A DNA stretch of 63,972 nucleotides, the filler included, from Reticulomyxa filosa (taxonomy: Eukaryota; Protista; Foraminifera): NCBI GenBank assembly GCA_000512085.1. It is 14 parts of 14 records of this genome, joined end to end, with 100 filler letters (N's around TTAATTAATTAA, not from the genome) between each part and the next. Parts side by side here need not be neighbours in the genome. Positions count along the whole stretch, not along the records: positions 30,893 to 37,325 come from ASPP01000110.1; 13 more parts are not named here. One strand, given 5' to 3'. The position numbers and the translations under genes are program-made. The notes beneath the pieces were generated by a model. It had not been told where the DNA came from. It was given only the letters and a program-made list of their open reading frames with translations, and made no database searches. How positions within the stretch are numbered: the first letter of the stretch is position 1; every line of letters begins with the position of its first letter. This document shows positions 1 to 63,972 of this stretch, piece after piece.

Positions 1-411
1 ACCAAAGGCAATGGCAACAACAATAGCAACAGCACAACTCCAAGCAAAACAAGCGCAGTAACGGCGCAAGATGTGCCATTGCCCTCCACTCCTTCATCTT
101 CGCTGTTTTCGTCTGGACGACCACAATATACCATTGGACACACAGCTACGACGACAATGATCACTGCAAACACAAGTATAAACACAAACGCAAACACAAA
201 TGCAAATGCAAATACAAATATAAATGCAAATGGAATGACAAACTCAGCTGCAAACAGAAACAGTGGTGACTCGAGTCAAACCCATTCAAATCGAGGCGAC
301 AAAGGAACCGAAGCAAAGAGCACTCCTGTGAATTCGCAATACAAGACTCATAGCGACAGCGCTCCAAGCAGTAATACAAACAGCAATAACAATAATAATA
401 ATAATAATAAC

Positions 412-463
<52 letters not shown>

Positions 464-3093
464 TGACAAAGACCATAGCCGAGAAGTACCCAGAACAAAG
501 TGGTGACGACAAGATCAAACGATTTCGGGTAGGTGACACTACAAAAGAAAAAGGGGAGTTTGGAAGAAGAGGAGGGGTACTATTAAACATTTGTAAAAAA
601 AAAAAAAAATGACCAGCAAAGAAAACGTGTTCCATTCAAGACATTGGAAAGTTCAACAATCGAAAACTTTTTGGAACGACGACCGAGCGAGTCGGAGTTG
701 TGGGAAAAGAATATTCTACCCTCGCTTCCGCCCTCGGAGCGCAGTTCATTGAAGAATCAGCGCAAACACAACCTACGACGCAAGTTGTCAATGGAAATTC
801 GGCCGACGGTGGAGCAATTGGAAAGACGGGGCATAATTCCAAAGGGCGGGATGCAGAATCCTACGGAGGCAGTGGAGCGAATAAAAAATCGTCGACAAGA
901 GAGCATGTATCAATTGGAAGTAAAGTTTTCGCAGCGTCCGGCAGCGCAGGATCTGATAACCAATGGTATCATGCAGCCACATTTGCAGGAGGAATTGAGT
1001 GAGGCCATTGTGGAGATTGACAGTCGGGACAGTCTGGCCACGCATCCTAGTGTTCGTCCACGCCTATTGTCCAATGAGTCGACAGGCATGCCGCCACAAG
1101 TATGGATGAGGCCTTCACGAGGCAGTCTGGATAGCGGCATCCCATTGCCGATGGAAGACAATCTCTCGCCACGAGCCTCCACGGACGCGGCTATGTTTAG
1201 TAAGAAGTCGGCGGACAACTCTACCGTGAATGGGATCGGTATCATCACCATCATGTCGCCTCCGACGCCTGCGCAAGTCAATGAAGACAACGAGTGCAGC
1301 GACGATGCGCTCGATATCGAAGCCAAGTGGAAGACCCATGTCAAGGTCAAATCCAAGTCGCAGTCGCATTTGCAAACACGGACCACACGTGGCTTGACGG
1401 TGGAGCTGAGGGAAATGATGCAAGAGCAGCTGAATGAGGTCTCGTTCCAAGCCGATACACTGCCTTTCCTCATCTATCAATTGCAAGACACGTTCAAAAA
1501 GTTTTGTGATGAAAAGCACGTCTTGCAAGACGCCGATGGCCCTTTGCTGTTCCAACAATTGCAAGCCATTCGACTTGCACATGAAAATGCCTTGGAAGAT
1601 CTTAAAAAAAAGTCGTGGGATGTCGTGGTCAAGCAAAAGAATAGGTCTCTTTTTCGAGCATTTCTACATTGCATTGATTTATTCGACCTTTGCATACGCA
1701 CAAAAAAACAAACAAACAAACAAAAAACTCTTTCATGTCTCTGCAATTTTATGCTTCATTTGTTACTATGGAAACACTAACGTAACAGATTTAAAGTCCT
1801 GGAAGAAAAGTATTATGAATTGGAAGAGGAAACACAAGAGTACCAACACCGATGTGAAGGGCTGGAACAACGATTGAGGGAGTACGAGATGAACAACAAT
1901 GCCAATGAAATACGACACTCGTCCAATACAAATGACAGCGAAAGTGACGAGTTAAAGAAAAATGGAGAATTTGCCTCGAAGGATCCTGTCTCGGTGTTGA
2001 GCATGCTTAGTGTTCAATTGTCCAATTTATCGTCGACAACAACAATAAAAAATCCTGAGATTGAAAATGTCATACAAAAAATCAAGGCCGAGGTTGAGAC
2101 ATTATCTCTTCGCAGGAAAGACACGCTAAAAAAAAATCAAGTAAGTCTGAGCGACTTGAGAGAGTCGAAACGTGACATTGAGAAATTACGCACTGAAGTG
2201 AAAATGCTCAAAGTCGAAAAACAGGAATTACTTTTAACACACGAAAAAGAAATCCGAAAGTTAAGATCTTCCTTTGAAATTAAATTGAAAGAAAAAAACA
2301 ACACGTGGGTGGATATGAAAAATGTATCCGACGTACGCTTGATTCAAGAAATGAATGAACTCAGAGACGAATACGAACACAAACTAAACGATCAACGCAG
2401 GCAGACCATCGAATTACGAAAAATCATGGACAATGGCATTGACAGAACCAAGGAATTGGAAGGTTTACTGCTTTTTTTTTTTTTCTTCTTCTTTCTTTTG
2501 TTTTTAACATGCGGGATGAACAAAAACAAAGTTCTTCTTTTTTATTTTCATATTTTTTTTAAACTTAATATACATTTTAGACATGAAGAAACAATTCCAA
2601 GAAAAAGATACTATGATCGTCAGATTACAACGGGAATTACACACTTCACAGCAAAAGAATAACGATTTGGAACAGGAAATTGTCCATCTTAAAAATCATC
2701 ACGACAATGAGAAAATGGCACAGAAACAAGCCGAACAAGAGATTGTCGTTTATAATCCCGAATGTGATATTTCACCCGAAATTACGTGGAGGATTAAATA
2801 TGTCAAGCTTTTGCATTGTAAACAAACTTTGGAAAAAAAAGTACTACAACTGTCACAGCAAATTGTTGATTTGTGCGCTGATTGATCAGTTGGCTGTTTT
2901 TTTTTTCGACATAGATTTTTTTCTCATTTCAAATATAACTTTTTTTCTTTTTTTTTTGTGTCCATGTTCTTTGTGTGTAATACCACTAAGTTTTTCTATC
3001 TTTTTTTTTTGGTCAACTTTTTGAGTAGCTGAAGCTAATACAAAGAATCAACAAGAAATTATTCTTTTGCAAAAAATTGCGACAATCAAGTAA
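1..3093 (+). CDS. RPEL-repeat (G-actin-binding) protein with Asn-rich N-terminus and C-terminal coiled coil; multi-exon, 5' end probably outside the window
   Basis: Three RPEL-like motifs at ~659-973 (ENFLERRPSESELWEKNIL; LSMEIRPTVEQLERRGII; EVKFSQRPAAQDLITNGIM). ORFs 1820-2662 and 2583-2885 are E/K/L-rich coiled coil. ORFs are separated by AT-rich GT..AG segments. 3' end approximate. Confidence 0.75.
385..461 (+). repeat. (AAT/AAC)n microsatellite encoding poly-Asn
   Basis: Directly visible trinucleotide run inside ORF 73-612. Confidence 0.95.
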
Positions 3094-3365
3094 AGAATCT
3101 TCATTTTCTGAAGTCAAGGAAGTAGAAATGATACCGTTCAATCAGAAAAATGCACGATGTTTAAATGTGTTCAATATATTAAATCGTACAGTTGAATTAT
3201 GATACAATCGCTAGAAATAAAAAAAATAAAACATTTTTACTTCGGATATAATACTCGAGCTATTCAACTGAAACTATGTCATTAAATAATTTTTGGATTA
3301 CTCGTCCAAAAGAACATTTTATTTTTCGTTTTTCTCCTTAAAATTCTTTTTTCATAATTGTCTCT

Positions 3366-6300
3366 ATGTCTCGAAACAATTCTGCCACTGCGTTACCCAA
3401 ACTCCCAGAGAGCGAGATTATTATCGCTCAGCCCAGCCCTGACTTAGTAGCAATGACTGCGGGAACAAAACGCGACAGTCAGAAACGTTTGTCACTCGAG
3501 CAAAAAGCAGTGCTAAAACAGATGCGAAAACAAAAAGCAGATTTTCATCAAAGAATTCGGCAACTGCCTGGTTCGAGTAATGACGAGCAATATCTCAAGT
3601 GAAAAAATTTAAAAACAGCAAAAAAACAAAGAAAATTGGCAATAAAAACATCCATCAAAAATATGTAAAGCAAAAAAAAAGTAAGTTGTTGTTGTAAATA
3701 TCACAGGAGCCGCCACGAAATCATGCAAGAAATAGTACAGCACTTGGGACACACTATGAATGTCTTCGACAGTCAGCGCTCGGCCAATGAATGGTTAACT
3801 GATGCTGCAATGGATTCTTTGCCCATATTTTGGTTTAAAGTTATTTACTGACAAAGTTCACAAAAGAGGTCCCCTTTTTGTGTCATTTTTTTTTGGTGTG
3901 ATTTATTTTTTTGTTGGGCTCTTCTTTGAGAATAAAACTTCTTTCAATCGTATTTTTTTAATAATATAAACAAATATTTCAGAAATGATTGAATTGTCAA
4001 TGTTTTTTTTTTTAAGACATAAAAAGATGGAAACAAAATCGAACAGATGCATCACTGGCAACCTGACGATATTCGATTTTTGTACGATTGCGTTGGCAAA
4101 CACAGAGCAAACTTGGAAGAGGAAATCAAAAAGTGTTATTTGGGCAGTGACAAAAAATCTACAGTTTTGTTTGTATTTTTAAGATTTTGAATACATTTAA
4201 TTGCAAACTGTATTTTGATTGAATGGGATGTATTCCTTTGCTTGTACAGAAATCCAAGTCCAAAAAACATATTCGAAGGGACAGCAAGCTGTACTTGAAA
4301 CAACAACAAATGTCCATTCGAAACAAACACGATCGTCATTCATCCATGATATTGTCAAAAAAGCAACAATCAGATGCTCTGGGAATAAAAATTTGGGATA
4401 TGTTCGTTCAATCACGTGGTGGCGTATCTCAATGTACTTCGATCAATGAAGATCAATGGAATATTGCATTGAATGACAATGGAATCGAAGTTAATCCGGA
4501 TTTATCTTTGGATTTGTATATTGCCTTGCTTGATGCCAAAGACAAAATAGATCAAATGAACAGCGAAGCTGTCATGTCCTCTCCAGAAGTGCGTGGTGTC
4601 TTGTTCTTTTCTTTCTTTCTCTCTTTTACCAACATCAACACAACAAATAAAAAGAAAGAACTCGATTCAATTTGGAAATGAAAATAAATGGTTTGTTTGA
4701 TAAAAAGACAAACACAGAGACACCTCATGGCGACTTTGCATCACCCACGGAAACTCCCATATCTCCTTTGGAGACAAAAGAAAGCACGCCCCCAAAAGAG
4801 CCTGAAAACGAGAACAACAATCCTCGAAACGAGGAAATGTCGCTGGAAGAAAAGAAAGCCAAAGTCGCTATTGAAAAGGCACGCATGAAACGTGCAGGAC
4901 ATACGCCAATGACAGTGGAGCACTTTAAAGCAATGATGGCGTTGATTCGTGACGAATTTGCCAAAAACAAGAAATTGAAATTGGCAAAAGCAACGGCTAA
5001 AGAAATATTAAAATTGGAAAACAATAAATACCTGCAATTGATTGTGCTGTGTCAAAAAGTGTTTGATGCAATTGTCCGTGGTGAAAAATTAGATGTGCAA
5101 GCGACGTACTTGACAGATAAGCTGACAGAAGAAGAGCTGAATGATTCCAAGTTTATTTTGAAAGAGCTTTCGTCACGTAATGCCGATTGGAGACGACGCT
5201 TGGATATTCTTACGCATGTGGAAGAGCATTTGGATGAATATGAATACTGTGAGGGATTAATTTCGGACGATAATGTTCAAGCGTTTGTGTACGGATGGAC
5301 CGCACAGATTTTGGATGATCGCTCGCATCTGTCACAAACCGCTTGTCGATTGTTTCCGTCAGTGGTGTCGTCTATTATTGGCCGTAAAGAAAGCGCTGCC
5401 TGCTTCTTTGAAGAAGGATTACTCGATTCGGTGTTTCTGGCCTTGTTCACTGTGGTGCGCGGCAAGAGAGCACCCGAGCTATGCAAAATTGGAGAAGTCG
5501 CTGCTGTCCAAATTATTGATATTTTGGCCAATGTGGCTGAAGGTTATGTTTGTGTCACTTTTTTTTTTTTTTTTTCTATCTTCTCTGTGTCTTTGCAATT
5601 GAACCATTGTGACAAAGTTCTCTCTGTCACATCACATACATACGCACAGGAGTGGAAGAAGAGGACGTTCATGCCAGAACAAAATCACACAGTGTTGTGT
5701 TGGAAAAGGCACTGGAGAAAATATCACGCCAACAAAAAGAACAAAAGCCGCTGAAACGAAATACCCAAGGTGGCAATTCGGTGACAGAGGCCAATTTCCG
5801 TTATAGATCTGCGCCACGCTCACCAAGAGCATCAGCATCCACCGGGTCCACCACTAGCAACGGAAACAGACGCTCTTTGTTAGGTCGAAATCGTGCGCCG
5901 ACCATTGATCGATTGGCGAAAATATATGAGACAGCTCCGGGCTCTCCTTCATCTTCTGGACCAGGCACCCCGAACCGGGCGGGCTCCTCCTCACCTCCTC
6001 CGAAGCGAGACTCGGCGCCACGTCGAAAAATCGATAAATCCTTTTTGGCGTCTAAAATCCGAATGAGCAAAGATTCGTACAACATGCTTCTGAAAATACT
6101 CTGCGATCACAGCACTTACGCTAGCGAAAAACACGAACCCGTCCGAGCAATTTGTCAGGTGTTGCTTGGATATTTGCTGTATGGGATTGAACAAAAGCAC
6201 AGCGAATCGGAAGACGGCAATTCCAAGGTTCCATCTTCGATCGGCGAGAGTGATCTCAAAGAAGAACTACACAAAGACAAAACGGGAGAACCAGACTTTG

Positions 6301-7060
6301 GTCTTAAGTCAGTTCGAATCAGTAAGATACCTGTTCGAGCTTTCTTATTGGACATTGAAGCTTTTCGTCAACTAGTAAAACAAGTTATCAGTCAAGGTGT
6401 TAATGACCGTGCTGAAAGTGCCCGTGGACATGCCATGAAATTATTACAAAAACTAGAAAAGACATTCAATCAGTTAAAATTACACAAATAAAGAAAAGAT
6501 CAAGTTTTGATAAACTAAAAATGTAACAATGTTTGTTTCTTTTGTCACTGTTGTATGGGTGGACATAACTGAAACAATCATTTCAGCCAAAATTTAGAAA
6601 AATGGTTTGATAATGACACATTGTACCGCTACACAAAATGGGCCAAACGCCAAGAGGGCCCAAGCAGCGCTAAGACTGCCAAAGTAACAAAGAAACCAAC
6701 TCACAATCCTCGCGCTAATCAAATGAATATTGCCGAAATGAAAGCTCAGGCAATGAAAAAAAAGAAGCAAGAGGCACAAGCGCCTGCTCGAAAAGACAGC
6801 GAACCAGATGCAACTAAAGAAAAATCAAAAGTATTAGAAACAGAAAAAAGACAAGATGGTGAAGACGTCGCTGAAGGTGATAATGAAAAAGAACAAGCAA
6901 ACGAGATCACAAATGGAGACGCAGAGAAGGGTGCTGATGTATCCACTACTACACAATGACATTTCATAAGCAAAGGGGGCACAGAAAATAAAAATTGAAT
7001 TGATCAATAGGATAGCAATTGACGATTTAGAAAGAAAGAAGAGCAAGAAATTCAATGAGT
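3366..7060 (+). CDS. CLASP-like TOG/HEAT-domain microtubule-associated protein (multi-exon)
   Basis: KELSSRNADWRRRLDIL, QILDDRSHLSQTACRL and GVNDRAESARGHAMKLL resemble CLASP-family HEAT motifs (DWxxR; DxRSxVxxxAC; GxxDAxxEAR). An S/P/R-rich basic linker lies at 5750-6060. Both ends approximate. Confidence 0.55.
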
Positions 7061-7659
7061 CGAGTTTTATTTTTTGCTGCTAACCCACGTCATGTCTTTA
7101 CTTTATTTTGTTTGATCAGTTTTTGTAATGTCTGTGATTTGTTTCTGTTCGTCAAACTTTAACTTTTTTTCCTTATGTTCCTTTTTGGAACAGAGGTGTT
7201 GTGTTGTGGTGTCGTTTTTTTTTGGCTGTAAAGTTTTTGCTTTTGCTTTTTTTTTTTCCTCATCTTTTTTCGTCTGCTGATGTTTTCTTTTTCTTGTCAA
7301 ATTGATTGAAAGAATCCAACTTTCTTTCGAATCTTCAATCACTCTTAGGGATCTGAAAATATTTGTTCCATTTTATTTTTGTGTGATTGTGTCTTAAAAG
7401 CACCAGCCAATCCAAGGATGCCAAGTTTTTGAGAAGTGGGCGTGTTGCTTGAAAAAAAAAATGATATTCAACTTTGGAAAAAATAGTTCTTTAAATTTAT
7501 TTTTTTAAACATTTCCTCGTAGTAAGTCCACATGGGAGATATTTATTAATGATCGTTTCGTTTGTTTATGTGCAAGAAGACGTGAAATCAGAGGATGTTT
7601 ACTGGCTCTGGTTTTGCTTTTTCTTTTGGGGTCAACGGTTTTGATAAAGCTCAATAACA

Positions 7660-10600
7660 ATGCGAAGAAATCTGCAAAGAGGAAAAATACAAACACGAAT
7701 CGCAACTCTAGAAGTGAATGTGCATGAAAAACTGGAATATCCCTTCAACACAACGCAAGACGTTATTAATTTTTTCTACACCAAACACAGGTCACGTCTG
7801 TAAAGTTTTGTCATACCAAAAAAACTTCAATTTTGTAAACTCAAAGAAAGATAGAGAGATTTAATATGAGTAATATCTTTTTTTTTTTGGTAGGCTTTTG
7901 CACCCTAATCAGCTAGAATCAATCAAAATTTTCGGCAAAGGAGAACAAATAATAGTGAAACTATCATTTGTAACGATATACCATTACGAATATTTTTGTT
8001 TGAAATTTAGGGATGTTGTCGAAAAGTATGACTTTTTTCCTGATATCAAAATGAAGTTGATCAGTTTGTGTCAGGAAAAAATGGAAAAACAATGAAAGAG
8101 CAAGTGCAATGTTTGAATAATATGCAGGGACAGATATCAAGAACATAGAGCACGGTCAACAAGATACTTTACGATATTAAATTTGTGTGCACAAATACGA
8201 ACTTATCCGATTGAACACAAAAAGCATGAATGGCGCGAAAACGACAGTGATCTGATCAGTCGTTGGGAGGGGACAGTACAAGTCGAATTTTCTGAAATAG
8301 CGAAGAAGATGCTGTTATATGTGATGGAAGAGCCCTATCAAAGACAGGTGCAAGAAGAAGTATATTACAACGGAGTGAACAAAAAGGTACGTTTAAGCAA
8401 TGAAAAGACGCCCCTCCATCGTTGTCCTCCGCCAAAGCTGTACATTGTACAAATTACTGCGGCCCAGCTTTCGTCATGTCGCATTAAAAAGAATGATGAA
8501 TGTGTTGGCATTGATCTGGAACTGTCCTCAATACCTGAAGTCGTATATTATGGCCAACCGACCCAAGTCGATTTTTGTGATTACTATGCACTACTTCTTT
8601 TTTATTATTGTTATAACGTAAATCTTTTTTTTAAAAAAAAAAAAAAAAAACAAGGACGAATGGGCAGAGCAAGATGCATCTGCCCAAGTTAAAGAAAACA
8701 AATGTCCTTACAAGGACATTTTGGGAGCATGTCCGCAAGCCGAGTGTCCTTATAACCACGATGCGATAGTTATGAAAGGACAACAATACAAAAAATTTAA
8801 AAAAGTTGAGATGACATAGCAACTTGTTTTGTTTAAAAAAAAAAAAAAAAAAAAAAGAGGGAACGTGATGTGAACATTGGAAACGAGACAAAATATTGGA
8901 AAAACCCGAAAATAGAAGACAACTCGATCGGAGAATACAGAGCGGCGCGTAAGATGTGCTGTGACTATGCCAGCGAGTTTAATGTGAATTGCGCATCTTC
9001 GCATTGCAATTGGATAGATGTATTGCCATTTGTGTGGATTTATCAATTAACATTTGTGATGGATCCAAAATGGAATAGTGAAGACTGTAAAATAAAAATC
9101 GACGAGCTGTATGACAGCTTGCAAAAGAATTGCAAAAGCATATTTGACCGTGGGAACAAGGAAATGAAAGTGGTGAATGACTTTGAAGAGAACTTTAAGT
9201 CTCACAAATTCAAAAGGCGCTTTCTCTGTTTCCCTCGTGTTTACTCTCATGGCAAGTATCGACCACTTTGGGTATACAATAGTATCTATATCGATCATCA
9301 GAATATTATCCGAAAGTTTCTGCAGGAATGCAATCAAAAGTTTGGGATACATCACTTGGTTGGCTTCTGCTTAGTCGGCTGTTTGGTGAACTATCCTCCA
9401 GTTGAGTTGTTTTGCTCGGTCTGTTGTTTCGTGTCGACTAAAAACAAGCAAACAAACAAACAAACAAACAAAAAAATCCTTGATGAATGAAAGCTGTTTG
9501 CATTGGAAGACATCAACGATATGCTCACAGGACAACTAAAAAAAGATATGAAAAAGAATGACACTCACGTATGGCAAGTGCTAGACAAAATGTCTCGCTT
9601 GACCAATGGACAAGACCAAGACCAGGACGAAGACAGACAATCTAGAAGAGCCAATGACAGAAATGAGGAGTATATTAATATGTGCGATCGACAAGGGAGA
9701 CGCAAGTACTCCAGTCTTTATGTGTATATTAATCACTTTAACAAAACTCGCTTCATTCGAATTCTCCAAGCCAAGCGCATTCCGATCTCGGAGAACAAGA
9801 CATTGGAAGGTCGATGTGAATGGGTTAAGGCTATCAAAGTTTTGCCTATTGGATATAACTTGACGGTTGGAATGGACAAAGTTATTCCTATTTTAAAAAA
9901 ATATATATACATATACATATATATATTTATTTATTTATTTATTTATTTATTTATATAACTTATCTCATTTGCTTGTTTGTTAATAATTATTTGGCTCATC
10001 AAATTGACGTAAATACCATTGATCATCGACATGTTGCAATCGAAACAAGTCGTGTCGCATGTTCCGCATGAAGCACCATCTTGATCAATCTCACAAGACA
10101 TTTCTAAAAATATCGTTTGCAAATGAAAATTGGAAAGCAAGGCCTAGCACTTATTGGGAGCAAGGCATGACACGAACGCAGGCAGCTGAAATACTATTGC
10201 GTGGCATCGTGGTTGCGCAAGCGTTATTTGAGTTGTTTTTTTGGAGTGATGGACAACTTCGTAGTCAAGAGGCGTGGCTGTATTCCACACAACTGTCCGA
10301 CTACTACAAACACATTTCCACGTAAGTTATCTCTTTGATTTGAGTCAACGAAATCCACCAATTGGTCTTTGTTTGTGTTGCTCTGCTCAGTGCTCGCAAC
10401 GATCTGGGAGACTTTCGATCGATTCAGAATCCACTCAAGAAAATGGCGCGAATGGGATTGGCGGTAACGGATACACTGACATTAGATCTTGTGAAATGGA
10501 CTGACATTGAATTTATCAAGGATCCGTGCATACAGGTACGTCGTACCATAACGAGAGAAGATGGCAGAGAGGAGCACAAAACAGAGTCCAAGGCATTGTC

Positions 10601-12631
10601 CGATGGCTGCAGCATCATTTCTAGAGATTGGTTGGAAGCAACTTGTCCTGGCATGAGCAATGATGTCATGAGCATGCAGGCACGTGTGGGTGGTGCCAAG
10701 TGTGAAATCATTAGTCTACCTCAAAGATGGATACGCACAATTATTATCGACGATGAAAGACGCAAACGTAGAAATGAAAACATTAGTGAACAAGAAATTG
10801 CCCAAGTACGCAATTTAAATCCTAAAGTGGTCATTACTGCATCCTCACACAAATTCGAATTTTCCAAAAAAAGCGAAATTGAAGTGGCCGTGAAACAAAA
10901 GGCCACTATCACGGGGCTTATGCAAATAAGGAGTTTGTTATTAATGCCCATTTTCATCACCAATGGTTGAACCAAAGTTTCGTCTGTTGATTTGCATTTG
11001 TGACGAACACACAAACTGTTTGCTTTACACAATCACAGATGATACTGGAAAGGGACATTTGAAAAATTTCGAAGATGAACTTTTTAAACATTTGGATAAT
11101 TGGTTACATTTGCTTTCGAGAGTACTTGACAATGAAGTGGACAGAGAAGATGCAATCGCCTTTGCGGAAAGTCGACTGCTAAAATTTGACATGATGGACT
11201 TTGTTGAAAGAGCCAAAGACACAACAACGCCATTGCTGCAGACACGAGATATTGACCCCCAATGGCTTGGCAAACTTCGAGAAAAGCAAAGGCATAATTA
11301 CAAAGACGGACCTTGTTTGGATTATTCCTGCAGAATTAGAGAGTATTTCACTTTTCTCATTATCTGTCGTCGTCAGTTATTTGTATTGGTATTATGTTGT
11401 TCAAAATATACACACAAACCACAGTTTCGAACGAAAAAAAGTGTATGGATGGGCCAAAAGGGCCCTTGGTGATTGTCTTCAAAAATTGAAATTTTTTTTG
11501 CCATGGCCTTCGACGCGAATGGCTGGGGCAGCAGATTTTAGCAAAATTTTAAAACAACAAGAAATATTTTTGCGCTTGTACGTCCCCTTGAATGTGACGA
11601 TCGACTGCAATCGCGACCCTTCGCAATGCACTGGTCGATTGGAGCCCTTTATGCTTCGTTGTCCCAAATGTAGACAAAAGAGATCCAACAATTGGATATA
11701 CGTTGGCCCGTGCGGGATTATTCGCAATCCGTGTCTCTATCCACGCGGTTATCGAAGATTTGAAGCGATCTACGACAAGCGTCTGGACGAACTCTATCCA
11801 GGCGAGTGTCTGCTGTTTTCCACCAATGAAAGCTGCAACGAGGTCCCTGTGTTCGAGTTGAGTGGTGGCGATCTGGACGGTGATGAATTCTTGGTTGTCA
11901 CACAAAAGGCTCTATTGCCGCTACCCAATATCGACACGGTCCTTCCTTCCTTGGATTTCGATAGCCAAGGGGAACAAAAGCTGCCCGATTACGTAAACGA
12001 CGTCAGTCTTGTCTCATTTTATCTCCAGCATCACACTTTTGAAAACACCTCCGAACTTGCTGTTATAATCTATTTTCATCTCTTTATTCCACACACACAA
12101 CCCAAAACAAATGTACATTTTTTGAGTAACTTGACAAGATATAGCAAGAACAAATTAGTCGTGACATTGTTTCACTGAATACACAAAACAAAAAAGCAAT
12201 TACACGATGCGTTTTGTGAGCACTTTGAAAATGGCGTGGGAAGCAACACTTGCATTGCAATAGCAAAGGCTCACTCTATTGCTGTAGATTTTGCCAAACA
12301 AGGCAAATCTGGGATTTTACCAAAGGGAATCCCTCGTCGAGCCGATATTGAAAAAAATAATAACCGAGTGTATCCACATCACATGGGAAAAATAAACGAT
12401 AAGTTAATGTTTTATTCTCAAAGCATTCGCGGACGATTATTCGATCGTGTGTTGAAATTTTTGGAAAACGATCCCAAATGCAAGAGTGATACTATTGACA
12501 ATCCTCACTGGAGAAAATATTATTTTATTAAACCATTGACTTTCTATAAACAATTGGAACAAAAAAAAACGCCACCGGACTTGGTTGCACAAGGATTTGA
12601 AAAATCGGACACGATGTATGAAATCGATTAA
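7660..12631 (+). CDS. Cellular (RNAi-type) RNA-dependent RNA polymerase with N-terminal CCCH zinc finger; multi-exon
   Basis: Ordered RdRP-family motifs: SDGCSIIS, SMQARVGGAK, IIRNPCLYP, catalytic LSGGDLDGDEFLV (DLDGD at 11870-11884), AHSIAVDFAKQG, YPHHMGK, YSQSIRGRLFDRV. CCCH finger at 8703-8759. The start (ATG 7660) and 3' end are tentative. Confidence 0.9.
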
Positions 12632-12792
12632 GTTCTTGTGTCTAGTTTGAATAAAGCTTTAAATTGTTTACATTTTTAAGTCAATCCTTACGCATAAATC
12701 TCAGACAACTTTTGTTGAACCTGTACCCGAGGGGAATAAAAATTTCTTTCAAAGAATTTCAAATTCAACTACATAAGAGTTTCAATAAAAAA

Positions 12793-13193
12793 ATGACAGC
12801 AAATTCCTATTCAACCGGAAACACGCGTCGAAATCGAGAAAGAGATCCAGTGGTAAATGTATTTCTAAGTTCCAATCCTTCACGCGTGTTTTCGGTAACA
12901 GTCCCGGCGAGCAAACATTGGAAAGACTTTTTAGACAAAATAAAATCCCAATTCGAATTGCCAGAAAACGTTGAAGTAACGCTAGAGATGGAAACAGTAA
13001 AAGACGAATATGCGGTTGTGGACACAAAACAGTCAGATATGAGCCGAATTCGCCACAAAGCAATATTTCGAATAACAGAGCTCGAAGAGATGAAAACATC
13101 ACAAGACGACGAAGCGAATAATAAAGCTCAAGATGAAAAAAAGAAGAAAAGCGGAGAAGAGCAAGAGGAGGATGAAGAAAGAGAAGATGAAGA
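12793..13193 (+). CDS. PB1/ubiquitin-fold-like domain with acidic tail; partial, either a separate gene or an RdRP C-terminal exon
   Basis: VVNVFLSSNPSRVFSVTVPASKHWKDFLDKIKSQFELPENVEVTLEMETVKDEYAVV has the beta-beta-alpha-beta pattern of PB1/Ubl folds. Runs into the contig end. Confidence 0.35.
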
Positions 13194-13293
13194 NNNNNNN
13201 NNNNNNNNNNNNNNNNNNNNNNNNNNNNNNNNNNNNNTTAATTAATTAANNNNNNNNNNNNNNNNNNNNNNNNNNNNNNNNNNNNNNNNNNNN
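13194..13293. other. Artificial contig spacer (first of 13)
   Basis: N44-TTAATTAATTAA-N44, giving stops in all six frames. Identical spacers at 19781-19880, 28638-28737, 30793-30892, 37326-37425, 39591-39690, 40975-41074, 45240-45339, 47552-47651, 48983-49082, 57524-57623, 59237-59336 and 62402-62501. Confidence 0.99.
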
Positions 13294-13333
<40 letters not shown>

Positions 13334-13375
13334 GATAAAAACAAAAAAGTATATTTATTTTTTGTTATCTCTTAC

Positions 13376-14009
13376 ATCTGCTAAAGCACAGTGCAAAGAT
13401 TCTTCAAATAATAAAAAATATTCTGTTTTGATCCCCCACATTGCATGTTGCATTCCAAGGGTTTGAAGTGACTTGTGCACAAAGTCTTCATCTGGGTTTT
13501 TTAGTAGTCGCAACAGCCAACCAACCATATCCAAAAATTTCAATGCCTGGATGTCCACATTCCCCCGAATAAACAAACGACGTGCCAATGGCATTTTTTG
13601 AAACATATATGAATATAACAGCAATGCCAATTCCTTACAAAGTATACGTTTTTTGTTTTTTTTTTTTTTTTAGTTTGATGCAAAGTACATTTTTTTTTTG
13701 GAGCAGATGCTTTTGTGTGTGTGTGTATGTGTGGTGCACGCAAAAAAAAAAACCAAACTTTTTTAGGATTTCTGGGTAAAATATCAACACTGTCTTTCCA
13801 AAACACCCAACAGATATCCACCAGCTCTTGGTTAAAGAGGTCGGGTGCCGACAAGTTGTGTTTACCACCACTGGCTTCTTTTTTCATTGATGTCCGCTTG
13901 GGTATCTCGACACTGGCGATAGTGCCGCTGTTCTTTGTGACATTGTTATTGTTGCTGTAATTGTTGGCGAGATTGCCATTGCCATTGCCATAATAGTAGT
14001 TTTGACTTC

Positions 14010-14069
<60 letters not shown>

Positions 14070-14386
14070 TATTATTATTATTACTATTATTATTATTGTT
14101 ATTGTTCGTATTACTGTTTGTGTTGCCACGAAGTTTGTGCATGTCGTGCATTGGCTGTGTGAAGGGATTTTCGTGCTCTTCTTTGGTCGTATCAGAGGTC
14201 GGTGTTAGCTCCTCAGAATTGGACGTTGGCGAGCCTTCGTCCAACCCGTACGACTTGCGTGATTCGACACCCCCCAAGTCAACGAGGTAGCTCGAAGGGA
14301 CCGAATTTTGCGTGCGATGCGAAGGGAGAGTAATCTTGTTTAACTTGGATACATTTGTATTGTAATTCGTGACAATACTTGTGTTT

Positions 14387-14431
<45 letters not shown>

Positions 14432-15051
14432 GTATTCATATTTGTGTTCATTGAATATCTATAATTCTTGCTGTCACTGCGAATGTGTTGAGCAACGCTT
14501 GGCTGTTTTTGCTGTGCGGCTTCGGTTGGTAGTCTTGGCACCGCTTTGATGGGGTCACTTTTGGGCTGTTCCTGGCCATAACTTTGCACTTTTGCTTTTT
14601 CCAATTTCACACTTACACCAAAATTAAAATTTCTTGCCGCTATCAGCGTTTCCGGGAACCCTGTATCCTCAGTGGGTGTTGTGTTCATTTTCTTTTTTGT
14701 TCCTCCTTCGGGAGGCGGGGGTAATTTTTCCGGAAGAACGTTCTCATATTCTTCTTCCTCTTCTTCGTCCTCTTCTTCCTCTTCTTCCTCCTCTTCTTCC
14801 TCTTCTCCGCTATTGTAATTAGGGGAATCCACACCTTTCGCATTTGGATTTGTGTTTCCCACTCCTCCCAGTGTAAAGCCCCCTTTCACTGGTGGATTGA
14901 TACTGAAACGCGATATTTGACTATTTGAGGCAAGTGGCGCACCCCGGAAAGGCAAGCCTTCTCGGCCCACTTTACTTATGTTCGACGCAGATACATCTTT
15001 CGCATTTATGTCGCTAGTTGTTTGACCATAGACACCGATCTCGTTTCCCAT
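13376..15051 (-). CDS. Globin-domain protein with Gly2 N-terminus and long disordered linker; 3' truncated
   Basis: Exons 15051-13759 and 13633-13376 splice in frame to ...LVDICWVFWKDSV..KK|ELALLLYSYMFQKMPLARRLF..DIQALKFLDMVGWLL..SLQTLGMQHAMWGIKTEYFLLFEESLHCAL. This matches a 3/3 globin: B10 Tyr, CD1 Phe, E7 Gln, F8 His. The protein starts MGNEIG. Confidence 0.85.
14010..14105 (-). repeat. (AAT)n microsatellite, poly-Asn in the globin linker (second run at ~14390-14430)
   Basis: Directly visible ATT runs on the + strand. Confidence 0.95.
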
Positions 15052-17473
15052 TAGTCTCTAGTTCAAATGCTGGCGTTAGTTCAAAACGCACAATTCAACG
15101 AGATTCCAAAAATCACAGGTTTTTAACCCTCAACACCAGTTCGCTCCGAGCTTTTGTGCTTCATTTTCTTTGCTTTTAATAAAATCAAGCTTTGCTCTAG
15201 AAAAAAATAACCATTTTCAATAAAATCACAATTTGAATCTTAATAACAATTTTATACCTTTAAAAATTAAAATTATATCAATGACATGTATTTTAAATTT
15301 TCTGATATTTTGTTGTCTTTGAATGTATTCAATGTTGTGAACATTTACAAAAAATACTGTTATTAAACATAAATAGATTCTAATATTAAATTTTTCACAT
15401 ATAAAGATTAGATTAAGAAGGCATATCATCATAGAAATACACAATTTGCATACTCTTCAAGACAAATGTAAAATTTATTTTTTCAAAATAGATTTTTCTT
15501 CAATATAAGTCTACTGACTTATTACTAGCACTTCAATCACACTTTTTATAGAATTTTTTTATTGAATTCTTTTTCTTCAAACTTACTCAATTTTATTATC
15601 AATTTTTTACATTTAGAAAAATGTTTGTTTTTTGTGTTACACAGCTGTGGTTTGCGTCACGCTTTTTTTTCCTCTTGACTAAACAAGGAAGCTCAGTTTT
15701 GTCTTTTTTTCTAAAGAAATATCTCACATTTTTGTCAAAACAAAAAAATATAGTTATAAAATCTGTGAAGATGAAGTCAAAGACTACGTTTTTTGTTAAA
15801 AATAAAATGAAATAAAAGCGTTTCTTAAAAAGGGTCTGGTTCCAGATTTTTTATTTTTTTATCTGGCATCATTTGTCTCGTTTACTGTTTTTGAAGTTTA
15901 GAAACTATTTTTTTAAGTCCCAGATGGTCAGAGAAGCCGCATGTACAAAAGTACTGAAAAGTATCAAAAAAAACTTAATAATTTTGTTTCTGATAAAAAA
16001 ATTGAAGAAATATCTTTTTTGGTTTGTTTGTATCTTTATTGAAGTGTATGCGTTCAAGACCTTAACAAAATTAAACAAAAGTTTTATTCAATCAAAATCA
16101 TAATTATATAAAACTTTTGTAAGACCATTTGAACCAAAAATATTCAACGCAATCGAACGCTTTCGGAAAAAAGAAAAGTAATAGTCACACTTTCAACATC
16201 AACAGAGAAAAAGGAAAAATAACTTTATCAAAAGAAATGACAATATAATTGGACAAAAGAAAATGTTAATATGCTTATAGAATTTGAAAGTTTTTTTTAG
16301 ATTGTAGTTTTTTAAAGAAAAGCTATAAATAGAACTTTCCTTTTCTTCAAAAGAAATAAAGAAGCTGATGCAACTGTCTTGTTAGAAAACACAAATAAGC
16401 AATTTTGCTTGAATATTATGTAAAAATCACATTGAAAGGATAAATTTTGGCACAAATTCTAAACTGAAATAAATATAAAAAAAAGGATAACACGAAAGGA
16501 TAAAACTGAATGTTTTGTGTCATTACGATGAAAAAGTTTACCATCTATTTTGCAGGGAATTTGTAATAAAAAAATGTTTTGAACAATTCACTATTGTTCA
16601 AAATTTAGCCGCAATTTTTCAGCTTTCTTCAGACAAATAAAATTGGGTTAAATGAAAATACTCCAAGGGTGTTGGTTCCATTTTTATTTTATTTTTTTCT
16701 GTAATGTCTTTGGTTTGCCAACAAATCCAAACGAGTTTAAGTTAAATTGTCACTGCCAACAATCTAATTTAATGATTTTGTCTTTTCTCATTGGAAATTC
16801 TTAGTTAGTACTTTTTTTCTTTGATGTAGTGACAAGATGATAATCTTAGTTAAGTCTTAATTTTTATTTAACAAGAAAGCGCACGTATGTTGACAATTGT
16901 CTATTACTGCTTGATTAAAGAAATCATATCAACAATGTTGAAAAACGTCACATTTTTTAATGTTTATCATTCGTAGTTAGTTAACAACCACGGGGAAATG
17001 GTATAACAATTAAGTCTTTGTCATTTTAAATTCTCTTGTACTCAAATAGTTTGGTTGTTAGTAGTTTCTAACTATATTCTCATATTTTTTGAACTAAAGC
17101 ATAATCATAAGTGTAATCGTTAAAATAAAAATGAACTAAGTAAAAAATAATCGAACAAAAAACAATGAGAGAATTCCTCTTACTTACTAGGGCTTGCCCT
17201 ACACACAGCCAATTCATATTTCATTCACTTACATTGACTCGAAATCTTTTCTTTCTGAAAAATATTTATAAGTTTCCGGATATTTGCACAACTCAATTGC
17301 ATGTATTGGATGTGAGGCATATTAAAATTGAATAATTTTTTACGACAACCATCAAAAGTCTTGTAAGCGTGTCAAATGAACGTACACGGAAAAATGGGTT
17401 CTCAAAAATCATTTCGAATTTCTCTGCATCTTTAGTATTATTATCATAGTTGGTTTCCACTTTCTTTTGAGAA

Positions 17474-18176
17474 ATGACACAATCCAACTTCAAAAAAGAG
17501 CACTCTCTAGGTATTTATTCCCTATCTTTTTATTTTTCTTCATATCACACTACAAGCGCTGTGGTGGGGGAAAACAAGAAAAAAGAAAAAAAGAATCTGC
17601 AAAGATTTTGACGAAATATCCGAACAGAATCCCAGTGAAGTGCCTTAAACAAACAATCAAAGGAAACGAGTGTTTTTTTTTTTGTACAAAAAAAAAACAA
17701 TAATAACAATAACAATGGCAACAAAAATAAAAGGTGATTTGTGAAAAAGCACCAAAAAGCGACATTGCTGACATTGACAAAAAAAAGTTAAATTGTACCA
17801 AAAAAAAAAAAAAATGAAAAAAAATAAAGAAACAATAAAAATGACAATAAAAGATATTTGGTGCCAGGAGACCTGACAGTTACTCAATTTATGTACGTAA
17901 TTCGTAAGAAGATAAAAATACCAGCTGAGAAAGCCGTATTTGTATATGTGAACGATGCAATTCCTTCTGCAGGTATTATGTGTGTGCATGTATATGTGTG
18001 TATGGATTCAAGTATTGTTTTGACTATATTTTATCAACGTTCCAAAATTGCCTCTGTCTTTTCTTCCTTTTGATATAGCTACTTTAATGTCTACGATTTA
18101 CAAACAATACAAAGATGAAGATGGATTTCTATATATGACTTATTCTGGAGAGAACACATTTGGAGCTGGGCTCTAA
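17474..18176 (+). CDS. ATG8: Autophagy protein ATG8/GABARAP family, 5 exons
   Basis: Removing introns 17511-17578, 17635-17733, 17787-17853 and 17973-18078 gives [69 protein letters not shown]...[22 protein letters not shown], including the conserved C-terminal ENTFG. Confidence 0.97.
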
Positions 18177-19071
18177 ACTGCGTTATTTATTTCATTTGAT
18201 TGCTTGTCTGCTTCTTTTCATTTACTTCGTTTCTGGTCCACTTTCTCCGCCATCTTACAAATCTCCATCACTTAACTAAAGAGGTTTTTTTTTATTATTA
18301 TTATTACTAATTCGTTTGTCTTTTTTAAATGTTTTTTGTTGTTTGTCGGGATCAGTCTTAGTGAAATTTTTTCGTTCTGGAGCAAAAATTATTCTGCTAT
18401 TCAAGCTACTGTTTGCCATTTGTTGATCGTTTTTTGTTTGTTTTTTTCCTCCCAAGAATTGTTACAACTTTTTTTTCTGGAGTTCTAAAATGCATCCATC
18501 TCCCGATCATTTTTAATTCTTGTGGCAGAGTGCGCGTTGGAGGCGTAGATCTTTTCCTCCATTTTCCCCCGTTCTTTGAACATTAATAAAAAAGATCCTT
18601 AAAAAGGTAAATGCTTATTTATCGTTATTATTTTATTATTGTTTTCAAGAAGCTCCTTTTTTCATATGTAGACGCCTTCCATTTTGTATATGTCAAAAAT
18701 TCTGAAAGGGCTTCAGTTTGTCAGTAAGTTGAACTTTAGCTAATATTCAATACTGAATTTTTGCATATGACTGATTTGCGTTGTATTTCATATTTGCTTT
18801 TCGCTTTGTTTAGTGTAGTTTATTTTTATGCTATTAACGAATTATATGGTTATTTGATGTTAACATTATTATTTAATAAATTAAACGATTCCCCTGTAGA
18901 CATCTATGACCAACACTTTTAAAAAAAGGCAAAACATCAGTTTTCATTAGATTAGTTTTATCGTTTTCGTTTTGAACAGAAAATTTTGTTGGTATCAACC
19001 AAACTATTCCCGTCAGAGAAAAAGTTTGATAAGGGCTCATCATCATCATTGATACAGTGAAAGTATTCATC

Positions 19072-19671
19072 ATGGCAAAATCAGATCAACAAATTCCAAG
19101 CATGAAGCTTGTGATTGTCGGAGATGGTGCGGTTGGGAAAACTTGTTTGCTGAGTTAATATCTTCATATTTCATGAAATCTCCGAAACGCGTCGTTTGAC
19201 TCTAAACACGAAGCAAAAAAAAAAAAAAATACGAAAACGTTGAAAAAGATGTGAGAAATAAAACCAAACAAAAATAAAACAAAACAAAACAAAACCACAA
19301 TGAAATGGGGAACATAAGTGAGTTATACGAAAGGTATATTTCCCGAGGAGTACATTCCTACAGTGTTTGATAATTATACGGAAGAAAAGGAGATAACATT
19401 GAAAGACCCTAAGCCACACAAAGTTAAAGTACGCTTGGATTTATGGGACACCGCAGGTAAGAAGACGAGAGAGCATGTGTGTATGTGTGTATGTATAATG
19501 TATACAAGATCAGATACATATATGGTTTGAAACTAAAAACATGGCCACCTAAACGCAGGACAAGAAGAATTTGATCGTATTCGACCATTGAGTTACAGAG
19601 ATGCAGACTTTTTTTTAATTTGTTTTGCAATTAATAGTACAGATTCGTATGAGCATGTGATCGACAAATGG
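19072..19671 (+). CDS. Rho-family small GTPase (Rac/Rho-like), 3' truncated
   Basis: [25 protein letters not shown] and [18 protein letters not shown]. Introns at 19154-19318 and 19457-19558. Confidence 0.95.
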
Positions 19672-19736
19672 GTGGTATTAAAATATTTTTTGTTTGTTTG
19701 TTTGAACTTGTATGTGTTTGTGTTGATAACCGACCA

Positions 19737-19780
<44 letters not shown>

Positions 19781-19880
19781 NNNNNNNNNNNNNNNNNNNN
19801 NNNNNNNNNNNNNNNNNNNNNNNNTTAATTAATTAANNNNNNNNNNNNNNNNNNNNNNNNNNNNNNNNNNNNNNNNNNNN

Positions 19881-21458
19881 GAGGAAAGAACTTTTAAAAA
19901 ATTTAAAAAAAAAAAAAAAATCAAAAAACAACAAGCTAGCGAATACACCCAGAAGAAAGCCCGTGAGAGTCGTGTCGTTGATGCAAGTGAAAAAACTGTG
20001 ACGCATCGAACAAGAAGAGAGAGAGGGACTAAGATATTGGATGACCATGAAACCAATAGTATCCATCAGGCCGACGACACAGCCAAAACCTCTCGCGTGG
20101 CTCGCGGCAGCTTTGAAGTGTCTTCCGCGACGGTGCAAACACAAATATTGGACCCCGTTTTGAATAAACACACCACCACCAATGCTTCCGATCCTGTTGC
20201 CAATCTCAACAGCGATCTGGATTGGGCCATTAAAAAATTCAGTTCAAAAAAAAAAAAAAAGCCCCCTTTTCTCCAGATCCAATTTCTATTTCTTTAATGA
20301 GAGAAAATTATATTGTATCACAATTCAAATAAATAAATAAGCAAATAAATAAATGAATAAAGGCAGTGACGAGACTGACACCGACCGTGGGAACAAAGAG
20401 ACGAAGAAAGGCACTCACAAGGCACGCGAGTCGGTGGAACTTGCGAAAACACAGAACATTGACCCGATAGTGGTAACCGAGGTTAACCAAACCGTGGTTG
20501 GGACAATTCCCAATCATCGCACTCGAGAGTCAAAAATCATTGACAATTTTGATTCCAAAGATATCGATGTCGCAAATGAAGAACAGCCCAGCTTTACCAA
20601 TGACCACGATAACTCCACGCACAAAAGCAACACGTCCCAAACACGCTCTTTGCAGTCGCAGTCGCAGTCGCAGTCCAACGGCACGGTCAATTACACAGCT
20701 TCACATCACAACTCTGCCTTTGATGGAGGCCATTCACATAAGGCTCTCAATGGAGGGGCATCCCAGGTGACTGCCAACAGTTAATTACACAAACAAACAA
20801 ACAAACAAACAAATAAATAATGAAAAATTGGAATGTCATAACATACCATACACACACACAAAATCGTCACAAAAATCAAACGCTGTTACTTATTGCTTGT
20901 TGGGAAACATTGGTAATACTTTGCATGCAAATAGATGCAGGTGCGGTTGTCCCAGACGAAAAAGAACATAGTGAGGAAGAGGAAGACGATGAAGAAGAAG
21001 AAGACGAAGAGGAGGAGGAAGAGGAAGAAGAAGAGGATGAAACTTTGGCTAAGCACAAGGCTACAACTATGCCCACTTTGTTGCATAAAAAAGCTACTCC
21101 TGCAACGATGAATAACACAAATCCGACGAAATCAAACATGAATAACAAATCATCATCTTCACACGACAGGAATCAATCCAGTATTGAAATACTTAATATG
21201 CCTGATATCTTCGGAGAGAGCATCAATTTGACTATCTCTAGCTCGGCACTTGGCGCGCTAGCAAATGATCATATTAACTCTGGACATGCACACCAATCAT
21301 CCAAACAAAGTTATTAATATATATGTATATATACATTATATATTTTTTTTTTTTTGCAAACTCTTAAGTGAAACTCTTTGTTGCTGTTGTTGAAATCAGG
21401 CTTAGATTTCAATAGTTCACAGAAAAGGGGAAGCACCAAGAACGAAAAAGAATTTTAG
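19881..21458 (+). CDS. Low-complexity hydrophilic protein, C-terminal part (unknown function)
   Basis: Exon-like stretches at ~19930-20240, 20360-20780 and 20935-21310 with a poly-Glu run, separated by AT-rich introns. No recognisable domain; boundaries approximate. Confidence 0.45.
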
Positions 21459-23360
21459 CAAACGCTAATTTATTCGATCAATTGACGGCTTATTGTTTTA
21501 AAAGTTTTTTTCACGTTATCTTTTGTATGGAAATACTCGAAATTAACCCTTTTCATAGCCAGTTATTTTTATTTTTATTTATTTTATTATTGTTACTTTT
21601 TTTTATCATCAATGTATAGAATTGTTGAGTTGTCACACTTGGCTGTGTTCTCTTTTTCTTTGAAAGGGGACATAGTAAGAAAAAAATCAGCACCGAATCG
21701 AATGAATTCGGCGGAAAAAATTTGAACAACTTAGTTGGCTAGTTTCTAAACATGCCGTTGTTTGTATAAAACTGGTATTCAAAAAAAAAAAGGGTACTTT
21801 TTTTAGTTGTGCATTGACAAAAATTTGATCTCGGTTTAATTAATGTCTTCAACAATATTCACATATTTTTTGAAAAGATGAACTCCAACAGATTTGTGGA
21901 CATCCAATTATTTAGTCTTGAAATCAATTAAAAGTGATAGCTCACCACCAAAATTGTTCCATTTTTTAAATGTTTTAAAAATGTCAAATATTTGTCATTG
22001 TGACTTTTAGCTTTTTTTGCTCTTCTATCATTTTATGAGTCTCACATTACATTTTACGCTGAACAAAAAGTGATTTTTACTACTTGTTTGTGTGCTGTCT
22101 TTAAATTGGGTAGATATTGAATATCACCATGTCCGTTCACTCATATTAGGTATGACTTGATTTTTATGTTTATTCTTTGAAATAAAAAAGGGATGTTGTA
22201 CTTTTATCACAGACGTTCCTCCGGCTGTGATAATTACTAAAAAAAAATTGTTATATATTGGATGGATTGCATTCATAATAAAAAAAGAGTATCTTGTGAC
22301 TGAACATCGGATCATCAATCAAAAATATAAAAAAGTTTGTTGCATATGCATTTGTTTTTATTTTATTTTTTAGGGGAAAAAACAAACCAAAGTTTGTTTG
22401 TTTTTTTTGCGCGAATGGAAGAATGCATATTGTAGTAATAACAATCACATAAGTATCAAAAAAAACAAACAAATATAACCAAAAAATATTTTTATGCATC
22501 CAAAAAGAAAAGGGAGCTGGTGTTGTTTACATGGACTTAGAATTGCGTTCTTGCGACAAGCGTACTTTTATTTTTTATCCAAAAAAGGATTATGATGAAG
22601 GAAAGAAAAATAAATTAGAAAAGTGTTTGATTGATAATTGATTTAAAGTGTGATAAGAAAAATAAAGAAATAATAAATAAAAATAAAGAAAAAAAGTGAA
22701 AGTAAAAAGAAAAATATTTTTTTGCGTGTTCGCAATTAATTGGAATGATTATCAAGACGATTTGATTCAGTCCGACAAGTGATTTTCCTATAAATATACA
22801 AACATGAAAACGCTTAAGATAAATAGTAGAATAGTTGCGAAATAAGACAATGTAAGGATTGAAACTATTTTAAAACTTCAATAATGTGTTATTGCGTTTT
22901 GATACAATAATATTAATTTTACACTATTGTCAATTGCATAGTATACAAAACAAAGCAGCGCTAACGACTTTGATTCAAAAAAATATTGAAAGAATTTATG
23001 TATGACAAATGTCGCATATCAAATATAACTTCCAGTGTTGTAAATGAGATTTTGTGTAGAGATATGTCTTTATTTCAACATTCCTAGTAAGCTTGATTTT
23101 TCTAATACAAAAGTGATTGTAACACACTGAATCAAAACTGTATTTCTTGAGATAGAAGAAGCGTGAACATAGACTACGGGCAGCATAATGGCAAAATTAA
23201 AAGACCGTCTTTTTGATTTAAAAGAATTTTTTTGTGAATGCATTGAATTTTCTTCAGCAGTTTGATTATATTTTGAAAAGGCAAAAAGGAATAATTTTTC
23301 ATATATTTTACACCATTTGGATAATTTTTATATTTACAACATCATTTGTGAAAATTAAGT

Positions 23361-26300
23361 CTAACTTATCGGTACGTTCACTGTTTGTACCACTGCACCA
23401 CGATCCTTTGAGTTGACCAATATGGCAAACTTGTCGGTGCTTGTCAAGTGACTACAGCTGACACTAACATAATCGAAAACTCCCCTGCGGTCAGTGTATC
23501 CATCCTTATGGAATTTAGGCGATCCGTTCACTCTTGCATAAACTTTGACATAGCATTTTGACAATGGCTTTTTGGTTTCTTTATCCAACACTTTGAGTTG
23601 ACCAAATTTTTCTTTAATTTGGACCAGTAAGCGATTGTCATAAAAAGTTTGTGACAAAGGATCAACACTGGAGAAGTTGGAAGGATTGGTAACGACAGCT
23701 TCACAGTAGATGTTGCAATGAAGTAATGATTCGGGAATATTGATGCTGTGAGATTTTGGTAAACTTGTTTCATTGGAAGGGAATTTCACGTCAACCGATT
23801 CATTGGGTTGAATGAAAGAAAACACGTTTTGAGAAGCATCCATTTGGCCACGACTTAAAAATGGGGACATGGAAAACAATAACTCAATATCCATGCGATA
23901 AAAGTTTACTCGAACAGAGTCAATCTTGAAATATTGGAAGACCAATTGTCGATTTTCAATTTCGAAATGGATGGATGGTTCGTGCATGGCATGACGTTCC
24001 AAACGACGCTCACGTTCGCCAAGGGTATCTTCATCCCTGTCTTCTTCTTCTTCTTCTCCGTTCTCGTTTCCTTCCCCTTCCTTTTTCACTTCCAGGTCCG
24101 CTTCACCTTCTTTCACATCCTCCACTTTTCCGCTTATTTCTGCCAGTTGTCGTTGCATGTCTTCAAAGACACGTTGTTTGTTGGTCGGTAAAGTCTTCAA
24201 AGCGGTATACTTTTCGCAGATTTTGCGCGCAGTTTCGCACGTGGTATCTTTTTCGTCCAATAAGCAGAAATACGCTTTCATGTACTCATACTGAACCGCG
24301 TGTTTCTCTTTCAATGGACCTTTTTCCTTTTCCACCAACTCATAGAAGATGAATCGACTCTCGTTGATTCGATCTTGTAGGATGAGATAATAGCATGCCT
24401 TCAACAAGTCCAGCCACTTGACGTCTTTAATGTTCACACTCAAATAGCATATTCGTCGCAAGTATCCATTATACGTTTGTAACAAATCCTGGTTTAAAAT
24501 TTTCTTTTGATTTCCCAATTTGTGGGTACGCGCATTGATTAAGGGGAAGTATTCCAAGTGCGTGCTTTGTTGGTTTCCGAGCGACTCATCGTCGTAGATA
24601 TAGCCCCACTCGCTCTTGAAATAAGGTTGGAACAAATGTCGCAGCAAATTGCTGTTGCAGTAGAGATACTGACCAAATCGCTTGACATCTTGATGCACGA
24701 CCGAATGTCTCCATATCTCATTTTCATAATGATGCTTCGATTCCAACAAATCCACCACCGCAGTGTATCCACTGCTGGTGCTCATCAAATAATAGATTTT
24801 GTGCAGATCGGTTTCACACAAGTTGTGCTTTTCCAAATACTTGACAATGGTCTTCACATCGCCACTGGCCGACACATCCGACCAATTGTCTTCGTTGATT
24901 TCCACGGCTTTTGTCGGAATCGAAATGCAAACCGTGTTGTTATCGTTGTTGTTCGAAAAGCCGAGTATCTGTCCATTTTTACTAATTTGCACTGGGAAGT
25001 GCGTATACTTACCAATATTGGGGAAATAAAGTAAAACTCCATTATCTTCGATGAATACGAAGGAATGGTTTCAAACTTGGTATGGGTCCATTTGCCTCCA
25101 TTCATAGGGATGGCCCCGGCGGGGATTTGATACAATACTTCGGCATTGCGAATTTGGGCACTGCTGGCATTGGTAATGATCGCGCGACATCCGTACATCT
25201 TGCAAGGTATCATATTATTTGAATTAACAAACTTGTCCGTTTGCTCGCCATCAAAGATCTCATAGCGGTCGTTTGGATCAAAGTAATGATGCGAAACTTG
25301 GACGCGAATCGACACTTGGTCCGTTTCACGCAGCTGTTTGCTCAATACAATGCATGGATTTTCGCTTTGAATAACCATTCGCATTGTCTCAAAGTTTTTT
25401 TCGCGTCTCACGTTGTCGTCATTCGTTTGCAAGGGCAAGTCCAACACGGCCAAGGCAAAAATCATTTCACTTAAACAGCTGGTGGGCAGCGAAAAGTATT
25501 GCGAGACAAACTTGGCATTTTTTTGGGGGGTGTCGTCTGACAATAAGTGCAGCGCATAATCGCACCAAAACTCATTCAATCGAACCAATTGCTTGGTTTC
25601 CTTGTTATACCCAATTCCGTAATATTGTGTTTCTTGGAACTCTTTCGTGTTTTGCAATTCATCATAGTAATTCTTTCCAATCACACGGTAGCGTAAATCT
25701 CGATCAAAATATTTTTGTTCACTGTTTCCAAATCGACATATTTTTAATTATTGTAATGTATAAAATACATACATATATGTATATGTATATATTATATATC
25801 TATTTTCCAACACATACCTCTCTTGTTTTATATTCGATACAAAAAAATCTCGGTCCTCCTTTTTGTACTTCGCCTCGTATTGCTTGTCATAGTTGTGTTT
25901 CAAAGGTGCTTTTTTTTTTTCTTCTTTCTTTGCCATCTTCTTTTTCTTTGGCTTTTCCATCTCTAGTGTATCTTCTATACTTGTTTTTCGCATGCGTTCG
26001 TTCACGATGCTATTCTGGCTTGAAACGCTTTCGTCAGCGCTGTCGGATCTATACTTGTCTTTGCGTTCGGCCATATTATCGTGTTTGTCCATAGCAGTAA
26101 TTGAATGTTGTCGCGCATTATTACTTTTTAGTGCCGCCATCGGTTTTGTCATCGTTTTTCCTTTTGCTGAGAAAGCATCAGACCGATATCCTCCCAAGGT
26201 GGCTAATTGCGGTGATATGAAGTCACTCAATGCATCAGGCAGGAAGTCCGCTGACACGGTAAAGACTGTGCCTCGGCGAAATTGCGTTCGGCCAAAGCCG

Positions 26301-28560
26301 ATTCAAATAGCGCCTTGAATCGGAAAGGATCGAATTTCGTAGCGTCTTGCGTTTCGCTAAAGTACTTGTGATACTTGGCTCTCAAGTCGCCTTTGAACGC
26401 AAAGGCGAGTAAAATCTGCTCCAGGGCATTCAATTGGATGAATATAGCGACGTCTAAATAGGGTCGGAGATGGGCCAAGTCTCCTAAGAACCAATAGTCC
26501 AGCAATGTCTTGTTGACCTTGCTCTCGATCAAAGGTAGGACGAATGTGTCAAAGAAGGGACGATCTTTGCAATAAATGAAAAAGTTGAATTCGTGACTGA
26601 AGAACTTGTTGAATTTCTGCAACTTGTCCGCGTCCGTTAATTTATTCCATTGATGTAAGAAGGACCACTCCAGTAATTGATCGTTCTTTGTCAACGATCG
26701 ATACAATGAAAACACATGTTCAAGCGACTCAAACACTTCGGCTTGCGACGTCTTGAAATCCTCCACAACGACTTTGTCATTGGTCGCGTTTTTAACTAGT
26801 TCAATTTGTCGCTGTTCGACAAAGTGTTTCTGCGGATTCAATCCTGGATGCATGCGAACATCACGGTATTTCGCCTTATGCGGAGACGACTGGTTTGCAT
26901 TGTCCACAATCACGTTGGGATGTTTCAACACATGTGTGTACACGCTAAAGTACTTTTCATTGACAGCAACGGCGGTCAACACGTGATGATGTTCATTCAA
27001 GTCTTTTTGTTTAATCGTCACATAATACTGTCCTGTGCTTTCATCGCGTTGACATGGCAAATTGAACCAGGTCGTGGCCGGATTATTTCCTAAAAATTCC
27101 AACACTGGCCAATTGCCATTCGAATGCAGATAAGGAGCGCCACAAGTGATAAGTGTTCCTTTGTTCACTTGTCGGCGTTGTTTGTAATGCTTGTGTTCAA
27201 TTTTTTCGCCCTTTTTTGCGTCTTGCGTTTCCGTCTTAGTCGCCTTGTCACTGAAAGGACGTATAAGCAAGGATGGCTTTTGCAGATTGTTGCCAATGTA
27301 TTTATGCGCATTCGCACGTTCCAACACATATCTGTACTCTTCGCTAATCTCACGTTCTTTGCAATACAACGTAGGCGCTGTATTATATTCACCACTGTCG
27401 CACTCTAATAACCTGCTGCCTATCAATTCATTGTAAATGGGATACAACGGCATCAAATGTGTCGATATCAAATGGACACGAGTCCAGGGCGTGACTCCTC
27501 CCAAATGCACTCGCACCTCGTCCTTCTGCTCTTCCACACTTCGGATTTGCAGCGTTTCGCTCGGCGTCAACTCATAAATCATCGGGCCTTCCAAGCACAC
27601 TTGGCGATGGTTTTGCATTTGAATCACCACACTTTCCGGAACTTTCTTGCACACGTGAATGGAAACAACGCATCGATTGTAATCACATCGCAGCACATAG
27701 TTTCCGTTTTCAAGTTGCAAATTGTGACATACCCACTGTCGTACGACACTTTGTCGCTGTAGTCATTCGCGTTATATTTGTCGAATAGTAAGTACTTGGT
27801 CATGCAATCACTGTCGCGTGCGTCGCGGATATGATACGGGATATGCAACTTTTCATCCTCCAATATGTGTATGTTTTTATGGAATAGGGTTTGTGTCCAC
27901 ATGTCAGTGTGCCATCTCAATGTGCGATTCGTCGAACCCAGAGTGATTTGCACTTCGGTAATTCTACTCATATTCTTCAGGTCAATAAGTCCGCGCTCGT
28001 CAGTTACGCAGTCGAGCGAGACGTTGTTGGACAACAAGTCGTGTTTTAACTGCAATGTGCACTTGACTTTTTGCAACGGCTCGCCATTTTTGCCGCAAAC
28101 CATGATTTGATAATGATGGTCTTTTTTATCCACGGCCAAGGGAATGAAATGAGCACAGGCGATTTCAAAAGATTGGTCCATTTGATTGAGTTCATATGTC
28201 CTCGATTTGGATACGTTTTCTAAGGTGCCATTGGTTTTCCGAATTTGCGTGCGGAAGATTAATTCAATACGTTTGCACTCGCTGGGCATGACAAATTTGA
28301 CGATGCAATCTCTGGCATCGCTTATTTCCAAATTGTTAAACGAGCGATTGATCTTGAAATTGTCTCCAGCCGAAGTATGCATAGATACGTCCAAAGAGGA
28401 ATTGGTCAACAAGTGTTCGCTCCTGCAAAAGTACAAATACAAACCGCCACCATATATGTATATGCATATATAAATTTTTAATTACAACAAACCTGATCTT
28501 CGTTGATTTTCTTCAATAAATCACTTGGAAGGCCTTCATGCATTTTGTCAGGATTCTTTT
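23361..28560 (-). CDS. Giant uncharacterised protein (>1500 aa in the window), 5' truncated, with three apparent single-base frameshifts
   Basis: Consecutive overlapping ORFs 27624-28442, 26227-27720, 25748-26257, 24854-25684 and 23361-24992 form one protein. It ends YVKVYARVNGSPKFHKDGYTDRRGVFDYVSVS. The segment GKNGEPLQKVKCTLQLKH...VTDERGLIDL resembles a macroglobulin-type beta domain. Confidence 0.75.
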
Positions 28561-30216
28561 TTTTTTTTTTTTGATCACTTTAACATGTGGAAGAAAAAAA
28601 AAAAAAAAAACGTATAATTATTTTAGTTGTTTTGTTANNNNNNNNNNNNNNNNNNNNNNNNNNNNNNNNNNNNNNNNNNNNTTAATTAATTAANNNNNNN
28701 NNNNNNNNNNNNNNNNNNNNNNNNNNNNNNNNNNNNNGGTGTGAATAGGTAGATATTCCAAAGACTGAAAATAACTTGAAATCATAATCTAAAAACGATT
28801 TTTCTTGAGTTTGGGAGTTGAGGTCGCTTAATTGCTCGTACGAGCGTGTTCTTTGATTGTACATTGTTTGCGTTATGTTTTGCGCTTTTTTCGTAGGTCC
28901 CTGGTACCATGAAAACTGCCACGAAAAACTAAATTTTTTGTATTAGTTTTTGATCTCAAAATAACAGTAGAAAATTATTCCTTGTAAGTATGTAGTGATA
29001 AATAGACATTATTTTATGTGATAAAACAACTATATATTTTTTTAACATGACAAACAAACTTTAAAAGTTAAATGATGCACAAGTTATTAATTATTTTATT
29101 GTATCCTTTTAGAAATATTGCTTACAAGCGAAATGAAATAACTTTAAAAACAAGGTTCGATTGTTTTATGAATGCAAAAAGAAAAAACAATATACTTGGG
29201 CAAGACCCCAGTGTTTGAAGGAGGATCCATTTGTCAACAATATTTTTTTTTATTGTTGTTTGGAAAGAAAAAAAGAGCCTACTTTCACAAAAACAAGCAC
29301 AAAAAAGCACACCATCGATTCACATTGTTACCAAAACAAATCAAAAACAGAACAAAAACTAAAATAAGTAAGATAACCAAGTCAAAAGCAAGACGCATTT
29401 GCATTCCGAATTGCAAATAAGCAAAATGGAAAGTCAAACAAAACAAAAACGGAAGCACGGGCGTGCAACGAAACTCAAGAACACAACAAAAAAAAACTAA
29501 CCAAATCACAAGGATGGATTGGGAAAAAATCATGCACACAAAAAAATTTATGCAAAAGTCTTTCCCACAAACAGCGTATGTCCATTATTACTATTATTTT
29601 TATTTTAAAAATTTTTTCTTTAAATCCTGATCAATTTTTTTTCTTTTCTTTTTTTTCCCACTCCCTTTTATGTCCCTCCTCCAGCAAAAGAAAAAAAGAC
29701 AACAACAAAAAATTAAAACAAGAATAAACAACGCACAAGCAAAAAAAATAATAATAATGAACCAAACAGTGACATGGTATATTGTGTATTAAAGCACAAT
29801 CATAAATTTTTTTTTAAAGAAACTACATTAATATATAATATTAAAAAAATATATTATTTCTTGATTAAAATGATTGACAAATTTGAAAAAATTTACATTT
29901 TAACGTTGCTGCGCAGAAAACACAAATACCAAATTTGAAAAGAAAAAAAATAAAAATTTTAAAAATCAATAAGTAAAATTCTAATATTATAGAAAATAAT
30001 TAAAATTTTGTGATCGACAAAAAATTGCAGAAAAAAATGAAATGCATTTTGAAACAATTGAATATTATCACATATTTTTTAAAAAATTTAGAAAAAATGT
30101 TTATTTTTGACTTAGAAAATAAACATAAATTTCAATATAGTAGTTAGCATAAAAAAAATATTTAAGATGGTAATTTAATCTGTACAATATACCCTATCCC
30201 TATGCCCTGATTAATG

Positions 30217-30461
30217 ACTAGTTACAGTTTAAGACTTAACACTGAACCTCCCACCCAACAATTACATATAGTAATACATAGATGTCGCCATACTATGTGT
30301 CTAATGTATTCATCTTAAACTGAGGTTATATCATTGACCATCATACTCAATGTATAACAGTAGTGCCGTCATCTCATCGTCAGTTTATATTGCAACTATA
30401 TCAAATCCTAGGCAATTTGAATAGAAGCCAAACACTCTGTACACTTATGCACTACCCTAGT
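30217..30461. ncRNA. Candidate structured RNA with a four-way junction, unidentified
   Basis: Nested, abutting complementary helices: 30217-21/30457-61, 30225-34/30313-22, 30325-37/30347-58 and 30360-66/30449-55, plus an inner hairpin 30263-30308. The stretch lacks the poly-A/T runs of its flanks and has no ORF. Confidence 0.45.
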
Positions 30462-30910
30462 TGATAAATATATTATATATAATGTTATATATGTACATAT
30501 ACTCCAAAATTTTGTTCATGCATTAAACTTTTTTAAAAAAAAATCAATAATTTTCTTCCAAAATTTTGAATTTAATCATTTAATCATAGATTTTTTTAAA
30601 TTTCAATTATCTTTAATTGCTATGTATATTCTTCGACTAACACAAGCTCGTGGACAAGAATATAAACAAATGCACATGAATCTGTGGCCACTGAAAGAGA
30701 CGACGAACAAAAGAATACAATTGTTTATCTCAAAACTGGCTGACAGAAATCTTTATGAAAAAAACGTTCATGTCCAAATCAAAAAAAAAAAANNNNNNNN
30801 NNNNNNNNNNNNNNNNNNNNNNNNNNNNNNNNNNNNTTAATTAATTAANNNNNNNNNNNNNNNNNNNNNNNNNNNNNNNNNNNNNNNNNNNNAAAAAAAA
30901 AACCAATAAC

Positions 30911-33209
30911 TTAAAAAGAAGGACAAGTAGAGCGGCCGTAAATATTAGAGGAATGAAGATAAGAGGCATTATAAAGGGAGGAAGACGAAGAAGGCAAAGC
31001 GAAAGCACAAGAATAAGAGAGATAGTTTGGAATGGGTGTGCGAGTAACAGAAAGGACATCGGAATGAGTAAATGAAGACGCAGCAGCAACGCCATCAACA
31101 ACAAAGTTATCAAAAAATTGGAAATCGGTGAGATTATCAAACACGTGAAGACCAAAGGCATTGCCATAGGAAGACACAATGTTGTGAACATGAATATCTC
31201 CAAAGAGGACATGTTTAGAATTAATTACACTAATGGCACGAGTGGCAGCGCCTTCATAATGATTTGTGGGAATAGTGGTTTGTGAAGAATAAATAATATG
31301 TGATTGATCACTTTCATCATTGCAAGTGTAATGGCCCATTTCACTCCAATTGTTTAAATATTTGATCGAAACATTGTCCACAAACACGCCATCGACATTG
31401 TCAATACGAAGACCAACAACCCCCTTTGTCGCATGAAACATTACATCGCCATTGCAAATGAGTTTTGAAGAGGCTGTCATTCATCCATATATCACCACAT
31501 ACGTATAAAAAAAGAAAAAGAAAAAAAGGAAAGAATAACATAACTAGGTAATGATGTTCCCTGAGTGACCCATTGAATGAGATCAGAAGAAACAGAGGTT
31601 CCTGCTTTTCCTTTTTCACTGTCGGCATCGCCAAACATGCTCAATGCAATTTGGGCGTCGCTGAGCACATGTCCGCGATAGGTGAGATTTCTCCACGGAA
31701 AATGGCTACTGTACTCGCTGTTCAAAGATTCTCGCCCGACGTCAAAGACAGCAAACATGTTAAAGACATCTCCATAGGGCCCGGTGTTGACAAGCTTGTC
31801 GCTACTTTTGAACGCGCCAAACTCGTGCGTTTTGATATTGAGATCGTGGATTGTAACATTTTCGATTGTCGCTTTTTGCGACCTGCTTTTTGCAGCTCCA
31901 AACCAATTGATTGCAGCTCCTTTCGAATTCAGCACAATTCCATAAATGGCCGATCCATCTGGAAGACCAGGTTGATTCACAAATAAAAGGCAATGCATTT
32001 TTAAACAATTGATGATACGTATCAATTTGATCGTCGTCATTGCGAATGGGATTGTCCTTGTCAGCAATTGCAATGTTTCCAGAAAACAGTTTTTCACATA
32101 CAGCATCCATGGTCAGTTCCAAGTCATCGACGATATCTTCGACACTTTTTGTTTCTTGACGATTGGCAAAATGAACAAGTTGATCTCCATGGCTGTCTCT
32201 CAAATAACGAAAATTGAGCAATCCGAATCGTGCGTTGCTCCAATACGCAGTGACAGGGACATTGACTGCCGATGGACCAATTTCCACATTACGAATGATT
32301 ACATTCGAAAAATGATTCATTTGGATTCCACCAACTTCAAATTCATAAATGTGCAATTCTGACAAGGTCACATTCGTTGCACCGTTGCTATGAATGCCAT
32401 GATGACTACTCCATCCAAGATGTCCATTATGTATCCATATTTTGATACTCCCGATTGAGGACTGAGAAAAGGACCAAAGTGTGCAGGTCCTTGACCCTGA
32501 ATAAATGGAGCACTTCCAATTTCAATGTTTGCGTAAAATCGTTGTTGCACTCGAAATTCCACTGACATTTCAATTTCTTTTCCATTTAAATCAATTTCCA
32601 CCTTTTTTTTTTTTTTTACATACATACATTACGTGGTGCAATGTTGTCATAACTTGCAAAAAAAAAAAAAATTTTTAATAAAAAAATACATCATTTGCTT
32701 CGATTGTAATTGCCGCAAAAAATCCCAATCGAAATGCCCCGGGTACATAATCAGCCCCGTTTTTTTTTTTTATTTGGATGTAATGTATGCAGCTAGATTG
32801 ACTCGTTTTTTTTTTTTTGCACACCTGGATACAAATCGGCCTCACTTTCCAATGGATAATATGCTCCTTCTTCATTTGGGTGATCGACGTTTCTTAATGG
32901 GTTAAATGAAATGTCTTCACATAACTGGTATTTCCCTGACTTTGTTATTCGAACTGTTCCTGTATCAAAATGCTTCTGTTTCAGATAAACTATTCCAGAG
33001 TCCTCATTCACGACTTCACATGCGCTCAATTCAATGAGCACTAAAAAAAAAAACACATTTTTCAAAATTGCAAAATTTAAAAAGGACGAATTGTGTGCAC
33101 CTAAAAAAACAACTTTTTTTTTCATTCAGCCTTTCTTTTGCTGCATTCCCACGTAACTTAAGACTGCGAATACTACAGACCATTTTACATAGTCGAGAAA
33201 TTTGACCAT
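30911..33209 (-). CDS. Secreted protein with probable right-handed beta-helix (pectin-lyase-like) repeats; multi-exon
   Basis: Hydrophobic signal-like start (MVKFLDYVKWSVVFAVL..LIELSAC). Motifs GTVRITKSGKYQLCEDISFNP, FFAAITIEANDV.IDLNG, GRSSHHGIHSN, and repeats such as NVIIRNVEI, ATIENVTIHDL and GVFVDNVSI. One homopolymer frameshift near 31985. Confidence 0.65.
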
Positions 33210-35166
33210 TGGAAAGTAATTTCTGCGTTGTCGTTTAAACAAACAAAAAAAAACTTAGCGAACTGAGGACCTAAAACTCAAAAACACAACTTCTGATGTC
33301 ATAATCAAAATCATTTTTTAAATTATGCTTTTGCCGTGAGTTGCAATGATTTTTTTTTCATTTAATTTATTTTTGACATTGTTTCACAATCAATAAGTTT
33401 GTGGAAAACAAAACATGAAAATTTCTGGTGTTTATAAGTCCATATGATGTATTCTTTGACACGCATTTTTCAGCAAGATAAATATACAGTATGAATTCAA
33501 TAGCTGCATATCACTGTATAAATATGTTTTTTCAAACAATATTGTAACATTATCAACAAATCAAAAGGTGTTTCTTGTTTGCATTCTAAAAAAAATTTGC
33601 CACATTTGAATGGTTAACACAATATCTCAATATACCTTGAGTCAGTACAAATTTATACAAGATGTTTTTAATTTTCATTATTTCATAAATATGTTATTTA
33701 TACTCAAATAAATTTAAACTTAATTTATCGTGTTATGTAATTTACACATACTGCATTTTCTAAGTCATCATACATATTTTAAACGATGCTCATTTGCTGT
33801 GACAGTTTCAGCTGCACTTGCTAAGCAATCGTATGTGATATAGTACTTTACAAAGTTAATGTAGAGAAACTGTTGATTATATTAATACAAAACAAAAAAG
33901 AATTGCTTGAGAATAGAAAATTCATAACGTATAAAGATGAATCAAGTAAAGAAATTTTTGGACAATAATGTAAATTTTCTATTTCAAAATATTCAATACA
34001 TGCTCGTATGGCTGTATAAACGTCTTGCAACATCCAAACAAGACGTCTTGTGTGTGCAATCGTTTTTCGGATTCGTGCTTATTGTGATCCTGATATGATC
34101 AGTTTGTTTATATCAGTATTGTTTCTAGTTTGTATGTTTGTCCGTAGCAATTTTGTTAATTATGTTAATTGTTCATTCAAAAACAAAACTGGAATATTTG
34201 TTTAAAAAGTTATTTATATTTAAAAATGTTGTAAATAAATTTTTTTGGAGTAAAAAAAATTATTAGCCAACTAAAGTGTTACTCGAGTTGTAAAATCGCA
34301 GTTTGTTCGGAGATTGTAGAGAGATGCAAGAAAGAGAGCTCAGCTAAATTAAACGTATAAGAAAATTGAGAATAAAGAGAATGAGTGTTTGATGAGTTGA
34401 GTTGTTACAACTCTGGAGTCAGTTATGGCTCATGTATCACTACAAGATATTCAAGTTTTTTTAATGGTATTTATAAAAAGATGAAACATCAAACAAAAAA
34501 TGTTCAGTTTTTTACGCGATTTTTAGTATAATAAAAAAAGTAGGCAGTAACACAAGGTACTGTCAACAATTTTTTTACATCAATTGTTTGTGATAAGAGA
34601 TAATATTGATGTCTTTACAATTTTCCATCTTTTTACACAATATTTTTTATAATCATTCTAATTTCAATAATAAAAAGGAATGTTAGAAAACTAAACTATT
34701 TCCGATCGTTTTTGTACCTTCCAGCATTTGTCTACTATTTTTTTATGCGATGAGACGATTAAATGATTATTTGAAATCAATGAACTTGCAAAAATAATTA
34801 AAAATATGCTCTTGATCTTTCTGATCTTTTTTACAATTGTGAAAAGTGATTTGTTTTTTTTGCTAGAGTTCACAAATTGGTTGAAAAAAGTTGTTTCTAT
34901 AGTGAAATTTTGCTCGTAAGATCTACTGCAGCAATGTCCATTTTTTAAGAATTTTGATTATGCTAGTGCCAGACGATACTTTCAATAGTATTTGATATTC
35001 AAATATATATTGTGTATAACTACCATTCACTCCGTTTCAAAGTGGAAAAACTTGCTTTTATAAACTAAAGAAAATATTGAATATTAACTTTTTTTTTTAC
35101 ACCAAAGTAGTAAAGCGCAACCACAAAAATTTTTTTTTGCCTTGAGCCTTGTTCTCCTGGTGTGAG

Positions 35167-37325
35167 ATGGCGGAGTTTGAAATTAGAAGCGAAAATAATG
35201 GCTGGTATCAGGTTCGGTTTGTGTTTTTCATTTGTAGTGGCTAGAATATGAGTTTAAAAATGTGTGATAATCAATGTGACCGGTCGACTTGCGAAACAGG
35301 GCTATGTTCACGATTTTAGCCCGAAAGAAAAAAGATTTTACGTCACTTATCCAAATGAGTTTAGATTGATCACAGAGCGCATTTTTCTTTTATTTCCTCT
35401 CTTTCTTCAGTCCATCCCATAGGGCTATACAAGACAAACATCGAGAGCAAACATGATCAAAAAAAAGCAATTACCCAAGCCCTCTTCCCCAACCTTTGTT
35501 TTGTGTGGTTGTTATTATTGCATTGTAAACTTTAAACAACACAAAAAAAAAAAAAAAAGTTGGAAATCTCCTGAATGGAAATCAGGAGAAGATGTTCGGC
35601 CAATCCCAGCCCCATTACAAGCTAATTGGAAACCCCTAATAAACAAAACAATTGAAGTTTTGTTTTTGTCTCTCTTTCATCATCCAACAAAATAAATAAA
35701 ATAAAACAAAATAAAATAAGTGCCAAAGAAAAGCAGTTCCAAAAGATTCACAAAAAGGATGGTTTGTATGCAAAGTAGATAATGTGGTTTCGGAAGTTAT
35801 TCACACCAAAATAAATTTCTTATTTTTTTTTTTTTTTTTTTTGCAAAATACCCCCTTTTTTTTTTTTTAAATAGAAAATAACTTATTTCTTTTAAGGTCT
35901 TTTTGTTTGCATTAATTGTTTTAAGCCAAAAAAAAACAAAAACGAATAGGACACGTATCACGTGTTAGTAAGCGACGCAAAAGGTGGACACAAGAAGTTG
36001 TATCCAGGGCTGCATTGCGTCCGAAAAACCCAAGGTGCAATACACTGTGTTGAAATGACTTGGATTTGCACACTTGAATGAGTCCAAAGGGAGAGGGGGC
36101 AGGAACAGGGGAAAGAGGTGTCAATTGTGTGATGGAGGTGTAAATATCATATACATATGAAGAAAAAAAAAAAAAAAAAAGTATATAAAAATAATCATTA
36201 TTATTATTATTATTATTATTGTGTGTATGTAATGCATTTGATATAATGCTCGATAGGAAACCCTTGACTGAAGAAACAACAGAGCGTAAGATCATAGCAA
36301 TAGACAAGGATCTGGTGGCGTGGGTGACATCAGAACCACCAGAACTTGCCGATATCCGAAAAAAGCAATCTCGTATGTGTGTAATGTATCCTTTTTTTTT
36401 TTATTAAATAACCAATCCCTTTTTTTTTTCCTGTTCAAAGAGAGAGAGAGAATGCAATACAAGGAAATAAACAAATCCAATACAGGTGTAGTTCTACATG
36501 TGGACCCCAAAAAGAAACAAATTGTGATCGTGGGCGAACGTGATGTCTTGAGCAAAGTCCAAGGCTTAATTGATTTGTATTTTCTAAAGCATCGTGACGA
36601 AACCAAACAAGATCAAGCCAAGCCGAGCCAACGAACCCAAACCCAAACCCAAACCCAAACTCCAAACGAAAAAGATCAAGTTTACCATTTAGATACCTTC
36701 AGCTTTAATTGCTACATTTTTTATTTTTTTTTGTTTGTTTTGAGATTAACAAAATAAAGAAATAGTAAAAATGCGCTTTTTCGTGTGTGTAAAAAAAAAA
36801 AAAAATAAATAAATAAATAAAAAAAAAAAGAAAAAGAAAAAAAAGAAAAAGGAAACAGAAGAAGGCAAAGTCGAATTGGAAACAGAGTCAATTCGGTTTC
36901 ATCCATTGCTCACAGGATACATATATGGAAAGCAAAAGGAACACGTGGAAGATGTTCGCAAGAGATTTAACGTGGAAGTGAACGTAAAAGATGGAGTATG
37001 TGAAATAAGTGGGAAAACGCGAGAAGCGGTCAATGCAGCAGTGGAACAACTGTATGTAGTTGCGAAAAAGATAGCATTGAGCAGACCGCAAGTAAAACAT
37101 ATCATTGGAACCAAGGGTGAAGGAATCAAAGCACTGCGACAGCGTTTGCCTAATGTGCGTATTATAACCTTGAAATCATTTCCGGAAACTTTTCAAGCTA
37201 TGAAAGAACAAGCCATTGAAAACATTCGTCGACAACGAAAAAAAGAGGGAGCCACTAGTTATTCTTATTTATTTCTTTATTTACTTTGTTTTTTTTTGAA
37301 TGAATTAAATAACAATAAAATAATT
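35167..37325 (+). CDS. FMR1/FXR-like RNA-binding protein (tandem Agenet, KH0, KH1, KH2), 3' truncated
   Basis: Spliced product: MAEFEIRSENNGWYQ|GYVHDF..FYVTYPNDWKSPEWKSGEDVRPIPAP..TIE|CQRKA..GWFVCKV..|DTYHVLVSDAKRWTQEVVSRAALRPKNPR|KPLTEETTERKIIAIDKDL..VDPKKKQIVIVGE..VQGLIDLYF..LTGYIYGKQKE..CEISGKTREAVNAAVEQL..VKHIIGTKGEGIKAL. It is colinear with the FMRP N-terminal half as I recall it. One extra A is needed at 35979-82. Confidence 0.85.
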
Positions 37326-37429
37326 NNNNNNNNNNNNNNNNNNNNNNNNNNNNNNNNNNNNNNNNNNNNTTAATTAATTAANNNNNNNNNNNNNNNNNNN
37401 NNNNNNNNNNNNNNNNNNNNNNNNNTCGG

Positions 37430-37508
37430 CTTGGGTAGAAGACAGGCGTTGCATGCGTGCGGCTCCGGGGGCCGCGGCCCACCCCAAGGTTGGCCGCAGC
37501 GGGGACAG
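37430..37508 (-). terminator. GC-rich hairpin downstream of hisG (terminator- or REP-like)
   Basis: Minus-strand GCGGCC..GGCCGC stem shortly after the hisG stop codon. No clear U-tract follows the stem. Confidence 0.3.
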
Positions 37509-38150
37509 TTACGGCTGGACGGCGCCAGCGAAGGCATCCAGCACCGGCTGGATGGTGTCGTACTTGAGTTTCAGCGCCGCCTGGTTCACCACCAGACGCG
37601 AGCTGATATCGATGATGTGCTCGACGGCCACCAGGTTGTTGGCCTTCAGCGTGCCACCGGTGGATACCAGATCGACGATGGCGTCGGCCAGGCCCACCAG
37701 CGGCGCCAGCTCCATCGAGCCGTACAGCTTGATGATGTCCACGTGCACGCCCTTGGCGGCAAAGTGCTCGCGCGCGATCTGCGGGTATTTGGTGGCCACC
37801 TTCAGGCGAGCGCCGTGTTTGACGGCAGCGTCGTAATCGAAACCGTTTTCCACCGCCACCATCATCTTGCACTTGGCAATGTTCAGGTCCAGCGGCTGGT
37901 ATAGGCCGGCACCGCCGTGCTCGATCAGCACGTCACGGCCGGCAATACCCAGGTCGGCGGCGCCGTACTGCACGTAGGTGGGTACGTCGGAGGCGCGCAC
38001 GATCACCAGCCGCACGTCGGGGCGGTTGGTGCCGATGATGAGTTTGCGGGAAGATTCCGGCGCTTCGGCCGGCACGATGCCGGCGGCAGCCAGCAACGGC
38101 AAGGTTTCTTCAAAAATGCGGCCCTTGGACAGGGCAATGGTCAGGGTCAT
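37509..38150 (-). CDS. hisG: ATP phosphoribosyltransferase, short form (bacterial)
   Basis: [37 protein letters not shown] and [30 protein letters not shown]. At 213 aa it lacks the C-terminal regulatory domain. Confidence 0.97.
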
Positions 38151-38180
38151 GGTGGCGTGCTGCGTTGCAATAGGTTGGCC

Positions 38181-38972
38181 TCAGCGTACCAGAGCACGGC
38201 GCTCCCGCTCAAGCTGCGCGATGTAGCGCTGTACCAGCGTCTCGCGTGGCGTGTTCATACCCTGGAACATACAACCCACACGCAGCATTTCCGTGCCATT
38301 TTTCATCTGCAAACGCATGATATGGCGCACTTCCACCCCCACTTGCAAGGTGCCGAACGGTTTCAGTTCAATCACGGCCTGCTGGTACACCTGGCCGGCT
38401 TCCAGCCAGTCGCCATGCGACACCGGCAATGTCAGCGCCATGCCGCCCAGGCTGATGTCGAACAGCGGCAGCAGCTTCTCGCCGCTGGCGTGGTCAACCA
38501 GCCGGCACAGCACCGGCTGTGCCACCGGGGTATGGATACGGAAAAATTCGCGCCGCTGCAGCTTGATGACCTGGGTCGGCAGCGGCGATTCGAACGCCGG
38601 CGCGCCTTCAAAGCTGATTTCGCGCACCGGCCCGGTAGAAAACTGGGTTTTCACCCCCGCCGGCGCACTGACGAACACATTGCGCTCGCTCTGCAGCAGC
38701 ATGCGGTTTTCGTGCTCCTTGGCGCCCCAGTCCAGCACCATCACGCCGCGCTCGGGGTCGATATCGAGCAAGCGGGTAATGATGAACGACTTGCCCTTGT
38801 TGGAGAACACGGTCACGTTCTGGCGGTGGTCGATGATGGTGCGCAGATGCGCCACGATCTCGGCCCGCGAGGACAGCGTGTATTTCGCCAGGTCAGCCGG
38901 CTCGCTGCCGGCGCGTTTTTCTTCAGTCACGATCACGGTTTCCGCACTATTGCCTGCCAGAATGACAGGCAA
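38181..38972 (-). CDS. ycgR: Flagellar brake protein YcgR (c-di-GMP-binding PilZ domain; bacterial)
   Basis: YcgR-type N-domain followed by PilZ motifs QRREFFR and DISLGG; C-terminus VQRYIAQLERERR. Confidence 0.92.
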   Translation of the reverse strand: MPVILAGNSAETVIVTEEKRAGSEPADLAKYTLSSRAEIVAHLRTIIDHRQNVTVFSNKGKSFIITRLLDIDPERGVMVLDWGAKEHENRMLLQSERNVFVSAPAGVKTQFSTGPVREISFEGAPAFESPLPTQVIKLQRREFFRIHTPVAQPVLCRLVDHASGEKLLPLFDISLGGMALTLPVSHGDWLEAGQVYQQAVIELKPFGTLQVGVEVRHIMRLQMKNGTEMLRVGCMFQGMNTPRETLVQRYIAQLERERRALVR

Positions 38973-38974
38973 TT

Positions 38975-39564
38975 CTAGCGCAACAGCTGCTGCAAATCAT
39001 GGGCAATGTCCGCCGCCGGCGTGCCGTACGGCACATAAACGCGCAGTTTGCCCGCCGTATCGAACAGATAGCTGCCGGCGCTATGGTCCATGGTATAGCC
39101 ACCATCGGCCCGGTCCTGGCGCTGCGCCACGATCTTGTACTGCGCAGCCACCTTGGCCACTTGCTCCGCACTGCCGGTCAGGCCCATGAAACGCTTGTCG
39201 AAAAACGGCACGTAACCGGCCAGCACCTGCGGCGTATCGCGTTGCGGGTCGATGCTGACAAACAGCACCTGCACGCGGTCGCTGTCCTTGCCCAGCAGCT
39301 TCATCACCTGCTGGTACTCCAGCATGGTGGTGGGGCAGATATCGGGGCAGTGGGTATAGCCGAAGAACAGCGCCACCGCCTTGCCCTGGTAGTCGTCCAG
39401 CGCGTGCGGCTTGCCGTCCTGGCCGGTTAGCGTGAACGGCTGGCCGAAATCGGCGCTGCTGATGTCAGTGGCTTTCAGCGTTAACGGCTGGGGGTCGGGC
39501 GTGCACGCGGCCAACCCGAACAGCAGCAGGGCGGCGGCACAGCAAGAGGCATCACGGACTTCAT
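38975..39564 (-). CDS. SCO1/SenC-family copper chaperone lipoprotein (bacterial)
   Basis: FFGYTHCPDICP (CxxxC), FVSIDPQRDTP, YTMDHS, and lipobox LAAC. The ATG at 39564 is in frame only if one T is added at 39544-45. Confidence 0.93.
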
Positions 39565-39690
39565 CGAGGCATCCCGTAGCAATAAGGAAGNNNNNNNNNN
39601 NNNNNNNNNNNNNNNNNNNNNNNNNNNNNNNNNNTTAATTAATTAANNNNNNNNNNNNNNNNNNNNNNNNNNNNNNNNNNNNNNNNNNNN

Positions 39691-40974
39691 TTTACTTTAT
39701 CAATAAATTCATCAATTTCATCTTTTGTCATTTTCGGAGATGGATTGCATACCATTTCATAATTCAATTCTAGTTCAAACAATTGTTTGAAATTCTTACT
39801 ATCTTTCTCTTTCACATTTTTGAGATTTTTCCATTTGTCGTTATCATTATATTCGCTGATAGCAATTAGTATTACCAATGCATTTTTGATTGTCTTTGTT
39901 TTCCCAAGTATTATTGATTGTTGAAATGAAATCCAAATAATTTTAAATGTAGGTTCATTACTTTCAAATTCTTTCATAACATCTTCATCTGATTCAATAA
40001 TATTATTCCTCATATCAACCAATTGCAATTTTAAGTTTTCATTGTTGATTTTTTGGAAAGCTTTTGACTCCAAACAATGATAAGTTTGGCGAAGCAGTTC
40101 TTCAAATGACAATTCCTTCATTTTTATAACTTTTTTTATTTCATCAATTATCACACATGCTGTCCACTATTTTATATTTTTATCGTAATTTTGGCACAAA
40201 AACAATTATCAAAGATTATACATTATTAATTAACTTCCTCTTCTTTGTTTTCTAGATTAGTTTTAATAAATTTAAGGTAAGAATCAATGGAAAAACGAAT
40301 AGAAGTGATATCATCTTTTGTGATTTCATTTTTCCATTTGCATTCATTTAATAACCATACTTCAAATTGTTCATTTGACATTATTTTACATTTTTGAATA
40401 ATCTCTGTTTTATCTTTTTGTTCTCTTTCATTCCACCATTCCATCCATCTTTTATTTTTTTCCTATTTTTATATTTTTGTTTAATATATATTAAAAATAA
40501 TTTACATTTTTTAATTTGTTAATTAAAAAATTATCTTTAATTTTCCAGTTATAAAGCAATGCTCAACATCGTTATCTTTTTTCACTTTGTTTACTATTGT
40601 TTCCATTTCATTTTTCTTCTTTTCTTTTTCTTTTTCTTCCACTTTCAATTCAATTCCTTTTTTCATCTCTTCTTCACTCAACCATTCACGAACTTCAATT
40701 TTCACGTGTGTTGATCCTCCAATAATATGCACATATGTGTTGTCTTCACTCAATATTGCAACACAACTATCTAATGGACTGGATAAAGTGTTTTGAAATA
40801 TCATCCATTTGTTTTCTCGAATTGAATACTTGTGCACTGATTTTGAAATAATTTCATCTGGTCCATTCTTACAATTCCATCCACCAAAGAACAAGATGAC
40901 ATCATTGATACGCACATATGCATAATAATTGAATGGTGCAATATCATCACAAACAGGTAGTTTCTGAAATTGAA
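39691..40974 (-). CDS. Kelch-repeat + helical + PB1-like + caspase-like (peptidase C14) protein, internal fragment of a multicopy family
   Basis: Kelch blades (VILFFGGW..VHKYSIRENKW; VHIIGG), then NALVILIAISEY..WKNLKNV.EKDSKNFKQLFE..LNYEM, the N-terminal pattern of a caspase/metacaspase p20. The catalytic His-Cys would lie beyond the contig end. Confidence 0.7.
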
Positions 40975-41074
40975 NNNNNNNNNNNNNNNNNNNNNNNNNN
41001 NNNNNNNNNNNNNNNNNNTTAATTAATTAANNNNNNNNNNNNNNNNNNNNNNNNNNNNNNNNNNNNNNNNNNNN

Positions 41075-41986
41075 AAAAAAAAGAGGAATTGCAAATGATA
41101 ACATTGAACCAAGTCATTTGGATAGGGCCGTTAATACTGGCGCTGTTTCTCTTTCCACAGTACTCGGCAGAGCGGCAGATAATAGTGATGGCGCTTGTGG
41201 CGGGTCTTCATGGGATGAACGGAATGATAGTGCTGCGGCCCAAAGACTTGTACTATGGGATTGGTGACACGAATATTCGAGATATTGGGCAAGGGAGATG
41301 GACATGTTGCCGTATACGTCAGAGGTATGTATTGGAACATGCAACGCAACAGAGTCATCCCTCGTTGGATGCACAAACGATCGCGACGATGAAAAAAGAC
41401 AAGTCATTGGCAGACGAAAAGCGCATGAAGAATAAGACGGCATTGGAGCTGAGTTATCAGATCACATTGGAGGAAGTACTCGCAGACAAGTATGGCTTTG
41501 AGCTCTTTGCGGCGCATTTGGTAAAGGAATTGTCGTTGGAAAATCTCTTGTTTTATTGGAATATATGCAATTGAAACACTTTGTGACCGTCCATCAGCTG
41601 CACAAACATGTGACTGATATCGGCCTCCAAATCCGCATTTTCCCGGGTCTTATTCAAAAAACTTGCATCCACGCTTGTTGCAAACCACCATGCCAGCAGC
41701 GACGGTTTGGCTTATTTGTTTGGATATGTTTCGCTATCTCTATGGTCATTACATCATGGATGGCTCGGTTGCGCTGTTGAATCTGTCCTTTGAATCTAAT
41801 TCCAATATTGCACGATGCATTGAAGACTTGCATCGCTATTCGCACTTTGATATCTTGAAACCTTTGTTTGCTGTTTTTGATGTCGCCGCCATGGATGTCT
41901 TTCGTTTGCTCAGGGGTGATTCCTTTTATCGTTTCCAACTTTCTCGTGAATGTATTCGATATTGCGAAGAGTTGTTCAAAAAATAA
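41075..41986 (+). CDS. Transmembrane-RGS fusion (7TM-RGS-like), C-terminal part
   Basis: Two hydrophobic helices, then LEEVLADKYGFELFAAHLVKELSLENLLF..YGHYIMDGSVALLNLS..VFRLLRGDSFYRFQLS (RGS domain). Homopolymer frameshifts at 41551-54 and 41656-61. Confidence 0.8.
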
Positions 41987-44769
41987 TCTTTGCAACAAAA
42001 GTACTGTCGTATCAACAATGACAATAATAACATACACATTTTTTTATTTTTTTTTTTAATCCGTACATTTGTAATACGTCCTCCCTTTCTGACTTGTTGA
42101 TACGTGGACAGAGGGGGGGAGGGGGGGGGAGGGTTTTCCCCGATGGCATTCTCATGTTTTCTATAGCGAGCATTAATTGCTTGCCATTGGTGTTTTTGAA
42201 AACTGCTTGTAGATATACTGTACTAGTAAGCAATTCAAATGAGGTCCTTTTTTCCTCTACCCACTTTTTTAGCCCTATTGTTGTTGCTTTTTTTTTGTAC
42301 TGCAAAACGGGCACTGTTCATTTGCTAGTATGCGTTCTTTTTTTAAAAAAAAGATTGGTATGTGTGAAATGTCGATTCTACGTTTTTCTTTTTTTATTTT
42401 GATATGATTGTCATTTTCAAATCATTTTAGCTGCGAATATAAACAGCAAGCACAAAAATGCAGATAAAAAAGAGAAAACATTGTTGCACAATTTTTTTTT
42501 TTGTTTTGCGTTGGCATTTCTTTTTTTTAGTTCCGAAATAAAAAGCACAAAAAAACTCCAGTTTGTATCAAAAACCTTTTTAAAAAATACTTACACATCA
42601 TAATGGCCCCAATATCTTTTTTTTGTTAATTTAATAAGAAACTTGTTTTCTCCTTTCACATAATACCTACTTTAGATCTAATCCGTAGAAAATGGTAATT
42701 AAAACTAAATATTTCGTTTCTTCAAGAAAAAATTCAAAGAATTGTCATTTAAAAAGCAAGCTGTGTTTAAAGAAAAGTAATTTATTCTAAAAATTGCAAA
42801 TCGAATGTTAAAACAAATATGTTAATGAGTTCTATTTGATAGACTATCGCAAAATCGAATTGTACCAAACAAAGACAGAAATTGGACCTTCCAAAACTAA
42901 GTTTGCTACAATAAGACTAATTTTAAAATTGCTGTTTAAATACAAGTCTTAAAGTTAAGAAACCACTTATTACAATGTGTCATCGTCGATTGCGCCTTCA
43001 ATTTGCATTAAAGTATCGAAATTGCACCACTGAATATTGTCGTTCAGATATGAAACTCGCATAAAACGAATCAACAGTGACATAAAACAATATTGTTGGA
43101 GACGCGTAAACGAGCATGTGTCCTTTCGCACCAGTAAGTTTACTGTCAATAATGGTGGAGATAGTTTTATAGTTTGAAATTGTATGTGATCAAATGGAGT
43201 TAGTTGGGCCACAAAAATTAATGGCAATATGGACTCAAAATTGTACTTAGATTTGCTTAAAGATGAAATGAAGAAAAGTGTAGTCCATTGTGTTAGTATT
43301 GAATTTGAAAATGAATATATGTATATGTATATGCTTACTTTTGTACGCAGATTAGAATTTCACAAAAAATCTAGAGGTGATTTACTTTTCGTAGTTGCAA
43401 TGTATATCATTAATTGTGATTCAAAAAAAGTGCAAAATTAGAATCTGTTTTGTTGATAGAATCAGAGAAATTATCACAACGAAGCGCTTCTAAATTTTGT
43501 CGATGAGCATAGTCTCGTTTAATCTCACATAGCATTTGAATAAGGAACTGTGATTGGCATCGATAATCAGAATTAGACAAAGTATTATAATGCAAATCTG
43601 ACAAAGACACAATAGGAGAGTAATCAATAAATCCATGATTTTTGCCTATTTGAATTCCATCTTCACTCGATTTCTTCACAATCTCATCACACAATTTTTT
43701 TTACAATTTTCTCAATTTCCGTCTGATTTTTTTCTTTTCTCTTTTGCTTACAAGTGTATACGTTCTCCAAAAAGATAATGCTGTTCTATGCAAACCACTA
43801 GAATTTGGATCAAGCAAATGACCGATATAAAAGTAAAGGTTTTTCCTAAAAAAAAAAAGGGTTGCCAAGTATTCTGCACATCATTATAACATGTAATTTC
43901 CCATTTTCGAAATGCTATGCCAATGAAATTTGCCAATAGAAGAAGAGCTTTTGTCATTAAAAAAATTCGACCATATTGCTTTTACCACATTTGTTATTGA
44001 TAGAAATTATAACTTCTTTCTTTTTATGGTCGATAACCAGATTCAATGTTTCCTTGCGTTTGTTCATCCAATCGAACTGACAAGGTTCTTTCAATTGTAA
44101 CGTTGACTTTTTTTTTTTTTTTTTGTTTACAAAAAAGGTTTTCTTTTTGAAATTATTTTTGAATTCTCACACTTAACTTGTTTGTACAAGAAAGCACTAT
44201 ATGTTAACATACAATTACATGAATGTAAAAGCAAAGGTAAATACTCAAATGACGATGATTCTAAATGCGAGAAAATATGCATAGTGATATTGTTAGGCAG
44301 AATTTCATCAATGAAAGACTTTTATTTCTTTGAGCAACGCATGCTCTTGATTGTTGTCATCCGTACCACCTTCTTCAATCACTTTCTTCATCTTGATCAT
44401 CCTTTCCTCTAGGAATTCTTTCAAGTCTTTCATCTCGCATAATTCGCCCAAGAGCGTCAATATCTCTTGACGCTGTGCACGTTTTTCACAAAATCTTCCA
44501 AATGCTGGCACAGATACAAATATGACTTCATATCTAGTAATAATGATGGATAAAAGGGCGCTCACTCGAAAATTGATAAACGGGGAAAAAAGGGTGCCTT
44601 TTGCGTTGCAAGTAGTAAAAACAGAATGATAAATTTTTTTCAACAAATATTTTTTCTAATAAAAAAAAAGATCAAAACCAAAGCGCGCTCAAACCAAAGT
44701 TTTGGAGCGTTTCCTTAAAGACGTTAGTTTTTTTTTCCCTTGGGTAAGAGAAGATAACAAACGGATCAA

Positions 44770-45190
44770 ATGGATACTGAGAGGGTGATTGTAACGCTCT
44801 TGCAAATAGTGATAGATAGCATGACATTTTTATTTTTATGTGGCTTGACTGTTCGCTTTTACAAGCACACACGACACAGTATAAATATGGGAATAACATC
44901 ACTCGGAGGCAGGCGAGTGAGCGAAAGAAGTGGAAAAAGTCAATCCACTTCAACACAGGAAGGCAATGTGATACAGCAAGAGTTTGTCTCCCCAGTAATG
45001 ATATTGTTGCCATTAGTGTCGATGATAATGTTCGCAATGGTGGAATTAATAAAGATTGCATGGGGAGTGGCAAGTGTGAAGGAGTTAAACAACAGACCTG
45101 CGTTTGTTATTGCCGGAGAAATTGGTGGCGCTTTCTATTTCATTGGAAGATTTCTTATGCTATTTTTGTATTTCTATCGATTGCAAGTTT
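44770..45190 (+). CDS. Multi-pass membrane (GPCR-like) protein, N-terminal three TM helices, truncated
   Basis: Three hydrophobic segments ending FYFIGRFLMLFLYFYRL. Confidence 0.5.
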
Positions 45191-45339
45191 CAATCAAAAA
45201 AAAAAAAAAAAAAAAAAAAGGGTTTTTTTTTTTTTTTTTNNNNNNNNNNNNNNNNNNNNNNNNNNNNNNNNNNNNNNNNNNNNTTAATTAATTAANNNNN
45301 NNNNNNNNNNNNNNNNNNNNNNNNNNNNNNNNNNNNNNN

Positions 45340-45755
45340 ATACAAATAGCGTGATTAGTGTAAAATATGGATCAAATAAATTAATGAATACAATATTATC
45401 TGGATCAAATGATAAAAGTGTTCGTTTGTGGGATATTCGATCTGGTAAACAAATTCAAGTGTTCAATGGACATATTAATTTGGTATATGATGTTGAATAT
45501 TCACCATTTATAATAAAAAATAGTAATGGTATTTCAAATGTGATATGTTCTGGATCAGAAGATAATACAATTCGTTTTTGGGATATTCGATCAAATAAGC
45601 ATGAATTGTATATAATCGAAAGTGAGAAAACAGATCGTGGAATATTTTGTCTTAAATTTATTGCATTGAAAAAGAAAGAGAAAAGAAATAATGTTACATA
45701 TGATTTGAATTTATGTTACGGTTCAAATAATGGTCCCATTCGTATTTGGGGATAA
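45340..45755 (+). CDS. WD40-repeat protein, C-terminal fragment
   Basis: ILSGSNDKSVRLWDIRSGKQIQVFNGH, ICSGSEDNTIRFWDIR and LCYGSNNGPIRIWG*. Confidence 0.92.
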
Positions 45756-47109
45756 TTTACTTTTTTGTCAAATAAGAAATGAAATTTTTTTTGTTTGAAA
45801 AGTTTGATTAAAAAAAAGTAATATGATATTAAACTTGTTTGATTTGATTGAATGCAATCATTGGAAGATATGTTTTATTTTACTTGATTGTTTAAAAAAT
45901 TTGAAAAAGTTGCATTCAATGTTTTTTAAATAATTGAAAAGTATAAGTAATGAAAATTGTATCTAAATATCAAAATAAGTTGCAGGATATTTCAAGTGTT
46001 AGTTTTTTTTTATTGCAAATCACTACTACTTTTTTAAAATTGTTAAAAACTATTTTGTAATAAAAACCAATTTTTTAATGAATTTCACGATTTTATTCAA
46101 ATGAAAGATCAAGGATTAATTGTAATATAGATACGTTTTTGTAAACATAGAATACACAATAATGATAACAAAAGCAAAATTGCAGAAAACAAAGATATTG
46201 CAACTCTTTTTAAAGGACAAAAGTAGTCTTGCACATTTTATTAAGTTATTGACAAAAAATTCAAATACGATAAGTACACATAATGTAACACCACTTGGAT
46301 ACTTGTATATAAATTTGTATTCTTTTTTGATTGTATAATAAGAATAACAAGCTTTTTGAATTTATTATTTTGTAAATTGCAATAAATACATCATTGATGT
46401 TGTTATATTTTGATTTTGATTCAAACCAATTAAAGTAGTATTTGATTGGTAATGGTTATCTTTCACAGGAATTAACATGTTCTGAATTAAAGAACATTGC
46501 ATTTATAGTTGTTCACAGTCTGGTCAACTATATGATATCTTGAATAGCAGTATATTATTATTTTGTTTTGCGATGCAAAAATGATATTTGTATTGTACTT
46601 CTTTTTTTATTATTTTGTAAAAGTATAAATTACATTCTGAATCAGCAATGAGACTGTGATCTGTTCAATCACAACTGACACGTTACCATTGCTTTGTTCA
46701 AGCTTTTTCTTCAGTACTCTTTGAAAAAATTCAATATTTCAAGTTTTTTAAATAATATTCAGTGCTCTTCAAAATAAAAAAGATTTATATCATGAATTAT
46801 TACAAAGACAATATTGTTCGATTATATACAAAAAATACAACACTTGAAATATCTTGCAATTTATTTTGATATTTGGATACAATTTTCATTAATTATACTT
46901 TTTAATTCTTTAAAAAACATTGAACGCAGCTTTTTCAAATCATATGTAAAATTCTTTGTCTTTTTCTTTTTCAATACAATAAATTTAAGACAAGTTATCT
47001 TAGTTCCAAGATAATTTAAAAAGTTCAGTTTTCTAAACAAAGGTAATTGTTTCCTTCACAAACTCAACAAACTTTTTTCTTGTTCGACCCCTTTCATTAA
47101 AAAAAAGAG

Positions 47110-47551
47110 ATGATGCTCTTGAATGTCGAAAGTGAAGAAAAAAAGTTGGAAAGCCAAAAAGAAATATATTCCCTTTCTGGATGCTTTTCCAAAGAGTGGG
47201 TATCGTTGACAAATGAACCAGAAAGACTGGAGACTTTAATTTGCTGTCTTTGCGATCAAATTGCAAATAATGGAATGGAATTGTGTTGTGATGAACATGA
47301 GAATGTAGATCAAATTTATTTAGTAGGAGAAGAATGTTTACAAAAGTATTTGAAACAAAACAATGGAAAATGTCCAATTCAACAACATGATTATTGCGAA
47401 TTTTCACAAAATAGAATTGTGAGAAAACTTATATCTGAATTATTGGTAATATGTCCTCGACAGTTTGATTTGAAAAAAAGACAATTGAATGAAGAAAAAA
47501 AATCAATAGAAGAAGAAGATAATGATAATGAATTAAATTCAAATTCAATTT
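47110..47551 (+). CDS. Cys-rich RING/TRAF-like N-terminal fragment (probably the next tandem member of the WD40 family)
   Basis: LICCLCDQIANNGMELCCDEH..GEECLQKYLKQNNGKCPIQQH..ELLVICP has the RING-like spacing of TRAF N-termini. Confidence 0.7.
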
Positions 47552-48334
47552 NNNNNNNNNNNNNNNNNNNNNNNNNNNNNNNNNNNNNNNNNNNNTTAAT
47601 TAATTAANNNNNNNNNNNNNNNNNNNNNNNNNNNNNNNNNNNNNNNNNNNNTACATTAGCTCTCCTTCTACAAAGTATCAAGTTTTCTTTCTTTTCAAAA
47701 ATTATTTTGAAAGAAAGCATCACGTGTGTATGATTACACTGATTGAAATAATTGTATTTCTTTGAAATTCATATTTCAACACAATAACCAATTCATCAAA
47801 AAGTCTTATGCAAATTGAAGATACAACTACTTATGACGTCGCATTTCAATCAAGGGAATTGGTGTAAAGTTGTATTCTTTTCCAATTAATTACATTATTT
47901 GGCAAAAGATAATTAGATGTCAATTTTTGTTTCCACTCAAGAGACAAGACATGGTTATCATCAAATCAAAAACATCTTAATTAAGAAATTTAAATAAGTG
48001 CTCATTATGTTACATTTAAAACTCTTTTTTTAAATAAAAATGTCAAATCTTATTACATTTACCATCAACAAGAAAAAAAGAATTAAAAACCACTGTTGAA
48101 AAAACAGCAAACAAGGGACTGTCCAGCAAAGTTTGTGTTTAAAGTTTTTCTTGCAAGTAGAAATAGTTGAATATCCAGAAGAATTATGTCGACTATTCCT
48201 TTGGAGTCAGTGATAACAGAAGTCCAAAAAATGACAAATTGTGTTTCAAAAAAAAGAGTGCAAGTTTTGTTTTTTTTTTTCTTTTGAAGCGATTTCAAAA
48301 AAAAAATTGGCACAATCCTACGTAAAAAAAAAAG

Positions 48335-48551
48335 TCCTTGCATTAGTGACATGACATTGCAAATGAATAAAAAGTTGATGCCAGTGATACGTGAGCCAAA
48401 TTATAGTGATAAGACATGGGACATGAGTATGGATAAGATGGTGATTGTGGTGGGAAATGAAAAGAAAGACCAAGCATTGAAGAGCATTCCATTGAAAGAG
48501 TATTTGGAGTCATTCGACAATGACGTCTGTGCCCGCAGCAACAAGCAACAG
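48335..48551 (+). pseudogene. Isolated fragment of a conserved-looking hypothetical protein (ISDMTL..MPVIREPNYSDKTWD..VVGNE..LKEYL)
   Basis: Short coding-like island of higher GC with no intact flanking exons. Confidence 0.45.
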
Positions 48552-48621
48552 GTAAGCACACTAAACTTGACACGATTAATTTGTATATATATCAATAATT
48601 TACATGACATAAATATATATA

Positions 48622-48982
48622 TATGGACACATTTTCAAATGAACAATTTGGAGTATGGTTATTAAATGAGTGCAAATGGAAACATGAAATTATAAAAGAT
48701 GATATTACTTCTATTCGTTTTTCCATTGATACTTATCCTTGAATTTAAAACGAATCAAGACAACAAAGAAGAGGAAGTTAATTAATTATATAATCTTTAA
48801 CAATTGTTTTTGCTCCAAATTATGATAACAATTATAAAATAGTGGGACAATCGATGAAAGAAAAAAGTTATAAAAATGAAGGAATTGTCATTTGAAGGAC
48901 TTCTTCACCAAACCTATAATTGTTTGAAGTCAAAAACCTTCCAAGAAGTCAACAATGAAAACTTAAAGTTGCAATTGTTTGA
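48622..48982 (+). pseudogene. Degenerate paralog of the Kelch/caspase-like family at 39691-40974
   Basis: Close nucleotide match to the reverse complement of ~40010-40385 (SNEQF.VWLLNECKWK.EI.KDDITSIRFSID; KMKELSFE.LL.QTY.CL.SK), with indels and without the Kelch part. Confidence 0.75.
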
Positions 48983-49082
48983 NNNNNNNNNNNNNNNNNN
49001 NNNNNNNNNNNNNNNNNNNNNNNNNNTTAATTAATTAANNNNNNNNNNNNNNNNNNNNNNNNNNNNNNNNNNNNNNNNNNNN

Positions 49083-52000
49083 TTCTTCCTCTATCTTTCT
49101 TCCTCTATCTTTTCTGGTTGAACTGGGACATCAAACAGATAATCTATGACAAAATTCCGAAATTTGAGAGCTGCAAAAGCATGCGAAGAAGAGACTGGAA
49201 TACTTTGCGCTGGGCGAACGCAAAATCTCACTGAACACTGCATCGACTTGCAGCGACCACTACCGCAACTTATCGATATGGATCGAATGTGGAGTCGACT
49301 CTTGGACACGTGCAAGGCCAACATTCAAGACGTTTTGTTTCCTGCTGTTTTTTCCCAACAGGACGGATGGAAAGAAATAACTTGACGTGTTCCATTTGTA
49401 CAAACATGATGGTGTTGACATAGCTTCGAAAAAGATATCCAGCATTGCTGTTTTTTACTATGACTGACATGCGGTTTTTGTGCAACCTTCTGTCACAACG
49501 CCAACGTGATTCGAAAGACCCGGCATGGCTTGCTGCTCTCTCCTCCAAGATTACATACATTGATCCCGATCTTAGCACCACCGACGTACAAAAGGCCGTG
49601 ACTCGACTAGTTTTGTCTTTGCTTTTGAGTGGCTCCACACTTGCGTTGTGCAAGACAAAACAACCTGTGTGCGGAACTTTGTGCACAGGAATGGATCGTA
49701 GACCCTAATCAAGAACTGGAACAATTAGGCAAGTTTTTGCGCAACTCATTTGCATCCAGCTTCGAAAAATCGTTTTCTTTGACGTGTGAGATCGAAAAAA
49801 AACCCGTTTATCAAACTGCTCTGCATTTGCATTGTTGCGACAAGTCCCAAGTGCTGCCCTACGTACTCAAAGCGCATTTACTGCAAGGGCAAAGACCCAT
49901 TGCAAATCGAGTTAAGCAATTCACTCTTTTGGATAAGAAATGCATGCATTAATGTATACGTATGTGTGTATGTATATGATAGGTGTTGTTTTGCGATAAT
50001 TCGACATCCATCGAACAATTGGACTGTTTTCTGCAACGATGTGTCGGCGAAACAAGCAAAGACACATGCCATTTACATTGCTTAGTGCAGCCCGAATTAC
50101 TGTCCTGTGATATGCAAGACGAATTTGTGAGGCGCCTCGGCATTCACACAAAGCACAAAAGCAAATATTTGCTACGAATAATTTGCACGGATCAGTCATC
50201 AGTGGTGGCACAGGCATTGAGTGCGTACAAAGACAGAGATCCATTGACATTGGTCCAACAAGAGAGCAAACAATTTTACCAACAAAATTTGTGCAATAGT
50301 CTGGATGCATTTGTGCAAAGGAAAAACAATGTCCCATTTGTGCAGCTATTTCTGTCACAAAACGCGTGTGCTGGAAAGTCGCACGTACTCGAAAAAAAGG
50401 CAAAGGAATTGAACATAAACGAGAAATGCTTTGTACATGTTCCGATTAATACTTGTACCATTGATATTGACTTTTTGATAGAGAAATTTTGTAGCGTGTC
50501 CTCGGATGACTTGACTGTATGTTTCATTTTGCGTGTTGCATGTTCTATCTTTTGTTTATGTGTACGTATTTGCAATATTTATTTGACTGCTAATGAAAAA
50601 CAAAAGAGATATACAATACACAAATGAACAAAGGTCTTCCATATCAATATATCAAGTCAAGCAGGCAAAGACGTGAATATTTTCATGTTCCAGCTGCTGA
50701 TATTGCGATATCTTAGCACAAATAATGGACAGAGTTTTCGTGTACGTAATAACCATGCATTTTTTGTGGAATTACCGACGCAATTGTCGACGACACATAA
50801 CATAACTCGTTTGCGAGAAGTTTTGATCTGGTTCGATTTCTTTGGGGAGCGCATCAACGAATCGTCGATTGCATTTACTGAAGTTCTGGACCAACTTCGT
50901 AAAGACGCACCTTTTTTTCACACGTCCTTGACAAACGAGTTGGAATGGGGCGAAAAAGAGAAATTTGTGCTGCAATACATAAACGCCTTGGATAATAAAG
51001 AATTGCGGAGCACTGGAAGAAACAAAGATTGGAAATTTAACAGCAGCCTTGTCCTATCATCATCTGTCATTCAGATGTTATTGCAAAAATACGCACCCCG
51101 AGGTATTTACTTGTATAACATCTTTATTCTCCCTATCTGTACATATACATAATAATGTTGATTGGTTGCGTTCAACTCTGTGCAATTAGCGCAATCGTCA
51201 TTGGTGCAATGCAAGGCATTCCTGCAATTTATGTATCGACAACTAATCCAAACACACCAATTCCTACACGTGAAAAATTGCTATACACCGATTGTCGATG
51301 GCCGTGTGATTCAATTACATGAGATAATTGTATCATCACTGATTAAGTCCGGTCAATATATTGCGTGCAAAATATACGAAAACGAAAACCTCCAAAACTT
51401 TATTCTGGTAGAGGCCTGGAGAGAAGCAGATCCACCAATAGTCCTATTAAATCAACGTTCACTCGAAAGCCTTGTATGCTTTGTTTTGTTTGTGCCCAAA
51501 AGTGCATTCCTTTTTGTCATTGACTGTAACGTGCACATGCATGTGCGCACTACAGATTAAGCCCAAGGTCGAGAAACAAGTAGACGAAAAGGAACAGAAA
51601 CAGGAACAGAAACAAGCACAAAAACCTCCCAGTTCGCAGATTGATATGGACCTGCAAGATGAAACCACGGATCATTCCCTGTCTCTGCTGTCCTTCAATT
51701 TGGACAAAAATCGTCATCCCCACGCGGAAGAGTGGCGTTTGGTTCGGAAGTTGCATAAATGGAATTTATTCAACTTCGAAGAAGACATGATTAAAAAATT
51801 GACAGCCGTGGATAAAGTTGGTATTTATCGTGAGATCCCAAAAGATCAATCAGAAAAATTGTATTTGTTATTGCAAATTTGTGGCCGATTTGACAAGTTG
51901 AGAGACTCCAACAATTATATATGTATACGTGTATATATATGTCATTTTTATTTATTTGTTTTTAATGACTTCTCTGTTGGTTATCGAACTCAATCCCATC

Positions 52001-55000
52001 ACGGCAAAGGAAAACAGAAGCACAAAAGGAAGAGAAAGTGCAGGAGCTGTTGAAACAACACAATGATTATGCATTAACATTTGACAACATTTTGAAAATT
52101 GTTGCTATTTTCTTTCGAATCAAGTCAAGGATTCCTGTTCTCCTCATGGGTGAAACTGTTGAGTCCCTTTTTTTTTTTTAAATTAATGATACAAAAACAG
52201 AGCCAATACAAGTCAATGTCGTTCGATTGTGCATGGGTCACAGGGATGTGGGAAAACCAAGCTATTGCAATTCATGGCCAGCGTGTTAGATCTCACAATG
52301 ACGACAATTGACGTGCACGGTGGATACACAATCGAAAATTTACAGAGTGATTTGAGCCGGGTTGTAAACGCCGCAAACAACAGACTGCAAGAAATGCATT
52401 TGGTATTTTTAGACGAAATCAATACATCTCCGGAAATCGGAGCCTTCAAGGAAGTTGTATGCGATCGTAGTCTGAAAGGTAACACATTTCCTGAGAATAT
52501 GATCATCATCGCAGCGCTGAATCCACATCGACGACATTACCGATCGCAACAAGAAATCCTCGAGGAAAAGCAAGAAGCAAAGAATATTGATAAGACGTAT
52601 CTGAATGATTTGGAGAGAGAATTGGAGGATTTGGTGTACCGCGTGTTTCCATTGCCCGAATCATTCAAAGCGTACATATGGAACTTTGGTTCGTTGGCAG
52701 ACATGGACGAACAGCAATACATTTCAGTCATGACGAGTGCATCTTGGTATGATGTTCGCTGCTTTCTTTGCTTTTTATGTGTGATAACAATGATAACAGA
52801 GTGAAACAAGTCCAAACATTGGAATGACAGGTCCAATCCGCAATTCACTGCAAAGATATCAACGCAAAGGATTTCCGAAAAAGAATTGGACAACCTGAAA
52901 GTCACATTTATTCAATTGATTTTTGAATCACAAAAATTTGTCAGGTTAAATGTGCAAATGAACAAATAAACAAACAAATAAAAAAAGAGAAAATATTTTA
53001 TTTATGTTACAATGAAAATGCGTCGTTGTCAAAACCGTATGTACGATACAACATATCACAGACATGAGTTAGGCGATCAGAGCGTCTGTTCCTTACGTGA
53101 CGTGCGTCGAGTCAATATGCTATTTTTATGGTTTTTCAATCATCGCGGTGGCCATTGGAGCTCCAACGCTATCGAAGCCATTATTCTGGCATTGGCACAG
53201 TGTTACTACTACAGACTTAATCAAACGTCGAGAGAGCAGTACAGTGCCACCATTACCGAACAGATTATTTCAAAGAATTACAAGCAGGATTTCCTGACCA
53301 CATTGCAAAAAGAGGAAAAAGAGTACGTTTATGAAAAAAGCAAAAATAAAAACATATTGCGGCCGTCATGTAATGTTCGTGTTGTTGTGTTGATACAGAT
53401 ATATGCAGATGCTGGTAATCCCCGCGGGAATTGCACAGAACCAAGCTTTTCGTGAAAACGTGTTTGTAATGTTGGTAGGCTTGGCAACAAAGACACCGAC
53501 GATCGTTGTTGGAAGACCGGGGTCCTCCAAGACGTTGGCCATGAATGTGCTTCTTAGCAACTTGTCATCCTCTGCGAAAAATAAAATGCTTTCCACCATT
53601 GGATTGGATGACTTCTTTGTCCTCTCATTCCAATGCTCGAAGATGACGACCTCGGCGATGATTGAAAAGCGATGGAAACAGGCCGTCGACTATCAAAATA
53701 AAATCAAGTTTCGTCTTTGTGTTTCACGTGCATGTCCACAAATTCACAGATAGACTTTGGGATTCGTCCTCTTTCAATTATTTGCAATTGTTGTGAGCAG
53801 TGAAATGATTAACAGTGACGAAGCCAGTCTCTCCAAGGATTCCTCCAAACAAACACGGAGCGTTGTCCTGTGGCTGGACGAAGTAGGACTGGCGGAATGG
53901 AGTCCTCACAGACCTCTGAAAGTTTTGCACAAATTATTGGAGGACAACAATAACAAAATTGCTTTCATTGGTCTCAGGTTTGAACTCTATTTTTTTGGCT
54001 TGTTTTACAAAGTCCGAAACGGAGGGAGTTCATCATACACACATACACACATAGCAACTGGAGATTGGACGCAGCCAAGATGAATCGCTTGATATTGCAT
54101 CAGGTCCCTCAACCTAAGGATAGCGATTTAAAAGAGACAGCGGACACAATAATCAAGGAGCAATCCGAAACCACCAAAAGTATGTCAAAAGAATTGGAGG
54201 TGCGCATCCCAAATATCACGCTCCTATATCGCAATATAACCCAGCACAATCCTTTTAATTTTGATTTTTTTGGCTATCGCGATTTCTACGCGCTGGCGAG
54301 CTATTTGAAGTACAAAATTCAAAAGCATTCCTCTGTCACCCAAGACTTGCTGATGGAAGCTGCGCTTCGAAATTTCGGAGGCATGACCAAGAAAGATATA
54401 GAAATCTACTTGCTTCCAAAAATCAAATCCTATTGGCTGAATGACGATCTGCAAATTGATCCCTGGAAATGTCACACGCCGTTGCATTTGATCAAAAACA
54501 ATATTGAACAGGCGCAGGATGAAGAGAGTCCCGATATCCGCAACATTATGTTCATCGCAGACTACCCGGCCATGTGGAAGATCTTATTTGACAGTGGAAT
54601 CACGTCCATTCAATCCACCGAGGTTATCTTTGGTAGCAGATTTGCAGAGGATCAATCTTCGGCAATGTACTTGTATCAAATCATTGAAAAAATGCGTCGC
54701 ACAATGAACTACGGAGGATTGTGCATATTGTTGCAATTGGACCAGTTGTACGACTCTTTGTATGATGTACTTAATCAAAAATATGAGACGATCGATAATC
54801 AAAAGTTTTGTTATTTATTCTTTTGTTTCGAATTGTAAACTGCCTCATCTTTGAAAAATCTCTGGAACAGATACTGTCGCATTTGTGTTGGAGGAGAATC
54901 TATTCGTTGTCGAATTGCAAAAAAATTTCGATGTGCAGTTGTGGTTTCGAAAGCGGAAGCACATCACGAAGTTGGTCCTCGTCACAAAAAAAAATAAAAA

Positions 55001-57523
55001 TAAAAATAATATAAAATACATAATATATACAATATATACACATATATGTATACTTCTCAATAACACAGGCTCAAGAGAGTAAATATCATGTCCCTGTTGC
55101 ATTTCTAAGTCGATTTGAAAAGTTCTATTTGGATCCTACACTGTTAGAGGACTACAGTCTCGATCCACTGTGGAAGTGCAAATGGGAAAAACTGCAACAG
55201 ATGCAAGAGCAAGCATTTTTCGATTTGAAACAAGCGAGTCCGTCGACATTCTTTGTTGGCTTTGTGAAAAGCTACACGTACATCAGTCTGCTCATGAACT
55301 CATTTCATCAAAATAGACAACAAAACTTTGGCTCAGAACACAAAGTGAGCGATGAGGAACAAATCGAGAACGCAGGACAGTACTGTTTGAAAATGCTCCT
55401 GCAAAACACGAGTCTGGAAAAATTTCTCAGAAACCACGTTTCCCACTGTGATGACTTTAAGCCCTACGCCGACATTGTAACTTTTTCTATTCAATTGTTT
55501 TCCAATTGTACTGTTTATCATTGATATCGATTTGTATATTTGTGTTGGTATTTGCATAGATCGACGTGATCGAACGAGAAGGGACGAACGAAACCGTTTC
55601 CAATGTGTTGTTGCAAATTGTGACTCATGACTACCAGGTGCGAGACAACCCAATACTCGATGGCAGACATGGCCTTTATGTGGTGACAAGAGACAAATCC
55701 TTGAACAGTCACAGATATCTGGCGACATCACTCGACGAATACAAAACGAATAAGGAGATCAAGGTGACAGAAATACGATTCAAAGATCTGAGAGATTTCG
55801 TGAGAGAGACAGATTTCACGTGTTATGTGACCGACTTCCTCAGTCATCGTCCGGAACACAAGGACCATAGGGTCTTGGTTATCGCATGCGAGTCTCCCAT
55901 GAACAACGACATGCTTGCACATCACGCGCACACTCAATATCTCATTGAAAAGGCAGCGTCCATCAATCGTCTTAGCAATGATACGTCTTGGAAGAAGACC
56001 ATTGTTTTGCTTTGTCACAGGTTTACATCTTTGTTCACACAAACAACAAACTAAAGCAGATCAAACAAACAAAAAAAAAACAGGGATCGAACAAACACAA
56101 ACGAATTCGGATATCCGCTAATCTTTAGCTCTATGTGGAAACGAGTGTTCTTGGACGCATTGTTGCCATCAAAGTACGCAAAAGAGGTGCAAATCAACGA
56201 CATCTGTATTGCGAACATGAGCATCCTTTCAAAGCGACTCGAAGGAAATGGCGTGCAATTACTGACCAATTCGTATGAGCAGGCACTCAATCATTTGAAC
56301 TTTGCTGACAATGATTTGGTGCAAATAGTGCGCGGCCATTTAACAAGTTCCTCGCCAGCAGGAAAAAAATTGCAACATGTGATGAAAAAGCTCTTGAATG
56401 ACATCCTCGTCACCGAAAAGGGCGCCTTGGCATGTTTGAAGGCTTTGCTGGAAGAGAGACTTGACGATAGAGGATCGTTGCGAAGGCAATTCATGCTGAA
56501 TCTGACTCATCAAATCAAACACGCCACGGCCGAAAGTTACTTTGTTTTCTCCTATTCAAACGATCAAACAAACAAAAATTATGTCATACAATACAACAGT
56601 TCTATCGACGTTGTTTGAAAATCAGTACATAAGGATTTACGACTCCAAAACACAGAAGGACAGAGAACAAATGAACACTCTGTTTTTACAATTGCTGGGC
56701 CAGTCGCAGATTGTTCGATCCCGGAATGCATCCCAGAGCGGAGATATTTCCAAAGGGGCAAGATTCCCTTTCAGCAGTCATCTCCACGCATACATGTCCT
56801 CATTTCGTGCAAAGTGCTTTGAGATGACCGATCAATTGCGGGACAAGCAAACGAACAATCGATGTGGCTTTTAATGAAAGAAATCGATCGATGCATTTGC
56901 GAATCGAAATTGAAAGAGGAAGTCGACAAGTGGCCCTTGCATATTATGCAAGCACTCGTCAATGACATTGTCCACCTCGAAAAAAATCAGAGTCTGGGAA
57001 TCCAGTATACGCCCGAGTCCAGTCACGACATTTTGATCCGCCACGTGTGTTGCTTTATTGACCACGCATCGATGGAAATGTGGAAGAAGGGCGAATTTAT
57101 GGCAGTACAGATGAACAGTGATGACAGGATAAGCCACCAAGACCAAAAAGAAGAAGAGGAAGAAGAAGAAGAAAATAGCACAGATGACGAGAGCAAGAGC
57201 TCTCTTGACAGTGCAAGATACAGACTCTATCTTCAAAATTTAACAGCTCCAAAACATAATTCAAACATAGAACGACGGAAACGGTCTGGACAGCAATCGA
57301 AGAATGATGAGATCGCCAATCGTAAAAAGAAACACGCTCTCGCAAAGAAATTTGGTGAAGACGACATCACGTACCAATTGCCAGAGGTCTATGCCACATT
57401 ATGGTCCTATGAAAGATTGCTCGATGACTTTCTCAAGACATTGGCTATGATTGGAGACCAGCCTGAAGTACTGAGCAACTTGCTTAGAGGTATTCTCCTT
57501 TTTTTTTGATTATGTTGGGAGGA
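49083..57523 (+). CDS. RNF213 (mysterin)-like giant dynein-related AAA+ ATPase, internal fragment
   Basis: YALTFDNILKIVAIFFRIKSRIPVLLMGET|GCGKT (Walker A split by intron 52158-52243), FLDEINT, IAALNP, LVYRVFPLPES, SLRDVRR, GIAQNQAFRENVF, GRPGSSKTLA, LDEVGLAEWSPHRPLKVLHKLLE, SNWRLDAAKMNR, FFGYRDFY, RNFGG, IFGSRF, LYDVLNQ and FLSRFEK, in RNF213 order. Confidence 0.92.
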
Positions 57524-57623
57524 NNNNNNNNNNNNNNNNNNNNNNNNNNNNNNNNNNNNNNNNNNNNTTAATTAATTAANNNNNNNNNNNNNNNNNNNNN
57601 NNNNNNNNNNNNNNNNNNNNNNN

Positions 57624-57662
<39 letters not shown>

Positions 57663-58342
57663 TCAAAATAATAACTTTATCATTGTCAGATAAATCCTTC
57701 CATCCGTGTTCAATCCATGATTTGTTCATTTGTTGTGTTGCGATCACCACGATCAACACAACCTCAAAGACGAAGCACAAACTGCCCATCACCGTAAACT
57801 TTTTATTTTTTTTTGTTTTTTATGCATTTTTAAAGTATTTTAAAAATTATTCAGTTTGTCATTTACAAATGTGTACGTACAAATATATACACATATACAT
57901 ATGTACACAGAGGTATCATATGCTTTACGTATATACGAAAAAATCAACTGTGATAAGTATTCTTCGAGATAAACAACAAGCTCCTATTACTCCAAATATT
58001 GTTACAATTAGTAGAGCTCCAAACGACAAGAACATTACTATTGGAATTTTGCTATTGTGACGAGAAAATGCTCCCCATTCTGTTGTCAACATATAGCTAC
58101 CATAACTAACCAAAAACAGGCTAAAGCACTGAGTTTTTGTTTTTTTATGCGAATTGTGATTTCTTTCCTTTTTTTTTCCACCCTTCCTATTTTGTGGCTC
58201 AAATGATTGTTTGGAGGCTTGAAAAAAATATTATGTCAGAGATTATGGATGACTCAACAAAAAGCAACAAATTCAATATAAATAAAAACCATCGCATAAA
58301 TTGCTGCCATGAGGTCAGTTTTTTTTGTGAAAAAAAACACAT
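57663..58342 (-). CDS. Tetraspanin-like protein, 3' truncated
   Basis: MCFFSQKKLTSWQQFMRWFLFILNLLLF (TM1 with Asn), FGALLIVTIFGVIGACCLSRRILIT (TM2 with the GxxGA/Cys loop), and FVFEVVLIVV (TM3 with Glu). The EC2 CCG motif is not in the window. Confidence 0.7.
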
Positions 58343-58965
58343 TGTAAACTAGCCTATTCAGAAAAAAACTTTACACAGATGAGTTCCCTTTGCTAAGCCA
58401 TCTGCAACAGTTACTAAAAAAGGCAAAATAAAATAGTATATAAGTTATAAGAATCGCACTTCAAACTGAAAAATAAGATTATTCATCACTGATTCTTTTC
58501 GTACCTGCTCTTAGACGACGATCATTGAATCATAAATCTAGGCCAGTACATGAAGATTTAACAGTCTCCATTTGAAGACGCATCGAAAAAGTGGAGTCAT
58601 TGGTGATTGATCAGCACAAAAATATTCAATTGAAAACAACAATGTTTTTGCACACAGCACAATTGCGACGAGTAATACAAGCATTAGGCTCAATTCAAAC
58701 CAAATTTACAATTTTTGCATTAAAACAGGCTTGGAAAAAAGTGTACTTCGGTGTGTTTTTTTTTTTCAAAAAAGAAAGTTACTTGCCTAACATGAAGAAA
58801 ATTGGACCACAGCACAAAATAGAAAAAAATAACCAAAAAAAAATAAGAAAAAAACTATTTTAACAAAAAAAAGGGAGACGAAGGGAAAAAAAATCCTCTT
58901 CTCCTTTCCTTCTCTTCCCTTCCTTTCGAACATCTTTATTTTCCCCACCAAATGATGGATAACAA

Positions 58966-59190
58966 TCAATCAGAAGTGTCAGAAGAAGTTTGAGCAACAT
59001 TTCGAGGAGATTTGGAGCGTTGCAATTTGTTTTGTAAAGACATTTGTTGAGCTTGTTCCTTCAGAGAGTCGATATTTTCTTTGAGTTTGAGATTGTTTTG
59101 TTGCAACGAAGAGACCTGTTTTTCCAATTCTTCGATCCGAAGTGTTTTTTGTGTCTCTGTGGCTTTGTCTCTCTTTGGTTGCATTTCCAT
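58966..59190 (-). CDS. Coiled-coil C-terminal exon of a truncated gene
   Basis: RIEELEKQVSSLQQNNLKLKENIDSLKEQ heptad pattern. Confidence 0.35.
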   Translation of the reverse strand: MEMQPKRDKATETQKTLRIEELEKQVSSLQQNNLKLKENIDSLKEQAQQMSLQNKLQRSKSPRNVAQTSSDTSD

Positions 59191-59336
59191 AATAATAATA
59201 ATAAAAGCAAGCCAATCAAGGAATGTGTTTTTTTTTNNNNNNNNNNNNNNNNNNNNNNNNNNNNNNNNNNNNNNNNNNNNTTAATTAATTAANNNNNNNN
59301 NNNNNNNNNNNNNNNNNNNNNNNNNNNNNNNNNNNN

Positions 59337-60703
59337 CTCGTTCTCGTTCTCGGCCTCCATGCTTGGCGTCGACTCGCGTCATTTCCGCAAAGCGATCTTG
59401 CGGACTCAATGTAGGTAGCATTGGAGCCGCAGGTGATGGCGCCAGACTTCTGGCGCCCAGGAGGGACGAAGGGGAGGAAGGTTTCCTGGCGCTGCTGGGG
59501 TTGTGAACGAACGTGGAGGCCTGATCAAACAACTGATCGGGGTCGTCTGGAATGGAAGAGGCCGGGTGCAGCAGACTGCCGCCCACGACTGGGGTTTGCA
59601 GCAACGCAGTATCGCACTCTAGCAATGGTGAACACACGTTGTCGGTGTTATTATTGCTATTGTTATTGTTATTGTTATTGTTATTGTTATTGTTCGGTTC
59701 ACCAGAGGGAGAAGGCAGTGGGGGAAGAGGAGCTGACGATTGTGAATCCAATGGGGATTTTATGGTCTTACTATTGTCATTTTCATTGATATTGTTATCA
59801 TGATGATGATGATGATTATCATGATGATGATGATTATTATTATAATTATTATTGTTATTATTAGTATTGTAAGTGTAAGTGTAATTGTGATTGTTATTAT
59901 TACTATTGTCATACTTATTCTTATTTTTGTTACTATTATTATGACTATAATTGTTATTGTTATTGTTATTGTTATTGTTATTGTTATTGTTATTGCTATG
60001 GTTATTGTTTAATTGTGAGGATCTACCATATCGCTATCCGAGTAATTACCTTTGATCAAAGACTTTAAGTTGTGTTTCTTCATATACTCTTGGGCTTTGA
60101 GCAGGTTTTCCAGACCGTGGGAAGGGGGGAAGATCTTGGTGTGTACGCGTTCGTCTGCGCTGAAATTCTTGTTGTCGTCATCGTCGTGATAGACCTGCGT
60201 CGGACCGGGCCTTCTGGATAAGCTCGAGAACACAGGGTGAGCTGATGGCATGCTTTTGCGTTTGGTGGGGATGACAGAGGCCACAGCAACATCGTTCGGG
60301 GCTGCGTCCACGTACGAGTCGGTGACGTGTCCGTCCGTCGGGTAATGGCCAGGCGGGGCATACATGGCACCGAATCCGTTCATCAGACTTGTTAAATTGC
60401 GACGTTTCGTCATCTCCGCCGTCGTCGTTCGTTGTTGTTGTTGTTGTCATGGCTGCCTTCTTTTTGCGATGCGTGTCTTTCGATTTCGGTTTGAGTTTGC
60501 TAATATCCGGAAATCCTGTTTCGCCAAGGATTTCAAACGTTTTGTGATTCTTGCCATCATTTGGGAGTTGATATTCCTGCTCTTTCTCCTCTTGTTCTTG
60601 TTCTTGCTCTTCTTCCTCTTCTTCTGGTTGATGATGTGGAGGAGGAAGAAGATGATGATAGTAGTAATGATGACGAAGTACGCCATCATTGTCATGATCA
60701 TGA

Positions 60704-60740
<37 letters not shown>

Positions 60741-62012
60741 GATGACCATGATCAGGATAATCCTCAAACGCGTGTTCTGTCTGTTTCATCATATCTCTCC
60801 ACACCTTGTTGCTGCTATAGTCACTGTGGTGTCCGTCGTCGACACTTTTTTGCTGCTTTTGGTGTCTTGAATGCTTTTGGTGTTTTTGCTGCTTTTGCTG
60901 CTTTTGCTGCTTTTGACTCTTTCTCCGTTTCATCATCCTTTTGCATCCGAGTCGTGCCAAACTTTCGGCTGCTCGTCCAGCTCTTCCAAGTCATCTGCGT
61001 TCACTTGTGACGGCTCCACGATCGATGACGAGTGTGATGAGTCACTATCATGTTTTCTTTGCTCTACGTCATTGCGTGTCTATATACAAATATAAATATA
61101 AATATAAATATATATGTATATACACATATATACATATACATATATATATGTATATATGTGTATATATGTTTATAACATTTGTTACAAAAAAAAAAAACAA
61201 CACCTGTGCTGGGAGAGAGTATCTTTTAAAAGGTGGATTGACCAGCTGATTAGGCACACGTTTCGTGTTGGCTTTGCTCTGTGAAAAACGTCGAGCGTGC
61301 GTTTCCACGTGGCTGTCAAAATAGTCCGCTCGACGAGATGGCTCTCCTTCTCGTTTATTCGGCACTTCCTATTGCACATAACAATAACAACAACAAATAA
61401 GGATCACATATGTTGTCAATACTTGTTTTCTTTTTGTCCGGTTGTGTGTATTGGTGTTGGACCTGAACATGTGCAAAGTGGTTTAAAATGGAAGTGTCAG
61501 GTTCCACTCGAGCAATGCTGCCCTGCGCGACAAATACCCCTTGAGATGACACACTTGTCTGAAATCAGTTTGTTTTGTTTTTGTTTTTGTTTTGTTCAAA
61601 TTCATTAAAAAGTAAAGACACATTGCACCCTTTCAATTTATAATAATGAAACCAACAAATACACATACACATACACATACACACACACCCGAAAATATTG
61701 GCGACTATCAACAGACCCGTCACAATCACCGAGAAAGCCAGGGTCCAATGCAATGCCATAGACCACGCCGTCCCAAAAATGCACGTTACCAATGTAGCGG
61801 ACAACTCCACTGCGTCCATCCGTCAATTGAACCCGACTGCCTTGCTTCACATGCGAGTGCGTATGTTCTCCCGCTCCTCCATTGCCACTATGCATCTGTT
61901 CCGTCGTCACTCCACTTTCGCCTTCGTGTCTTGCTGAGGACTGACGTTGCTCATTGCCTATTCCAATTTCCGCTAACAAGTTCATTACTCCATTTCCATT
62001 GTGGTTATTAGG

Positions 62013-62055
<43 letters not shown>

Positions 62056-62401
62056 GTATTTAAATGATCCCCATGCTTTTGTCCTTGTATCATAGCAAAA
62101 GCGTCATCTCCTTCTCTGTCGCTGCTGCTGTCGCTCTTTTTATGTTTGGAAGTGAAATACTGTCGCTTGTGCGTCTCCGTAATCAGATCCACGGGAAAGT
62201 GTCCATAGTTGTGATGAACTTTGTCTTGTTCAATGTCCTCCTCTTCATTGCTCTTTGCCAGTTCTCGGTGGTTCACGTGGAAGAACTCCAGTCCACTGTT
62301 CGGCGTCGACATCTCGGGCCTGGCCTTTGCTATGTCACGTGCGAGGCCTAGTCCCGGGGGGGACGGCGCTGGAGACTTGCTTGCTGCCCTGTGAGGGGGG
62401 G
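59337..62401 (-). CDS. CAP-Gly domain protein with extensive low-complexity regions; partial at both ends
   Basis: GSRVQLTDGRSGVVRYIGNVHFWDGVVYGIALDPGFLGDCDGSVDSRQYF|..QGVFV is a CAP-Gly domain. Asn, His-Asp and Glu/Gln repeats flank it. Confidence 0.8.
59765..60010. repeat. Compound tri/hexanucleotide low-complexity tract (Asn/His-rich on the minus strand); also (TGGTCG)n at ~60700-60740
   Basis: Directly visible ATT, GAT and TTATTG runs. Confidence 0.9.
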
Positions 62402-63972
62402 NNNNNNNNNNNNNNNNNNNNNNNNNNNNNNNNNNNNNNNNNNNNTTAATTAATTAANNNNNNNNNNNNNNNNNNNNNNNNNNNNNNNNNNNNNNNNNNN
62501 NTCCGCATATATTTCGTTTTGAAGAATGTAGCCAAACAATTTTTTCTTTTTTTCTTTGTTTTTTGAAATGTTAAAAATTTGGAGCTAAGAAAATATCACC
62601 TAAAAAAAAAGTCGTCGAAGATGGTTGGATTGAAATTGAAATTTTGGGTTCCGGCGTGATTTTGGTTGCAGTTTCCAGTATTATTTTGATTGGTGATAAT
62701 TGTTGATAGCGTGTTCCTGCATTAATATAGACGGAGCCAAGTCAGCCGTCGGCGCACTACAGCGCTTACCACAGCTGCGATATTATCGCAACAGGTACTT
62801 GCGACATTGGTGTTTGCAGCAAATCAAAGCCACATCAAAGTTTTGCATTAAATGCACCAGTTTTTGCAATGATATTCCTTGAATATGATGGACATATCGC
62901 GCAATCTCTTTCGTGATATGCGTAAATACACAAATCATCTCCCAAGTCCCCCGTGGTGATCCTCAACCATACAGCGCATTCTCCTGGCTCGGGTACTTAA
63001 TCCCTTTTCTATTACATTGCAAACAAACAGGGATTGATAAACATCCAGCACAAATGTGTGATACACAAAATATATGAATGTGAATATTGAGAAAAGAATA
63101 TGAAGATGAGTTTGTTTGTAAAGATATGTTCGTTATACTTTTGATATTAATAATAACAATGACGCATACATTGCTAAAACTAAGCGTATGCATAACATAC
63201 ATATAATAAAACCATATTTGAGAATGTGAATAACGTGTAACGAGATTAGTTGAAGGACAGATTGCCAGATTCGTTTATACGTTGTCTTTCACATATTTCG
63301 CTCTCGACTGCTTTAACCGCCTCTTTTTTATTTGTTTGTTTTTAACATACATTACAAATCACGCATTGATTCAACTTTTTTTTCCACACACATAAATAAT
63401 TGTTTATATTTCATTCATCGTCCTTTTTTTCATTATATCTTTAATTTAAAAAATTACAAAAAGCATTGACTATGTTTTAGTCTACCTTTTCTTTTTAAAT
63501 TAAAAAAGTTAGTGTTTTTTCATCGTGTGAATACCTGCGGATTTGATCAGTGTATATACTGACCATAAAATATAATACGACAAAACGAACATTGTAATAG
63601 GATTCATGATTTGAGCGTAGACTTCCAGATAAGATATACACGATGAATCTTTGGTCATGTTCTTTTGGTCGCAAACTAGTAGCAATCAAATAAGCATTCA
63701 AATTTCAAAGTTAATAAATTGGGCATGCAATAAAATGGGGTTTGCGTAGCAGTTATTGAACTGAATTTCCTAGTTTCCGTTTTACAGTCGACAGGATTAC
63801 ATCCGCAAAAGGTTAATTTTTAAGAAATAAAAAGAAAACTTAATGAAAGCAGTTTTTTATTCAAACTTTTAAAATAAGAGTTATTTAATGAAAGATAGCA
63901 ACTCACAATTTAAATAATATACAAAGATGACAGAAAAAATAACAATTGTGCATGCACAAGCAAAAAAAAAAA

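What the first reader, a model, noticed from the sequence alone, without database searches (positions are those of the whole stretch)
35167..37325. Fragile-X (FMR1/FXR)-like gene with Agenet-Agenet-KH0-KH1-KH2 architecture in a non-animal genome
Seen: the ORF track shows only KH fragments, but splicing the small exons gives a protein matching FMRP (recalled from memory) block by block: FEIRSENNGWYQGYVHDF ~ VEVRGSNGAFYKAFVKDV; YPNDWKSPE..EDVRPIP ~ FENNWQPDR..HDVRFPP; GWFVCKV ~ CWWLAKV; QEVVSRAALRPKNPRKP ~ NEIVTIERLRSVNPNKP; VQGLIDLYF ~ AHMLIDMHF. KH1 has a degenerate loop (GKQK instead of GxxG) while KH2 keeps GTKG. Established: this family is mostly described from animals. Inference: an intron-containing copy in a probable rhizarian suggests a much older origin of FMRP-type translational control, possibly relevant to mRNA transport in a giant reticulopodial cell.
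Basis: partly seen in the sequence, partly recalled or inferred. Interest (0 to 1): 0.85.

Follow-up and report, generated by a model that had tools for sequence, protein, structure and literature searches.

The report
Fragile-X family gene in foraminifera
A single-celled foraminiferan carries a true relative of the human fragile-X gene FMR1, with the same five-domain layout and some of the same intron positions, which suggests this 'neuronal' RNA regulator is far older than animals.

Summary
Confirmed. The piece is Reticulomyxa filosa contig ASPP01000110.1. Eight GT-AG exons (35167-37257) tile, in order, a profile built from full-length relatives (Bolivina argentea and environmental sequences); NCBI annotates only a fragment (RFI_00115). 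That profile's seven best PDB hits are all FMR1/FXR1/FXR2 (E 1e-21 to 1e-8; next 6e-4). An AlphaFold model of a full-length relative matches FMRP Agenet1-Agenet2-KH0 (Z 18.5) and KH1-KH2 (Z 13.2). The four Agenet 'ionic lock' residues are kept, and many relatives have RGG tails. New here: introns 1 and 2 sit at exactly the human FMR1 positions and phases, and intron 7 does so in the second R. filosa copy. Caveats: exon 5 is one base short at an A4 run (assembly error or damage; no reads listed); the gene runs off the contig inside KH2; the degenerate KH1 loop is common in the family; the joined protein was not searched; no tree with animal sequences was possible. A review places the family's origin in the cnidarian-bilaterian ancestor and no held paper reports protist members, but an ESM Atlas cluster (Perkinsozoa) is already auto-named 'Fmr1-b'. 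The link to reticulopodial mRNA transport is untested.

The parts
35167..35211 (+). Exon 1: start codon and beta1-beta2 of Agenet 1, with ionic-lock Glu5
   Evidence: (profile 1-15; not significant alone)
35212..35299 (+). Intron 1, phase 0, at the same position as human FMR1 intron 1 (after c.51, K17|A18)
35300..35358 (+). Exon 2: Agenet 1 middle strands
   Evidence: profile 17-35, E 2e-4
35359..35559 (+). Intron 2, phase 2, in the codon before the conserved Trp; same as human intron 2 (after c.104, within N35)
35560..35656 (+). Exon 3: end of Agenet 1 (DVRP, ionic-lock Arg), linker, start of Agenet 2 (ionic-lock Glu)
   Evidence: (profile 37-67, E 2e-3)
35721..35795 (+). Exon 4: Agenet 2 beta1-beta2; GWF where all seven full-length relatives have GWW and an EPYGWW motif, so diverged here
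   Evidence: profile 68-92
35950..36034 (+). Exon 5: Agenet 2 beta3-beta5 (ionic-lock Arg); reading frame shifts inside it
35979..35982 (+). A4 run at the apparent one-base frame break (assembly error or real lesion, unresolved)
   Evidence: no reads listed
36257..36372 (+). Exon 6: linker and first half of KH0
   Evidence: profile 118-159; hhalign E 2e-4
36486..36679 (+). Exon 7: second half of KH0 (no GxxG) and start of the KH0-KH1 linker helix
   Evidence: profile 158-217, E 2e-6
36635..36661 (+). Hexamer repeat (ACCCAA) coding a Thr-Gln run that lengthens the KH0-KH1 linker by 11 residues relative to the paralogue
   Evidence: 32 vs 21 residues after the KH0 Phe
36680..36851 (+). Intron 7, phase 0, orthologous to the paralogue's intron that lies 21 residues after the KH0 Phe, as human intron 7 does (after c.630, E210)
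36852..37257 (+). Exon 8: KH1 (loop GKQK), first half of KH2 (loop GTKG intact) and start of the KH2 variable-loop insertion
   Evidence: Pfam KH_1 E 3e-12; profile 223-349, E 7e-36
37258..37325 (+). Probable intron 8 (GT donor, T-rich), cut off by the contig end; rest of KH2 and C-terminal tail not in the piece
   Evidence: inference from the T-rich 5' halves of most other introns

Best explanation
This is a native foraminiferan gene of the fragile-X protein family (FMR1/FXR), one of at least two diverged copies in R. filosa. It was most likely inherited vertically from a common ancestor of Sar and opisthokonts. Shown here: domain order, fold (for a full-length relative), family-specific residues and shared intron sites. 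Inferred from FMRP biology: the product is a cytoplasmic mRNA-binding regulator. Agenet1-Agenet2-KH0 would act as a protein-interaction module. KH2, with its GxxG intact, would be the main RNA contact, helped in many relatives by an RGG tail, while KH1 lacking GxxG would be mostly structural. The protein would package mRNAs into granules and repress or time their translation. This copy is the less canonical one: Agenet 2 motifs are eroded, the Tyr96-equivalent pocket residue is Val, and the linker carries a Thr-Gln run. Odds: family identity about 0.95, vertical ancient origin about 0.85, FMRP-like translational role about 0.6, a role in transport along reticulopodia about 0.25.
For: Profile A4 against the PDB: the top 7 hits are FMR1/FXR1/FXR2, covering FMRP 15-211 (E 1e-21) and KH1-KH2 (E 1e-8); the next is PCBP2 at 6e-4. 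Single relatives give the same result: P0009 and Bolivina P0004. A profile of mainly the KH0-KH2 part picks FMR1 2QND first (E 2e-9 vs 1e-4). The AF2 model of P0009 has pLDDT 85; Foldseek ranks 1-12 are all FMRP/FXR; VIA Z is 18.5 over 195 residues to 4OVA including KH0 and 13.2 (rmsd 2.1) to 2QND across the split KH2. The Atlas feature search puts FMR1 clusters first (0.90, 0.89, 0.88). The ionic-lock residues (PMC2970552) are R49, E67 and R113 in all seven full-length relatives and E5 in all six that reach it, and all four are present in this gene. RGG-rich tails occur in P0016, P0018, P0020, P0011 and P0013. Shared introns; three of seven matching by chance has a rough probability of 3e-5 to 4e-3. 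Exon 8 shows purifying selection against the paralogue (identity by codon position 0.56/0.69/0.43).
Against: Exon 5 has a frame break and no RNA or DNA run was listed, so expression and an intact protein are unproven. The fold and PDB evidence are for relatives, not this gene's own joined product, which was not searched. Pfam KH_9 (KH0) and FXMRP1_C_core do not hit any of the nine members, and Tudor_FRX1 hits one weakly. No animal or alveolate sequence could be fetched, so there is no tree to test vertical descent. Shared introns are also expected under transfer of genomic DNA. There are no functional data.
Confidence: 0.82

Rival explanations
1. It is a family member, but this copy is a decaying pseudogene; the working gene is the other copy (RFI_08736) or one not yet assembled.
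For: One-base frame break in exon 5; eroded Agenet 2 motif; Thr-Gln expansion in the linker; no RNA run listed.
Against: There are no in-frame stops in about 359 codons, and all seven introns are GT-AG with matching phases apart from the one base. The break lies at an A run. The paralogue's exon 5/6 junction is also one base short, next to an A7 run, which points to homopolymer under-calling in this assembly. The codon pattern in exon 8 is purifying. An in-frame acceptor at 35973 could also bypass the break, at the cost of one strand.
Confidence: 0.15
2. An early foraminiferan acquired the gene by horizontal transfer of animal genomic DNA, so it says nothing about the eukaryote ancestor.
For: Shared intron sites would survive a DNA transfer; no tree was run; the family is reported absent from yeast (reference title in PMC4216185).
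Against: Identity to human FMRP/FXR is only 22-31%. The animal-built Pfam models that hit most members of the animal Atlas clusters miss these proteins. Atlas clusters labelled Perkinsozoa and Chlorophyta match along most of the protein, although those labels rest on 3-4 members.
Confidence: 0.08
3. The contig is an animal contaminant in the R. filosa assembly.
For: Introns shared with human FMR1; the contig is short (6.4 kb).
Against: A second copy with the same exon 5-8 layout lies on a 33.7-kb contig of the same assembly and is the nearest relative. Bolivina argentea has two members. The family signatures (HPLLxG, DxLxxIGR) are shared with Bolivina and differ from human FMRP where the PDB alignments cover them.
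Confidence: 0.02
4. It is a generic Tudor-KH protein that resembles FMRP by convergent domain shuffling.
For: Exon 8 alone gives only generic KH hits.
Against: Collinear similarity over five domains, linkers included; best hits are always FMR1/FXR; shared ionic lock and intron sites.
Confidence: 0.02

Closest known systems
Fragile-X protein family: human FMR1/FMRP, FXR1, FXR2 (PDB 4OVA, 4QVZ, 2QND, 3KUF, 3H8Z)
   Same: Agenet1-Agenet2-KH0-long helix-KH1-KH2 with a large insertion in the KH2 variable loop, then a disordered tail that is RGG-rich in many relatives. KH0 lacks GxxG, the four ionic-lock residues are kept, and introns 1, 2 and 7 are at the same sites (3 and 4 too, from my memory of the human gene).
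   Different: Only 22-31% identity. The KH1 GxxG is lost in 8 of 9 relatives and in this gene, whereas human KH1 and KH2 both have it (PMC13669641). Introns 5 and 6 differ, and human introns 8 and 9 are absent from exon 8. In this copy the Agenet 2 pocket is partly lost. The host is a single-celled rhizarian with no neurons.
ESM Atlas cluster auto-named 'Fmr1-b protein' (54 members, commonest phylum Perkinsozoa) and a Chlorophyta-labelled KH cluster
   Same: Feature score 0.85 and TM 0.46 over residues 1-324 of the relative P0009; the second cluster has TM 0.37 over residues 15-430.
   Different: Sequences could not be fetched; taxa rest on 3-4 members; their orthology was not tested.
Plant tandem Agenet readers (AGDP1/ADCP1, AGDP3, AIP1) and UHRF1 tandem Tudor
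   Same: Tandem Agenet/Tudor fold (Z 9-12).
   Different: Their match covers only residues 1-122, with no KH0 or KH1-KH2; they are chromatin readers.
PCBP, Nova, vigilin type I KH proteins
   Same: Type I KH fold.
   Different: No Agenet module; much weaker scores than FMR1 KH1-KH2.

Membership tests
FMR1/FXR | N-terminal tandem Agenet (Tudor) domains | tested here: met
   Exons 1-5 map to profile 1-116; relatives hit Pfam Agenet, and FXR1/FXR2 Tudor structures with Z 14.5-14.9
FMR1/FXR | Inter-Agenet ionic lock (FXR1 E6, R47, E65, R112; PMC2970552) | tested here: met
   R49, E67 and R113 in all seven full-length relatives, E5 in the six that reach it; all four present in exons 1, 3, 3 and 5 of this gene; mapping to FXR numbering via the PDB alignments
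FMR1/FXR | KH0 directly after Agenet 2, without GxxG | tested here: met
   Exons 6-7 map to profile 118-217; the profile aligns through FMRP 15-211; the model of relative P0009 aligns to 4OVA over 195 residues. Pfam KH_9 itself does not hit
FMR1/FXR | Tandem KH1-KH2, with KH2 split by a variable-loop insertion | tested here: met
   Exon 8 holds KH1 and half of KH2; in relatives the model spans 216-414 on 2QND, rmsd 2.1; the rest of KH2 is off the contig for this gene
FMR1/FXR | GxxG loop in both KH1 and KH2 | tested here: not met
   KH1 loop is GKQK here and lacks the last Gly in 8 of 9 relatives; KH2 GxxG is kept here and in 8 of 9. This is a variant trait, not what defines the family
FMR1/FXR | C-terminal RGG box | tested here: inconclusive
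   Off the contig for this gene; present in P0016, P0018, P0020, P0011 and P0013 (3-7 RGG), absent in P0015, P0017 and the annotated RFI_08736
FMR1/FXR | Best match among solved structures is FMR1/FXR | tested here: met
   (relatives and profile; exon 8 alone gives only generic KH). The reverse search, from human FMR1 to foraminifera, was not run
FMR1/FXR | Conserved gene structure (intron sites) | tested here: met
   Introns 1 and 2 exact, intron 7 exact in the paralogue, against documented human sites; introns 3 and 4 match from memory only; 5 and 6 differ
FMR1/FXR | One clade with animal FMR1/FXR in a tree | not testable with these tools
   No animal or alveolate sequence came back by reference; the tree holds only exon 8 and its close family
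FMR1/FXR | Binds mRNA and polysomes, represses translation, forms granules | not testable with these tools
   Needs experiments
Plant Agenet chromatin readers | Agenet repeats without KH domains | tested here: not met
   Three KH-type domains follow the Agenet pair

The most novel reading that the evidence does not exclude
The complete FMRP architecture, with introns, was present in the last common ancestor of Sar and animals (in effect the last eukaryotic common ancestor) and was lost in yeast and other lineages. Foraminifera kept and duplicated it, and use it for localized translation in their very large reticulopodial cytoplasm, as neurons do in dendrites.
Probability: 0.25. Interest if true: 0.85.

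Novelty: new member of a known kind. Interest (0 to 1): 0.64.

Why it matters
FMRP is usually presented as an animal gene. [quoted passage not shown] A five-domain homologue with shared introns in foraminifera, and probably in alveolates and green algae, would move its origin back to early eukaryotes. It would recast FMRP as an ancient RNA regulator later used by neurons. Very distant homologues also show which residues matter: the ionic lock, KH0 and the KH2 loop are kept and the KH1 loop is not. Single-celled hosts could be used to test FMRP's basic mechanism without synapses.

Tried and rejected
Exon 8 and the NCBI fragment (P0001) gave only generic KH hits against the PDB, Pfam and the Atlas; family identity appeared only through full-length relatives. 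Pfam on the small exons found nothing useful. Single-sequence AlphaFold of P0009 failed (pLDDT 32); it worked with the alignment. No sequencing run was listed. Two profile searches returned only the close family, with no animal or other protist sequences. Metagenome scans found nothing for exon 8 and one more family member for A5. Ten literature searches found no report of non-animal FMR1 (one search was about the assembly); the library lacks most subscription papers, so this is weak evidence. The R. filosa genome paper and papers listing human introns 3 and 4 were not held. The NCBI model RFI_00115 was rejected as incomplete: it starts inside intron 6, reads into intron 7 and stops within exon 8.

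Full report
Source. The 6433-base piece is identical to NCBI contig ASPP01000110.1 of Reticulomyxa filosa, a monothalamid foraminiferan in Rhizaria. NCBI annotates only a 182-residue 'hypothetical protein RFI_00115, partial' here, which includes intron sequence.

Gene model. Three-frame reading and a list of splice sites give eight exons: 35167-35211, 35300-35358, 35560-35656, 35721-35795, 35950-36034, 36257-36372, 36486-36679 and 36852-37257. All seven introns are GT-AG, 64-222 bases long, and most are T-rich at the 5' end and A-rich at the 3' end. Phases agree everywhere except for one base inside exon 5. There the first half reads in one frame and the second half in another, switching at the A4 run 35979-35982. 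The span from the beta3 Tyr to the conserved Arg is 65 nt, against 22 codons in five of seven relatives and in FMRP. The second R. filosa copy is also one base short at the end of the same exon, next to an A7 run, so under-called homopolymers are the likeliest cause. No sequencing run was listed, so this stays open. After exon 8 a GT donor and T-rich sequence run to the contig end, so the second half of KH2 and the tail are missing.

Relatives. A phmmer search with the NCBI fragment returned ten proteins, and profile searches added more. They include R. filosa RFI_08736 on a 33.7-kb contig, two Bolivina argentea proteins (EukProt), and JGI, Logan and other environmental sequences of unknown species. 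One, P0005, is a generic KH protein. Seven are full length at the N-terminus. Scored separately against their profile, the exons land at positions 1-15, 17-35, 37-67, 68-92, 104-116, 118-159, 158-217 and 223-349. The five best of 313 six-frame stretches in the piece are these exons. Exon 8 is closest to RFI_08736 (47% identity; sister in the tree at support 88/88), and its codon positions show purifying selection.

Family identity. The profile's top seven PDB hits are FMR1, FXR1 and FXR2, covering FMRP 15-211 (E 1e-21) and KH1-KH2 (E 1e-8); the next hit is at 6e-4. P0009 and Bolivina P0004 alone give the same result, as does a profile of mainly the KH0-KH2 part. AlphaFold of P0009 with the family alignment reached pLDDT 85. 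Foldseek ranks 1-12 are FMRP/FXR. VIA gives Z 18.5 over 195 residues to the Agenet-Agenet-KH0 structure 4OVA, and Z 13.2 (rmsd 2.1) to KH1-KH2 2QND across a KH2 split by a large insertion, as in FMRP (domain layout from PMC13669641). The Atlas puts FMR1 clusters first. The four ionic-lock residues described for FXR1/FXR2 (PMC2970552) are conserved in the relatives and present in this gene. Many relatives end in RGG-rich tails. Differences from animals: 22-31% identity, no hit to the Pfam KH0 model, and a KH1 loop that lacks GxxG in eight of nine relatives while KH2 keeps it. In this copy Agenet 2 is eroded and the linker carries a Thr-Gln run.

Introns. Human FMR1 has introns after c.51, c.104, c.419, c.513, c.630, c.801 and c.880 (PMC8623550, PMC2832695). 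4OVA uses native numbering (R138 checks out). Intron 1 here falls between the residues aligned with K17 and A18, phase 0, which is the same site. Intron 2 splits the codon before the conserved Trp in phase 2, the same as human N35. Intron 7 in the paralogue lies 21 residues after the KH0 Phe, phase 0, as F189 to E210 does in human; in this gene the same intron is displaced by the Thr-Gln run but lies the same 16 residues before the KH1 HP motif. Introns 3 (after the ionic-lock Glu) and 4 (12 residues from the first Trp) fit human c.198 and c.270, which I recall but could not document. Introns 5 and 6 differ. A rough binomial estimate puts three matches of seven at 3e-5 to 4e-3. This supports common descent of the gene itself, not only of the protein.

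Origin. Animal contamination is unlikely given the second copy, the Bolivina members and the divergence from animal models. Transfer from an animal cannot be excluded without a tree, but Atlas clusters labelled Perkinsozoa ('Fmr1-b protein') and Chlorophyta match along most of the protein, which favours an ancient, patchily kept family. Those labels rest on 3-4 members and the sequences could not be fetched.

Mechanism. Shown: architecture, fold of a relative, and conserved residues. Inferred from FMRP: an mRNA-binding regulator in which KH2 and, where present, the RGG tail contact RNA, the Agenet-KH0 module binds proteins, and the whole forms granules that repress or time translation (about 0.6). 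Transport along reticulopodia is attractive but unsupported (about 0.25).

Novelty. A review places the origin of the family in the cnidarian-bilaterian ancestor and says it is absent from pre-nervous-system organisms (PMC4216185). No held paper reports protist members, but the library is incomplete and automatic names show that some protist proteins are already labelled Fmr1. Verdict: a real, new member of a known family, with a range extension and intron evidence that a specialist would find surprising. Interest 0.64.

Noticed in passing
L001:1-2229 (R. filosa RFI_08736, contig ASPP01006696.1): Second R. filosa copy. It has the same intron sites around exons 5-8, with two unannotated upstream exons at 78-159 and 253-359, and a complete KH2 and following helix. 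Its KH2 loop is degenerate (GHEA), and its exon 5/6 junction is also one base short, next to an A7 run.
   Followed up: partly
window 30911-33125, minus strand: Intron-containing gene(s) of unknown kind (NCBI and 110 residues). No Pfam hit for five ORFs; for ORF 31802-32371, no viral or phage match. ORFs 31802-32371 and 31492-32106 overlap in two frames, suggesting another frame break or intron.
   Followed up: partly
L004:1980-3061 (GCA_024449935.1, contig JAANSS010580981.1): Another intron-containing genomic member of the family with an RGG-rich tail; source organism not identified.
   Followed up: partly
ESM Atlas rows: Clusters 'Fmr1-b protein' (Perkinsozoa), a Chlorophyta-labelled 476-residue KH protein and an unlabelled 386-residue protein resemble the family and may be further protist members.
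   Followed up: no
L002, L003, L006, L007, L012: Environmental family members span third-position GC from 0.17 to 0.80, so they come from several distant lineages. The P0009/P0015/P0017 group appears to lack RGG repeats in its tail.
   Followed up: partly
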